Source: a virus (taxonomy: Duplodnaviria > Heunggongvirae > Uroviricota > Caudoviricetes). From it: a stretch of DNA of 6,571 nt. How positions within the stretch are numbered: position 1 is the stretch's first letter; the number at the start of each line of letters is the position of its first letter. Below, in pieces: positions 1-6,571 of the stretch. The translations under genes were made by a program, and so were the position numbers. The notes beneath the pieces were generated by a model. It did not search any database and was not told the origin of the DNA. It worked only from the letters and a program-made list of their open reading frames with translations. The stretch is taken from IMG/VR virus record IMGVR_UViG_2563366935_000003, one strand, 5' to 3'.

Positions 1-53
1 AAGCAGAAAAAGCTTATTATGCTTCCATCGGAAACGATGATCTGGCAGCCTGA
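1..53 (+). CDS. IS629 transposase OrfB, C-terminal fragment (partial at window start)
   Basis: Same frame and sequence as the C-terminus of the 296-aa OrfB at 3503-4393 (...[16 protein letters not shown]); stop TGA at 51-53. Confidence 0.85.
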   Translation, partial: AEKAYYASIGNDDLAA

Positions 54-95
54 GTTCACAGATAAAACACTCTCCAGGAAACCCGGGGCGGTTCA
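1..95 (+). mobile_element. IS629 (IS3 family) 3'-terminal fragment, truncated by the window edge; ends with the right inverted repeat ...GGAAACCCGGGGCGGTTCA
   Basis: Bases 1-95 are identical to 4341-4435 of the complete copy in this window; the terminal IR ends at 95. Confidence 0.9.
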
Positions 96-350
96 TCTAA
101 AATTGCTATACTATTCATGTTGGTTTTTCTCCACGGATTTACCGACAACCGAAGCCCTGACTGTTCCAGCAGTTGGGGCTTCACTGTTTTGATTTCTTTG
201 CCGCATCAAGCATCACTTCTGAAAACGTGCGCTTGCCACTGAATACTCTTTCTCTTCTCAATTTTTCGTTCGTGCCAAATGATTCGCCATGAACAAAATT
301 TGGTCTTAAAATGGTAATCGCAATCTCTTTGACTACTGCATCCAAGCGAA

Positions 351-503
351 TCACACCGTTACCCCCTCTCTCTTCAGGCTGTCTATCAGGCGCTTGATAA
401 CCTCTGAGTTAAACGACCTGCACTCTTCCTTTGCCCTGCTACCGATAGCATCCTTTAACGACTGCGGCATCCTTACCAAAATCTTACTTATTTCTTTCTC
501 CAT
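351..503 (-). CDS. Arc-like ribbon-helix-helix transcriptional repressor (50 aa)
   Basis: Translation MEKEISKILVRMPQSLKDAIGSRAKEECRSFNSEVIKRLIDSLKREGVTV follows the Arc/MetJ RHH pattern (basic beta-strand RMP..L, then ..GRS.NSE.. helix), recalled resemblance to P22 Arc. ATG at 503 is preceded by a strong SD (GGAGGG, about 5-nt spacing); the longer track ORF to 539 begins at a TTG with no RBS. Confidence 0.7.
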   Translation of the reverse strand: MEKEISKILVRMPQSLKDAIGSRAKEECRSFNSEVIKRLIDSLKREGVTV

Positions 504-539
504 GTTACCCTCCACGCAAACAACTCTTTTCGAATACAA

Positions 540-568
540 AAGATAGCAAAGTGAGTATATCTAGTCAA
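540..568 (-). promoter_or_regulatory. Candidate sigma70 promoter for the Arc-like gene: -35 TTGACT (568-563), 17-nt spacer, -10 TATCTT (545-540)
   Basis: Read from the minus strand; hexamers close to consensus with canonical spacing, about 35 nt upstream of the start codon at 503; the -10 overlaps the left arm of the inverted repeat. Confidence 0.35.
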
Positions 569-593
569 AATTTTTTTGCATACACTTTGCTAT
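543..593. promoter_or_regulatory. Perfect 11-bp inverted repeat ATAGCAAAGTG (543-553) / CACTTTGCTAT (583-593), candidate operator in the divergent intergenic region
   Basis: Exact reverse complements separated by 29 bp, centred between two divergent RHH repressor genes; RHH repressors of this type bind palindromic operators. Confidence 0.45.
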
Positions 594-617
594 CAAATTG
601 AATACCAAAGGTGTTAT

Positions 618-866
618 ATGGCAAAGGGTGTGTCAATTTCTCCAACTACGGTAAGAATCCCTGAATCTTTACGCGAGGCTCTTGCTGTCAGAGCATCAAA
701 AAATGGTCGCTCTGTTAACTCCGAGATCGTCATGATTTTGCAAGCCGCGATTGATGAAGATAGGTCGCCAAAGTCAGTTGAGTCATTTGCTCAGCAAGAA
801 GCTGATAAATTCAAAGAGGCGCTACTTGAGACGCTAAAGACCATGTATGCTAAGGATGAAAAATAA
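618..866 (+). CDS. Mnt-like ribbon-helix-helix repressor (82 aa) with C-terminal helical extension
   Basis: MAKGVSISPTTVRIPESLREALAVRASKNGRSVNSEIVMILQAAI... carries the RHH core (NGRSVNSE) and a C-terminal helical tail (FKEALLETLKTMYAKDEK) like the Mnt tetramerisation helix; length matches Mnt (about 83 aa). ATG at 618; the upstream track extension starts at TTG. Stop overlaps the next start (TAATG). Confidence 0.7.
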   Translation: MAKGVSISPTTVRIPESLREALAVRASKNGRSVNSEIVMILQAAIDEDRSPKSVESFAQQEADKFKEALLETLKTMYAKDEK

Positions 867-1402
867 TGCTGCACACAATTCATTTCTTATGCCCTGTTAA
901 CACTGCCACTGTTGGGCAACTTCAGAACCACTGTCTCACCGCATTATCTCAAGGCGCAACTGAATTAAATATCCATATATCAAGTCAGGGAGGGGAAACT
1001 GCTGCTGGCTTTACTGCGTATAACTTTCTTAAGTCACTCCCTGTTACCGTTAGAACTCACAACATAAGCAATGTTGAATCCATAGCTAATATCGTTTTCC
1101 TGGCTGGCTCAGAACGTTTCGCAAACCCATTATCAAGATTCCTGTTACATCCTCTATTATGGTGCTTTGCCTCCCCAGCCGCCGACCATGCCAGATTGAG
1201 AGAGTACGGGAAATGCCTCGATAACGATCTTGATCGCTTCGTTGAGACGTTCAATATCGACATCGGAACCCATATTAGGTGGGCATCCCTGATAGCAGAC
1301 TCGACCATTTTGGATGCTAACAAGGCTCTTGAGCATGGCATAATTAATTCCATAAAAACTGCAAGGCTGGCATCCAATCAGGCAAACTGGTGGGTTGTTT
1401 GA
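866..1402 (+). CDS. ClpP-family (peptidase S14-like) serine protease paralog, 178 aa
   Basis: Collinear with ClpP core motifs: ISSQGG vs INSPGG, a Ser 29 residues after the GG (VESIA vs GQAASMG), His in RFLLHPL vs RVMIHQP, Asp in ADSTI vs ERDRF, and C-terminal EHGIINSI vs EYGLVDSI. Translationally coupled to the Mnt-like gene. Confidence 0.65.
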   Translation: MLHTIHFLCPVNTATVGQLQNHCLTALSQGATELNIHISSQGGETAAGFTAYNFLKSLPVTVRTHNISNVESIANIVFLAGSERFANPLSRFLLHPLLWCFASPAADHARLREYGKCLDNDLDRFVETFNIDIGTHIRWASLIADSTILDANKALEHGIINSIKTARLASNQANWWVV

Positions 1403-1427
1403 TGGGTAAATCATGATTACTCCTTAT

Positions 1428-1453
1428 AAAAAACCCACCTGACGGTGGGTTTA
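1428..1453. terminator. Bidirectional rho-independent terminator between convergent genes
   Basis: Perfect 9-bp stem AAACCCACC (1431-1439) / GGTGGGTTT (1444-1452) with loop TGAC, A-run upstream and T-run downstream; lies between the 3' ends of the ClpP-like gene (+) and the YafO-like gene (-). Confidence 0.6.
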
Positions 1454-1900
1454 GTCAAACATAGTGTTTCTAAAGTCTCTCGCATACCCTGCTAACACTC
1501 TCATTCTATTATGATTGTTAGCAGACATGTGAGCTACAGGATGAAAAAGAGCAATCAATGAATACCTGTTCTCATCAAAAAGATTTTGTGCATAAACGAG
1601 AGCGGTATTGGATGTTTTATGCCACTGCAACTTTTGCGGTGTGCTGATATCTGTGCCATTTTTTATTGGCTCAAATTTATTTTCACCAATTGCTAAATGA
1701 AGGTGCATAAGGCCTGCATCTTCAATATCAGGAGGTCGATGATAAGAGGTGTCTCTGCCAAAATAGCTGGGCAACGTTCCCGTAGACTTGTAGATGATAA
1801 AATCATCTACAAGTGTTTGTTTTAAATCAGGAAACTCAACAAAAACCGGGGAGAAAAAATAGTCAAAACTATCCTGATTATATTCCACGGTTACTTGCAT
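1451..1900 (-). CDS. YafO-family toxin-like protein (putative ribosome-dependent mRNA interferase), 149 aa
   Basis: Motifs DFIIYKSTGTLPSYFGRD, HLHLA, ALVYAQNLFDE, SLIALFHP and the C-terminal ANNHNRM...FR align collinearly with my recollection of E. coli YafO. ATG at 1900 with SD GAGGT; 8 nt downstream of the preceding gene's stop. Confidence 0.55.
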   Translation of the reverse strand: MQVTVEYNQDSFDYFFSPVFVEFPDLKQTLVDDFIIYKSTGTLPSYFGRDTSYHRPPDIEDAGLMHLHLAIGENKFEPIKNGTDISTPQKLQWHKTSNTALVYAQNLFDENRYSLIALFHPVAHMSANNHNRMRVLAGYARDFRNTMFD

Positions 1901-1908
1901 GTTTTACC

Positions 1909-2475
1909 TCAGTGGAAGTTACCAGAGTGAAACACACGAGTCCCGTGCTCAGCAAGCGCACGCAAACCAGCCATATCTACGGAACTATCAAAAACAACCG
2001 GAACACATGAGCGTTGTTTAATAAGACTATTCAGGTTGGTTACGGCAGATCTGGCATCAGCAACAACGATATAGATATCTCTTGCGATCTCTTTAAAATC
2101 AGCAGAAGCTTCTTTGAATACCGATTTCATTGCCCCTTCAAGTCCTCTCAATTGATGCTCTATCAATCGAGACTTTTCTGGTTCAATGATAGACAACACA
2201 TTGTCTACATTCTCATCGGTAGCGTTTGCAAGAACACGATAAGCGTATTTCAGCATTCGAGACAATTCTTTAATCGAAGACACCGCCTCATGAAGCTCAT
2301 CATTAGCCCGTTCACTGCTGAATGAGGATTGATGGTAAGCGTGCTGAACGTTATCAGTAACAACCACCTCACAACTGAACGCAGAAGCTTGCTGTAATAG
2401 CAAACCTATTGCGACTCCAGCTTTGGCAGCGTTCAAGCTAAACATTTCATCAATCCCATTAGTCTCATTGCTCAT
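1909..2475 (-). CDS. Hypothetical protein (188 aa), first gene of the operon with the YafO-like toxin; candidate non-canonical antitoxin or partner
   Basis: ATG at 2475 preceded by a near-perfect SD (AAGAAGGAGG); the track ORF start at 2505 is a TTG without RBS. No recognisable domain; sequence composition suggests a mostly helical soluble protein. Confidence 0.6.
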   Translation of the reverse strand: MSNETNGIDEMFSLNAAKAGVAIGLLLQQASAFSCEVVVTDNVQHAYHQSSFSSERANDELHEAVSSIKELSRMLKYAYRVLANATDENVDNVLSIIEPEKSRLIEHQLRGLEGAMKSVFKEASADFKEIARDIYIVVADARSAVTNLNSLIKQRSCVPVVFDSSVDMAGLRALAEHGTRVFHSGNFH

Positions 2476-2650
2476 ACAAACCTCCTTCTTATCGGAGATT
2501 ATCAATAGCTATGCATCCATTGAATACACGCTATGCGCAATAAGTTTACGTCACGTGATATCATTATGCAACCACCGTTCTATCACCGACTAACTTTACT
2601 CCCACTCCTATACATCATCTGGTATCCTGCGCAAAACTAAGGAGGTTGGT

Positions 2651-3001
2651 GTGAATGCTCAGTCTGTCATCATGGTTTTCCTTGGGCTGATTGTCGCAAA
2701 ACTATATCCAGACTGGTGGAAAGGGGCATTAGCTACTGTCGCCATCTATTTGCTTTTATCCATCGTTAAGCGATCACTCGCTGAGACCGTAAATCAAGCA
2801 AAACGTTTCTCATTTAAGAGTTTAATAAACTATGTTACTGGGCTTATTTTTTGCCTTTCAATTCTGATCGCTTCGGCTTTTTTGCCCGTATCAATAGCTA
2901 ATTTTTTTGGCGCACCATATGAGGTAGGTTATCTATTCTCTGTTTCCTGTCTTGCCATTGCTCTTCTTTACCTGTGGACGAGATCAAAGAATAAAAATTA
3001 G
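2651..3001 (+). CDS. Small polytopic inner-membrane protein (116 aa, about 4 predicted TM helices), function unknown
   Basis: GTG start 5 nt after a strong SD (TAAGGAGG, 2638-2645); four hydrophobic stretches (SVIMVFLGLIVAKL, ALATVAIYLLLSIV, LINYVTGLIFCLSILIASAFL, GYLFSVSCLAIALLYLW) and a basic C-terminus. Confidence 0.6.
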   Translation: MNAQSVIMVFLGLIVAKLYPDWWKGALATVAIYLLLSIVKRSLAETVNQAKRFSFKSLINYVTGLIFCLSILIASAFLPVSIANFFGAPYEVGYLFSVSCLAIALLYLWTRSKNKN

Positions 3002-3125
3002 CCATCCGTGGCTGCCAGTTATTGAGCTTCTTTTTGTGATGCCTGTGCGACTCTGGTGAGCGATTGTGTGACCGTACTGATCGCTCTGTCATATGCTGTG
3101 CTACCTTTTGGCGTATTTGCCAGAC

Positions 3126-3150
3126 TGAACCGCCCCGGGAATCCTGGAGA
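3126..3150. repeat. IS629 left terminal inverted repeat
   Basis: TGAACCGCCCCGGGAATCCTGGAGA is an imperfect inverted match to the right end at 4411-4435. Confidence 0.8.
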
Positions 3151-3179
3151 CTAAACTTCCTGAGAAAGAGGTAAACAGG

Positions 3180-3506
3180 ATGACTAAAAATACTCGTTTT
3201 TCCCCCGAAGTCCGTCAACGGGCAGTCCGTATGGTTCTGGAAAGTCAGAGCGAATATGACTCACAATGGGCGACAATTTGTTCCATTGCTCCAAAGATTG
3301 GCTGTACGCCGGAGACTCTGCGTGTCTGGGTTCGCCAGCATGAGCGGGATACCGGGGGCGGTGATGGAGGGCTCACCACCGCTGAACGTCAGCGTCTGAA
3401 AGAGCTGGAACGTGAAAAGCGTGAACTGCGCCGCAGTAACGATATCCTTCGCCAGGCTTCCGCTTATTTTGCGAAGGCGGAGTTCGACCGCCTCTGGAAA
3501 AAATGA
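3180..3506 (+). CDS. IS629 OrfA (108 aa; helix-turn-helix / leucine-zipper transposase subunit)
   Basis: [65 protein letters not shown]... is recognised as IS629/IS1203 OrfA; SD AGAGG upstream of the ATG. Confidence 0.9.
3497..3503 (+). other. Candidate programmed -1 ribosomal frameshift site (A-run GAAAAAA) at the OrfA/OrfB overlap
   Basis: OrfB lies in the -1 frame relative to OrfA and overlaps it by 4 nt; six consecutive A (3498-3503) sit in the last two OrfA codons. IS3-family elements make an OrfAB fusion transposase by -1 slippage on A-rich heptamers. Confidence 0.4.
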
Positions 3507-4393
3507 TGCCACTGCTGGATAAGCTGCGTGAGCAGTACGGGGTCGGACCGCTATGCAGCGAACTGCATATTGCCCCGTCAACGTATTACCACTGTCAGCA
3601 ACAGCGACATCATCCGGATAAACGCAGTGCCCGTGCGCAGCGCGATGACTGGCTGAAGAAAGAGATACAGCGCGTATACGATGAAAATCACAAGGTATAC
3701 GGTGTGCGTAAAGTCTGGCGTCAGTTGTTACGGGAAGGTATCAGAGTGGCCAGATGCACTGTGGCACGTCTCATGGCGGTTATGGGACTTGCCGGTGTTC
3801 TCCGGGGTAAAAAGGTCCGTACGACCATCAGCCGGAAAGCCGTTGCCGCAGGCGACCGCGTAAACCGTCAGTTCGTGGCAGAACGACCTGACCAGCTGTG
3901 GGTGGCTGATTTTACTTACGTCAGCACATGGCGGGGCTTCGTCTATGTGGCGTTCATCATTGATGTGTTTGCCGGATACATCGTGGGGTGGCGGGTCTCA
4001 TCGTCCATGGAAACGACATTCGTGCTGGATGCACTGGAGCAGGCGTTATGGGCCCGTCGACCGTCCGGCACGGTCCATCACAGTGATAAAGGTTCTCAGT
4101 ATGTATCGCTGGCCTACACACAGCGGCTTAAGGAAGCCGGATTACTGGCATCAACAGGAAGTACAGGCGACTCGTATGACAACGCGATGGCGGAGAGCAT
4201 CAATGGTCTTTACAAAGCGGAGGTAATACACCGTAAGAGCTGGAAAAACCGTGCAGAAGTGGAACTGGCCACACTCACGTGGGTGGACTGGTATAACAAT
4301 CGACGATTGCTGGAAAGGCTGGGCCATACTCCTCCGGCAGAAGCAGAAAAAGCTTATTATGCTTCCATCGGAAACGATGATCTGGCAGCCTGA
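3503..4393 (+). CDS. IS629 OrfB (296 aa; DDE/RNase H-fold transposase catalytic domain)
   Basis: [30 protein letters not shown]... recognised as IS629 OrfB; IS3-family catalytic-core signatures are visible ([24 protein letters not shown]). Confidence 0.9.
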
Positions 4394-4410
4394 GTTCACA
4401 GATAAAACAC

Positions 4411-4435
4411 TCTCCAGGAAACCCGGGGCGGTTCA
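4411..4435. repeat. IS629 right terminal inverted repeat
   Basis: Reverse complement TGAACCGCCCCGGGTTTCCTGGAGA matches the left end. Confidence 0.8.
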
Positions 4436-5593
4436 CATGATGATTGAGTCTGCGTCCTGTTCAATGCTTCCTGAATCACGCAAATCTGCGTTTGTCGGGC
4501 GTTTGTTTGGTCGCTTCTCAACATCGCGTGAAAGCTGACTCAGGGAAATAACCGGTGTTTTCAGGTCTTTCGCCATCGCCTTCAGGCTTCCGGAGATGTG
4601 AGCAATTGCGAGGTCGTTGCGGTCTGCTTTCGGCTTCTCAATCAGGCCAAGATAATCCGCCATGATGAGTGAGAGGTTTGGATTTTCCTGTTTGTGCCGT
4701 TCTGCGATTGAGCGTATTTCTTCGACCGATAATCGCGAGGCATCGACTACCCATACATCCAAATCTGCAAGCTGACTCATGCCGTTAGCAACACGTGCCC
4801 AGCCCTCGTCATCCATCGATGCAGGATTTCGCAGTACGCTAACCGACATCCTCCCGGCGTTGGCAATGCTTCGCTCTGCAATCTGCAATGCGCTCATTTC
4901 CATTGAGAAAATCAATACCCCGCGCCGGACGTCAGAACCAGGAATAACGCGGCTTGCAACGCCTTCGGCAATCTTCAGCGCCAGTTCGGTTTTCCCCATA
5001 CCAGGACGAGCAGCGATTATCACCAGGTCTTCCGCGTTCATCCCTCCGGTGATGGCATCAAGTTCTTCGATTCCGGTCTTCAGGGTATCGGACTCTTCTC
5101 CGTTCCTCAGACGCCTGTCAAGCGTGTCAGTGTAGTCGGTGATGATTTCCCCTAACCGTACAGGTTTAACCTCGTCACGGGGCTTTCTGATGGCTGAGAG
5201 ACGTTTTACAAGTTCATCCATCGCCTGACTCGATGCGTCGATGGTTCCGCTTTGGATTGGTTCACGCATTTCATCCATGATTTCCAGCACCAGACGGCGG
5301 TGATAGTTATCCGCGACCATTCCGGCATATCCCTTCAGGTTTGCGGCGCTCGGGCAGTTTTTGCTGGTCATCAGGATTGACGTGAAATGCTCCTCTCCGC
5401 ACGCCTCGGCAACCATCAGCGCGTCGATTAGGTTTCTGTTTCTCGCCTGCTTCCGGATAACCTCGAAGGCTTTCCGGTAGAGCGGAATTGAAAACGCTTC
5501 CGGCTCCAGCGTTGCAAGAACGTCACTGGCGGTTGGAGTTAATCCACCAATCAGCAGGCCACCGATAACGCTCGCTTCGATATCCTGTCTCAT
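4433..5593 (-). pseudogene. Phage DnaB-like replicative helicase, 3'-truncated by IS629 (about 55-60 C-terminal residues missing)
   Basis: 386-aa translation with DnaB N-terminal domain, Walker A ([10 protein letters not shown]), Walker B (LIMADYLGL) and the motif [32 protein letters not shown]. Reading frame stops only 3 codons after EQDAD, using the TGA formed by the IS629 terminus (4433-4435), where E. coli DnaB has about 55 more residues. Confidence 0.85.
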
Positions 5594-5947
5594 GCAATCC
5601 CCCTGTCTGCAAACTTCCCTTCCCGAACTCCCGTTAACGAGTCTTCTCTCAGCAGGTAATCAAAATCAGCCGTCCAGCCCGTGTCGTTGTCTCCGAAGTA
5701 AAACGGCTTGGCCTGATGCACAAACGCCCTGACATACGCTCTGAAACCGTCCACGTTTGGCGTTTTCAGTTGCGGGATGATTTTCTTCAGGCGGCGTTTT
5801 CGTTTCTCGTTGACCGCAACAGCGTGTGGCAGTCTGTCACCGACTTCGGTGTTGTAGGCGTTCAGGAAGGATTCGTAGTCGATTCGTTCTGCCTTGCGAC
5901 GTTCAGGTTTAACCTGCCCATCGCCTCCCCCATTGGGGGGTAGGGGG

Positions 5948-5975
5948 GTATTATTTATATTCTTGTTAATACCTT
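5948..5975. other. AT-rich stretch adjacent to the iterons (candidate DNA-unwinding element), next to a G/C-rich near-palindrome CCCCCATTGGGGGG (5926-5939)
   Basis: attatttatattcttgttaatacc is strongly AT-rich relative to its surroundings and lies immediately downstream of the iterons in the gene's direction, mirroring ori-lambda organisation. Confidence 0.4.
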
Positions 5976-5980
5976 CTTGT

Positions 5981-6110
5981 TCATGATGTGCGGTTGTTTG
6001 TGCGGCTTCATGTGCGCTTTCATGTGCGGCATGTACGCTGAAAGCCGCGCTATTGCTGGCTTCATCATGTGCGGCATCATGTGCGGTTGTTTGTGCGGCT
6101 TCATGTGCGG
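5981..6110. repeat. Iteron array (candidate phage replication origin): about 8 copies of a 12-bp unit, consensus yTTCATGTGCGG, in two clusters; includes an exact 31-bp duplication (5986-6016 and 6079-6109)
   Basis: Directly visible tandem periodicity: tgtgcggttgtt / tgtgcggcttca / tgtgcgctttca / tgtgcggcatgt ... catgtgcggcatca / tgtgcggttgtt / tgtgcggcttca / tgtgcggg. Lies inside the initiator gene, as ori-lambda lies inside O. Confidence 0.6.
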
Positions 6111-6354
6111 GTAAATTGTCCATTTTTTGAGCATATTCATGGTAATTTGTGATGGTTATCACACGGCCTTTTTGCTTCTCTCCATCAATGGAGATCATCC
6201 CCTCTTTCACAAAAACCTGAAGCATCCGCTCAACCTGATCACGGCTTGCTGGCTTGCCATGTCTGTCGCATAACTGAAGACCTAAATCAGCTGCTGTCAC
6301 AACCAGTTGACCGGGTTGCAGATGCCATTCATGACCTTTGAAATTCGCTTTGTA

Positions 6355-6571
6355 TGAACCGCCCCGGGTTTCCTGGAGAGTGTTTTATCTGTGAACTCAG
6401 GCTGCCAGATCATCGTTTCCGATGGAAGCATAATAAGCTTTTTCTGCTTCTGCCGGAGGAGTATGGCCCAGCCTTTCCAGCAATCGTCGATTGTTATACC
6501 AGTCCACCCACGTGAGTGTGGCCAGTTCCACTTCTGCACGGTTTTTCCAGCTCTTACGGTGTATTACCTCC
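6355..6571 (-). mobile_element. IS629 3'-terminal fragment in inverted orientation, truncated by the window edge
   Basis: 6355-6571 is the exact reverse complement of 4219-4435 of the complete copy; the terminal IR begins at 6355 (TGAACCGCCCCGGGTTTCC...). Confidence 0.9.
6397..6571 (-). CDS. IS629 transposase OrfB, C-terminal fragment (minus strand, partial at window end)
   Basis: Reverse complement is identical to the 3' end of OrfB; stop codon is at 6397-6399 on the minus strand. Confidence 0.85.
   Translation of the reverse strand, partial: EVIHRKSWKNRAEVELATLTWVDWYNNRRLLERLGHTPPAEAEKAYYASIGNDDLAA

Follow-up and report, generated by a model that had tools for sequence, protein, structure and literature searches.

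The DNA analysed here (the window) is a stretch of 6,571 nucleotides that exactly matches scaffold KE136581.1 (about 1106682-1113252) of the E. coli assembly NCBI GCA_000407685.1. The window is one contig of a scaffold assembled in draft form from short reads, and the N-runs on its two sides, of 1085 and 895 bp, both lie within IS copies at the window edges. Two segments of prophage DNA, 96-3125 and 4436-6354, are separated and flanked by IS629 sequences. Both segments are 100% identical to the argW prophage of APEC O1, in the same order and on the same strand, and correspond to its positions 6624-9653 and 30821-32739, respectively. The APEC O1 prophage carries no IS, and its gene set is complete from intS to torI. 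Coordinates outside the window are those of this reference prophage unless stated otherwise.

Segment 96-3125 is an immI region. Of the antirepressor gene ant, only the initial 23 nt remain, at the edge of the segment (96-118, minus strand; reference 6624-6646); next to them lies the P22 immI antisense RNA sar (119-185, plus strand; Rfam RF00262, 83.9 bits, E 3.9e-17). Two repressor genes come next: (i) an arc-like gene (351-503, minus strand; Pfam Arc), for which identical loci in RefSeq have the annotation 'Arc family DNA-binding protein', and (ii) an mnt-like gene of the Arc/RHH family (618-866, plus strand; Pfam Arc/FitA-like RHH). A ClpP-like (S14) protease gene of the prophage moron block (866-1402, plus strand; Pfam CLP_protease, E 2.2e-11) is followed by a gene for a YafO-family toxin (1451-1900, minus strand; Pfam YafO_toxin, E 3.4e-22). 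An ORF upstream of the toxin gene (1909-2475, minus strand) encodes a protein of 188 aa that may be the toxin's partner; it gave no match in Pfam and no significant match in PADLOC. Another ORF (2651-3001, plus strand) encodes a small hydrophobic protein of 109-116 aa, annotated as hypothetical in relatives. The segment ends with the final 107 nt of a P22 gene-16-like injection gene (3019-3125, minus strand), at reference position 9653. A PADLOC scan of the proteins encoded in 96-3125 returned no defence-system match.

Segment 4436-6354 comprises a truncated helicase gene and replication genes. The gene for a replicative DnaB-like helicase (phage P; 4436-5593, minus strand) lacks its last 219 nt, and its breakpoint triplet CAT (4436-4438) corresponds to reference positions 30821-30823. 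The adjacent gene for a phage O-like replication initiator (5590-6354, minus strand) lacks the 5' 123 nt and carries short tandem repeats of the CATGTGCG type at 5982-6109.

The order of genes in the scaffold and in related genomes is tRNA-Arg, intS, acyltransferase gene, endosialidase tailspike gene, ant ... gene 16, then P, O, cII, cro, cI ... torI, dsdC. The argW/intS site, this gene order, the immI region, the endosialidase tailspike and the acyltransferase gene at the neuO position are those of P22-/CUS-3-like prophages. The APEC O1 prophage aligns with CUS-3 (CP000711), a K1-specific, P22-like, argW-integrating carrier of neuO, over 30.9 kb at 97-100% identity, and identity between window positions 4436-6354 and the corresponding helicase and replication genes of CUS-3 is 98.6%. 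CUS-3 shares with the window's prophage the integration site beside intS, the acyltransferase gene at the neuO position, the endosialidase tailspike and the P22-type gene order. It differs in the immI/moron block (96-3125), which is another module in CUS-3, with ~80% identity over just two 84-bp stretches; a search of a phage database with this 3-kb block likewise gave only partial matches. A further difference is that the copy studied here is a non-functional remnant devoid of any morphogenesis or lysis genes. As in P22 immI, sar, two Arc-family repressor genes and the start of ant are arranged beside gene 16; however, ant is cut to 23 nt, and the ClpP-like gene, the YafO-like toxin gene and two genes of unknown function lie between mnt and gene 16.

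IS629 belongs to the IS3 family and is characterized by orfA and orfB, a -1 frameshift, copy-out-paste-in transposition and 3-bp target-site duplications (TSDs); in ISfinder practice, the cut-off for isoforms is at least 95% nucleotide identity. The single complete copy in the window, copy X (3126-4435, plus strand), is 1310 bp long and consists of IRL (3126-3150), orfA (3180-3506), orfB (3503-4393) and IRR (4411-4435). As expected of IS629, it has imperfect ~25-bp terminal inverted repeats with 5'-TG...CA-3' termini, their 25-bp arms (TGAACCGCCCCGGG...) matching at 23 of 25 positions. The overlapping orfA and orfB encode an HTH protein of 108 aa (Pfam HTH_Tnp_1) and a DDE protein of 296 aa (HTH_21 and rve). 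An ALIL frameshift pseudoknot (3461-3577; 120 bits) spans the overlap, providing the programmed -1 frameshifting signal typical of the element, and identical IS copies are labelled 'programmed frameshift' in RefSeq. Full-length copies on virulence plasmids of Shigella boydii and S. flexneri are 99.1-99.5% identical to copy X, which supports its identification as IS629 in the first-pass annotation, versus 96.0-96.2% for O157 IS1203-type copies. On these identities, the element is assigned to the Shigella-type subtype of IS629. Its simple insertions show the TSDs of 3 bp, at times 4 bp, that are typical of IS629: GTA at copy Y (see below) and CTT at a fourth copy in the scaffold, and AAC, GCC, ACC, ACA and a 4-bp CTTT in relatives.

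The density of IS629 had been taken as a sign of an O157:H7- or Shigella-type genome. The host is instead an extraintestinal E. coli of the K1 type that carries a CUS-3-like prophage, neither O157:H7 nor Shigella. The element nevertheless has much in common with the IS629 of O157:H7 (isoforms IS1203 and IS3411), namely the 1310-bp length, orfA/orfB with a frameshift pseudoknot, the 3-bp TSD, a preference for prophages, frequent absence of a TSD, and IS-associated deletions; the differences are the host and its prophage, and the Shigella-type subtype, which is 96.1% identical to the IS1203-type O157 copies. In O157 genomes, 62% of the IS629 sites fall in prophages and a TSD is present at only 21 of 47 sites, so its absence is common for this element in any case (PMC3271280). 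Deletions associated with IS629 have also been reported in E. coli O157:H7 (PMC9943667).

The first-pass annotation had described three identical IS629 copies without TSDs. The repeats are real, although only copy X is complete, the two others being contig ends. Copy A (1-95, plus strand) is the right end of IS629 (IS positions 1216-1310), continues into an N-gap, and is 100% identical to window positions 4341-4435. Copy Y (6355-6571, minus strand) is a 217-bp right end (IS positions 1094-1310), and is the exact (100%) reverse complement of 4219-4435. Copies A and X are thus direct repeats that bracket block 96-3125, as had been proposed, and copy Y is inverted. As the edges abut N-gaps inside IS copies, the fact that the copies are identical is weak evidence; the recent expansion that had been deduced from it is not readable from a short-read draft, in which the assembler in part generates such identity.

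The missing outer flanks of the edge copies were found in the scaffold. Copy Y reads ...TTTGTA/IS/GTATGG..., with the TSD GTA (reference 32737-32739), and is a simple insertion in the replication-initiator (O) gene. Copy A lies at 3673/IS/6624 and has no TSD: on its left it borders the tailspike gene at 3673, and the 2,950 bp comprising the 5' part of this gene and ant are absent. Copy X is likewise without a 3-bp direct repeat. Its flanks read ...CCAGAC/IS/CATGATG..., confirming the GAC and CAT triplets noted earlier, with CCAGAC followed by TGAACCGCC at the left junction and GCGGTTCA followed by CATGATGATT at the right one. The different original contexts suggested for these flanks are the gene-16-like injection gene and the replicative helicase gene, which are separated by 21,167 bp in the intact prophage; copy X joins reference position 9653 to 30821 over a deletion of 21,167 bp. 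It is therefore a collinear deletion joint, an IS-associated rearrangement, and copy A is a similar joint over the 2,950-bp loss, which accounts for the absence of a TSD at both.

Events caused by the same IS were also found in related genomes. Simple insertions with 3-bp TSDs are present in FY26, E10, BEN5202, MS8345 and the source strain. MS8345 carries two direct IS copies, 9747/R..L/28313 and 36766/R..L/36764, and FDAARGOS_1302 carries one, 9753/R..L/36764; these genomes document an intermediate and a product of deletion by recombination between IS copies. In BEN5202, an inverted pair of IS copies encloses segment 4755-5790, which is itself inverted, documenting inversion by the same process. 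Both cases establish that recombination between IS copies, invoked in the first-pass annotation, operates in sister strains, and we agree that the direct pair in the window could delete the 3-kb block in this way. Deletions from gene 16 to the helicase gene, equivalent to that at copy X, occur in the finished genomes AH20K059 and B20123, and near-identical IS copies are also present in finished relatives. The prophage positions beside equally oriented IS copies vary among relatives, on both the left (2901, 2905, 3100, 3214, 3673) and the right (5653, 5880, 6177, 6624, 7422). At a finer scale, junctions in sister strains are offset by 2-6 bp (30821 vs 30823, 9747 vs 9753, 2901 vs 2905), and a 6-bp loss was seen at 10191/10198. 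These offsets are not accounted for by homologous recombination alone and hint at an additional IS-adjacent deletion process. Strain AH19K002 has a solo extra 26-bp right terminal repeat adjoining its IS.

Two candidate relatives of the window junctions were rejected. AH20K059 resembled the helicase junction with a flipped IS, but there the left end of the IS lies at 30823 and in the window the right end lies at 30821; since recombination cannot swap the IS end on a flank, these are independent events. GCA_000456885.1, the only other assembly found by a look-up of the truncated replication protein, was considered as a sister sharing copy Y; its IS is an independent insertion 33 bp away, with the TSD CAG. 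Among 5,426 complete E. coli genomes, none of the four IS/flank junctions of the window was found, and neither was its exact arrangement, apparent full-coverage matches being two separate pieces.

IS629 repeatedly targets the CAT triplet close to the 3' end of the helicase gene (window 4436-4438), in both orientations. O157:H7 strain BB24-1 has a simple insertion of an IS1203-type element at the identical site in a lambdoid helicase gene, with the TSD CAT. The site is also struck, in both orientations, in other O157-like phage backgrounds, and independent short-read contigs end in the left or right IS end at this same CAT. In three finished ST95-like genomes, another junction is displaced from the triplet by 2 bp. 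The right end of copy X thus marks a true insertion site; a simple insertion at CAT in the plus orientation would presumably read ...GAGCAT followed by TGAACCGCC on its left side. A second probable hot spot, struck by two IS subtypes in both orientations, is the mnt/ClpP-like junction (reference 7419-7424). Lambdoid/P22-like prophage DNA therefore probably contains precise, orientation-independent insertion hot spots for IS629-type elements. No target consensus was visible among 10 insertion sites, and the determinant could thus be structural or linked to replication or transcription.

Because the source is a short-read draft, the linkage across copy X depends on the assembler. A collapsed IS consensus bridging the flanks of two copies would have created both a false 21-kb deletion and false identity, and some features of the assembly are in line with this: both contig ends run into N-gaps that fall inside IS copies, copy X alone was closed, gaps standing in for three further IS copies of the scaffold, and the window junctions occur in no other assembly. 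We nevertheless regard such an artefact as very unlikely. Both GAC with the left IS end and the right IS end with CAT lie deep in contiguous sequence, extending past the 25-bp terminal repeats into end-specific IS sequence. Scaffold and reference prophage are collinear throughout, with no space for the missing 21 kb, and each gap in the scaffold (1085, 895 and 1005 N) is of a size that fits a single IS. Moreover, the divergent fourth copy was held separate by the assembler despite 97% identical ends, and the finished genomes AH20K059 and B20123 have equivalent deletions. Still harder to credit is that the two direct copies, which the first-pass annotation thought able to mobilise block 96-3125 as a composite unit, brought it to this place; the geometry alone speaks for this. 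This reading was rejected because the block and the intact, IS-free APEC O1 prophage are collinear, with 100% identity and the same place and orientation. Prophage sequence continues collinearly beyond both IS copies, and the outer flanks of the unit are prophage DNA with no TSD around it. In each of the 14 strains examined, the block is also part of the argW prophage, at its original position and in its original orientation, and it occurs at full length once per genome in 49 genomes; neither a single TSD around the unit nor more than one genomic location was found.

We interpret the locus as a P22/CUS-3-like argW prophage remnant dismantled in place by IS629, with copy X derived from two insertions and recombination between them (probability roughly 0.6). 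This reading combines the demonstrated anatomy, collinear deletions, TSD of copy Y, CAT hot spot and IS-copy recombination in sister strains with a route that we infer for copy X itself. IS629 would first have inserted in the plus orientation at CAT of the helicase gene, and a second copy, also in the plus orientation, at GAC in gene 16. The direct pair would then have undergone homologous recombination of the RecA type, with loss of one IS and of all the DNA in between (the genes for tail, head and lysis, the nin genes and the helicase 3' end), leaving an IS with mismatched flanks. The postulated intermediates (an IS at GAC 9651-9653, or a plus-oriented copy at CAT in this prophage) were absent, as were the junctions, from the 5,426 complete genomes, and the two-step route was thus not directly observed.

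A possible, though rather unlikely, alternative is that a single IS629 at CAT drove a one-step, transposase-dependent deletion of the adjacent 21 kb from its left end and was itself retained, through aberrant strand transfer or a break, possibly aided by an IEE-like PrimPol/helicase, with neither a second IS nor recombination. The varied endpoints on either side of equally oriented IS copies and the 2-6 bp offsets, which recombination cannot make, are consistent with such a mechanism, and the solo 26-bp repeat of AH19K002 can be read as a footprint of aberrant end processing. However, every large difference between the relatives would equally result from a nearby insertion in the same orientation followed by recombination, and for that process an intermediate/product pair is at hand in MS8345 and FDAARGOS_1302. 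The final structure is the same under both models.

Trimming of prophages by IS629 is an ordinary, already known kind of genome decay, and all events at this locus represent decay of a prophage in situ and not composite transposition. The significance of the window therefore extends little beyond bookkeeping, but it offers a clean worked example of IS629 inactivating and trimming a neuO-carrying, K1-capsule-modifying prophage of the CUS-3 type, in which the virion and lysis genes were all lost and the integrase-neuO end was retained together with a small block that includes a toxin gene. IS copies at the ends of draft contigs should not be taken as 'identical copies'. Since the same site can be occupied independently, a shared IS629 site does not always reflect identity by descent, a caveat for strain typing based on this element. 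The CAT hot spot could help in understanding how elements of the IS3 family choose their targets.

Exact matching of the protein encoded by the truncated helicase gene led to the source: the window forms a single contig within scaffold KE136581.1 of the draft assembly GCA_000407685.1 (approximately positions 1106682-1113252), with 100% identity. Runs of N of 1085 bp and 895 bp are located directly outside its ends, each within an edge copy of the IS, and therefore the apparently partial copies represent contig ends rather than truncated elements. The complete element, copy X, occupies positions 3126-4435 on the + strand (1310 bp, by repeat search and direct reading) and is bounded by 25-bp terminal inverted repeats that agree in all but two positions (23 of 25). 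Copy A, at the left edge (1-95), is identical to 4341-4435 and thus represents the final 95 bp of this element, likewise on the + strand. Copy Y, at the right edge (6355-6571), is a perfect reverse complement of 4219-4435, i.e., the last 217 bp of the element in inverted orientation, which the first-pass annotation did not mention.

The DNA between the IS copies was compared with L006, the locus of the IS-free argW prophage of strain APEC O1. The scaffold follows this reference collinearly throughout, and each gap is of a size that fits a single IS. Positions 96-3125 and 4436-6354 correspond to L006 6624-9653 and 30821-32739, respectively, both with 100% identity and with order and strand kept. 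Copy A (+ strand) joins L006 3673 at its left end to 6624 at its right end, with the loss of 2,950 bp, and copy X (+ strand) joins 9653 to 30821, with the loss of 21,167 bp, comprising the remainder of gene 16 (encoding a P22-like injection protein), every head, tail, packaging, lysis and nin gene, and the 3′ end of the helicase gene. Copy X is flanked by TTTGCCAGAC on the left and CATGATGATT on the right, and since GAC and CAT differ, there is no 3-bp target-site duplication (TSD), as had been noted. The earlier reading of these mismatched flanks as IS-mediated rearrangement was correct: they lie 21,167 bp apart in L006. The absence of matching TSDs held for two of the three copies (A and X), while copy Y (− strand; 32739 at its right end, 32737 at its left) is a simple insertion with TSD GTA. 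Inspection of the full edge copies, a check proposed at the outset, thus gave a normal TSD for the right copy and none for the left. Outside the window, the source carries one more copy of the IS629 group, its fourth, located between cI and the N region (15207-16636 in the reverse complement of its locus, L018), a simple insertion of a divergent copy on the − strand with TSD CTT at L006 34710-34712. Its ends match those of the window IS at ~97% identity, and so two IS subtypes coexist in one prophage.

The L006 prophage lies between tRNA-Arg/intS and torI/dsdC and has the P22 gene order, with an acyltransferase gene adjoining int and a tailspike annotated as endosialidase in relatives. Of its sequence in APEC O1, 30.9 kb aligns at 97-100% to phage CUS-3 (CP000711). 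CUS-3 is a K1-specific, neuO-carrying prophage, a description supported by the CP000711 annotation and by PMC3046976. The same prophage is present in APEC O1, S88 and O2:K1:H4 APEC strains; the host belongs to a lineage of K1-type extraintestinal strains, and the original attribution to O157:H7 or Shigella was not borne out. In otherwise identical loci (L001-L004, L009-L012), the acyltransferase gene at the neuO position is annotated as 336 to 924 bp, with overlapping or offset matches in the BLAST maps of this region, consistent with a variable heptanucleotide repeat, as annotated in CUS-3.

Window 96-3125 is the immI/moron block, containing the first 23 nt of ant, arc, an mnt-like gene, genes for a ClpP-like protease and a YafO-family toxin, two genes without assigned function, and the final 107 nt of the gene for the gene-16-like injection protein. 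Directly beside the ant stump lies the P22 sar antisense RNA (119-185, + strand; Rfam, 83.9 bits), so that the target gene is deleted and the regulator kept. Segment 4436-6354 carries a DnaB-type helicase gene lacking its last 219 nt and a replication-initiator gene lacking its first 123 nt. Within the latter, eight short repeats of the CATGTGCG/TTTGTGCGG type with 12-bp spacing form two clusters (5982-6109) and encode a repeated HEAAQTTAH-like stretch; by analogy with lambdoid O genes, these may be origin iterons.

The element encodes OrfA (3180-3506; 108 aa, HTH_Tnp_1 domain) and OrfB (3503-4393; 296 aa, HTH_21 and rve domains), with an Rfam ALIL frameshift pseudoknot at the orfA/orfB overlap (120 bits). 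It is 99.1-99.5% identical to copies carried by the virulence plasmids of Shigella boydii and S. flexneri and 96.0-96.2% identical to IS1203-type copies of O157:H7 and pO157 (50-51 substitutions, no gaps). IS629 subtypes, one IS1203-like and one Shigella-like, are 4-5% apart (Rump et al., PMC3271280); judged by its sequence, the window element is a Shigella-like IS629. All same-subtype copies in finished genomes differ from it by the same single base, at IS position 294 (window 3419), where the window's complete IS has G and 22 of 22 full-length copies from finished relatives have T. Recent expansion had been deduced from the identity of the three copies, but in such a draft assembly this identity is partly a property of the assembler, so that recent expansion is not readable from the contig. 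In FDAARGOS_1302 (L011), a private A>T at IS position 908 is common to both copies, which suggests within-genome spread or gene conversion. Taken together, these comparisons of finished genomes show that near-identity of the copies is real within the lineage. The number of matched places per genome points to roughly 12-26 IS ends in strains carrying the prophage.

The simplest route to copy X is two insertions followed by homologous recombination. The element would have inserted twice on the + strand, into gene 16 at GAC and into the helicase gene at CAT, and recombination between these same-orientation copies would have left copy X as the deletion joint. A one-step adjacent deletion by transposase, or of the type promoted by the excision factor IEE, would yield the same product. 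The literature supports this mechanism in general, with deletions beside IS629 of a few nucleotides to >40 kb (PMC9943667); the 2-6 bp offsets between related junctions and the extra 26-bp right-end repeat of AH19K002 also speak for it. As the source is a draft assembly, an artefactual joint is possible in principle; however, both copy X junctions read through to end-specific sequence, scaffold and reference are collinear, and the finished genomes AH20K059 and B20123 carry equivalent gene 16-helicase deletions. Composite transposition of the 3-kb block between direct copies, raised in the first-pass annotation as possible mobilisation of a unit, was rejected: neither the position nor the orientation of the block departs from the native one, the prophage DNA is collinear outside both IS copies, and the unit lacks a TSD.

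All IS junctions were mapped in 13 further assemblies that carry the prophage, of which 12 are finished genomes and one is a draft. Simple insertions with 3-bp TSDs were found in FY26 (AAC, GCC), E10 (CCC, ACC), BEN5202 (one, at 4755-4757), MS8345 (ACA, in erf) and GCA_000456885.1 (CAG, alongside one with the 4-bp CTTT). MS8345 has direct copies joining 9747 (right end) to 28313 (left end) and 36766 (right) to 36764 (left), while FDAARGOS_1302, sharing the outer structures, has a single hybrid (9753 right, 36764 left); the hybrid is the product of recombination between direct copies, with deletion of the DNA that separated them. In BEN5202 (L016, 8311-9347), an inverted IS pair encloses the tailspike 5′ segment (L006 4755-5790), which was flipped and afterwards shortened by 1.6 kb. 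This is direct evidence that, in this lineage, inversion occurred between IS copies and a deletion came after it. In AH19K002, the right terminal repeat of a complete IS occurs a second time, on its own, after that IS (L015, 8311-8336; 26 bp). It is an unusual trace of an IS event that was aberrant or abortive, and the flank beyond it is the one also present in SCU-116 (6177 at the right end). The IS in gene 16 of APEC E12053 (L009, 9608/10919) has both flanks kept, but in place of a duplication the target has lost 6 bp (L006 10192-10197). Deletions approach window 894-3125 (L006 7422-9653) from both sides, but in the 14 IS-bearing versions compared (13 relatives and the source) no deletion enters this block, which holds genes for ClpP-like, YafO-like toxin, 188-aa and small membrane proteins. 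One possibility, in this small sample, is that the toxin module or selection causes the block to be retained.

The CAT target, in a lambdoid/P22-like helicase gene, is located at window 4436-4438, at 2713-2715 and 4026-4028 of comparison locus L007, and at the contig ends of L021-L027. O157:H7 BB24-1 carries a simple IS1203-type insertion exactly at L006 30821-30823, with TSD CAT. The left IS end lies at this site or 2 bp off in three O157:H7 and three ST95-like finished genomes (2 bp further on in AH20K059, B20123 and OZ546967). Among short-read contigs from unrelated runs, which stop within the IS, CATGATGATT adjoins the left IS end in some (with two sequence variants) and the right IS end in others. 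The triplet is an IS629/IS1203 target in O157:H7 as well as in several short-read assemblies of unrelated origin, and both orientations and at least two variants of the IS ends are represented. CAT is a genuine insertion target, and therefore the right junction of copy X is an insertion joint and the left one secondary. A second recurrent target is the ClpP-like gene start, L006 7419-7424 (window 891-896), occupied by − strand copies in FY26 and BEN5202 (TSD GCC) and by a + strand IS1203-type copy (96% identical) in E10 (TSD CCC); the right IS end in APEC E12053 is at L006 7422. No target consensus was visible among the 10 insertion sites compared, and the CAT site looks like a precise, orientation-independent hot spot without an obvious sequence consensus.

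IS629 behaves here as described for O157:H7, with enrichment in prophages, TSDs at fewer than half of the copies (PMC3271280) and associated deletions (PMC9943667). Unlike that case, the host here is of K1 type, the target is a CUS-3-like prophage and the IS is of the Shigella-type subtype. The finding is an ordinary one, already known in kind, and the only mildly new point is the apparent precise, orientation-independent hot spot in a phage helicase gene.

Follow-up and report, generated by a model that had tools for sequence, protein, structure and literature searches.

The left end of the window (the whole 6,571-nt stretch of DNA analyzed here, which is 100% identical to part of scaffold KE136581.1, GCA_000407685.1) begins within an insertion element, IS629. 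Next to it lie the first codons of a phage antirepressor gene (ant), the antisense RNA gene sar, a small open reading frame that we call ORF57, and the genes for two ribbon-helix-helix repressors, arc and mnt, which diverge from a shared control region. The features of this end of the window are as follows.

1 to 95, plus strand: right end (IRR) of IS629 copy 1, identical to the right end of copy 2; the window begins within the element.
56 to 118, minus strand: chimeric 20-codon ORF, MNSIAILDEPPRVSWRVFYL followed by a stop codon (58-56), formed by the ant stub reading through into the IS629 end.
96 to 118, minus strand: 5' stub of ant, comprising codons 1-7 (MNSIAIL, 118-98) and 2 nt of the eighth codon; the same ATG is the start of the intact 300-aa Ant in phiv205-1 (locus L001, 4023), epsilon34 (gp18), and APEC O1.
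104 to 112, plus strand: surviving part of the sar promoter (Psar), the extended -10 sequence TGcTATACT, placed from the Psar annotation in epsilon34.
119 to 185, plus strand: sar RNA gene, Rfam RF00262, 83.9 bits (gathering score 43), E = 3.9e-17, model positions 1-68 of 68.
128 to 132, minus strand: Shine-Dalgarno sequence of ant, GGAGA, which precedes the ATG by 9 nt, is spanned by sar, and is identical in intact loci.
151 to 182, plus strand: hairpin 2 of sar, an intrinsic terminator (terminator scan; inverted repeat) with a 14-bp stem and then the T-rich tail ACTGTTTTGA.
181 to 354, minus strand: ORF57, 57 codons, phrog_17642 (E = 1.3e-43), hypothetical protein WP_000620145.1 / QGF19908.1.
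351 to 503, minus strand: gene for an Arc-like repressor of the ribbon-helix-helix type (50 aa; Pfam PF03869 Arc, E = 5.1e-12), whose annotation reads either "Arc protein" or "Arc family DNA-binding protein".
540 to 594, between the divergent genes: arc-mnt control region, with a predicted Pant-like promoter on the minus strand (TTGACT-17-TATCTT, 568-540).
542 to 553 and 583 to 594: arms of a perfect 12-nt inverted repeat, GATAGCAAAGTG / CACTTTGCTATC, a candidate operator for the Arc-like or Mnt-like repressors.
618 to 866, plus strand: Mnt-like ribbon-helix-helix repressor gene, 82 aa, Pfam Arc (E = 9.5e-11), in the position and orientation of epsilon34 mnt.

The boundary between the element and the phage DNA can be read directly. 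Base 95 is the last base of the IS629 right inverted repeat (...cccggggcggttca), and the junction cuts codon 8 of ant as GA/T. The nature of the element is established by copy 2, which is present at full length in the window (3126-4435): it is 1310 bp long, shares 99.5% identity with elements that are annotated as "IS3 family IS629", and contains an ALIL frameshift pseudoknot (120 bits), in keeping with the terminal repeats, orfA/orfB, and frameshift signal that characterize IS629. The 20-codon frame that crosses from the ant stub into the element is presumably without meaning. The uninterrupted site is present in 272 of 5,426 complete E. coli genomes. A 120-nt query across the IS629/ant junction is absent from the same 5,426 genomes, which returned only two-piece joins from another insertion site, and the 38-nt junction had no exact match in a search covering one genome per species.

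According to the original prediction, a minus-strand ATG at 118 with an upstream GGAGA opens a frame, MNSIAIL, that runs into the IS629 terminus at 95 and could be the start of a gene destroyed by the element, namely the antirepressor gene of an immI-type locus. Each of these elements is indeed found in the sequence, with the start codon at 118-116 on the minus strand. Intact relatives bear out the rest: in phiv205-1, APEC O1, epsilon34, and P22 a 903-nt gene begins exactly at the position of this ATG. Positions 96-118 are identical in the first three of these, and MNSIAIL is the start of the protein in all three. The intact protein contains the P22_AR_N and P22_AR_C domains (residues 14-125 and 200-272) and matches the PHROG family "anti-repressor Ant" (E = 3e-98). 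Because the intact 903-nt gene, with these domains and this family match, starts at the same ATG, the stub is, judged by sequence comparison, the authentic start of ant, the antirepressor gene of immI. The similarity extends beyond the stub. Over positions 96-183, the ant/sar regions of P22, epsilon34, and some 45 further P22-like phages show an identity of 95.5-97.7% (E = 1e-31 to 1e-34), and 96-620 is 99.6% identical to Escherichia phage phiv205-1. At least 80% of 96-620 is found in 76 complete E. coli genomes, and the best 40 of these 76 are all 100% identical; "phage antirepressor Ant" is annotated in 31 of these 40 best-matching genomes, and in the other 9 (about a quarter) the only protein annotated at the ant locus is one with an "antirepressor N-terminal domain". 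Seven codons by themselves carry no statistical weight, but that MNSIAIL is a chance mini-ORF beside the element with no relation to a gene can be dismissed as practically impossible, given a 23/23-nt match to ant starts in exact register in hundreds of genomes and a conserved ribosome-binding site and sar directly upstream of the start. The P22_AR_N and P22_AR_C domains are absent from the window, which keeps just 7 ant codons; thus, it holds a fragment of the ant gene and not a member protein of the P22-type Ant family.

In KE136581.1 the far flank of IS629 copy 1 falls in the interior of a tailspike gene, 1,971 nt from its start. When the two flanks are mapped onto APEC O1 (L013), window base 96 corresponds to position 6001 and the far flank to position 3049, so that 2,951 bp are missing; this linkage of ant to the tailspike gene through IS629 rests on a scaffold with a run of Ns inside IS629 copy 1, and the two ends could belong to different copies. 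Lost with ant codons 8-300 are a 100-bp spacer and 1,971 of the 2,946 nt of the tailspike gene, namely its 5' two-thirds. A 3-bp target duplication is absent at copy 1, which is flanked by CTG and TCT, as well as at copy 2, which is flanked by GAC (3123-3125) and CAT (4436-4438). Copy 3 (6355-6571, inverted) has the TAC duplication on both sides, as checked against an intact relative. Since they lack the 3-bp target duplication, copies 1 and 2 mark deletions or rearrangements. For ant itself, because the far flank lies in the tailspike gene and there is no target duplication, the loss appears to be the result of an IS629-associated deletion, 2,951 bp long and extending into the tailspike gene, and not of a simple interruption.

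A simple insertion would have left the remainder of ant intact beyond the element, with no deletion. Such an event would be compatible with a window that ends inside IS629 copy 1, with the N gap in this copy in the source scaffold, and with copy 3, which is a simple insertion in the same region. It is nevertheless improbable, since beyond the element the sequence is that of the tailspike interior, with unlike flanking triplets, and no other ant sequence occurs within 21 kb around the site. Furthermore, IS629 directly adjoins a truncated tail fiber gene and a truncated ant gene in the sister strain SCU-116 as well. SCU-116 (L003, 5751-7530) carries the same prophage, with an IS629 that is 99.9% identical joined to ant, but 470 nt of ant survive there, along with a shorter piece of the tail fiber gene. 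Because the endpoints of the SCU-116 deletion differ on both sides, its truncation is a separate event, and IS629-linked loss of ant has therefore happened more than once. With a 2,951-bp deletion as the favored event, the idea that IS629 removed the antirepressor is upheld insofar as ant codons 8-300 are gone, but it needs revision as to how: the element seems to mark a deletion reaching into the tailspike gene and not an insertion alone.

The 230-bp gap between the arc stop and the ant start was originally described as unexplained, noncoding, and possibly the site of a small antisense or regulatory RNA. An antisense RNA gene is in fact there: the stretch 119-185 on the plus strand matches the sar family over the full length of the model. 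The region is predicted to fold into two hairpins (-32.4 kcal/mol, z = -6.3), the second of which is the terminator. sar spans the GGAGA and abuts the ATG at 118, a placement that agrees with the sar annotation of epsilon34. Matches to the Rfam sar model occur at the corresponding position in phiv205-1, in APEC O1, in epsilon34, in a prophage of K. aerogenes, and in a metagenome contig, and the pairing of stem 1 is kept by compensatory changes in two of the other loci (L010 and L012). Beyond sar, a search of 186-350 for a second structured RNA gave no Rfam match at E values up to 1 except a sub-threshold ctRNA match that overlaps sar. Passages of PMC2629481 and PMC13397905 that cite Liao et al. 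1987 and Wu et al. 1987 describe sar as an antisense repressor of Ant translation that originates at Psar, a promoter in the first ant codons, and base-pairs with the ribosome-binding site of ant.

The IS629 junction passes through Psar. Its extended -10 survives, and the sequence TTGCTA(T/A)ACT is invariant in five loci that carry three different ant 5' ends. The position of the -35 element (84-89) is now occupied by CGGGGC from IS629. In intact loci the candidates for a -35 element, at 17-bp spacing, are GTGTTC, GTGCAA, or TTGATA, with GTGTTC being the native sequence displaced by the CGGGGC of IS629. Because the -35 region is now IS629 sequence, Psar is probably weakened; it may still fire from the extended -10, yielding sar at a reduced level. 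A hybrid promoter made of the IS629 end and the Psar -10 was considered and rejected: the candidate GGTTCA is separated from the -10 by just 11 nt, and a promoter scan gave no plus-strand promoter there.

The 57-codon ORF57 occupies most of the rest of the gap. Its GTG start codon overlaps the arc stop codon (353-351) within the sequence GTGA, and its own stop codon lies within the base of the sar terminator stem. In all of the relatives found, homologues of ORF57 are located between arc and an antirepressor gene, and they adjoin two different arc alleles and an antirepressor of either the P22_AR_N or the KilA-N type; copies in other loci lie, for example, at L010 3001-3174 and L012 1542-1760. 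The family is small. About 10 homologues, all near-identical, were found among 5.8 billion proteins; an exhaustive HMMER search of 1.8 billion representatives found no distant homologue, the extra matches being multi-stretch alignments to long, apparently repetitive proteins that were treated as spurious; a tblastn search of 50,697 phage records matched phiv205-1 alone; and the protein has no Pfam match. Its AlphaFold2 model (pLDDT 53.7) is too poor for a fold search. The K. aerogenes copy differs by 8 nonsynonymous and 3 synonymous changes, which correspond to a dN/dS of about 0.7 but are too few to be informative. Rare variants have a frameshifted C-terminus (P0004 and P0006, 77 aa, and P0008), and the metagenome copy contains an in-frame insertion of 45 nt bounded by a short repeat (AGAAGAGAAAGAGT.TTCA). 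Thus, the evidence that ORF57 may be a coding gene is mixed.

Two readings of this interval follow. One of them goes beyond the original prediction in giving the gap a protein function. ORF57, which moves together with the 3' end of arc and the sar terminator and is found beside different arc alleles and antirepressor types, would be a translationally coupled fourth protein of some immI regions, and it could modulate Ant, Arc, or sar; separately, the mnt-arc-sar set retained by a dead prophage would protect the cell against incoming P22-like phages, with sar expressed from the extended -10 alone. This proposal is speculative, and we regard it as unlikely. The other is that 186-350 is a noncoding spacer or leader, that the frame of ORF57 is a chance one kept open in young, near-identical DNA, and that sar is the sole functional element of the gap. 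This has a serious claim, if somewhat less than an even one. The dN/dS of about 0.7 from just 11 substitutions, the frameshifted C-terminal variants, the lack of a Pfam match and of distant homologues, and the low model confidence all agree with it. Against it, the frame is open in every locus found, the 45-nt insertion stays in frame, the start and the arc stop share 4 or 8 nt, as is seen in coupled genes, and the position is constant beside two arc alleles and two antirepressor types. In addition, 186-350 shows no unusual folding on either strand (z = -0.39 and +0.21) and, hence, no positive sign of an RNA element. As to the original description of a noncoding gap, the proposal of an antisense RNA was right, but a small annotated ORF accounts for about 170 bp of the gap. 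The label "remnant" for 96-350 does not hold, since this stretch is 100% identical to that of intact prophages and nothing in it is degraded. For annotation, the stub should be called an ant pseudogene fragment, and the interval merits both sar (RF00262) and a small hypothetical ORF.

On the far side of arc, the 12-nt inverted repeat in the divergent control region is a candidate operator; its right arm has one mismatch in phiv205-1. Taken as a whole, 96-866 is very probably the immI control region of a P22-like prophage of the APEC-1/phiv205-1 type in which an IS629-mediated deletion of 2,951 bp truncated ant and left sar and ORF57 unaltered. The order is mnt on the plus strand, the divergent promoter/operator region, and then, all on the minus strand, arc, ORF57, the interval containing sar and the ant leader, and ant. 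In intact relatives, Pant would transcribe arc, ORF57, and ant, and the promoter within the first ant codons would produce a 67-68-nt sar RNA in the opposite direction. In P22, the pairing of sar with the ant ribosome-binding site blocks the translation of Ant. Here, with IS629 abutting codon 8, the deletion would have taken the rest of ant, the spacer between ant and the tailspike gene, and most of the tailspike gene itself; what remains, unaltered, in 96-350 is the ant leader and stub, full-length sar with its terminator, and ORF57. We infer that Ant cannot be made and that mnt, arc, and sar persist without a target in cis, acting at most in trans on incoming phages of the immI type. In P22 lysogens, action of Mnt in trans on incoming phages of the same immI specificity is a known role.

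The locus resembles immI of P22 and epsilon34 in having divergent mnt and arc repressor genes of the ribbon-helix-helix type, a sar gene that lies across the ant ribosome-binding site with the extended -10 of its promoter in the first ant codons and a terminator hairpin, and an ant start that is 95.5-97.7% identical in DNA sequence. It differs in that its Arc and Mnt are divergent alleles and in that ant is truncated at codon 8. In epsilon34, moreover, the arc stop directly abuts the 3' end of sar, whereas here ORF57 intervenes. Another close match is the APEC-1 type of "ant moron" (APEC O1, S88, and ATCC 11775; phiv205-1; PMC2629481). Positions 96-3125 are 100% identical to APEC O1, and ORF57, arc, mnt, a Clp-protease-like gene, a YafO-like toxin gene, and others are shared; unlike here, where IS629 replaces 2,951 bp, the 903-nt ant and the tailspike gene are intact there. 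The gene order of APEC O1 and phiv205-1 is ejection protein genes, moron genes, mnt, arc, ORF57, ant, and tailspike. The present locus likewise lies between a gene 16-like ejection protein gene and the tailspike gene, which is the position of immI. Loss of ant with retention of the neighboring moron genes is known and recurrent: degraded ant genes occur in HK620 and Scho1, and rapid flux, degraded ant genes, and an insertion of the IS3 family have been described for the ant moron/immI region (PMC2629481). The present locus is one more case of the recurrent loss of ant from P22-like ant morons. All of its components belong to known, curated families, and its sequence is identical to that of annotated genomes; thus, the finding is one that is already known, ordinary prophage decay.

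Between mnt and the second IS629 lies further moron cargo (866-2505), which is 100% identical to APEC O1. It consists of a ClpP-like protease gene (866-1402, plus strand), a YafO-family toxin gene (1451-1900, minus strand), and, directly upstream of the latter, a 198-aa ORF with no family match (1909-2505, minus strand). The YafO-family toxin and the 198-aa ORF could be a toxin-antitoxin pair.

The remainder of the prophage has been altered by IS629 as well. Copy 2 fuses what is left of a DnaB-like helicase gene, at 4433-5593, to the terminal part of the gene 16-like gene, with the junction 106 nt from that gene's 3' end. The truncated helicase gene obtains its stop codon from the end of the element. 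The interval that should separate these two genes is gone; in P22-like phages it carries the nin, lysis, and virion-assembly genes. Copy 3 (L004, 7890-9270) interrupts an O-like replication initiator gene, of which the window ORF 5590-6300 is the 3' part. Thus, at least three IS629 events have shaped this prophage, of which a heavily decayed remnant is left, and it is dead irrespective of the loss of ant. The original prediction held that the insertion had fixed the locus in a repressor-only state. This is literally true, in that mnt and arc are kept and ant is gone, but it is of little consequence because the sequence from the helicase gene to the gene 16-like gene has been lost and the replication genes are disrupted.

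The source prophage (L004, 16679-19031) also retains the 3' part of the tailspike gene, with the End_tail_spike and Peptidase_S74 domains. Next to it is a gene with a weak Hexapep match (an acetyltransferase gene), which adjoins an integrase gene, intS. This arrangement presumably resembles that of CUS-3-type K1 prophages carrying neuO. The same 386-aa helicase, truncated by the insertion element, is also found in unrelated lambdoid prophages (for example, L005).

Follow-up and report, generated by a model that had tools for sequence, protein, structure and literature searches.

The DNA analyzed here, referred to as the window, is a stretch of 6,571 nt from a virus of the Caudoviricetes (IMG/VR record IMGVR_UViG_2563366935_000003). 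It harbors two genes for RHH repressors which diverge from a common spacer of 114 bp (504-617). On the minus strand, an arc homologue (351-503) encodes a protein of 50 aa and starts with an ATG at position 503, preceded by a GGAGGG Shine-Dalgarno sequence. On the plus strand, a mnt homologue (618-866) encodes a protein of 82 aa with a C-terminal tail. RefSeq gives identical coordinates for both genes and annotates each product as 'Arc family DNA-binding protein', so that the open reading frames and RefSeq agree with the divergent pair described in an earlier note, which had been made from the sequence of the window alone.

Both proteins match the Arc family of Pfam (E 5e-12 for the 50-aa and E 9.5e-11 for the 82-aa protein), and their proposed relationship to the repressors of phage P22 was confirmed by alignment. 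The 50-aa protein shows 39% identity to P22 Arc (E 9e-10), and its top matches in the PDB are Arc constructs. The 82-aa protein shows 36% identity to P22 Mnt (E 7e-14), with 74 of its 82 residues aligned, and among PDB entries it matches the Mnt repressor (1MNT) best. This second alignment runs from the beta-strand to residue 81 of P22 Mnt, at most two residues from the C-terminus, and includes the C-terminal tail, which aligns with the tetramerisation region of P22 Mnt. The DNA-facing strands of both proteins deviate from P22. In Arc, the residues Gln9/Asn11/Arg13 are replaced by Lys/Leu/Arg, and in Mnt the strand PHFNFR is replaced by SPTTVR; we take these to be the base-contacting beta-strand positions of the P22 repressors. 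Because these residues are unlike those of P22, a different DNA specificity is to be expected, and with a Leu at the position of the base-contacting Asn11 of P22 Arc the analogy with the P22 contacts is a loose one.

The arc gene is the first of an operon consisting of arc, orf57, sar (in antisense direction) and ant, whose Pant-like promoter is located at 568-540. Located between arc and sar/ant, orf57 (181-354, minus strand) encodes 57 aa and matches phrog_17642 (E 1e-43). It is coupled to arc via a GTGA start/stop overlap and, among the loci fetched for comparison, occurs almost only after this Arc type. The gene for the sar antisense RNA (119-185, plus strand) was detected over its full length by Rfam model RF00262 (E 3.9e-17), with a score of 83.9 bits compared to a gathering score of 43, and a terminator scan placed its terminator hairpin at 151-182. 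Alignment to the 5' ends of ant from APEC O1 and P22 revealed a remnant of ant at 96-118 on the minus strand, comprising the start codon (118-116) and seven codons (MNSIAIL). At position 95 this remnant meets the end of an IS3-family element (1-95), which is identical to the element ends at approximately 4341-4435 and, in reversed orientation, at approximately 6300-6350. A full copy of the IS, with transposase ORFs and an ALIL frameshift pseudoknot, is located at approximately 3100-4400.

In intact relatives, ant is found downstream of arc and has a length of 903 nt (APEC O1). Since seven codons remain in front of the IS end and the gene is whole in relatives, the truncation of ant by the IS3-family element is a secondary loss. 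The earlier note had regarded the antirepressor gene as missing, which holds insofar as there is no intact ant in the window, but the remnant indicates that its absence is not a design feature of the switch. Damage by an IS is enough to make a gene seem missing from a short window. According to the annotation of epsilon34, the sar promoter would span approximately positions 84-112, and with the IS end at 95 its -35 part would be lost.

On the other side of the spacer, mnt and a ClpP-like gene form an operon that is expressed in the prophage, with mnt as its first gene and the old mnt terminator at its end. The ClpP-like gene (866-1402, plus strand) encodes an N-terminally short ClpP paralogue of 178 aa, and matches to Pfam CLP_protease (E 2e-11) and to PDB entry 9UXT (E 1.6e-35) corroborate the view that a ClpP-like protease is the cargo on the mnt side. 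The start codon of this gene and the stop codon of mnt overlap (TAATG), and it is hence co-transcribed with mnt. A hairpin, AAAAAACCCACCTGACGGTGGGTTT, at 1425-1450 was identified as the ancestral mnt terminator by alignment with P22 and with ClpP-less alleles. There, the mnt stop codon is located inside the same hairpin, whereas in the window the hairpin follows just 3' of the ClpP-like gene. This gene can therefore be regarded as an insertion inside the mnt transcription unit.

The protein in PDB entry 9UXT is PpClpP1 from Pseudomonas plecoglossicida, which aligns with the prophage protein over its whole length and is N-terminally short as well. PpClpP1 forms tetradecamers with a wide pore and low activity, fails to bind ClpX and assembles together with canonical ClpP, and its Ser and His residues are essential (PMC12900304). 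In comparison with 9UXT, the catalytic residues Ser72 and His95 are conserved in the prophage protein; the third position of the triad is non-canonical, being Ser (adjacent to an Asp) in the prophage protein and Pro in PpClpP1. Unlike the gene for PpClpP1, the cargo gene is prophage-borne and joined to the mnt operon.

Among 47 close homologues of the ClpP-like protein (at least 94% identity), 46 are encoded directly after a Mnt homologue. These Mnt homologues represent six different N-terminal (DNA-binding-strand) types and occur in P22-like phages as well as in a lambda-like siphophage. In the lambda-like phage PhiR12_1, a cassette of arc, mnt and the ClpP-like gene together with ant is located between the tail genes K and L. 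Such a tight linkage of the ClpP-like gene to mnt supports a selected role. Homologues with 52-75% identity are not located beside Mnt genes in the eight loci inspected. In several of these eight loci, the ClpP-like gene lies beside ORFs which resemble lysis genes, as judged from the ORFs alone. A PADLOC search with seven neighbouring proteins gave no defence-system match, with a sub-threshold ZorA match for a 198-aa protein only and no model matching the ClpP-like protein, and a search of the literature found no paper on a ClpP-like gene in an immI context. Of the further neighbours on this side, the gene for a YafO-family toxin (1451-1900) has a partner of its own upstream, on the other strand, and for a membrane protein of 116 aa at the position of sieA no similarity to P22 SieA was found.

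The homology of both repressors, a gene order as in P22 and the sar RNA mark the locus as a genuine immI region, as had been suggested before, and it almost certainly is the immI ('ant moron') homologue of a P22-like E. coli prophage. The prophage is P22-like, and its integration site in E. coli is argW. Positions 100-3100 of the window match P22-like prophages at 100% identity in a large number of E. coli chromosomes (APEC O1, S88 and ATCC 11775, among others), and some part of the window is present in 741 of 5,426 complete E. coli genomes, among them K1 ExPEC and APEC lineages. In APEC O1, the gene order on the arc side is tRNA-Arg, intS, an acetyltransferase gene, the tailspike gene, ant, the 57-aa ORF and arc, and the divergent mnt side comprises mnt, the ClpP-like gene, the YafO-family toxin gene with its partner of 198 aa, the gene for the small membrane protein, and the ejection-protein genes. 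The order gene 16, cargo, mnt, arc, ant and gene 9 is common to intact relatives, P22 and epsilon34, and the annotations of APEC O1 and E10 place the locus between the homologue of gene 16, which encodes an ejection protein, and that of gene 9, which encodes the tailspike. The window lacks these two neighbours, as they are cut off by IS copies, which also placed the prophage replication genes of the remaining window beside immI. In other genomes, the same prophage is interrupted elsewhere by the same IS. The locus is of the type that was first drawn as 'APEC-1'. In Villafane, Casjens et al. 2008 (PMC2629481), this 'ant moron' of APEC O1 is one of ten types located between the homologues of gene 16 and gene 9, and the passages of that paper on the APEC-1 and UTI-1 prophages concern the same locus as the one in the window. 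These passages deal with gene content only and mention neither operators and promoters nor the repeat or the ClpP-like gene.

Within the spacer, the Pant-like promoter was detected by a consensus scan on the minus strand (540-568). It consists of a -35 box TTGACT (568-563), a spacer of 17 nt and a TG-extended -10 box TATCTT (545-540), with nine of 12 promoter matches, and thus corresponds to the near-consensus promoter noted previously, including the overlap of its -10 box with the left arm of an inverted repeat. An ungapped comparison with P22 Pant/arcO (positions 3289-3317 of the P22 locus L003) showed 21 of 29 identical positions, and for the 17-nt spacer alone 11 of 17 (P 0.001). Furthermore, the annotation of epsilon34 places arcO and Pmnt/Pant at the corresponding 29-bp segment. 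By position and sequence, the segment 540-568 is the homologue of P22 Pant/arcO, and the left arm thus represents the -10-proximal half of an arcO-like site. This site, termed O_L, has a length of 21 bp (542-562), holds the left arm and shows the ATAK-N10-CTAT geometry of P22 arcO, so that a putative operator lies inside the Pant spacer with the promoter frame of 29 bp and the half-site spacing known from P22.

In P22, the Mnt operator sits at Pant +1. Here, the P22-style Mnt palindrome is missing at this position, the segment 504-539 contains no palindrome, and the overlapping divergent arrangement of Pant and Pmnt with a Mnt palindrome at Pant +1 does not recur. For mnt, no sigma-70-type promoter was detected by the consensus scan, and candidates picked by hand are weak; the best of them, TGnTATCAA at 588-596, comes without the final T of the -10 box and without a -35 box. 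A second operator-like site, O_R (583-600), is located between the ribosome-binding site of mnt and the A/T tract that precedes Pant -35, and holds the right arm of the repeat. In most alleles, O_R has the sequence CACTTTGATATCAAATTG and is a near-palindrome, with 16 of its 18 bp following the symmetry; the arcO geometry is absent from it. In addition, the two segments GAATACAAAAG (532-542, plus strand, approximately +1 to +10 of Pant) and GAATACCAAAG (600-610, plus strand, directly before the mnt Shine-Dalgarno sequence and overlapping with it) form a direct repeat GAATAC(A/C)AAAG.

The inverted repeat reported in the earlier note as a perfect one of 11 bp is exact, and each arm is one base longer. 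Its arms of 12 bp, GATAGCAAAGTG at 542-553 and CACTTTGCTATC at 583-594, are separated by 29 nt. When the spacer of 114 bp was shuffled 20,000 times with its dinucleotides preserved, 0.2% of the shuffles contained a perfect inverted repeat of 11 bp or more and 0.09% one of 12 bp or more, and so the repeat is beyond chance (P about 0.001). The perfect form is allele-specific. It was found in only three of the 22 distinct contexts in which this immI type occurs among viral contigs. The left arm reads GATAGC and the right arm GATATC in 15 contexts, the reverse combination (left GATATC, right GATAGC) occurs in three, and another change in the left arm in one. The polymorphism thus toggles between G and T at one position of the half-site, in either arm. 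Both arms also belong to an array in which a 9-bp unit, ATA[GC][CA]AAAG, occurs five times between 534 and 626, with copies that start at or cover positions 534, 543, 585-593 (minus strand), 602 and 618. Compared to 0.3-0.5 expected copies, this number corresponds to P about 4e-4 for the segment 520-635 only, a value which is optimistic since the motif was defined after the arms had been seen. A search of the whole window with 12-mers and up to three mismatches gave additional weak copies that were not significant.

As a whole, the repeat is not one palindromic operator, since its arms are located 40 bp apart in two different operator-like sites. The reading by the logic of P22 immI in the earlier note is essentially right, but the notion of a single palindrome has to be given up. 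That the arms are repressor sites is likely in our view.

Comparisons beyond this allele give further insight into the spacer. The scanned species-representative genomes contained only 18 loci, one of which was informative. In this relative from Serratia marcescens, both proteins have the same DNA-facing beta-strand residues as in the window, and a core of 81 bp (532-612) is 92.6% identical, compared to 74.5% for mnt, 64.9% for arc and 53.6% for the arc-proximal part of the spacer. All 12 positions of the left arm and 11 of the 12 of the right arm are identical. Furthermore, five immI types with different recognition strands share a distance of exactly 49 nt from the Pant -35 box to the ATG of mnt, which is 22 nt in P22. 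Like the polymorphism of the arms, the footprint in Serratia and this constant distance speak for functional sites of protein binding. In a PhiR12-like type, the strands of Arc and Mnt are nearly alike (PLGIRIP), and the spacer has four CTACAC units. Another type (loci L203-L209) has almost the same Arc (SRILVRMP) and a different Mnt (APYSVRMP); ATCAC units take the place of the GAATAC units, both at Pant +1 and close to the ribosome-binding site of mnt, and the sole change in the arms is CAAAGTG to CAC(T/A)GTG. The type represented by L232 resembles L203 in its Mnt strand and agrees with it in the right flank of O_R, but has another Arc. Covariation is mixed and thin, as it rests on three related types, and the positions of O_L follow the Arc type in part and the Mnt type in part. 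A literature search found no paper on the diversity of immI operators beyond P22.

Two alternatives concern the nature of the repeat and of the proteins. The repeat could act as a nucleic-acid hairpin, either as a stem-loop of a leader RNA (attenuation, processing or stability) or as a DNA cruciform, and indeed the 12-bp stem folds well on the plus strand (-17.3 kcal/mol, z -4.2). However, the stem carries a mismatch in 19 of the 22 distinct alleles and none of the 22 contexts contains a compensating pair, which argues for protein binding to degenerate half-sites rather than for a hairpin. Moreover, a transcript from the Pant-like promoter would begin near 533 and exclude the stem, a U-run does not follow the stem, and in the Serratia locus the sequence between the arms is conserved as much as the arms themselves. 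The hairpin reading was tested by folding and rejected, because natural variants of the arms break the stem without compensation, and it must be considered very improbable. Even less credible is the idea that the RHH proteins are antitoxins or plasmid-type regulators of the CopG/ParD kind, for instance with the 82-aa protein and the ClpP-like protein as a TA-like pair. Weak sub-threshold or secondary Pfam matches to FitA-like proteins, VapB and HicB and the translational coupling of the ClpP-like gene to the 82-aa gene would fit such a pair. Nevertheless, the unrelated RHH families that the earlier note had considered as an alternative gain no support, since the best matches are Arc and Mnt themselves, and the locus has sar and the gene order of P22. 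Some alleles with the same Mnt have no ClpP-like gene and end in the terminator, and the more distant ClpP-like homologues are not located beside RHH genes. A type II TA antitoxin was rejected because no cognate toxin adjoins the repressor genes: arc is followed by orf57, sar and ant, and mnt by a ClpP paralogue which many alleles lack.

The explanation that we favor with moderate confidence is an immI switch in which the arms of the repeat are repressor half-sites in two separate operators. Both arms would be copies of the half-site of an RHH repressor. O_L (542-562) would occupy the spacer and the -10 box of Pant, exactly at the position of P22 arcO, and O_R (583-600), at a distance of 40 bp from the arm in O_L, would cover the mnt promoter at its putative location. 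In P22, Pant and Pmnt overlap, so that one arcO serves both. Here, mnt is located 27 nt further from Pant -35 than in P22, and each side would have its own copy of the operator. The Arc homologue would bind both arms and, late in infection, turn off Pant and Pmnt alike. The Mnt homologue would recognize the related GAATAC(A/C)AAAG units, one of which is located at Pant +1 (532-542) and the other at the ribosome-binding site of mnt (600-610), and thereby hold ant off in the lysogen. This assignment of Arc to the arms and of Mnt to the GAATAC units is the most probable one, but is drawn by analogy and put forward tentatively, Arc on the arms being the simplest reading by P22 logic.

Alternatively, a Mnt tetramer instead of Arc could bind the arms with one dimer each, bridging the 40 bp and wrapping Pant -35 together with the A/T tract, and ant would be repressed in the lysogen. 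The conserved C-terminal tail shared with P22 Mnt would suit such a tetramer, and the A/T tract between the arms could bend the DNA. In addition, both arms change between this type and the L203-L209 type, in which Arc is nearly the same and the N-terminus of Mnt differs, and the right half of O_R changes with the Mnt type. On the other hand, a distance of 40 bp corresponds to 3.8 helical turns, which would make for a short loop with its ends out of phase, and the left arm takes the position of arcO. The covariation is also inconsistent, since L232 has an L203-like Mnt beta-strand and yet a right arm with CAAATTG. Overall, Mnt on both arms seems unlikely to us.

The favored reading, with half-site arms in two operators, can be set against known systems. 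With P22 immI, the locus shares homologous and divergent Arc and Mnt, arc as the first gene of the ant operon, sar antisense to the start of ant, the site between gene 16 and the tailspike gene, and an operator-like site in the Pant spacer. Differences are the protein identity of only 36-39% with other beta-strand residues, the spacer of 114 bp compared to 90 bp in P22, the second operator-like site before the more distant mnt, the lack of a GGTCCAC-type Mnt palindrome at Pant +1, the extra 57-aa gene after arc, the destruction of ant by the IS in the window, and the ClpP-like gene behind mnt in place of orf59/sieA. The operators of other RHH proteins, such as the metboxes of MetJ, the heptads of omega and the sites of CopG and ParG, consist of short related units in direct and inverted orientation across the promoter region. 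The five 9-bp units predicted here resemble such repeat arrays, although homology is limited to the fold and unit length and spacing differ.

What is new at this locus is modest, comprising the specificity of repressors and operators, the operator architecture and the linked ClpP paralogue; otherwise it is explained by the known system. Placed in the mnt operon, the ClpP paralogue would be expressed in lysogens. A bolder scenario appears improbable: the overlapping promoters of P22 would have been pulled apart and the shared operator duplicated, with one repressor acting on both through arms 40 bp apart and possibly bridging them, and the truncated ClpP paralogue expressed from the Mnt operon would mix with host ClpP and alter proteolysis in the lysogen. 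If true, this could affect, for example, the proteolysis of the antirepressor or of proteins of superinfecting phages.

P22 Arc and Mnt, known from the work of Susskind, Youderian, Sauer and co-workers, are textbook models of DNA recognition by RHH proteins. To our knowledge, only one natural protein-operator pair each of Arc and Mnt has been studied. The immI locus described here is common among E. coli genomes, and together with its sister types, which carry repeats of the ATCAC and CTACAC type, it provides natural variants in which DNA-facing residues and operators appear to have changed in match. Taken together, these variants could form a ready-made data set for a recognition code.

The gene downstream of mnt (866-1402) encodes a ClpP-like protein closely related to PpClpP1 (PDB 9UXT), an atypical and N-terminally short ClpP. 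In 46 of 47 close homologues the gene follows directly after an Mnt gene, and the Mnt proteins encoded ahead of it comprise six different types with respect to their N-terminal DNA-binding strand. The ClpP-like gene appears to be an insertion, placed between mnt and the mnt terminator. A complete cassette of ant, arc, mnt and the ClpP-like gene was also found in the Escherichia phage PhiR12_1 (2606-4618), a lambda-like siphophage, where it is located between the tail genes K and L. In this phage, the DNA-binding strand is almost the same in Arc and Mnt, and the spacer carries four CTACAC units.

On the arc side of the immI region, a 57-aa ORF of the family phrog_17642 (181-354, minus strand) lies between arc and sar/ant, its start overlapping the end of arc in a GTGA motif that couples the two genes. 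This ORF is absent from both P22 and the related Serratia marcescens locus and, among the fetched relative loci, it is almost exclusively this Arc type that precedes it. According to a passage of the 2008 epsilon34 paper (PMC2629481), arc is apparently missing from the ant morons of CUS-3 and HS-1. In ant morons then called arc-less, short Arc homologues as divergent as the present one could have been overlooked.

Beyond the ClpP-like gene, the minus strand encodes a homologue of YafO-family toxins (1451-1900), preceded by a 198-aa protein (1909-2505) which matched no family except one PHROG of unknown function. The two may constitute a toxin-antitoxin pair of an unusual kind, with the moron carrying it as cargo. 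A further ORF (2651-3001, plus strand), predicted to encode a small membrane protein, takes the place beside gene 16 that in P22 is occupied by the superinfection-exclusion gene sieA. No sequence similarity was found between SieA and the predicted membrane protein.

The prophage is scrambled by copies of one IS3-family element, of which three ends or copies are present in the window (1-95, about 3100-4435 and about 6300-6571), the full copy including an ALIL frameshift pseudoknot (3461-3577). As it stands, the immI region has as neighbours a replicative helicase gene in truncated form (4433-5593) and a replication gene (5590-6300), and the -35 element of the sar promoter has probably been lost.

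In related loci from viral and genome contigs (L203-L209, L232 and L249), the layout is fixed, with 49 nt from the -35 element of the arc-ward promoter-like site Pant to the mnt ATG, whereas the recognition strands and the repeat units (ATCAC, GAATAC, CTACAC) differ. These natural immI variants possibly provide a data set for the recognition rules of ribbon-helix-helix proteins.

Follow-up and report, generated by a model that had tools for sequence, protein, structure and literature searches.

In phage P22, the Mnt repressor silences the antirepressor promoter during lysogeny. Its gene is part of the immI (second immunity) region, in which arc and ant are transcribed divergently from mnt and which is flanked by gene 16, encoding an ejection protein, and by the tailspike gene. 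Beyond mnt, P22 carries orf59a and sieA, and the neighbouring sieA/orf59a/mnt segment is expressed from the prophage (PMC10883804). Another gene expressed in lysogens is the lambda moron bor.

On the protease side, the only characterised relative of the protein studied here is PpClpP1 of Pseudomonas plecoglossicida. PpClpP1 is a weak peptidase in which the active-site Ser and His are essential and the third residue is dispensable. It forms a homo-14-mer and does not bind ClpX; together with the canonical host ClpP, it assembles into a hetero-14-mer that boosts ClpX-dependent degradation (PMC12900304, PLoS Pathog 2026). As summarised in the same paper, ClpP2 of P. aeruginosa and ClpP1 of Listeria are also poorly active second subunits, with no ClpX docking of their own, that work via the housekeeping ClpP ring. 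These two are host genes, whereas here the extra subunit would come from a prophage; literature searches returned no description of a prophage-supplied ClpP subunit in mixed 14-mers.

We analysed a window of 6,571 nucleotides (the whole stretch of DNA considered, from IMG/VR virus record IMGVR_UViG_2563366935_000003), in which a gene for an 82-aa ribbon-helix-helix (RHH) protein is followed by a gene for a 178-aa ClpP-family protein (Table 1). We identified the locus as the immI region of an E. coli prophage that is P22-like (CUS-3-like) and defective, so that the description of an immunity-region-like locus in an earlier note on this DNA was correct. The gene order, the divergent transcription and the slot, flanked by gene 16 and the tailspike gene, are those of P22 immI. 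Orthologues of Mnt and Arc can be recognised, and the genes for Arc, a 57-aa protein and Ant are transcribed divergently from mnt. In intact relatives, the leftward genes are those for the tailspike, Ant, the 57-aa protein and Arc, the rightward ones are those for Mnt and the ClpP-like protein, and the gp16 ejection-protein genes lie beyond. The locus differs from P22 downstream of mnt, where the ClpP-like gene is found and orf59a and sieA are not. The open frame of arc runs on to position 539, the RefSeq version being a 50-aa protein whose best solved relatives are Arc repressors. The window prophage has been gutted by IS elements: ant is reduced to about 23 nt, whereas the ClpP-like gene is intact and, together with a YafO-like pair and a gene for a small membrane protein, makes up the cargo of the window. 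No capsid genes lie nearby in the window, as had been stated, but this is because of the gutting; in intact relatives the virion genes begin 1.6 kb away, on the other strand.

Table 1. Features of the immI locus in the window (positions are those of the whole stretch).
Feature	Position	Strand	Evidence
57-aa small ORF between arc and ant, leftward immI operon	181..354	-	phrog_17642; WP_000620145.1 in S88
Arc orthologue	351..503	-	Pfam Arc 9.6e-12; annotated Arc family protein
Divergent control region between arc and mnt	540..617		Inverted repeat and leftward promoter-like site
mnt orthologue, 82-aa RHH repressor	618..866	+	Pfam Arc 9.5e-11; 1mnt
Coupling junction, AAGGA Shine-Dalgarno in the mnt 3' end, then TAATG stop/start overlap	852..868	+	Sequence
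178-aa N-terminally short ClpP-family peptidase, PpClpP1 type	866..1402	+	Pfam, AlphaFold model, homologue alignment, dN/dS
G+C-rich hairpin AAACCCACC-TGAC-GGTGGGTTT	1431..1452	.	Sequence and fold energy

The 82-aa protein is very probably the Mnt of a P22-type Arc/Ant/Mnt antirepressor switch. Its best PDB match is Mnt of P22 itself (1mnt, E 2.3e-6, residues 12–73 aligned), which agrees with the Mnt-like RHH identity given to it before. The C-terminal Mnt tetramerisation domain PF11423 is recorded in the Pectobacterium orthologue and was not reported for the 82-aa protein; the 1mnt alignment reaches that region. In the S88, Pectobacterium and Providencia loci, mnt is likewise divergent from arc-ant, with gene 16 on one side and the tailspike gene on the other. 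A comparison of the 82-aa protein with PADLOC-DB 2.0 gave only a chance-level match to BrxA (E 0.026). The earlier note had seen in the two genes a dedicated and undescribed RHH–protease module. The RHH protein is, however, the Mnt of a complete P22-type switch and has its own target there, so that such a module is not supported.

The region between arc and mnt contains a perfect 12-nt inverted repeat (542–553 and 583–594), a candidate operator by analogy with Pant/Pmnt of P22. A leftward promoter-like site extends from 568 to 540; it should be noted that consensus scans for promoters and terminators, run on the window and on three loci where the ClpP-like gene stands alone, performed no better than on shuffled sequence. 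At the other end of mnt, the stop codon TAA (864–866) and the ATG of the ClpP-like gene (866–868) share one base, and the AAGGA at 852–856 is placed 9 nt upstream of this ATG. Both open reading frames and the TAATG overlap reported previously were confirmed, and Pectobacterium and other E. coli alleles have the same coupling junction. The ClpP-like gene had also been placed directly before a terminator. There is indeed a hairpin at this place, its 70-nt context folding at -23.1 kcal/mol (z = -3.7), but its U-run is on the minus strand and it is common to the convergent YafO-like gene. It is a bidirectional terminator-like element that is not dedicated to the operon of mnt and the ClpP-like gene. 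A simple consensus terminator scan of the window did not list it, because of the stem-extension rule of the scan.

The assignment of the 178-aa protein to the ClpP family was upheld by profile and structure. Pfam CLP_protease (PF00574) matches at 44.4 bits (cut-off 20.2, E 2.2e-11), with residues 24–165 aligned on profile positions 37–180, and the AlphaFold model (pLDDT 91.4) superposes on ClpP structures from E. coli, S. aureus and others with TM 0.82–0.85. Relative to canonical ClpP, about 30 residues are missing at the N-terminus, as had been noticed, the protein starting at roughly profile position 26–37 of ClpP models; judging from its sequence, it lacks the N-terminal gating or ClpX-docking loops. 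Compared with canonical ClpP (MEROPS S14; E. coli ClpP, 1yg6), it has the same fold (TM 0.82–0.84) and the same Ser and His positions, but identity is ~20%, the N-terminal axial loops and the triad Asp are missing, and the gene is not adjacent to clpX. The protein scores far below every NCBIfam ClpP cut-off (19–40 bits versus 228–361), and a BFVD fold search gave generic ClpP-like matches only, with no closer viral relative. The gene is under purifying selection, with a dN/dS of about 0.08 against the Pectobacterium copy.

The earlier note had aligned Ser, His and Asp with the catalytic residues of ClpP, and the first two of these hold. Ser72 in NVESIA (nt 1079–1081) and His95 in LLHPL (nt 1148–1150) are invariant in an alignment of 28 homologues. 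The Asp is absent: the third triad position is occupied by Ser146, and by Ala in most relatives, while Asp145 beside it is not conserved among homologues. The Asp-bearing stretch (rdf) of an aligned canonical ClpP is an insertion relative to the profile of the short-ClpP family. Asn162 (GIINSI) was considered as the counterpart of the triad Asp and rejected, the canonical Asp lying earlier and corresponding to Ser146.

The closest solved structure is that of PpClpP1 (9uxt; TM 0.93, 38% identity, Foldseek E 1.8e-22). The family profile matches 9uxt at E 3.1e-51 over residues 3–180, compared with about 1e-13 for canonical ClpPs, and we place the 178-aa protein in a PpClpP1-type family of short ClpPs with good confidence. 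PpClpP1 is of similar length (183 aa), with the same N-terminal truncation and a similar W-containing C-terminal tail, and its Ser73 and His96 correspond to Ser72 and His95. At the third triad position it has Pro, numbered 151 in the paper and 150 when counted on the 9uxt chain, which we took as the Pro of the AYPRIL motif. PpClpP1 has been measured for its oligomeric state, its peptidase activity and its pairing with host ClpP; these properties would apply to the window protein by extension. A further difference concerns genomic location: PpClpP1 is a conserved pseudomonad chromosomal gene beside KGG/CsbD stress genes, and the window copy is phage-borne. The idea that PpClpP1 might itself be prophage-borne was rejected on the basis of this chromosomal context. 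The 178-aa protein, treated as uncharacterised before, has thus a relative that was solved and assayed in 2026 (PMC12900304). The gene itself was not described in literature searches covering prophage or moron ClpP, ClpP-like defence, the RefSeq accession and prophage defence surveys.

A protease gene on a phage could be a prohead (head-maturation) protease displaced from its usual place, and the best PHROG match is indeed annotated as a head maturation protease (phrog_94, 7e-21); NF045542 matches at 5e-13, and one phage record carries this annotation. The similarity to these proteases is remote and runs over the ClpP core: the score for NF045542 is 49.3 bits against a cut-off of 120, and the match to phrog_94 spans only positions 110–254 of 622. 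Moreover, the 178-aa protein lacks the C-terminal extension of phage ClpP-like proteases (BFVD targets of 220–520 aa), and the protein closest to it is a ClpP paralogue from a bacterium. Across more than 100 loci, the gene was located either in immI or on the opposite strand, and in none of them did it adjoin portal, scaffold or capsid genes in the same orientation. Phages of the P22 type need no protease for head maturation. A role in head maturation, already doubted in the earlier note, can hardly be upheld.

The short-ClpP family comprises about 230 clusters at 50% identity (representatives scoring E<=1e-30), a large share of which are phage-borne. About 3% of complete E. coli genomes carry the gene, among them those of the ExPEC/APEC K1 strains S88 and APEC O1. 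In a survey of IMG/VR, we considered 80 viral contigs, with 36 copies at least 80% identical to the window protein and 44 copies at most 75% identical. The Mnt gene is directly upstream in 34 of the 36 loci of the first group, the remaining two being explained by an insertion and by a contig end. A Mnt/Arc neighbour is absent from all 44 loci of the second group (44 of the 80 contigs). In these loci the gene is unaccompanied and runs on the opposite strand, in most cases amid tail genes or in the interval from lysis to terminase genes. Within this survey, the pairing is restricted to the clade of the first group. Most examined genome loci of the family have no RHH partner either, and the same is true of its chromosomal members in Pseudomonas. 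A Mnt-linked Providencia copy is 65% identical to the window protein, and stand-alone copies at 75% and 72% are closer. The Mnt-linked copies sit on both P22-like and lambda-like chassis. ClpP-like genes that are 98–100% identical follow Mnt alleles that are only 40–61% identical to one another, and at least five Mnt alleles precede the same ClpP-like gene, including a stack of three. These findings contradict the view of an obligate pair with matched partners, and it is likely that Mnt and the ClpP-like protein do not constitute an obligate two-gene system.

The same distribution bears on two mechanisms that had been proposed for the pair. In a type II toxin-antitoxin pair, the RHH protein would be the antitoxin and autorepressor and the protease the toxin, as could be suggested by the small upstream RHH gene, the one-base overlap and a match of the 82-aa protein to a FitA-like RHH Pfam model (2.1e-8). 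The RHH protein is, however, a full-length Mnt in the canonical Arc/Ant/Mnt arrangement, and the supposed toxin is alone in most lineages and tolerates at least five RHH partners. In addition, a homologue was over-expressed in E. coli and purified (PMC12900304), which argues against intrinsic toxicity. The toxin-antitoxin proposal is largely refuted by the distribution, and we consider it very improbable. The second mechanism, an anti-repression switch in which induction would be triggered by proteolysis of Mnt or of the main prophage repressor, would suit a protease gene located within an immunity region. It fits poorly with co-transcription, since the protease would be made together with a repressor that maintains lysogeny, exactly when repression has to be kept up. 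Within the locus, that job already falls to the antirepressor Ant, and the family is found outside phages too; we give this mechanism almost no credence.

The stand-alone loci were examined for what surrounds the gene. Lone copies on the opposite strand occupy the bor slot of lambda, between lysis and terminase genes, in Leclercia, Serratia, Klebsiella, Rahnella, Enterobacter and E. coli; in Pantoea the gene is located within a set of Mu-like tail genes, and in Chromobacterium next to tail fibre genes. They share with bor the bor/iss slot and the strand opposite to the late genes, as seen in many lambdoid prophages. Unlike for morons such as bor, no outer-membrane or virulence role is suggested for the ClpP-like gene, and in the window it would depend on the promoter of mnt, not on one of its own. 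A search of the stand-alone loci for a conserved co-directional partner yielded spurious ORFs only, plus one lineage-specific 182-aa gene. One lineage has a TIR-domain gene and an Abi-like/HEPN-like neighbour.

These slots raise the possibility of a single-gene anti-phage or superinfection-exclusion factor, in which a ClpP-like ring, alone or with host ClpX, ClpA or ClpP, destroys a protein of the incoming phage or triggers abortive infection. Downstream of mnt, the gene takes the place where P22 has sieA; the bor/iss slot of lambdoid phages is a site of lysogen-expressed protective genes, and the TIR-domain gene and Abi-like/HEPN-like neighbour of one lineage point in the same direction. The slot argument is nevertheless circumstantial, and no such activity was reported in the literature searched. 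The 178-aa protein matched no model of PADLOC-DB 2.0, in a scan that covered all seven local proteins and yielded nothing usable, and the chromosomal members of Pseudomonas and Azotobacter adjoin stress genes, not defence islands. We regard an exclusion function as unlikely.

The association with Mnt could also mean that the peptidase is part of the immI switch, being made with Mnt to clear leaky or incoming Ant, or another immI protein, as a post-translational back-up against accidental or in-trans induction of the resident prophage. Throughout the clade of copies at least 80% identical, the ClpP-like gene ends the mnt operon, the coupling junction is kept from E. coli to Pectobacterium, and the ClpP-like gene stays while Mnt alleles are swapped or stacked. 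Moreover, a five-gene cassette (Ant, small gene, Arc, Mnt, ClpP-like) has been transferred whole into tail operons of lambda-like phages. Such travel as one block would agree with the gene being functionally tied to the antirepressor switch. Against this, both closer and more distant relatives are found without immI genes nearby, and in the window the ClpP-like gene is intact beside the cut ant. The latter is weak evidence, because the IS events may be recent. On the whole, a function within the switch appears improbable.

We favour, with a probability of roughly 60%, the reading that the ClpP-like gene is a lysogen-expressed cargo gene riding on the mnt transcript, and that Mnt is an ordinary P22-type repressor. 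The 178-aa gene would then be a moron translationally fused to the end of mnt, so its product should be made whenever Mnt is made, i.e., in the lysogen. Mnt would serve the peptidase as a transcriptional vehicle, not as a dedicated partner, antitoxin or substrate. The product would be a short ClpP-type serine peptidase with a Ser72/His95 active site and no Asp at the third position. By analogy with PpClpP1, it would most likely form ClpP-like heptameric rings, which may assemble either into a wide-pored, weakly active homo-14-mer or, with host ClpP, into a mixed 14-mer that changes what the host ClpXP/ClpAP degrades, or at which rate. Action through host ClpP is suggested only tentatively, by analogy with one Pseudomonas homologue of 38% identity. 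The peptidase may also benefit the lysogen.

A more far-reaching hypothesis is that temperate phages of Enterobacterales carry a lysogen-expressed accessory ClpP ring that co-assembles with host ClpP and retunes ClpXP/ClpAP. Its targets might be antirepressors or replication proteins of incoming phages, and its effect might be to guard lysogeny or to exclude superinfection, with the gene wired to Mnt in P22-like phages. We hold this to be rather unlikely.

Taken as cargo on the mnt transcript, the locus calls for its two genes to be reannotated, as Mnt and a ClpP paralogue carried as cargo; it does not represent a new two-gene system. Should the short ClpP of phages indeed become part of the host Clp machine or modify it, prophages would be changing a central protease of their host through a subunit that they contribute, a route of lysogenic conversion or immunity for which literature searches provided no description. 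Furthermore, PpClpP1, treated so far as a Pseudomonas oddity, belongs to a family with many members on phages, and the family survey gives context to this sole characterised relative.

The two open reading frames of the earlier note, overlapping at a TAATG, were both found at the claimed positions. One base is common to the stop codon of the 82-aa gene (TAA, 864-866) and the ATG of the 178-aa gene (866-868), and an AAGGA motif lies within the former, 9 nt 5' of that ATG. The 82-aa protein, previously described as a Mnt-like RHH repressor, is Mnt: Pfam Arc (9.5e-11) and FitA-like RHH (2.1e-8) both match it, and among solved structures it is closest to the P22 Mnt repressor (1mnt, E 2.3e-6), the alignment extending past the RHH domain into C-terminal sequence. 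Moreover, the Pfam Repressor_Mnt domain is precomputed on the Pectobacterium orthologue, and the best match of the divergent 50-aa protein is Arc. The 78-bp control region holds a leftward promoter-like site and a perfect 12-nt inverted repeat, a candidate operator. The G+C-rich hairpin behind the pair, which was missing from the output of a terminator consensus scan of the window, has a 70-nt context that folds at -23.1 kcal/mol (z = -3.7 vs shuffles). It is common to the convergent gene too and has its long U-run on the minus strand, which makes it a bidirectional terminator-like element instead of one private to the mnt/ClpP-like operon.

Features of the window
Feature	Position	Strand	Remark
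IS3-family element, end portion	1-95		bases in window
12-nt inverted repeat	542-553 / 583-594		candidate operator
82-aa gene (mnt)	618-866	+	ORF call
178-aa gene (ClpP-like)	866-1402	+	ORF call
G+C-rich hairpin	1431-1452		AAACCCACC-TGAC-GGTGGGTTT; 29 bases past ClpP-like stop codon
YafO-family toxin-like gene	1451-1900	-	Pfam 3.4e-22; NCBIfam below cut-off
188-aa protein gene (phrog_8416)	1909-2475	-	precedes YafO-like gene by 8 nt
109-aa predicted membrane protein	2672-3001	+	between YafO-like pair and gp16
IS3-family element, full copy	~3126-4435		direct relative to 1-95 copy
Phage replication genes, dnaB-like and O-like	4433-6300	-	
IS3-family element, third copy	starts 6355 (6355-6571 in window)		inverted

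The 178-aa protein is a short ClpP of the family typified by PpClpP1, the ClpP1 of Pseudomonas plecoglossicida. It passes the Pfam CLP_protease profile (44.4 bits vs a cut-off of 20.2), in line with the proposed ClpP-family membership, and falls far under every NCBIfam ClpP cut-off and under that for ClpP-related head-maturation proteases (49 vs 120 bits); PADLOC returned no match. The AlphaFold model is confident (pLDDT 91.4), and PpClpP1 (9uxt; E 1.8e-22, TM 0.93, 38% identity) far outranks all other structural matches to it, canonical ClpPs coming next (~1e-13, TM 0.82-0.85, 20% identity); the family profile matches 9uxt at 3e-51. A homologue search yielded 68 proteins of 178-200 aa from Enterobacterales and Chromobacterium, and an alignment of 28 sequences revealed a conserved C-terminal NWWV(T)C motif and invariant Ser72, His95, G42/G43, N66, R84, R91, E113, D121 and R124. 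When 1.84 billion representatives were searched with the family profile, 230 clusters scored E<=1e-30 and 3,560 reached 1e-10, a contrast that marks the family off as a discrete group, separate from most ClpP. The dN/dS between the window gene and its Pectobacterium copy is ~0.08.

Of the catalytic Ser, His and Asp that had been described as aligned, the first two stand, as Ser72/His95 align with Ser73/His96 of PpClpP1. The third residue of the PpClpP1 triad, a Pro, aligns with Ser146 (Ala in most relatives), and in an alignment to a canonical ClpP the catalytic-Asp stretch is an insertion relative to the family profile, so that the claimed Asp is absent. By analogy with PpClpP1, in which mutagenesis of the Ser73-His96-Pro 'triad' showed a strict need for Ser and His but not for the third residue (PMC12900304), this loss would not preclude activity. 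In PpClpP1, N-terminal truncation removes the axial loops and leaves a pore of 42.7 Å; the protein forms a homo-14-mer that does not bind ClpX, with peptidase activity 13-fold lower than that of its canonical paralogue, and with canonical ClpP it forms a hetero-14-mer in which peptidase activity and ClpX-dependent degradation increase (PMC12900304, 2026). Phages are nowhere mentioned in that paper. The PpClpP1 subfamily (213 matches) is chromosomal in Pseudomonas/Azotobacter, with small general-stress genes of the KGG and CsbD types on its flanks (loci L027-L029). These neighbours hint at a stress-related role, which the 2026 paper does not discuss (PMC12900304).

Positions 181-3100 are 100% identical to a segment found in many E. 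coli chromosomes, including S88, APEC O1 and ATCC 11775. In S88, this segment belongs to a P22-like prophage integrated beside tRNA-Arg and intS; genes for a tailspike and an acyltransferase lie at one end of it. The order is tailspike, Ant, a 57-aa gene and Arc (leftward), the 82-aa and ClpP-like genes (rightward), the YafO-like and 188-aa genes (leftward), the 109-aa gene (rightward), and the gp16/gp20/gp7 ejection-protein genes followed by the remaining P22-type virion genes. The same arrangement characterises immI, the second immunity region of P22-type phages, in which mnt is divergent from arc-ant and lies between genes 16 and 9. The window is a degraded copy of this region: through the IS3-family copies, ant and gp16 were truncated to remnants of ~23 nt and ~100 nt and all virion genes were lost, and the leftover prophage was joined to phage replication genes. 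The two direct copies flank an immI cargo island (96-3125) in a composite-transposon-like arrangement.

Thus, the lack of capsid genes nearby, from which it had been argued that the protein is not a prohead protease, is an accident of decay. The conclusion itself is right for other reasons: a displaced prohead protease, suggested by remote similarity to head-maturation enzymes, is contradicted by the missed score thresholds, by where and on which strand the gene lies, by the absence of a C-terminal extension, and by P22-type heads requiring no protease.

Beyond the hairpin, the 188-aa protein, for which no Pfam or PADLOC family was found, is much larger than a YafN-type antitoxin; it and the YafO-like gene may be a TA or defence pair of unusual type, in a slot adjoining the P22 sieA position. 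The 109-aa protein, without a family match, is encoded roughly at the site of the P22 inner-membrane exclusion protein SieA but is shorter than SieA (~19-kDa, PMC10883804).

The genomic context was examined in three ways: individual loci, phmmer around 15 loci, and a survey of 80 IMG/VR loci. In Pectobacterium (80% identity to the window protein) and Providencia (65%), Mnt is encoded upstream in a P22-like immI, directly and with the same TAATG junction in the former, and across a 29-nt gap with no overlap in the latter. The Leclercia (75%), Serratia (72%), Klebsiella (57%), Rahnella, Enterobacter and two divergent E. coli copies stand alone on the opposite strand between the lysis cassette and terminase genes, the slot of lambda bor; those of Pantoea and Chromobacterium lie alone among Mu-like tail genes and beside tail-fibre genes, respectively. 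Copies in Massilia, an actinomycete MAG and Nitrosotenuis are in apparently non-phage DNA; the Candidatus Nitrosotenuis (L017) and Actinomycetota (L011) members show 33-48% identity and are on archaeal/actinobacterial metagenome bins. When all ORFs within 2.5 kb of the 15 loci were searched with Mnt/Arc, the Pectobacterium locus was the sole match.

Among IMG/VR copies at least 80% identical, a Mnt-family gene lies directly upstream in 34/36 loci, the exceptions being one insertion and one contig end. The placeable Mnt-linked loci are P22-like (22, beside gp16) or lambda-like (10), the latter with the whole Ant/small gene/Arc/Mnt/ClpP-like block inserted between tail genes K and L. Complete Ant/small RHH/Mnt/ClpP-like cassettes occupy this K-L site in phage PhiR12_5 (L019 4525-6537) and E. 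coli JNEC-KY177 (L026 2617-4629). An ompC gene lies just past gene L in JNEC-KY177. At 75% identity or less, none of the 44 loci has a Mnt/Arc neighbour or a conserved co-directional partner; lysis and/or terminase genes adjoin 26 of them, another 3 lie in Mu-like tail clusters, and 15 are unclassified. These data run counter to a dedicated pair co-occurring across prophages, as does the variation of partner alleles: ClpP-like genes 98-100% identical follow Mnt alleles just 40-61% identical to that of the window, and on one contig three different Mnt genes are stacked ahead of the ClpP-like gene. Such tandems of two or three Mnt-family genes (L044 4219-5589, also L042), the last overlapping the ClpP-like gene by one base and having an N-terminus that we take to be nearly identical to that of P22 Mnt, look like accumulated immI specificities with the ClpP-like gene retained at the operon end.

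In 5,426 complete E. coli genomes, the ClpP-like gene is present at >=95% nucleotide identity in 128 and as divergent copies in 48, and the window's mnt allele is full-length in 98. An IS element separates the two genes in some strains; in E. coli E10 (L030 6769-7982; also FY26 and NCTC11151), the coupling to mnt is broken by an IS3-family insertion just inside the ClpP-like 5' end; the match there begins only at base 26, and the ORF called by RefSeq is longer, at 189 aa.

The pair is thus a real, fairly stable transcriptional arrangement within one clade, and not an obligate two-component system, because Mnt has a well-known job of its own, the ClpP-like gene tolerates many Mnt alleles, and it occurs without Mnt in most lineages, some closer to the window than the Mnt-linked Providencia copy. 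This distribution and partner promiscuity contradict the protease-based TA pair that the RHH-protease architecture had suggested, as does the fact that a homologue was over-expressed successfully in E. coli. The proposed repressor-cleaving switch would be illogical, the protease being co-expressed with the maintenance repressor in a locus already equipped with Ant. A functional tie to immI, e.g., removal of leaky or incoming Ant, is alive: Mnt linkage throughout the clade and the mobility of the five-gene cassette as a block favour it, and the relatives that stand alone make it less likely. A stand-alone defence or exclusion role is plausible from the slots occupied and from one lineage of E. 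coli lambdoid prophages (L025 4275-5462, L092-L099), although databases and papers lend it no support. There, a divergent copy (52% identity) lies 79 nt 3' of the gene for a 182-aa protein with an RNKRSH (Rx4H, HEPN-like) motif and a sub-threshold Abi_2 match (E 0.042), and the same prophage carries a TIR-domain gene between Q and the holin gene.

In all phage contexts, the ClpP-like gene is opposite to the late-gene strand or in the immI operon that a P22 lysogen expresses. Lambda bor is expressed in the lysogen. P22 sieA, the neighbour of mnt, is also prophage-expressed (PMC10883804). We therefore read the ClpP-like gene as probable lysogen-expressed cargo that would benefit its carrier; in P22-like phages, it would rely on the mnt promoter and on translational coupling rather than on signals of its own. 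From PpClpP1 biochemistry, we infer that the product most likely forms a ring complex of the ClpP kind, by itself or together with host ClpP, and in this way would alter Clp-dependent proteolysis in the lysogen.

Overall, the earlier observation stands except for the Asp and the 'private' terminator. Its interpretation finds support in part; the reading as an undescribed RHH-protease module does not hold, since the short ClpP family and the immI region are both already known and no new mechanism was seen; what is new is a phage-borne, Mnt-coupled member. A prophage-supplied ClpP subunit would be of moderate interest, with a biology that is easily testable.

Follow-up and report, generated by a model that had tools for sequence, protein, structure and literature searches.

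To our knowledge, no inner-membrane exclusion protein other than SieA has been characterised for a short-tailed phage. P22 escapes SieA through mutations in the C-terminal parts of gp16 and gp20, and two SieA types that are only 24% identical to each other behave alike (Leavitt et al., PMC10883804). The protein carries a conserved cytoplasmic motif at its C-terminus, FxRYPxEAxxFNK. A single copy of P22 sieA together with 85 bp of native upstream sequence suffices for exclusion, expressed from what is putatively its own promoter, and growth is affected little, if at all (PMC10883804). This 85-bp sequence includes the leader that P22 sieA has in common with ORF116, the gene studied here. HK97 gp15 is discussed in the same paper. 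The variability of the region that holds sieA is already published: Villafane et al. 2008 (PMC2629481) described the 'ant moron' as a region in rapid flux and listed the APEC O1 prophage among its variants. The Tai paper (PMC11364771), among its references for 'recognized hotspots of immunity', cited the paper by Hofer et al. (1995) in which sieA was originally reported.

The stretch of DNA analysed here (the window, 6,571 nucleotides) is a P22-like prophage from K1/ExPEC E. coli that IS3-family elements have interrupted. With 100% identity, the region matches a prophage present in E. coli S88, APEC O1, ATCC 11775 and other extraintestinal strains. The S88 prophage adjoins tRNA-Arg and intS, and its head, ejection and tailspike genes are of the P22 type. 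The gene order in S88 and ATCC 11775 is tailspike, ant, arc, mnt(-like), a ClpP-like gene, a YafO gene (minus strand), a 188-aa gene (minus), ORF116 (plus) and gene 16 (minus). In P22, sieA lies directly after gene 16, convergent with it and on the mnt side, and ORF116 occupies the same place in the same orientation. A comparison of S88 and ATCC 11775 with P22 and HS1 placed ORF116, like SieA, between homologues of genes 16 and 9 and convergent with gene 16. CUS-3 was considered as the identity of the window prophage and rejected: it shares the attachment side and the tailspike type, but its gene 16 differs and its slot is occupied by HkcB.

Gene 16 itself is only partly preserved in the window. 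The 3' end of this ejection-protein gene, its last ~35 codons, lies at 3019..3125 on the minus strand, convergent with ORF116, and is identical to S88 gene 16 up to position 3125. There it is interrupted by an IS3-family insertion sequence (3126..4435, plus strand) with a two-ORF transposase (3180-3506 and 3503-4393), annotated as 'IS3 family transposase' in RefSeq. The left breakpoint was set by comparison with S88, and the right end at 4435 was placed from repeated end sequences. Since the element sits within gene 16, the prophage is defective in the window strain; further IS copies and a truncated dnaB-like gene indicate that this copy has also been rearranged. The S88 gene 16 product is annotated as a 'P22-gp16 family phage DNA ejection protein' and is 30% identical to P22 gp16 over its full length. 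This homology was established by BLASTP; a search of the gene 16 proteins with Pfam and NCBIfam model sets lacking the newer models recognised none of them.

ORF116 extends from 2651 to 3001 on the plus strand and encodes 116 aa, starting at a GTG and ending in a TAG at 2999-3001. An AAGGAGG Shine-Dalgarno sequence at 2639-2645 precedes the GTG by 5 nt. The assignment draws on the list of open reading frames, homologues, pN < pS, hydropathy and AlphaFold models. The sequence-only reading had listed a 116-aa frame with a consensus Shine-Dalgarno sequence and a GTG start, and both are present as it said. RefSeq places the start at ATG 2672, which yields 109 aa, and for other genomes it uses an upstream ATG that yields 130 aa. 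We take GTG 2651 as the true start, against both models, because four distant homologues (37-38% identity) carry an ATG with a Shine-Dalgarno sequence at exactly this position, and all four of their proteins begin MN[AGY]Q. The same start is supported by a 33-nt cassette ending in this GTG, which also precedes about 12 unrelated open reading frames.

This constant cassette of the sieA slot spans 2614..2653 (plus strand) and consists of the leader, the AAGGAGG sequence, the 5-nt spacer and the GTG. It was delimited by alignments, by the P22 sequence and by a scan of IMG/VR. The P22 sequence TGGTATCCTGCACAAAACTAAGGAGGTTGGTGTG, which ends in the sieA GTG, matches window positions 2620-2653 at 33/34 nt, with one difference. 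The type-B sieA of E. coli HS1 is preceded by a diverged copy of the same cassette. In other P22-like prophages of E. coli an identical cassette precedes small membrane ORFs, 62 and 75 aa long, that are unrelated. The 62-aa cargo was compared with orf62 of phage L and is not that gene: tblastn matched it in phiv205-1, UPF_BP1 and JEP4, with none in L. From the intergenic region upstream of ORF116, only the last 37-40 nt, which correspond to the cassette, are shared with other contexts.

A scan of the plus strand upstream of the gene found no consensus sigma-70 promoter. Two promoter candidates were picked by hand, namely TGGTATCCT, an extended -10-like sequence inside the cassette at 2620-2628, and an nnTCAT hexamer at the 5' edge of the cassette. 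The annotated sieA promoter in the P22 record ends where this hexamer stands, and a sieA promoter was reportedly described by Hofer et al. in 1995. The leader showed no unusual fold (z = +0.41), and an Rfam search of window positions 2400-3130 returned no family. The impression that ORF116 is strongly expressed, part of the same initial reading, holds for the Shine-Dalgarno sequence only; a consensus promoter is lacking on the plus strand, and for P22 sieA, with its identical type of leader, weak transcription in lysogens has been reported (PMC10883804).

We scanned IMG/VR with the exact 33-mer and obtained 67 contigs, in which the ORFs that start at the cassette GTG fall into about 12 unrelated families. 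Eleven of these, SieA included, have transmembrane segments or signal peptides. The ~12 families comprise SieA type A, ORF116, two proteins with two helices, three with signal peptides, a single soluble one, and four groups with a single N-terminal helix (HkcB-like proteins in two sequence variants, and proteins of 109, 103-106 and 149 aa). The PHROGs represented besides SieA and ORF116 are 5962, 21338, 7294, 2651, 10450, 8100, 19844 and 21022. Upstream sequence types and downstream cargos reassort freely across the cassette. Their many combinations identify the cassette as a crossover point.

At its other end the slot is bounded by a hairpin, AGCCA-tccg-TGGCT, at 3000..3013 between the convergent stop codons, with -7.9 kcal/mol and z = -2.3 when folded as the plus strand. 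The same positions give a terminator-like match on the minus strand, where the T-run that follows the hairpin means that it may terminate gene 16 transcripts. The sequence CCATCCnTGG stands behind the stop codon at every ORF116 locus and behind those of many other cargo families, and a related form stands after P22 sieA. The definition of the sieA slot by cassette and hairpin was derived in the present analysis. Taken together, the cassette alignments, the cargo scan, the reassortment and the hairpin place ORF116 among the sieA-slot cargos of the 'ant moron'.

ORF116 behaves as a conserved gene under purifying selection. In every pairwise comparison pN was smaller than pS, and dN/dS was 0.39-0.46 for close pairs. 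Its dN of ~0.65 is about twice that of the adjacent gp16 C-terminus (0.21-0.32). Judged by these substitution rates, ORF116 is a real, constrained and fast-evolving gene, and rapid amino acid change under purifying selection is a pattern usual for genes in phage-phage conflict. The possibility that it is a decaying or functionless frame carried along in defective prophages was weighed against the same data. The window prophage is indeed broken by IS elements, the family is very small (seven clusters among 1.8 billion representatives), and RefSeq gives it inconsistent starts (109, 116 or 130 aa). Decay is nevertheless far-fetched, given pN < pS in all pairs, a frame, length, start position and hydrophobic pattern that are kept down to 37% identity, and coverage of at least 80% of the gene in 227 of the 229 carrier genomes.

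The hydropathy profile of the protein shows four hydrophobic segments, at roughly aa 4-19, 25-39, 57-87 and 92-110. Predicted helix 1 (aa 4-19; 2660..2707, plus strand) ends in an invariant K-L-Y-P turn motif at aa 17-20, as seen in the hydropathy, the alignment and the AlphaFold models. Predicted helix 2 (aa 25-39; 2723..2767, plus), read from hydropathy, is followed by a basic loop at aa 40-56 with a net charge of +4 that is predicted to be cytoplasmic. Predicted helix 3 (aa 57-87; 2819..2911, plus), drawn from hydropathy, alignment and AlphaFold, contains the invariant residues Y61, G64, L65, F67 and P79. Predicted helix 4 (aa 92-110; 2924..2980, plus), from hydropathy and alignment, is followed by a basic C-terminal tail with R111, K113 and K115, which gives a charge of +3 at the C-terminus. 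Invariant residues are concentrated in the K17-L-Y-P20 turn and in helix 3. Two AlphaFold runs returned four helices (3-18, 22-48, 55-85 and 90-115) with low confidence (pLDDT 55.8 and 66.5). A four-helix membrane protein had been the initial reading, and the segments and models agree with it, although confidence in the models is low and two of the segments are short. The charge distribution and the positive-inside rule suggest an N-in/C-in topology in which the short loops near aa 20 and aa 89 would face the periplasm. The first two segments are only ~15 residues long, so that a re-entrant hairpin is possible. There is little doubt that ORF116 is a genuine membrane-protein gene in the sieA slot.

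We compared ORF116 directly with SieA. BLASTP against P22 SieA gave E = 0.29, and hhalign of the ORF116 family against SieA type A and HS1 type B gave a probability of 0.15% (E = 0.39). In precomputed Pfam annotation, PF26849 is assigned to SieA homologues and to none of the ORF116 homologues. The FxRYPxEAxxFNK motif is present in 10/10 aligned SieA sequences and absent from ORF116, whose C-terminus reads ...LLYLWTRSKNKN. At the level of sequence comparison, ORF116 is not a detectable SieA homologue.

Searches with other resources were also carried out. ORF116 gave no significant family in Pfam (a set that lacked PF26849), PHROGs, PADLOC or NCBIfam, and tblastn against 50,697 phage records gave no match. 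A sequence search of the PDB returned nothing at E up to 1, and Foldseek, run on the low-confidence models against BFVD and the PDB, returned nothing below E = 1. A holin assignment (Phage_holin_3_6) was tried and rejected: the match scored 13.7 bits against a cut-off of 28.4 (E = 0.065), Foldseek holin hits had E > 1, and no lysis genes lie nearby.

The family is narrowly distributed. A word-indexed search of 5.8 billion proteins recovered only relatives with at least 71% identity, all from Enterobacterales, with close relatives in E. coli, Salmonella, Edwardsiella and Yersinia. When 1.84 billion representatives were searched with a HMMER profile, 7 clusters were recovered, each of them belonging to the ORF116 family; other than close relatives, the full-length clusters were only the four at 37-38% identity. 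A single match in a GTDB scan (Bacteriovoracaceae) proved spurious, as it lies inside an opposite-strand ORF of 884 aa that reads as an M1-type aminopeptidase. ORF116 is present in 229 of 5426 complete E. coli genomes (~4%), K1 extraintestinal lineages included, and is always chromosomal. The E. coli copies form two allele groups, at ≥99% and ~93% identity, and the ~93% allele accounts for ~167 of the 229 carriers. This second allele lies in a ~20-kb island between yicC and yicG that also carries an integrase, regulators and a TOPRIM/DUF927 primase. The only phage structural genes of the island are homologues of genes 14, 7, 20 and 16.

In every locus examined (S88, two E. coli islands and four contigs with distant homologues), a convergent gene 16 adjoins ORF116, with the two stop codons 17-24 nt apart. 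All these gene 16 copies are of one sequence type, 56-94% identical to one another and ~30% identical to P22 gp16. Linkage of this kind could also reflect mere co-inheritance of adjacent DNA. It might also be read as a sign that ORF116 is a partner of its own gp16, shielding the inner membrane of the producing cell from membrane-active gp16 late in infection or tuning the ejection proteins, with no part in exclusion. ORF116 homologues pair with one gene 16 type only, whereas other cargos occur with several; moreover, gp16 is reported to be membrane-associated, and prophage induction is reported to upregulate sieA, whose leader is the same (PMC10883804). We regard such a partnership as improbable. 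ORF116 stands on the strand opposite to the late operon, and its expression cassette is common to sieA and to cargos paired with different gene 16 types. Most P22-like phages lack the gene, as the 50,697 phage records attest, and in the window gene 16 has been destroyed by an IS element, yet ORF116 is 100% identical to the allele of the intact prophage.

On its other side, ORF116 is separated from the 188-aa/YafO operon by a divergent intergenic region. The sequence-only reading had given this region as 175 bp (2476-2650), a figure that holds if ATG 2475 is the start of the upstream gene. We adopt that start because RefSeq annotates it for the 188-aa protein and because residue 11 of the longer ORF is where the PHROG alignment begins. 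The palindromes that had been pointed out, TCACGTGA at 2551-2558 and GATATC at 2557-2562, are both there. The region holds three 8-bp palindromes where 0.79 are expected (P ~0.05), a marginal excess. A putative leftward sigma-70 promoter for the 188-aa/YafO operon, TTGCAT-17-TAAACT, was read from the sequence at 2543..2571 on the minus strand; it matches 8/12 consensus positions, below the threshold of the scanner. Within its 17-nt spacer lie both TCACGTGA and TGATATCA (2556-2563). In 75%-identical relatives both hexamers of this promoter are conserved and the palindromes are not. The earlier idea of operators shared between the two genes finds no support in this arrangement: by position and conservation, the palindromes are at most operators of the 188-aa/YafO operon and would not control ORF116.

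The proximity of a YafO-family toxin gene (Pfam E = 3.4e-22) raises a further alternative, in which ORF116 and the divergent 188-aa/YafO operon would together form a toxin-antitoxin or abortive-infection module, with ORF116 as its membrane effector or toxin. Apart from the divergent arrangement in the window prophage, this alternative can draw on the marginal palindrome excess and on the weak, sub-threshold holin-family resemblance mentioned above (E = 0.065; 13.7 bits against 28.4). We consider it very improbable. The 188-aa/YafO pair is absent beside ORF116 in the island loci and in those of the distant homologues, so that the adjacency is not conserved, and the upstream sequence of the YafO side is also joined to other cargos, namely ORFs of 62 and 140 aa. 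The palindromes are not conserved in relatives, and PADLOC gave no hit; on the absence of the YafO pair and of a PADLOC hit, a role as a component of such a system was rejected. Furthermore, ORF116 has the leader of P22 sieA, and single-copy sieA affects growth little; such a leader would suit a lethal effector poorly. The abortive-infection membrane effector envisaged at the outset is disfavoured on this ground (PMC10883804). The proposed tie to the toxin operon fares no better: ORF116 travels with gene 16 and not with the 188-aa/YafO pair, and upstream sequences and cargos reassort.

Based on these observations, we propose that ORF116 may be an inner-membrane exclusion protein that is expressed from the prophage and works like SieA, and we put the probability of this reading at roughly 40%. 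It is judged the most likely one because the slot, the orientation, the start region and the 3' boundary are shared with sieA, because the protein is predicted to lie in the membrane, and because of the linkage to gene 16. The inner-membrane location, the topology, the expression in lysogens and the exclusion activity of ORF116 are what we infer here. The gene would be transcribed against the late operon from its own signals and translated from the same leader, Shine-Dalgarno sequence and GTG as P22 sieA. The product would insert into the inner membrane with four helices and with both termini in the cytoplasm, and the conserved K-L-Y-P-D-W-W turn would be exposed at the periplasmic face. Supplied by a prophage, or possibly by a satellite, it would exclude superinfecting phages by interfering, at the inner membrane, with the gp20/gp16 conduit through which incoming P22-like phages deliver DNA. 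The DNA of such phages would in this way be kept from the cytoplasm.

The main rival to SieA-like exclusion is another function in the envelope, since the slot accepts many kinds of cargo. ORF116 could be a prophage envelope protein that excludes unrelated phages or colicins, or that confers a membrane property of benefit to the K1/ExPEC host. One cargo family of known function, one soluble family and several secreted ones imply that the slot may be a general accessory-gene site and not a dedicated exclusion locus. This rival is favoured by the variety of unrelated cargos, some of them secreted or soluble and without known function, by the lack of similarity between ORF116 and SieA, and by the occurrence of the prophage allele mainly in K1-type extraintestinal strains. 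Against it stands the single gene 16 type that is found beside ORF116 across deep divergence. The satellite-like islands with ORF116 have ejection-protein genes as their sole phage structural genes, and the linkage to gene 16, maintained also inside these islands, is a pointer towards the ejection machinery and away from host physiology. In addition, ~167 of the 229 carriers have the ~93% allele, and the carriers listed are of varied strain backgrounds. On balance, another envelope role is a rather unlikely explanation, but one to be taken seriously.

If ORF116 does block injection, it would provide an independent handle on the gp20/gp16 conduit that crosses the inner membrane. A second, unrelated protein in the sieA slot could also help to explain how SieA recognises very divergent ejection proteins. 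A wider interpretation, which we offer tentatively and think doubtful, is that ORF116 founds a new class of SieA-unrelated injection blockers tied to one gp16 type, and that cassette and hairpin form a plug-and-play exclusion locus shared with satellite-like islands. If this were true, at least 12 interchangeable, mostly envelope-located cargo families would become candidates for exclusion or defence. The constant cassette is in any case a simple way to harvest alternative cargos from genomes (~12 families here), and from it a start codon can be suggested for P22 SieA, on which the literature is uncertain. Carriage of ORF116 could affect the susceptibility of E. coli to P22-like or K1-specific phages. 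In the searchable literature we found no description of the constant cassette and hairpin framing the cargo, of a census of the cargo families, or of ORF116 as a SieA-unrelated cargo tied to one gene 16 type; earlier descriptions of any of these are possible.

Several small inner-membrane proteins of other phages invite comparison with ORF116. HK97 gp15 and T4 Imm block DNA entry, and lambda RexB, which has four transmembrane segments, acts in exclusion. These three come from long-tailed or contractile-tailed phages and from genomic contexts different from that of ORF116. The HMMER profile search matched members of the ORF116 family only, and on this ground ORF116 is set apart from gp15, Imm and RexB as having no detectable homology to them. 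Closer in context are HkcB of HK620 and CUS-3 and the other slot cargos, which share the slot with ORF116, begin like it at the cassette GTG and are nearly all small envelope proteins of unknown function; among the ~12 families, a function is known for SieA alone. In sequence and architecture these cargos are unrelated to ORF116. HkcB has one N-terminal transmembrane segment and a coiled coil, and the others have two transmembrane segments or a signal peptide, whereas ORF116 is the sole cargo with four predicted helices and the sole one without a PHROG family.

SieA itself, a family with types A, B and C (Pfam PF26849), differs from ORF116 in several respects. It is longer (164-212 aa compared with 116 aa) and has a long cytoplasmic loop and a C-terminal motif that ORF116 lacks. 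The most conserved motif of ORF116, KLYPDWW, is predicted to be periplasmic, whereas that of SieA is cytoplasmic, and ORF116 is absent from sequenced phage isolates, unlike SieA (tblastn, 50,697 phage records). In other respects the two are alike. Both are small and are predicted to be polytopic inner-membrane proteins with three to four helices, and both are confined to Enterobacterales with P22-like ejection genes. They also share the leader, the Shine-Dalgarno sequence and the GTG (33/34 nt) and have similar 3' hairpins. The sequence-only reading had drawn a parallel to P22 sieA as a gene beside immI. ORF116 does belong to a prophage next to an immI region, and the resemblance is closer than that reading stated: ORF116 lies in the same slot, convergent with gene 16, with the leader, Shine-Dalgarno sequence, GTG start and hairpin type of sieA.

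Leavitt et al. 2024 (PMC10883804) describe the start codon of P22 SieA as uncertain, giving a protein of either 162 or 164 aa. The leader and Shine-Dalgarno cassette with its terminal GTG is found at window 2620-2653 and, with 33 of 34 nt matching, in P22 (L003 13828-13861, minus strand); the identical cassette with the same GTG precedes about 12 unrelated ORFs. Based on this recurrence, the sequence comparison argues for the GTG as the start of P22 SieA and hence for the 164-aa protein. RefSeq start sites also disagree for the gene of ORF116, the predicted four-helix inner-membrane protein (window 2651-3001; L001 9273-9602; L004 6984-7373), where models of 109 aa from an internal ATG stand against models of 130 aa from an upstream ATG. 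Homologues, together with the cassette, support an ORF116 of 116 aa, starting at the GTG.

A hairpin follows the stop codon of the ORF that starts at the cassette GTG (window 3000-3013, with equivalent sites in L003-L086). In some of these loci the stem was kept despite changes on both sides; for instance, L007 has A-U where the window has G-C. The T-run after the hairpin, read on the minus strand, falls within the Lys/Asn-rich last codons of ORF116. Because of this overlap, the C-terminal tail of ORF116 may be partly shaped by a putative terminator of the convergent ejection-protein gene 16.

E. coli U14A carries an ORF116 allele in a roughly 20-kb integrative island between yicC and yicG (L016, NZ_CP035516.1 4046090-4065705), and the same kind of island is present at L004 and L009. 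The sole phage structural genes of the island are the P22-like genes 14, 7, 20 and 16; after these come the ORF116 allele, PerC and a Doc toxin. The island also encodes an integrase, an HTH regulator, AntA/B, ash and a TOPRIM/DUF927 primase; capsid, terminase and tail genes are all absent from the island. The yicC-yicG island looks like a phage satellite that brings its own ejection proteins. A literature search, with incomplete coverage, returned no paper joining satellites, ejection proteins and P22-like phages.

The window contains three copies or ends of an IS3-family element (1-95, 3126-4435 and about 6355-6571). Gene 16 is interrupted by one copy at position 3126, and an IS boundary marks the loss of the 3' end of the dnaB-like helicase gene (4433-5593, minus strand). 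Intact relatives have head and tail genes between these two genes, which are missing here. Therefore, the prophage is rearranged and defective. Despite this rearrangement, the block of immI, YafO and ORF116 is whole. The replication-protein ORF (5590-6300, minus strand) carries a repetitive histidine- and alanine-rich stretch (AHEAAQTTAH...HESAHEAAQTTAHH).

Within the immunity region, a ClpP-like serine-protease gene (866-1402, plus strand) lies immediately 3' of the mnt-like repressor gene, with overlapping stop and start codons. This is an odd site for a ClpP-like protease resembling a head-maturation enzyme. This module is common to phages phiv205-1 and EC.P3. On the minus strand, the gene of a 188-aa protein precedes the YafO-family toxin gene by 8 nt (1451-2475). 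The 188-aa protein belongs to phrog_8416, a PHROG of unknown function, and had no match among known antitoxin families. In contrast to the 188-aa/YafO pair of the window, CUS-3 has a different pair, of 199 aa and 139 aa, at the equivalent place but on the opposite strand.

Follow-up and report, generated by a model that had tools for sequence, protein, structure and literature searches.

The insertion sequence in the middle of the window (by which we mean the whole 6,571-nt stretch of DNA analysed here) carries two overlapping genes in different frames, and raises the question of where within their overlap ribosomes shift to make a fused transposase. The first-pass annotation had placed the shift on a run of six A's at the orfA/orfB junction, by the mechanism standard in the IS3 family. 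That reading is partly supported: the mechanism is the right one, but the site is the less well supported of two, and an annotated ALIL pseudoknot was overlooked. The frameshift region of IS629 is ordinary and already known, and nothing in it is new.

Positions 3126..4435 (+ strand) are a full IS629 of the IS3 family, and the assignment is sound. The copy is complete at 1310 bp and 99.9% identical in DNA sequence to E. coli copies, with one mismatch (3419), near-identity being judged against copies with a product called “IS3-like element IS629 family transposase” by NCBI; near-full copies (at least 80% coverage) occur in 3043 of the 5426 complete E. coli genomes. Its ends read TGAACCGCCCCGGG...CCCGGGGCGGTTCA, with the 5'-TG...CA-3' termini of the IS3 family, and form an imperfect 25-bp left terminal inverted repeat (IRL, 3126..3150, +), matching the reverse complement of the right end at 23 of 25 positions, and a right terminal inverted repeat (IRR, 4411..4435, +), identified by comparison with the left end. 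In the list of open reading frames, orfA (3180..3506, +) is a frame-0 gene of 108 aa with HTH_Tnp_1 (Pfam PF01527, E = 1.7e-11) and a leucine zipper, and orfB (3503..4393, +) encodes 296 aa from its ATG in the -1 frame, with HTH_21 and an rve integrase core (PF13276, 3.1e-18; PF00665, 8.3e-28); all three models score above their cut-offs on the orfA and orfB proteins. The DDE triad of OrfB lies at D136 (3908-3910), D195 (4085-4087) and E231 (4193-4195), with spacings of 58 and 35, so that the DD(35)E motif is intact and, with K at E+7, carries the catalytic signature of the IS3 family. IS629, IS3411 and IS1203, of the IS51-type group of E. coli and Shigella, share with the window copy the 1310-bp length, 25-bp imperfect repeats starting TGAAC, and an orfA of 108 aa and orfB of 296 aa in frames 0 and -1; the window copy differs in having G at 3419 (OrfA N80K) and in being without a flanking target-site duplication. 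In RefSeq, a copy one nucleotide away from this one is labelled “IS3 family transposase, programmed frameshift” and carries, at the same relative coordinates, an “AL1L pseudoknot” feature.

The junction itself reads much as the first-pass annotation had described it, with an A-run in which AAA AAA are the final orfA codons and with orfB in the -1 frame. The span it had given, 3497-3506, is G + A6 + TGA, and the zero-frame codons at the end of orfA are TGG (3495), AAA (3498), AAA (3501) and TGA (3504); the distance between the two starts (3503-3180 = 323 = 3n+2) puts orfB in the -1 frame, as in the two-ORF elements of the IS3 family. Within the run (3498..3503, +) lies an in-phase A_AAA at 3500-3503 (“A4T”), which makes it a candidate for a second, clade-specific -1 site. 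Directly at its end, ATGA (3503..3506, +) overlaps the orfB start with the orfA stop in a junction of the termination-reinitiation type, suited to the production of free OrfB. The overlap of 4 nt claimed earlier is correct for ORFs defined by their ATG, but the interval that permits a -1 fusion is 67 nt long (3440..3506, +), since the orfB frame is open from 3440, after an upstream stop TAA at 3437; for genome scans this is a reminder that a far longer 0/-1 overlap can stand behind a 4-nt ATGA. These 67 nt contain exactly two in-phase slippery tetramers, U_UUU (3467-3470), 31 bases upstream of the A-run, and A_AAA (3500-3503).

By its statistics alone the run does not stand out. The two in-phase Z_ZZN tetramers observed in the overlap compare with 1.2 expected (P = 0.35 for at least two), which is chance level, and the 12 A6 runs counted on both strands of the window compare with 8.2 +/- 3.5 in shuffles, with no enrichment; shuffled versions of the 67-nt overlap, however, seldom contain an A6 run at any position (P = 0.003). 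The A6 run is real and is conserved within its own clade, and its presence alone is no evidence of function.

The conserved signal lies upstream. U_UUU (3467..3470, +; the “T4G” motif), formed in phase by the zero-frame Phe codon 3468-3470 and the U that precedes it, is the conserved, predicted -1 shift site, and is followed by a 5-nt spacer, GCGAA (3471..3475, +), which is constant at 5 nt in relatives and lies inside the 4-10 nt rule (PMC4066793). Stem-loop 1 of the ALIL structure comes next (3476..3492, +), with strands GGCGG (3476-3480) and CCGCC (3488-3492) around the loop AGUUCGA; it is delimited by the RF01497 alignment and RNAfold, and 97.6% of its cells are paired in 51 relatives. A U-run 5 nt before stem 1 is the classical geometry, and agrees with the in-phase motif 4-10 nt 5' of stem 1 that defines RF01497. 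A linker of 45 nt separates stem-loop 2 (3538..3577, +), delimited likewise by the Rfam alignment and RNAfold, which has a 6-nt internal loop, UCGGAC (3543-3548), and shows covariation in both of its helices. The predicted pseudoknot helix joins the two, with GUUCG of the apical loop (3482..3486, +) as its 5' side and CGGAC of the internal loop (3544..3548, +) as its 3' side, giving 5 bp in the window, one of them G.U.

Support for this structure comes from the covariance model, from folding and from the alignment of relatives. The Rfam model ALIL (RF01497) matches 3461-3577 over its full length (1-117) with 120.2 bits (gathering score 50; E = 1.1e-31), and its consensus opens with the conserved UUAUUUUGC, the start of the model being a conserved unpaired stretch, cGCuUAUUUUGC. 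Folded with RNAfold, stem 1 reaches -10.5 kcal/mol (z = -1.16, 22 of 200 shuffles as good) and stem-loop 2 (3537-3579) -18.2 kcal/mol (z = -2.6). On the 51-sequence alignment the full ALIL model pairs 91.3% of cells, where controls with the partners shifted by 1-3 columns pair 35-48%, and none of 500 shuffles reached the covariation observed. The loop/internal-loop helix is itself 97.6% paired over the 51 sequences, with compensatory changes at two of its five pairs (G-C to A-U in 5 sequences, C-G to U-A in 13). Judged by this pairing and covariation, the ALIL pseudoknot is real both in the IS629 family and in the window copy.

The arrangement is that of IS3411, for which Atkins et al. 2016 (PMC5009743) describe a stimulator whose stem 1 stands shortly 3' of the shift site and pairs with an internal loop that follows after another 44-104 nt; at least 27 other IS elements share an ALIL-like arrangement (PMC5009743), and the ALIL of IS3411 stimulates -1 frameshifting in vivo according to Mazauric et al. 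2008, as summarised in PMC5009743. As in the IS3411 stimulator (RF01497), stem 1 begins 5 nt past the tetramer and a 5-bp pairing joins loop and internal loop; the gap of 45 nt between stem 1 and stem-loop 2, and of 51 nt to the pairing partner, likewise falls inside the 44-104 nt range (PMC5009743). The difference lies in the helix sequence, which is GCUCG:CGAGC in the ALIL consensus but GUUCG:CGGAC in the IS629 lineage, with one G.U and one compensatory U-A pair. Given the position of an IS3411-type stimulator, only the U-run fits as the stimulated site.

Two further features of these loops deserve mention. The apical region of stem-loop 2 in the IS629 lineage contains CGAAC (3559-3563), a perfect complement of the stem-1 loop GUUCG, which could compete as a kissing partner with the internal-loop CGGAC and its one G.U pair. 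Three loci from Pantoea, Buttiauxella and Scandinavium (L004:339-463, L008:432-556 and L073:1457-1581) have the stem-1 loop GUACG, which leaves a mismatch (A opposite G) with CGGAC, and carry its perfect complement, CGUAC, 38 nt further 3', which may be a re-wired pseudoknot partner.

Relatives were collected by an OrfB scan of species-representative genomes, which gave 80 loci at 53-98% protein identity, spread from Enterobacterales to Terriglobia, Nitrosomonas, spirochaetes and others, and which collapse to 51 distinct junction sequences that are phylogenetically non-independent. At the homologous in-phase position, 50 of the 51 have U_UUY, and its distance from stem 1 is 5 nt in all relatives. 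The tetramer owes its first U to the synonymous third position of the Tyr or Phe codon before it, where T stands in 50 of 50 cases (TAT in 33, TTT in 17, TAC or TTC in none); the third position of the Phe codon itself varies (TTT 36, TTC 15). Conservation around the U-run is confounded by dual coding and RNA structure, and this wobble-position test is the only one that escapes the confounding. U_UUY is the sole in-phase tetramer of the overlap in 12 junctions, and in 10 further junctions it is accompanied in phase by an adjacent U_UUU and nothing else, creating the heptamer U_UUU_UUY. Substitution patterns bearing on the frame translated across 3470-3503 show nucleotides kept near-invariant by stem 1, and conserved residues in both frames of the variable part.

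We consider it likely that both tetramers are used, U_UUU with the ALIL pseudoknot as the main -1 signal and the A-run as a second, weaker and lineage-specific slip site. Ribosomal shifting at either site, and its proportions, we infer or take from the literature, site usage resting on comparative inference and on what Chen and Hu 2006 and Mazauric et al. 2008 are reported to have found. Under this dual-site model, transposase would be made by programmed -1 ribosomal frameshifting inside the 67-nt orfA/orfB overlap: tRNA-Phe on UUU at 3468-3470 would slip to 3467-3469 while the ALIL pseudoknot holds the ribosome, and this slip on the U-run would be the main, ancestral route to OrfAB. Ribosomes still in frame 0 would unwind stem 1 and reach AAA AAA UGA, where a small fraction may slip in turn, with tRNA-Lys moving from 3501-3503 to 3500-3502, UGA in the A site helping, and AUG (3503) as the next codon; the product would be a second OrfAB isoform of the same length. 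The A6 run also encodes the last two lysines of OrfA, and already-shifted ribosomes would read E-K there. The remaining ribosomes would terminate, and some of these would reinitiate at the overlapping AUG to produce free OrfB.

The predicted U-run and A-run fusions are both 404 aa long and differ at residues 98-107. Both fit the IS3-family transposase model NF033516, at 370.2 bits and 365.3 bits respectively (cut-off 160), and this fit, the RefSeq annotation and the 0/-1 frames bear out the earlier view that the mechanism is the standard IS3-family frameshift and not novel. For the common copy, the protein collection holds the U-run fusion on 379 contigs and the A-run fusion on 1; for the K80 variant it holds the U-run fusion (WP_432704309.1) and the A-run fusion is absent from it. 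Such contig counts, like the NF033516 scores, favour the U-run junction but mirror curation and annotation practice rather than biology, and we give them low weight. Chen and Hu 2006 reportedly assigned transposase activity to one of the two products of IS629, possibly the A-run product; if that product is the active transposase, the A-run matters more for the function of IS629 than its conservation suggests.

A stop codon follows the in-phase A_AAA directly, and an A site that is slow to decode favours slippage in the P site (“shifty stops”), which makes the A-run a plausible, if weak, -1 site and lends some colour to a reading in which the A6 run beside ATGA acts as the principal one, yielding active OrfAB by the standard A-run mechanism of the IS3 family. 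Chen and Hu 2006 reportedly found AAAAT to be one of two active -1 signals in IS629, the other being TTTTG, which give OrfAB and OrfAB', both said to be involved in transposition. NCBI has an entry for the A-run fusion, WP_085959878.1, under the name “IS3-like element IS629 family transposase”. A-rich motifs are, moreover, the commonest in IS3 and IS1 elements, and IS3-family elements make use of U_UU[U,C] as well as A_AAA (PMC4066793). We nevertheless regard a principal role for the A-run as unlikely, because the signal conserved in relatives is U_UUU (3467-3470) with its 5-nt spacer and ALIL. A_AAA at +33 occurs in 14 of the 51 junctions, all of them enterobacterial with OrfB at least 76% identical, and is missing from the other 37, though those retain U_UUY and ALIL. 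All 14 distinct enterobacterial junctions keep A6 even with three different stop codons following it, but both frames are coding there, which confounds the within-clade conservation.

The local context of the A-run is no more favourable to it. When combined with a pseudoknot, tetramers rank A_AAG >> U_UUC > U_UUU > C_CCU = C_CCC > A_AAA (Sharma et al. 2014, PMC4066793), so that A_AAA is the weakest of six active motifs; without a stimulator they stay near background, and stimulatory structures begin 4-10 nt past the motif (PMC4066793, from whose supplements IS3411 and IS629 are absent). The first-pass annotation had made its case for the A-run depend on a downstream structure, and none beyond shuffles was found in 3504-3540: no stimulatory structure lies 4-10 nt 3' of the run, the region folding at -8.6 kcal/mol (z = 0.06, 100 of 200 shuffles as good). 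The run sits in the linker of the pseudoknot, where stem 1 ends 5 nt before it and stem-loop 2 starts 35 nt after it. Nor is a perfect X_XXZ_ZZN heptamer present at the A-run, since the in-phase sequence is G_AAA_AAA, on which the P-site tRNA would have to re-pair with GAA, and only A_AAA is perfect. The programmed site, as a second lesson for genome scans, is not necessarily the slippery run closest to the stop.

Two candidate stimulators of the A-run were considered. The hairpin just 3' of it (a 6-bp helix of 3511-3516 with 3531-3536) is rejected: it lies in a region that folds no better than its shuffles, and helices in relatives fall in other registers. SD-like stimulators have their optimum at 10-14 nt, as known from dnaX and IS911 work. 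The SD-like GGAG at 3479-3482, which stands at a spacing of 15-17 nt from the run and is conserved as part of stem 1, is not supported in this role.

Compared with systems of the IS911, IS3, IS150 and dnaX type, which combine A_AAA_AAG or A_AAG with a hairpin or pseudoknot, IS629 shows the same logic: a 0/-1 overlap in which tRNA re-pairs on a homopolymeric motif, an RNA structure beginning 4-10 nt 3' of that motif and, as in the IS elements among them, an OrfAB fusion that is the transposase. It differs in that its stimulator serves the U_UUU tetramer and not an A-rich heptamer, and in that its A-run is without such a structure and has the stop codon directly after it.

How the second run of the dual-site model came about is suggested by the relatives. 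In most of them, on an ungapped alignment, orfA stops at the equivalent of 3501-3503 (GUGAUG, AAUGA) and an AUG stands at the equivalent of 3503-3505. The A-run is accordingly there because the ancestral orfA stop was replaced by AAA, which made OrfA one codon longer; an origin by 3-nt insertion was also considered and is ruled out by the same ungapped alignment, which shows substitution of the ancestral stop. Tentatively, and with doubts that slightly outweigh our confidence, we propose that the A6 run is an innovation of the enterobacterial IS629 clade, in which the change of the stop (UGA, at the 3501-3503 position) to AAA would have added a second slip site in the ALIL linker and so yielded two OrfAB isoforms of equal length, unlike at 10 residues between the leucine zipper and the catalytic domain, that may differ in their roles in transposition. 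The novelty of this proposal would be limited to how the run evolved and to its confinement to one clade, two products having already been published for IS629.

It is distinctly improbable, in our view, that the A6 run has no recoding role and reflects only dual coding (K-K in OrfA, E-K in shifted OrfAB) beside an ATGA that serves translational coupling for OrfB. Relatives without the run show TGATG, TAATG or ATGA at the ATGA site, from which the conserved feature would be the stop/start overlap, and GAA (Glu, -1 frame) and AAR (Lys, frame 0) are retained family-wide; the run stands at chance frequency in the window, and PMC5771124, citing Chen and Hu, states that IS629 produces OrfB and that this protein lowers transposition. 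Against this, the title of Chen and Hu 2006, on IS629, names two frameshift products, and with exactly two in-phase tetramers in the overlap the A-run is the sole candidate for the second. Coupling, furthermore, cannot explain the run in four relatives that keep A6 without an ATG. These (L005:100-224, L016:1457-1581, L017:1448-1572 and L021:1448-1572) read AAAAAATAGCCC at the junction, and in the lack of an ATG their OrfB sequences are expressible only as a frameshift fusion. Fusion by slippage of RNA polymerase on A6, in which an mRNA with one A too many would have orfB in the frame of orfA, can be set aside as extremely improbable, as six A's give very little slippage and a dedicated ribosomal stimulator is present upstream. 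IS elements known to depend on transcriptional slippage have longer runs, of about A8 or more. The use of transcriptional slippage by some IS elements is reviewed in PMC5009743.

With U_UUU and ALIL as the probable main signal and the A-run as a second site, the practical consequences concern mostly how the region is annotated and handled, and beyond correct annotation its importance is small. Among the forces that rearrange the genomes of pathogenic E. coli and Shigella, IS629 is a major one, and the recoding region sets the level of its transposase; frameshift mutants, constitutive OrfAB constructs or proteomic searches built on the A-run alone would miss U_UUU with ALIL and the alternative junction peptide.

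The first-pass annotation had further taken intact frameshift and catalytic motifs to imply that this copy is transposition-competent and may still be remodelling its locus. The copy does have its recoding signals, DDE triad and inverted repeats intact, but caution is called for on three counts: two properties of the copy, and the presence of three IS629 copies in the window, itself a P22-like prophage remnant. No target-site duplication of 3-4 bp is present at the copy, whose flanks (3120-3125 and 4436-4441) read ...CCAGAC to the left and CATGATG... to the right (GAC and CAT adjoining the ends); a copy placed at a recombination or deletion junction would be expected to lack the duplication, and the absence is a property of the copy and not of the family. 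The G at 3419, its sole difference from the commonest E. coli copy, makes codon 80 (3417-3419) AAG (Lys) for AAT (Asn), and among 49 relatives OrfA residue 80 is N in 38 and V in 8, with K found only in the window copy. Since residue 80 lies in the leucine-zipper core, which is used for OrfA/OrfAB multimerisation, N80K may affect activity.

Past IS-mediated rearrangement of the locus is evident. The three IS629 copies lie within 6.5 kb: beside the full one, partial copies cut by the window ends occupy 1-95 (+) and 6355-6571 (-), identical to the full copy at IS positions 1216-1310 and 1094-1310 respectively. To the right of the full copy, the ORF of a replicative helicase (4433-5593, -) reads into the IS end and stops there, at 386 aa compared with 458 aa in strain MS8345, and the nin genes that MS8345 has between an injection-protein fragment and the helicase are missing from the window. 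The full copy thus appears, from the arrangement of these sequences, to sit at an IS-mediated deletion or inversion junction. The cut helicase and missing nin genes thus speak for rearrangement in the past, and present competence is not established. As to the setting, sar RNA, which in phage P22 is the antisense RNA of the immI region, is matched over its full length at 119-185 (+; RF00262, 83.9 bits), and the annotation of the matching MS8345 prophage lists Arc-family genes, a ClpP-like gene and a YafO-family toxin gene, which together show the window to be a remnant of a P22-like prophage.

Follow-up and report, generated by a model that had tools for sequence, protein, structure and literature searches.

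The locus under study contains two genes of a phage replication module, both incomplete, between two inverted copies of the insertion sequence IS629, and it raises the question whether the bracketed segment with the helicase and initiator remnants (4436-6354) is a unit of its own or the outcome of separate events in a resident prophage. The window, i.e. the whole stretch of 6,571 nucleotides that was analysed, very probably belongs to a CUS-3-like (P22-like) prophage in a state of decay, resident in an extraintestinal E. coli, in which two separate events shaped the bracketed segment. In event A, an IS629 at a deletion junction would have connected codon 386 of the helicase gene with the final 107 nt of gp16. 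In event B, an IS629 of opposite orientation would have inserted into the initiator gene O, separating codon 61 from codon 62 and duplicating the triplet TAC. The apparent IS-bracketed cassette would then be due to a simple insertion on one side and an IS-linked deletion on the other.

IS629 copies in a gapped scaffold

The window corresponds to positions 9023-15593 of scaffold KE136581.1 (GCA_000407685.1; locus L004), reverse-complemented. Runs of N flank this segment on both sides, so that the window is one whole contig, and both of its ends are assembly breaks within IS629 copies. Repeat analysis revealed three pieces of one insertion sequence. The complete one, an element of 1310 bp on the plus strand (3126-4435; repeat analysis, open reading frames and homology), is bounded by imperfect inverted repeats of 25 nt (IRL 3126-3150; IRR 4411-4435), which match at 23 of 25 positions and begin with TGAACCG. 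Its plus strand encodes orfA (3180-3506; 108 aa) and the overlapping orfB (3503-4393; 296 aa) as well as an ALIL frameshift pseudoknot (3461-3577; RF01497, 120 bits). The frameshift product of 404 aa contains the domains HTH_Tnp_1, HTH_21 and rve (DDE transposase), and PGAP annotates the element with a "programmed frameshift". The sequence is 99.5% identical to features labelled "IS3 family IS629" in records of Stx phages, e.g. LC567824.1, and 96.1% identical (51 mismatches) to the IS629 copy of the O157:H7 strain BB24-1. Size and ends, the frameshifted DDE transposase, the sequence identity and a target duplication of 3-4 bp all agree with IS629, and assignment of the element to IS629, as an isoform, appears justified. 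The target duplications seen have a length of 3 bp, i.e. TAC for the copy in O, AAG for a fourth copy, and ATG in O157 BB24-1.

The other two pieces are right ends. The first, 217 nt on the minus strand (6355-6571; IRR 6355-6379), belongs to the inverted copy in the initiator gene and is 100% complementary to 4219-4435; the remainder of this copy falls into an N-gap, and its far IRL end is visible in the scaffold (L004 7931-9239). The second, on the plus strand (1-95; IRR 71-95), is the right end of a third copy in direct orientation, 100% identical to 4341-4435, the rest of which lies within a scaffold N-gap. The first-pass annotation had named the element IS629 and had noted the inverse orientation of two copies, and both proposals are borne out by these alignments. 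Altogether, scaffold L004 contains four IS629-type copies in the prophage remnant. The fourth copy, at L004 4527-5956 between the early-left genes and cI, is a slightly different isoform with the IRL GGAAATCC and the IRR GGAAAATCGGGG, and it is flanked by the AAG duplication.

The scaffold was assembled from short reads and contains gaps; the join through the internal IS and the lengths of both flanking copies depend on the assembler. Therefore, it has to be considered that a collapsed IS629 repeat was walked through during assembly and that non-adjacent flanks were joined. Such a misjoin is conceivable, as the contig comes from a scaffold with gaps, ends in IS sequence on either side and includes a complete IS. 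IS629 is also a multicopy element; complete E. coli genomes with a match to the window have a median of six matching places. In addition, none of the 5,426 complete E. coli genomes contained a contiguous match to any of the four IS junctions of the window, so that the arrangement has no long-read confirmation in this set. However, every junction has unique sequence, and if the two direct local copies were paired in the sole other way, the immI block would be excised. Furthermore, complete genomes of related strains also link the gp16 remnant via an IS to the early region, and the junction between the IRR and the helicase remnant recurs in assemblies of independent read sets, including L012 (17 samples). 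A misjoin is thus regarded as very unlikely.

The split initiator gene and its putative origin

The O-type initiator is represented by its 3' part, codons 62-315 plus the stop codon, on the minus strand (5590-6354; alignment with the prophage of strain S88). The remnant thus comprises 254 of 315 codons, its reading frame is open from the IS boundary at 6354, and it is identical to residues 62-315 of S88 O at all 254 positions. The first possible start codon is a GTG at 6300 ("MTAADLGL"), which corresponds to residue 80; intact homologs start 79 residues further upstream, and not near MTAADLGL. The remnant overlaps the start of the helicase gene (ATGA).

The first-pass annotation was right that the initiator is disrupted, but it also had the gene lose its 5' end and promoter. 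The latter is not the case, because scaffold L004 contains, on the far side of the IS at 6355, O codons 1-61/62, followed by cII, cro, and cI. One copy of a target-site duplication, TAC, lies at 6352-6354; at the insertion, L004 reads GCCATAC up to the IRL and continues after the IRR with TACAAAGCG (TACaaagcg). The presence of the O 5' part and of cII, cro and cI beyond the IS, together with the TAC duplication, reveals that O was hit at 6355 by a simple IS insertion with a 3-bp duplication. The gene is split, and its 5' end was not lost but shifted away by 1.3 kb, together with the promoter region. The split gene looked truncated because the contig ends inside the IS repeat, and this exemplifies that repeat-terminated contigs can disguise a split gene as a truncated one.

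In the intact O protein of CUS-3, the Pfam domain Phage_rep_O (PF04492) covers residues 20-132, while the remnant of 254 aa gives no match. O is thus split within its N-terminal origin-binding domain, and the gene is presumably functionally broken.

The initiator gene of phage lambda contains the repeats of the replication origin inside its own coding sequence. By analogy with lambda ori, a putative phage replication origin lies within O (5925-6125). Tandem-repeat analysis identified 12-nt periodic repeats of the CCGCACATGA type at 5999-6030 and 6063-6110, which also encode an AHE/AHD-rich linker of O, and the repeats are followed by an A+T-rich stretch and a C6/G5 palindrome. The putative origin would survive, but could presumably not fire on the prophage's own proteins, both of which are broken. 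A scan of 4300-6571 identified no sigma-70-like promoters. Expression of the two remnants would thus need read-through from an IS; transposase read-through of the inverted copy would enter them in the sense direction and might conceivably provide it.

In phage P22, gene 18 encodes the initiator, and the partner encoded by gene 12 is a DnaB-type helicase, and not a loader like lambda P. The module of the window resembles those of lambda and P22 in having an O-type initiator, origin repeats within its gene and a translationally coupled partner gene, and it resembles that of P22 in that the partner is a DnaB-type helicase, as judged from Pfam. Unlike in lambda and P22, both proteins are incomplete, and the module presumably cannot work alone.

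The helicase remnant, the deletions and the order of the prophage

The truncated DnaB-type replicative helicase (4433-5593, minus strand; S88 alignment and Pfam) comprises residues 1-386 of 458. It matches the S88 helicase with 100% identity over these 386 residues, and its stop codon TGA (4435-4433) is supplied by the first triplet of the IS629 end. The first-pass annotation had correctly recognized a C-terminal truncation at the IS end; its estimate of 55-60 lost residues was too low, as 72 residues are missing. The DnaB N-terminal domain is present, and the DnaB_C profile is covered from position 2 to 210 of 255, compared to 2-247 in intact CUS-3 P. In an alignment with E. coli DnaB the cut lies near residue 417, so that the counterpart of DnaB residues 418-458 is missing. 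Judged by E. coli DnaB, the lost segment contains the arginine-finger region as well as the strands that complete the RecA-like fold. It is thus to be expected that helicase activity was lost together with these 72 residues of the RecA-like core.

It could be argued that the short forms are natural, i.e. that this DnaB ends at ...DSIIM and that the initiator starts at MTAADLGL. Both reading frames are open, and the exact protein of 386 aa is encoded on at least 18 contigs. However, the intact proteins have lengths of 458 and 315 aa, and intact helicases do not end at EQDADSIIM, but run 72 residues further. At 8 of the 10 places examined (L004-L005, L007-L008, L010-L013) the gene directly enters an IS629 end, at the other two (L006, L009) it ends with the contig, and a natural stop codon was not seen at any of them. 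In addition, the site is read through in 683 of 697 complete-genome records, the stop codon of the remnant belongs to the IS, and the O remnant no longer scores as Phage_rep_O. It is therefore extremely improbable that these are natural short forms, and this reading is refuted.

In contrast to the copy in O, the IS629 at 3126-4435 is not flanked by a target duplication; its neighbors are GAC (3123-3125) and CAT. This is expected for a deletion junction. On its left side the last 107 nt of a DNA-ejection gene of the P22 gp16 family remain (3019-3125, minus strand); the gp16-family coding sequence of S88 (L015 22924-24936) maps to the window from position 3019 up to 3125, where the deletion has its left edge. 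Compared to S88, the sequence from 2502750 to 2523916 of NC_011742.1 is missing, a deletion of 21,167 bp that was sized against S88 because the immI and gp16 region of CUS-3 is not homologous to the window. The deletion takes the 3' end of the helicase gene, nin, Q, and the genes for lysis, packaging (terminase), portal, coat/head, and ejection. Thus, the helicase gene is indeed cut by the IS at 3126-4435, as had been claimed, but this is the edge of a 21-kb deletion and not a local truncation. This deletion could have arisen when two direct IS copies recombined, or in one step as an IS-mediated adjacent deletion. The copy ending at position 95 marks a further deletion of about 2.95 kb relative to S88, which extends from codon 8 of ant into the gene for an endosialidase-type tailspike; a remnant of the tailspike gene is visible past the N-gap in L004, beyond this copy.

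The order of genes in S88 is the immI block, gp16, other virion genes, lysis, Q, nin, and then P-O-cII-cro-cI. The remnants in the window are collinear with this intact prophage in order and orientation. An inversion by recombination between the two IS copies would make no new junctions and is thus undetectable from short contigs; the collinearity throughout indicates that no inversion has taken place. The intact prophage of S88 represents the un-rearranged arrangement; the IS junctions are absent from the 5,426 complete genomes.

This order also bears on the proposal that the bracketed segment is a composite transposon-like unit, or that an IS-mediated (duplicative) inversion moved or flipped the replication module. 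The geometry is as expected for such events, with two inverted IS629 copies that both have their right ends inward, and the earlier statement that recombination between them would flip and not delete the block is correct. However, the order O 5' part, IS, O remnant, helicase remnant, IS, gp16 remnant is the native one, and the IS at 6355 is flanked by a TAC duplication of its own. An IRL lies at either outer end, and the outer flanks, GAC (3123-3125) and GTA beyond the far IRL, do not constitute a duplication. The junction between the O remnant and the IS is found in none of the 5,426 complete E. coli genomes, and that between the IRR and the helicase remnant is confined to a small number of short draft contigs; none of the contigs retrieved places it in a different genomic context. 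The likeness to composite transposons of the Tn10/Tn5 type consists in a segment that is bracketed by inverted copies of one IS. In contrast to these, the segment has no flanking duplication, the outer ends are left ends, no second copy at another site was found, and the "cargo" consists of two broken genes in native order. A composite or inverted unit is thus highly improbable, and the idea of a composite IS-bracketed fragment, which had been put forward, is unsupported for lack of an outer duplication, the native order and the missing second locus. Instead, the doubly hit replication block is a case of ordinary, already known IS-driven prophage decay and not a new kind of element.

The closest phage match to the block 4436-6354 is the O-P region of CUS-3 (CP000711.1), a P22-like Lederbergvirus of E. 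coli K1 RS218 with an O protein of 315 aa and a P protein of 458 aa; the DNA identity is 98.6% over the whole block. The S88 prophage occupies the same site by tRNA-Arg and intS, and its O and P proteins match the remnants with 100% identity. Because of this identity, the disruptions are probably recent. The differences from CUS-3 and S88 are the split in O and the deletions of 21.2 kb from nin to the ejection genes and of about 2.95 kb from ant to the tailspike gene. The remnant is located between tRNA-Arg plus intS and dsdC, with flanks as in related complete genomes. The markers on the integrase side of L004 are the integrase and a gene of the formate/nitrite-transporter family, and the scaffold also contains an acyltransferase gene and the endosialidase-type tailspike gene. 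A complete P22-like set of virion genes is lacking, as the late genes are absent between 3125 and 4436. The conclusion of the first-pass annotation that the prophage cannot replicate thus very likely holds true, mainly due to the 21-kb deletion, and "replication-dead" understates the damage.

IS629 has been surveyed in O157:H7, where 62% of its copies reside in prophages and duplications of 3-4 bp were found (PMC3271280; PMC4587872). The window shares with these prophages (Rump et al., 2011; Yin et al., 2015) the IS629 family, 3-bp duplications, the preference for prophages, disrupted genes, and deletions edged by IS copies. It differs from them by the non-O157 extraintestinal host, the P22-like prophage of the CUS-3 type, an IS isoform of 96.1% identity, and four junctions that have no counterpart in the 5,426 complete genomes.

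Similar late-region lesions were observed in two related strains. In MS8345 (L002), a gp16 remnant of 207 nt is joined via an IS to the remnant of a Rha-family gene, and in AH20K059 (L003), a gp16 remnant of 1146 nt is joined via an IS to the helicase remnant. These late-region deletions are independent and IS-linked, which suggests that the prophage has been inactivated repeatedly. The K1-associated prophage of the CUS-3 type would thus have been disabled by IS629 several times independently across strains.

The integrase-proximal acyltransferase gene and the accessory genes on the immI side were kept despite the decay. The immI-side block (96-3125) differs from CUS-3; with the prophages of S88, APEC O1, and ATCC 11775 it shares 100% identity. 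Besides Arc and Mnt-like repressors, it encodes a ClpP-like protein (866-1402, plus strand), a YafO-family toxin (1451-1900, minus strand) with a hypothetical protein of 188-198 aa upstream of it (1909-2505, minus strand), and a hypothetical membrane protein of 116 aa (2651-3001, plus strand). Thus, the accessory genes at 576-3001 were retained and the virion genes were lost. The ant gene is cut by the IS629 copy ending at 95 and reduced to 23 nt (96-118, minus strand), while the sar antisense RNA, for which ant is the target gene, is intact (119-185, plus strand; RF00262, 83.9 bits).

IS629 insertions at one site of the helicase gene

The bond at which IS629 meets the helicase gene, ATCATCATG followed by CTC (window 4435/4436), lies in the codons of a conserved motif, directly before its residues LYRE. 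Insertions at or next to this bond were found in two helicase alleles. In the allele of extraintestinal pathogenic E. coli (ExPEC), the right end (IRR) faces the helicase remnant after ATCATCATG in the window, L012 and L013, while the left end (IRL) faces it 2 nt upstream in AH20K059, B20123, and OZ546967. In the allele of O157 and Stx phages, the left end is found at the same bond in BB24-1 (with the ATG duplication), L010 and L011, and in L007 with another isoform, and the right end at the same bond in L008. Further coordinates of the site are 11158-11160 and 12469-12471 in L005 and about 19436 in L003. Altogether, there are at least three independent insertions within 3 nt, i.e. at the same bond or 2 nt off, a minimum that takes possible recombination of alleles and conversion among IS copies into account. 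The insertions occur in both orientations and involve two helicase alleles, at least two IS isoforms, and both ExPEC and O157/Stx-phage backgrounds. A 300-nt segment of the helicase gene around the site is uninterrupted in the 683 of 697 complete-genome records mentioned above. The look-up with the exact protein favors events at the same site; the class represented by AH20K059 was found without this bias.

Two features of the target sequence were considered and rejected. Mimicry of the IS629 ends yielded a best local score of 8, compared to 7.65 +/- 1.4 in shuffled sequences. The motif TCAAT is present four bases upstream of two of the duplications at this locus; it is absent at the third site, and the sample is too small.

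IS629 has been described as an element without target preference, and its insertion-site specificity was called unknown (Rump et al., 2011; PMC3271280). In the literature, nothing specific was found on an IS629 hot spot or on IS629 in a phage helicase gene. Of all the features of this prophage, the repeatedly hit position in the helicase gene is the only one from which something new might be learned. The precise coincidence of the insertions makes us lean, by a small margin, towards a nucleotide-precise IS629 hot spot in this family of phage genes for DnaB-type helicases. If this is true, the site would offer a handle on the target choice of IS629.

Follow-up and report, generated by a model that had tools for sequence, protein, structure and literature searches.

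The segment from 5927 to 6150 very probably constitutes a cis-acting origin of replication belonging to a CUS-3-type (P22-like, lambdoid) prophage, placed in the linker-coding middle of an O/gp18-type initiator gene. The window (the whole 6,571-nucleotide stretch of viral DNA analyzed here) retains the cis elements of this origin undamaged, with the same sequence as in phage CUS-3. The locus is an ordinary prophage relic, but among its relatives a residue of the initiator and a base of its repeated site correspond with unusual clarity. Coordinates of all features are collected in Table 1.

Direct repeats within the initiator gene

Eight direct repeats with a 12-bp phase occupy 5986-6110 as two sets of four. 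Their core reads ATGTGCGG on the plus strand and CCGCACAT on the coding strand. The heptamer TGTGCGG occurs seven times and TGTGCGC once, on the plus strand only (5987, 5999, 6011, and 6023, followed by 6068, 6080, 6092, and 6104), with a strict 12-bp phase inside each set and a 45-bp jump from set to set. Tandem Repeats Finder reported period-12 arrays at 5999-6030 and 6063-6110. Across the entire window, ATGTGCGG with one mismatch gave an unimpressive 10 matches against 5.5 expected. As the repeat signal is carried by clustering and phase rather than by the whole-window count, the repeats were retested as a cluster in Markov-1 simulations. Eight ATGTGCGG matches with at most one mismatch fall on one strand inside 130 bp, whereas the maximum in 500 simulations of the window was three. 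A pattern count over the whole window revealed no further iteron cluster, and no inverted-repeat structure was found inside the 12-bp units. Two ORFs, at 5977-6114 (plus strand) and 5955-6140 (minus strand), were taken as repeat artefacts.

The array also contains an exact 31-bp duplication, ATGTGCGGTTGTTTGTGCGGCTTCATGTGCG. Initiators of relatives differ in the array by steps of 31 aa, or 93 bp (264, 295, 326, and 357 aa), and these steps would fit unequal recombination between the 31-bp copies. In nature the array comprises one to four sets, some variants having a single iteron set. This 93-bp copy-number polymorphism may modulate the replication of Stx phages.

The original prediction had named two clusters of 12-bp direct repeats, an exact 31-bp duplication, and the peptide AHEAAQTTAH encoded twice. 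Each was recovered, both peptides being seen in the minus-strand translation. Its 12-bp consensus, yTTCATGTGCGG, held in part: it has only two exact matches, the 8-mer ATGTGCGG being conserved while the other four bases of each unit vary.

The initiator gene

At the sequence level, the gene carrying the array is a member of the O family. The portion within the window is 100% identical to O of phage CUS-3 (CP000711.1, 30724-31488). Full-length CUS-3 O matched the Pfam profile PF04492 (Phage_rep_O) over residues 20-132 with 56.9 bits against a cutoff of 28.7 bits. The truncated copy in the window scored 18.2 bits over profile positions 43-95, below that cutoff. The array falls between the segments coding for the N- and C-terminal domains and itself encodes residues about 143-189. 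In an AlphaFold model the initiator has a single winged-helix domain, and the iteron-encoded linker peptide is predicted to be disordered (pLDDT about 30). Foldseek comparison of the AF2 model with the PDB gave weak matches only (best E 0.04), all to winged-helix regulators, which served only as a hint to topology. A PDB sequence search with CUS-3 O returned no match and thus no solved homologue.

Table 1. Features of the origin, the replication genes, and the flanking insertion sequences in the window
Feature	Position	Strand	Description
Complete IS3-family element	3126..4435	+	1310 bp; orfA 3180-3506, orfB 3503-4393; cuts helicase gene
DnaB-type replicative helicase gene (P22 gene 12 type)	4436..5593	-	386 of 458 codons
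O/gp18-type replication initiator gene, 3' part	5590..6354	-	Codons 62-315 and stop
C/G-rich element	5927..5948	.	CCCCCATTGGGGGGTAGGGGGG, coding strand CCCCCCTACCCCCCAATGGGGG; GC 0.77; short CCCCC-N3-GGGGG inverted repeat (C5/G6 element)
AT-rich tract	5949..5985	.	Directly downstream of last iteron
Iteron set II	5986..6029	-	Four units; plus-strand cores at 5986, 5998, 6010, 6022; adjoins AT-rich tract
Exact 31-bp duplication ATGTGCGGTTGTTTGTGCGGCTTCATGTGCG	5986..6016 (copy 1), 6079..6109 (copy 2)		Copies 93 bp apart
Central spacer motif	6042..6059	-	Coding strand CCAGCAATAGCGCGGCTT; inside 37-bp gap between iteron sets
Iteron set I	6067..6110	-	Four units, coding-strand core CCGCACAT/CCGCACAA, 12-bp spacing; plus-strand cores at 6067, 6079, 6091, 6103; nearest the part coding for the N-terminal domain
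Second AT-rich stretch	6111..6150	.	Other flank of array; encodes conserved end of N-terminal domain, HEYAQKMDNL
End of IS3-family element (presumably IS1203/IS629-like)	6355..6571	-	Inverted relative to complete copy at 3126-4435; cuts initiator gene

Constraint on the repeats among relatives

Repeats within a gene could be merely a codon-level by-product of the protein, in this case an Ala/His-rich low-complexity linker, with no cis function in the DNA. The region is indeed translated, with disorder predicted, and the 33 closest loci conserve an A-H dipeptide at intervals of four residues. Because this dipeptide is also conserved, selection at the protein level accounts for part of the signal. 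However, comparison of about 130 related loci revealed fixed synonymous codons. Among 150 core Ala codons of the 24 A-type loci, 149 are GCA and one is GCG, while elsewhere in those genes GCA makes up 121 of 648 Ala codons (19%). In the nine G-type loci the core codon is GCG in 40 of 41 cases (GCA in one), compared with 39 of 264 (15%) in the rest of those genes. Immediately after it, CAT is used 178 times and CAC twice, and the preceding codon has C in its third position although its residue varies (P, A, T, S, or G). The choice of Ala codon further follows residue 100 of the DNA-binding domain, as detailed below.

Spacing is equally constant. The series 12,12,(12),45,12,12,(12) recurs in 32 loci from many enterobacterial genera, with set I common to them, and it is the same whatever C-terminal domain, helicase, or loader follows; one truncated locus deviates. 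Downstream of +75, per-column variability was exaggerated by loci carrying an indel or a different C-terminal domain and was set aside. In Salmonella phage L, which has the same architecture, the equivalent 11-bp units are read in three reading frames, and the repeat there therefore cannot be a protein repeat.

The original prediction stood to fall if the repeat were codon-level and lacked DNA conservation among homologs; instead, synonymous codons and spacing are fixed, and the cores covary with the N-terminal domain. A purely protein-level origin of the repeats is extremely improbable and already largely refuted by these comparisons, which show the repeats to be elements of the DNA rather than a protein repeat.

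Covariation of initiator residue 100 with core base 5

Base 5 of the core is A in loci whose initiator has Asp at residue 100 (62 loci) and G in those with His100 (30 loci), with zero exceptions; these are counts of related sequences, not of independent events. The genome set contributed 24 A/Asp100 and 9 G/His100 loci, and an independent IMG/VR set contributed 38 and 21 non-duplicate loci, respectively, with none discordant in either. Covariation was drawn from a genome-contig scan and two further IMG/VR scans. A first IMG/VR scan with an N-domain alignment returned near-identical loci only and was used for population variation, not covariation.

Of the 117 columns in the N-domain alignment, just two separate the A and G groups perfectly; they correspond to A82, where helix 2 begins, and D100, where helix 3 begins. 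The AlphaFold model puts D100 (D80 in its own numbering) at the amino end of helix 79-91, which comes third in the winged-helix topology, and residue 100 is predicted to stand at the start of the recognition helix. L109, an A-type locus, falls within the clade of G-type loci, a placement suggesting that the core type has switched more than once.

The eight repeated sites in the window are specific to the type of N-terminal domain and independent of the C-terminal domain. Loci with only the N-terminal domain in common, whose C-terminus is of lambda type and whose loader is of lambda-P type (Klebsiella, Yersinia), have CCGCACAT arrays. Those with only the C-terminal domain in common (mEp213, HK544, 2851, P22, and BTP1; P22/HK97 type) have four roughly 19-bp palindromic iterons, as in lambda. 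N-domains at a greater distance, with 47-51% identity, preserve the architecture but have different cores. The type of C-terminal domain is inherited together with the type of helicase or loader.

If this recognition rule is true, a D100H initiator, with or without A82S, would swap specificity between CCGCACAT and CCGCGCAT arrays. By tying one residue to one base, nature has provided an unusually clean experiment on how an initiator recognizes DNA, and this covariation could serve the engineering of orthogonal phage or plasmid origins.

Flanking and central elements

A flanking AT-rich tract had been predicted, and such tracts were found on both sides of the array, with GC contents of 0.22 (5949-5985) and 0.275 (6111-6150) compared with 0.50 for the initiator gene. 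The former lies directly 3' of the last iteron in the direction of O transcription and is a candidate DNA-unwinding element. It is invariant in 64 distinct close variants, is kept across loci with different C-terminal domains, and aligns with the AT-rich part of the rep_origin that the P22 record annotates inside gene 18.

The predicted G/C near-palindrome is present as the C/G-rich element. As a hairpin in the window alone it is statistically weak (5-bp stem, dG -6.6 kcal/mol, z -1.3), and it was retained as a feature only because the element recurs at that position in relatives. It also lies 3' of the AT-rich tract in P22, mEp213, a Kay-type locus, ENT1, and L117, while phage L has a different 10-bp palindrome in its place.

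In 42 of 43 loci, phage L included, a match to CCAGTAATGGCGCGGCTT with at most five mismatches occupies the corresponding site between the iteron sets; the random best had six to seven mismatches. Written as CCAGyAAyGrCGCGGCT, the motif has two mismatches in the window and two in phage L. A promoter and terminator scan of 5500-6571 gave nothing above chance.

The array could alternatively be an initiator-binding site for regulation, through autoregulation of O and the helicase, a roadblock, or control of copy number by pairing, with initiation occurring elsewhere. In principle, an initiator bound within its own gene could obstruct read-through, the copy number of the array varies naturally, and reviews of handcuffing describe plasmid iteron arrays that also act in control. 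We nevertheless consider a solely regulatory array very unlikely. The conserved AT-rich tract and C/G element directly 3' of it align with the P22 rep_origin, the layout is that of lambda, in which iterons and an AT-rich tract lie in the middle of O (PMC7466680), and the window lacks a second iteron cluster.

For an origin at this site, the following sequence of events can be proposed. The comparison shows the covariation, from which we infer that the N-terminal winged-helix domain of the initiator physically recognizes the 8-bp core CCGCACAT. By analogy with lambda, the eight cores, in two head-to-tail sets separated by 37 bp, may nucleate an O-some-like nucleoprotein array. Since the cores repeat directly and have no dyad symmetry, head-to-tail binding is more probable than binding of symmetric dimers to palindromes. 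The adjacent tract, 78% A+T, would then melt, and the C-terminal domain of the initiator would bring in the phage's own DnaB-type helicase, presumably by direct interaction with this product of the next gene.

Interruption by insertion sequences

The initiator had been described as lacking its 5' end, and indeed codons 1-61 and the upstream promoter region are missing, with an IS end in their place at 6355 (junction at 6354-6356). With these codons went the translation start and the initial helices of the DNA-binding domain. Downstream of the initiator, the helicase gene (Pfam DnaB_C 223 bits, DnaB 50 bits) has its last 72 codons replaced by the IS end at 4422-4435, and its stop is the terminal TGA of the IS. 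The CUS-3 counterpart of this gene, P, is 1377 nt long.

The IS terminal repeat TGAACCGCCCCGGG is found at 6355, and terminal 14-mers occur at 82-95, 3126, 4422-4435, and 6355. The complete element has the traits of the IS3 family: a length of 1.3 kb, terminal inverted repeats, and orfA (108 aa) and orfB (296 aa) with a programmed frameshift. Identical or homologous copies are annotated in RefSeq as 'IS3 family transposase, programmed frameshift' or 'IS1203'. From these annotations, the flanking IS is presumably IS1203/IS629-like.

As the initiator has lost codons 1-61 and the promoter region, and the helicase its last 72 codons, to IS copies, the origin is an orphan. It would be replicated passively with the chromosome unless another phage supplied a matching initiator and helicase. 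One could imagine that such an orphan is kept because it is useful or harmful, either fired in trans by related phages with local over-replication or acting as a decoy that titrates initiator. Its cis elements are 100% identical to those of a functional phage, near-identical initiators are widespread, and a plasmid-borne oop-ori-lambda inhibits rep-lambda phages (PMC3349717). Maintenance of this kind is nonetheless very improbable. A search of 5426 complete E. coli genomes found the exact O'::IS junction in none of them; it therefore reflects a recent, private event and not a state under maintenance. Only one chromosomal copy is present, and loss of the upstream promoter region leaves no transcription through the origin, which lambda needs (PMC7466680). 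For this genome, the orphan origin is of little weight beyond marking a decaying CUS-3-like prophage whose replication module was cut on both sides by IS.

The origin type itself is very common, being present in CUS-3/HF4s-like phages, many Stx2a-converting phages, and Salmonella and Klebsiella prophages, with 1254 related proteins found. The initiators of Stx2a-converting phages and HF4s are 98-99% identical to the one described here.

Relation to known origins

The predicted ori-within-O arrangement is borne out. Like lambda and P22, the window has its array between the domains of an O-family gene, and an AT-rich tract comes next. The initiator genes of lambda, P22 (gene 18), and HK97 (gp54), also of the O family (PF04492), carry their origins centrally, where they code for the linker that joins the DNA-binding domain to the helicase- or loader-recruiting one. 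These origins too have multiple initiator sites and then an AT-rich tract, and their iteron specificity travels with the N-terminal domain. With P22 and mEp213, the AT-rich tract and C/G element are common at the sequence level. Likeness to the lambda and P22 iterons extends to position within O but not to form. Iterons of lambda, P22, and HK97 number four (six in some Stx phages), are roughly 19 bp long with internal dyad symmetry and 20-24 bp spacing, and are bound by O dimers. The window contains none of this type, having instead eight 8-bp direct-repeat cores spaced at 12 bp, with a conserved gap of 37 bp dividing them into two sets.

At the origins of iteron plasmids, Rep winged-helix monomers bind direct repeats (reviews PMC5043065, PMC10797057). 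The window origin similarly combines head-to-tail repeats beside an AT-rich unwinding element with a winged-helix initiator that would bind them. However, plasmid iterons are typically 17-22 bp long with a spacing of about 22 bp, lie outside the rep gene, and are recognized by a Rep with two winged-helix domains, whereas the array here has a 12-bp period, is coding, and pairs with one winged-helix domain in the model. The likeness claimed is one of architecture.

A literature search found no experiment on this origin type, and a search for a described origin of CUS-3, HK620, or Sf6 found nothing specific. We tentatively raise the possibility, itself rather doubtful, that origins of the CUS-3, Kay, ENT1, and phage L types form a distinct O-family class. 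Such a class would have two head-to-tail 11-12-bp arrays bound by initiator monomers, the residue-100/base-5 rule (Asp-A, His-G), and a constant spacer, CCAGyAAyGrCGCGGCT, read by a probably host-encoded or invariant factor. If so, the orphan copy in the window would be a ready natural substrate for the study of trans-activation.

A putative origin has been noted in gene 18 of Salmonella phage L / ST64T (rep_origin in MW013503; Zaworski et al. 2020, PMC8022706). Like the window, phage L has two short direct-repeat sets (3+3), the central spacer motif (CCAGTAATGACGCGGCT), an AT-rich tract followed by a palindrome, and a DnaB-type helicase gene downstream. It differs in its 11-bp unit (TGTCCAACG core) read in three frames, its 44-bp jump, its palindrome sequence, and an initiator only 23% identical; the origin there is likewise predicted. 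With two sets of three to four units, a spacer, an AT-rich tract, and a palindrome, at a period of 12 rather than 11 bp, the window origin joins the split direct-repeat architecture of which phage L gave the earlier, putative example.

The replication initiator remnant and its surroundings

On the minus strand, positions 5590-6354 carry a replication initiator gene reduced to its 3' 764 nt. This remnant is 100% identical to gene O (CP000711.1) of the P22-like Enterobacteria phage CUS-3, a Lederbergvirus of E. coli K1. CUS-3 O is 948 nt long (315 codons), and its full-length product is a member of Pfam Phage_rep_O. As originally predicted, the initiator has lost its 5' end. Codons 62-315 remain, and homology to CUS-3 O stops at 6354-6356, where an IS3-family element begins with its terminal repeat TGAACCGCCCCGGG. 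The gene is left without its start, the promoter region upstream of it, and the opening part of the DNA-binding domain. The helicase gene has 386 of its 458 codons left and continues into the end of the complete IS copy, where the TGA that terminates the IS inverted repeat (4433-4435) serves as stop codon. Two IS copies in inverted orientation flank the phage fragment 4436-6354, an arrangement which resembles a composite transposon.

E. coli AH20K059 carries a CUS-3-like remnant at tRNA-Arg/intS, with an intact initiator of 295 aa and a helicase cut at the same point. At that helicase junction, the IS of AH20K059 points the opposite way to the complete IS copy here, suggesting a rearrangement mediated by the IS. 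None of the 5426 complete E. coli genomes searched has the window's O'::IS junction. Given this absence and the intact AH20K059 initiator, we regard the junction as a further, private decay step. Positions 96-3125 are a further fragment of this prophage type. In AH20K059, an identical region adjoins an antirepressor fragment and is annotated in RefSeq with two Arc-family repressor-like genes, a ClpP-like protease subunit, a YafO-family toxin, and hypotheticals. Other decayed initiator copies end after the first iteron set (174 aa; L094, Xenorhabdus ehlersii) or after 78 aa (a Symbiopectobacterium MAG, L125), and remnants of this initiator module are common in enterobacterial genomes.

Features of the origin-bearing region and its surroundings
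Feature	Position	Strand	Remarks
Repeat cores, first group of four	5987/5999/6011/6023	+	
Repeat cores, second group of four	6068/6080/6092/6104	+	
Exact 31-bp duplication	5986 and 6079		
AT-rich flanking tract	5949-5985		GC 0.22
Second AT-rich tract	6111-6150		GC 0.275
C/G element	5927-5948		
Central spacer motif	6042-6059		coding strand CCAGyAAyGrCGCGGCT; equivalent place in compared loci L002-L006, L092-L128
DnaB-type helicase gene	4436-5593	minus	next downstream of initiator; Pfam DnaB_C 223 bits
Complete IS3-family element	3126-4435		1310 bp; same IS as at 6355
IS3-family (IS1203/IS629-like) copies or ends, three	1-95, 3126-4435, 6355-6571		

The iteron array is a conserved DNA element

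Origins inside O-type genes are textbook knowledge, and such an arrangement had been proposed here. Indeed, the array lies inside a Phage_rep_O gene and is followed by an AT-rich tract which aligns with the P22 rep_origin. The predicted repeats, 31-bp duplication, and AT-rich flank were all located. Eight repeats (TGTGCGG, once TGTGCGC) occur on the plus strand only, and their core matches fall within 130 bp, while the largest cluster in 500 simulated sequences was three. The proposed 12-mer consensus proved too long, as conservation extends only over the 8-mer ATGTGCGG (coding strand CCGCACAT). The C/G element is present, but as a palindrome it is weak by itself (z -1.3); in phage L this place is occupied by a perfect 10-bp palindrome of unrelated sequence (z -4.5). 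The ORFs 5977-6114 (+) and 5955-6140 (-), of 45 and 61 aa, are other frames of the array rather than genes. These two ORFs encode bizarre repeats rich in Cys/Met or His/Lys/Pro.

Translation of the coding strand yields AHEAAQTTAH twice, as predicted, and the array could in principle reflect a protein repeat alone. We compared loci encoding relatives of the N-terminal domain from three phage records and from one-genome-per-species contigs (36 loci, 47-87% identity), together with 80 near-identical and 86 additional IMG/VR loci. Layout was constant in all 32 scorable loci of the closest group: three to four cores at 12 bp, a 45-bp jump, and three to four cores at 12 bp. One further locus, L094, was truncated after the first set. 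One locus group used GCA for 149 of its 150 core Ala codons, and the other used GCG for 40 of 41; in the remainder of these genes the respective codons account for 19% and 15% of Ala codons. In the preceding codon the third base stays C although the residue varies (P, A, T, S, G), and the following codon was CAT 178 times and CAC twice, with one of these two tallies partly imposed by the search filter. The four inter-core bases were free to vary, both among genera and among 43 variants in scorable near-identical loci.

Phage L (L128 1651-1749, gene 18) has the same layout as the window, but with 11-bp units and an initiator just 23% identical. Its successive iterons are translated in three frames (CPTD, VQRM, and SNA). 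As the layout persists despite these different frames, selection acts on DNA. Together, the fixed synonymous codons, free inter-core bases, and three-frame units argue strongly against a repeat maintained only as protein. In phage L the frame is restored after three 11-bp units, the coding region being built around the DNA signal.

Conservation extends beyond the iterons. The last core is followed by a tract (CATCATGAACAAGAAGGTATTAACAAGAATATAAATAAT on the coding strand) that was unchanged in 64 distinct close variants and kept in loci with differing C-terminal domains. This tract and ACCCCCCTACCCCCCAATGGGGG together align to mEp213 and to the distal portion of the rep_origin annotated in gene 18 of P22. 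The central spacer motif, which lies between the two iteron sets, was found in 42 of 43 loci, including phage L and loci with other iterons, and was retained even where initiator identity falls to 23%. Its conservation was greater at third codon positions than at first and second. This motif may be recognised by a host or invariant factor.

Related initiator proteins were 264/268/284/292, 295, 326, or 357 aa long. The length classes are separated by whole 31-aa blocks and correspond to one to four iteron sets (compared in P0001, P0002, P0006, P0037, P0038, P0045, P0047, and P0051). The 295-aa form was dominant (clusters of 294, 409, and 1458 members), and single-set variants were not rare (clusters of 42-61). 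As 31 residues correspond to 93 bp, the exact distance between copies of the 31-bp duplication (5986-6109), the array looks recombinationally unstable, and the steps fit unequal recombination between these copies.

Repeats follow the initiator N-terminal domain

Sequence comparison indicates that the repeats go with the N-terminal domain and not the C-terminal domain. Klebsiella and Yersinia phages with N-domains 75-81% identical have a lambda-type C-terminus and a lambda-P-type loader, yet carry CCGCACAT arrays. Conversely, mEp213, HK544, 2851, and BTP1 (C-terminal domain 97% identical, different N-domain) have four palindromic iterons of ~19 bp, as does P22 (C-terminal domain 60% identical), with 20/24/23 bp spacing throughout. 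With N-domains 47-51% identical, the split layout was kept and the cores differed (CCCGATGAACCAT, GTCGAA/GACGAG, GAGGTAACA, and GGTACACC/GATACACC).

Within the closest group, core base 5 was A with Asp at residue 100 and G with His. There were no exceptions among the genome set (24 vs 9 loci) or the independent IMG/VR set (38 vs 21 non-duplicate loci). Only 2 of 117 alignment columns, A82 and D100, separated the groups perfectly. As two His loci of the IMG/VR set carry Leu at position 82, residue 100 is the consistent partner of base 5. An Asp/A locus (L109) nested within the His/G clade of a neighbour-joining tree hints at more than one switch.

In the AlphaFold model of the 295-aa form, the N-domain (pLDDT 70-87) comprises three successive helices and a beta hairpin wing. 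Of these helices, the third carries D100 (model D80) at its N-terminus and the second carries A82 at its start. The iteron-encoded segment is predicted to be disordered. Foldseek matches were all winged-helix regulators but weak (E at least 0.04), such that fold assignment rests mainly on Pfam.

One compared record, 'Staphylococcus phage SA 1298 Kay' (OR850084.1, 2692 bp), encodes an enterobacterial O-type initiator of a type abundant in Salmonella enterica (P0079-P0120). Its Staphylococcus label almost certainly reflects mis-assignment or contamination.

Status of the origin and comparison with known systems

The cis elements of the window are complete. The origin is nonetheless an orphan, as the initiator lacks its start, promoter region, and part of its DNA-binding domain, and the helicase is truncated. 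A CUS-3-type phage might plausibly fire it in trans; many Stx2a-converting phages carry an initiator 98% identical. No description of the CUS-3-type origin, the shared architecture, or the Asp/His-to-A/G relation was found in the literature searched, which covered few subscription journals. While the origin itself is of modest interest, the comparative by-products merit a bench test.

By homology and layout, the element would work like ori-lambda. Following the lambda scheme of initiation steps (PMC7466680), the array would be bound by the initiator, the AT-rich tract would open, and the helicase would be recruited by the initiator C-terminal domain. The split direct-repeat layout was noted earlier as the likely origin of phage L (PMC8022706), annotated as putative in GenBank. 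Compared with ori-lambda, the window origin has short direct repeats, 12-bp spacing, and a split array, which suggests head-to-tail binding rather than dimers on palindromes.
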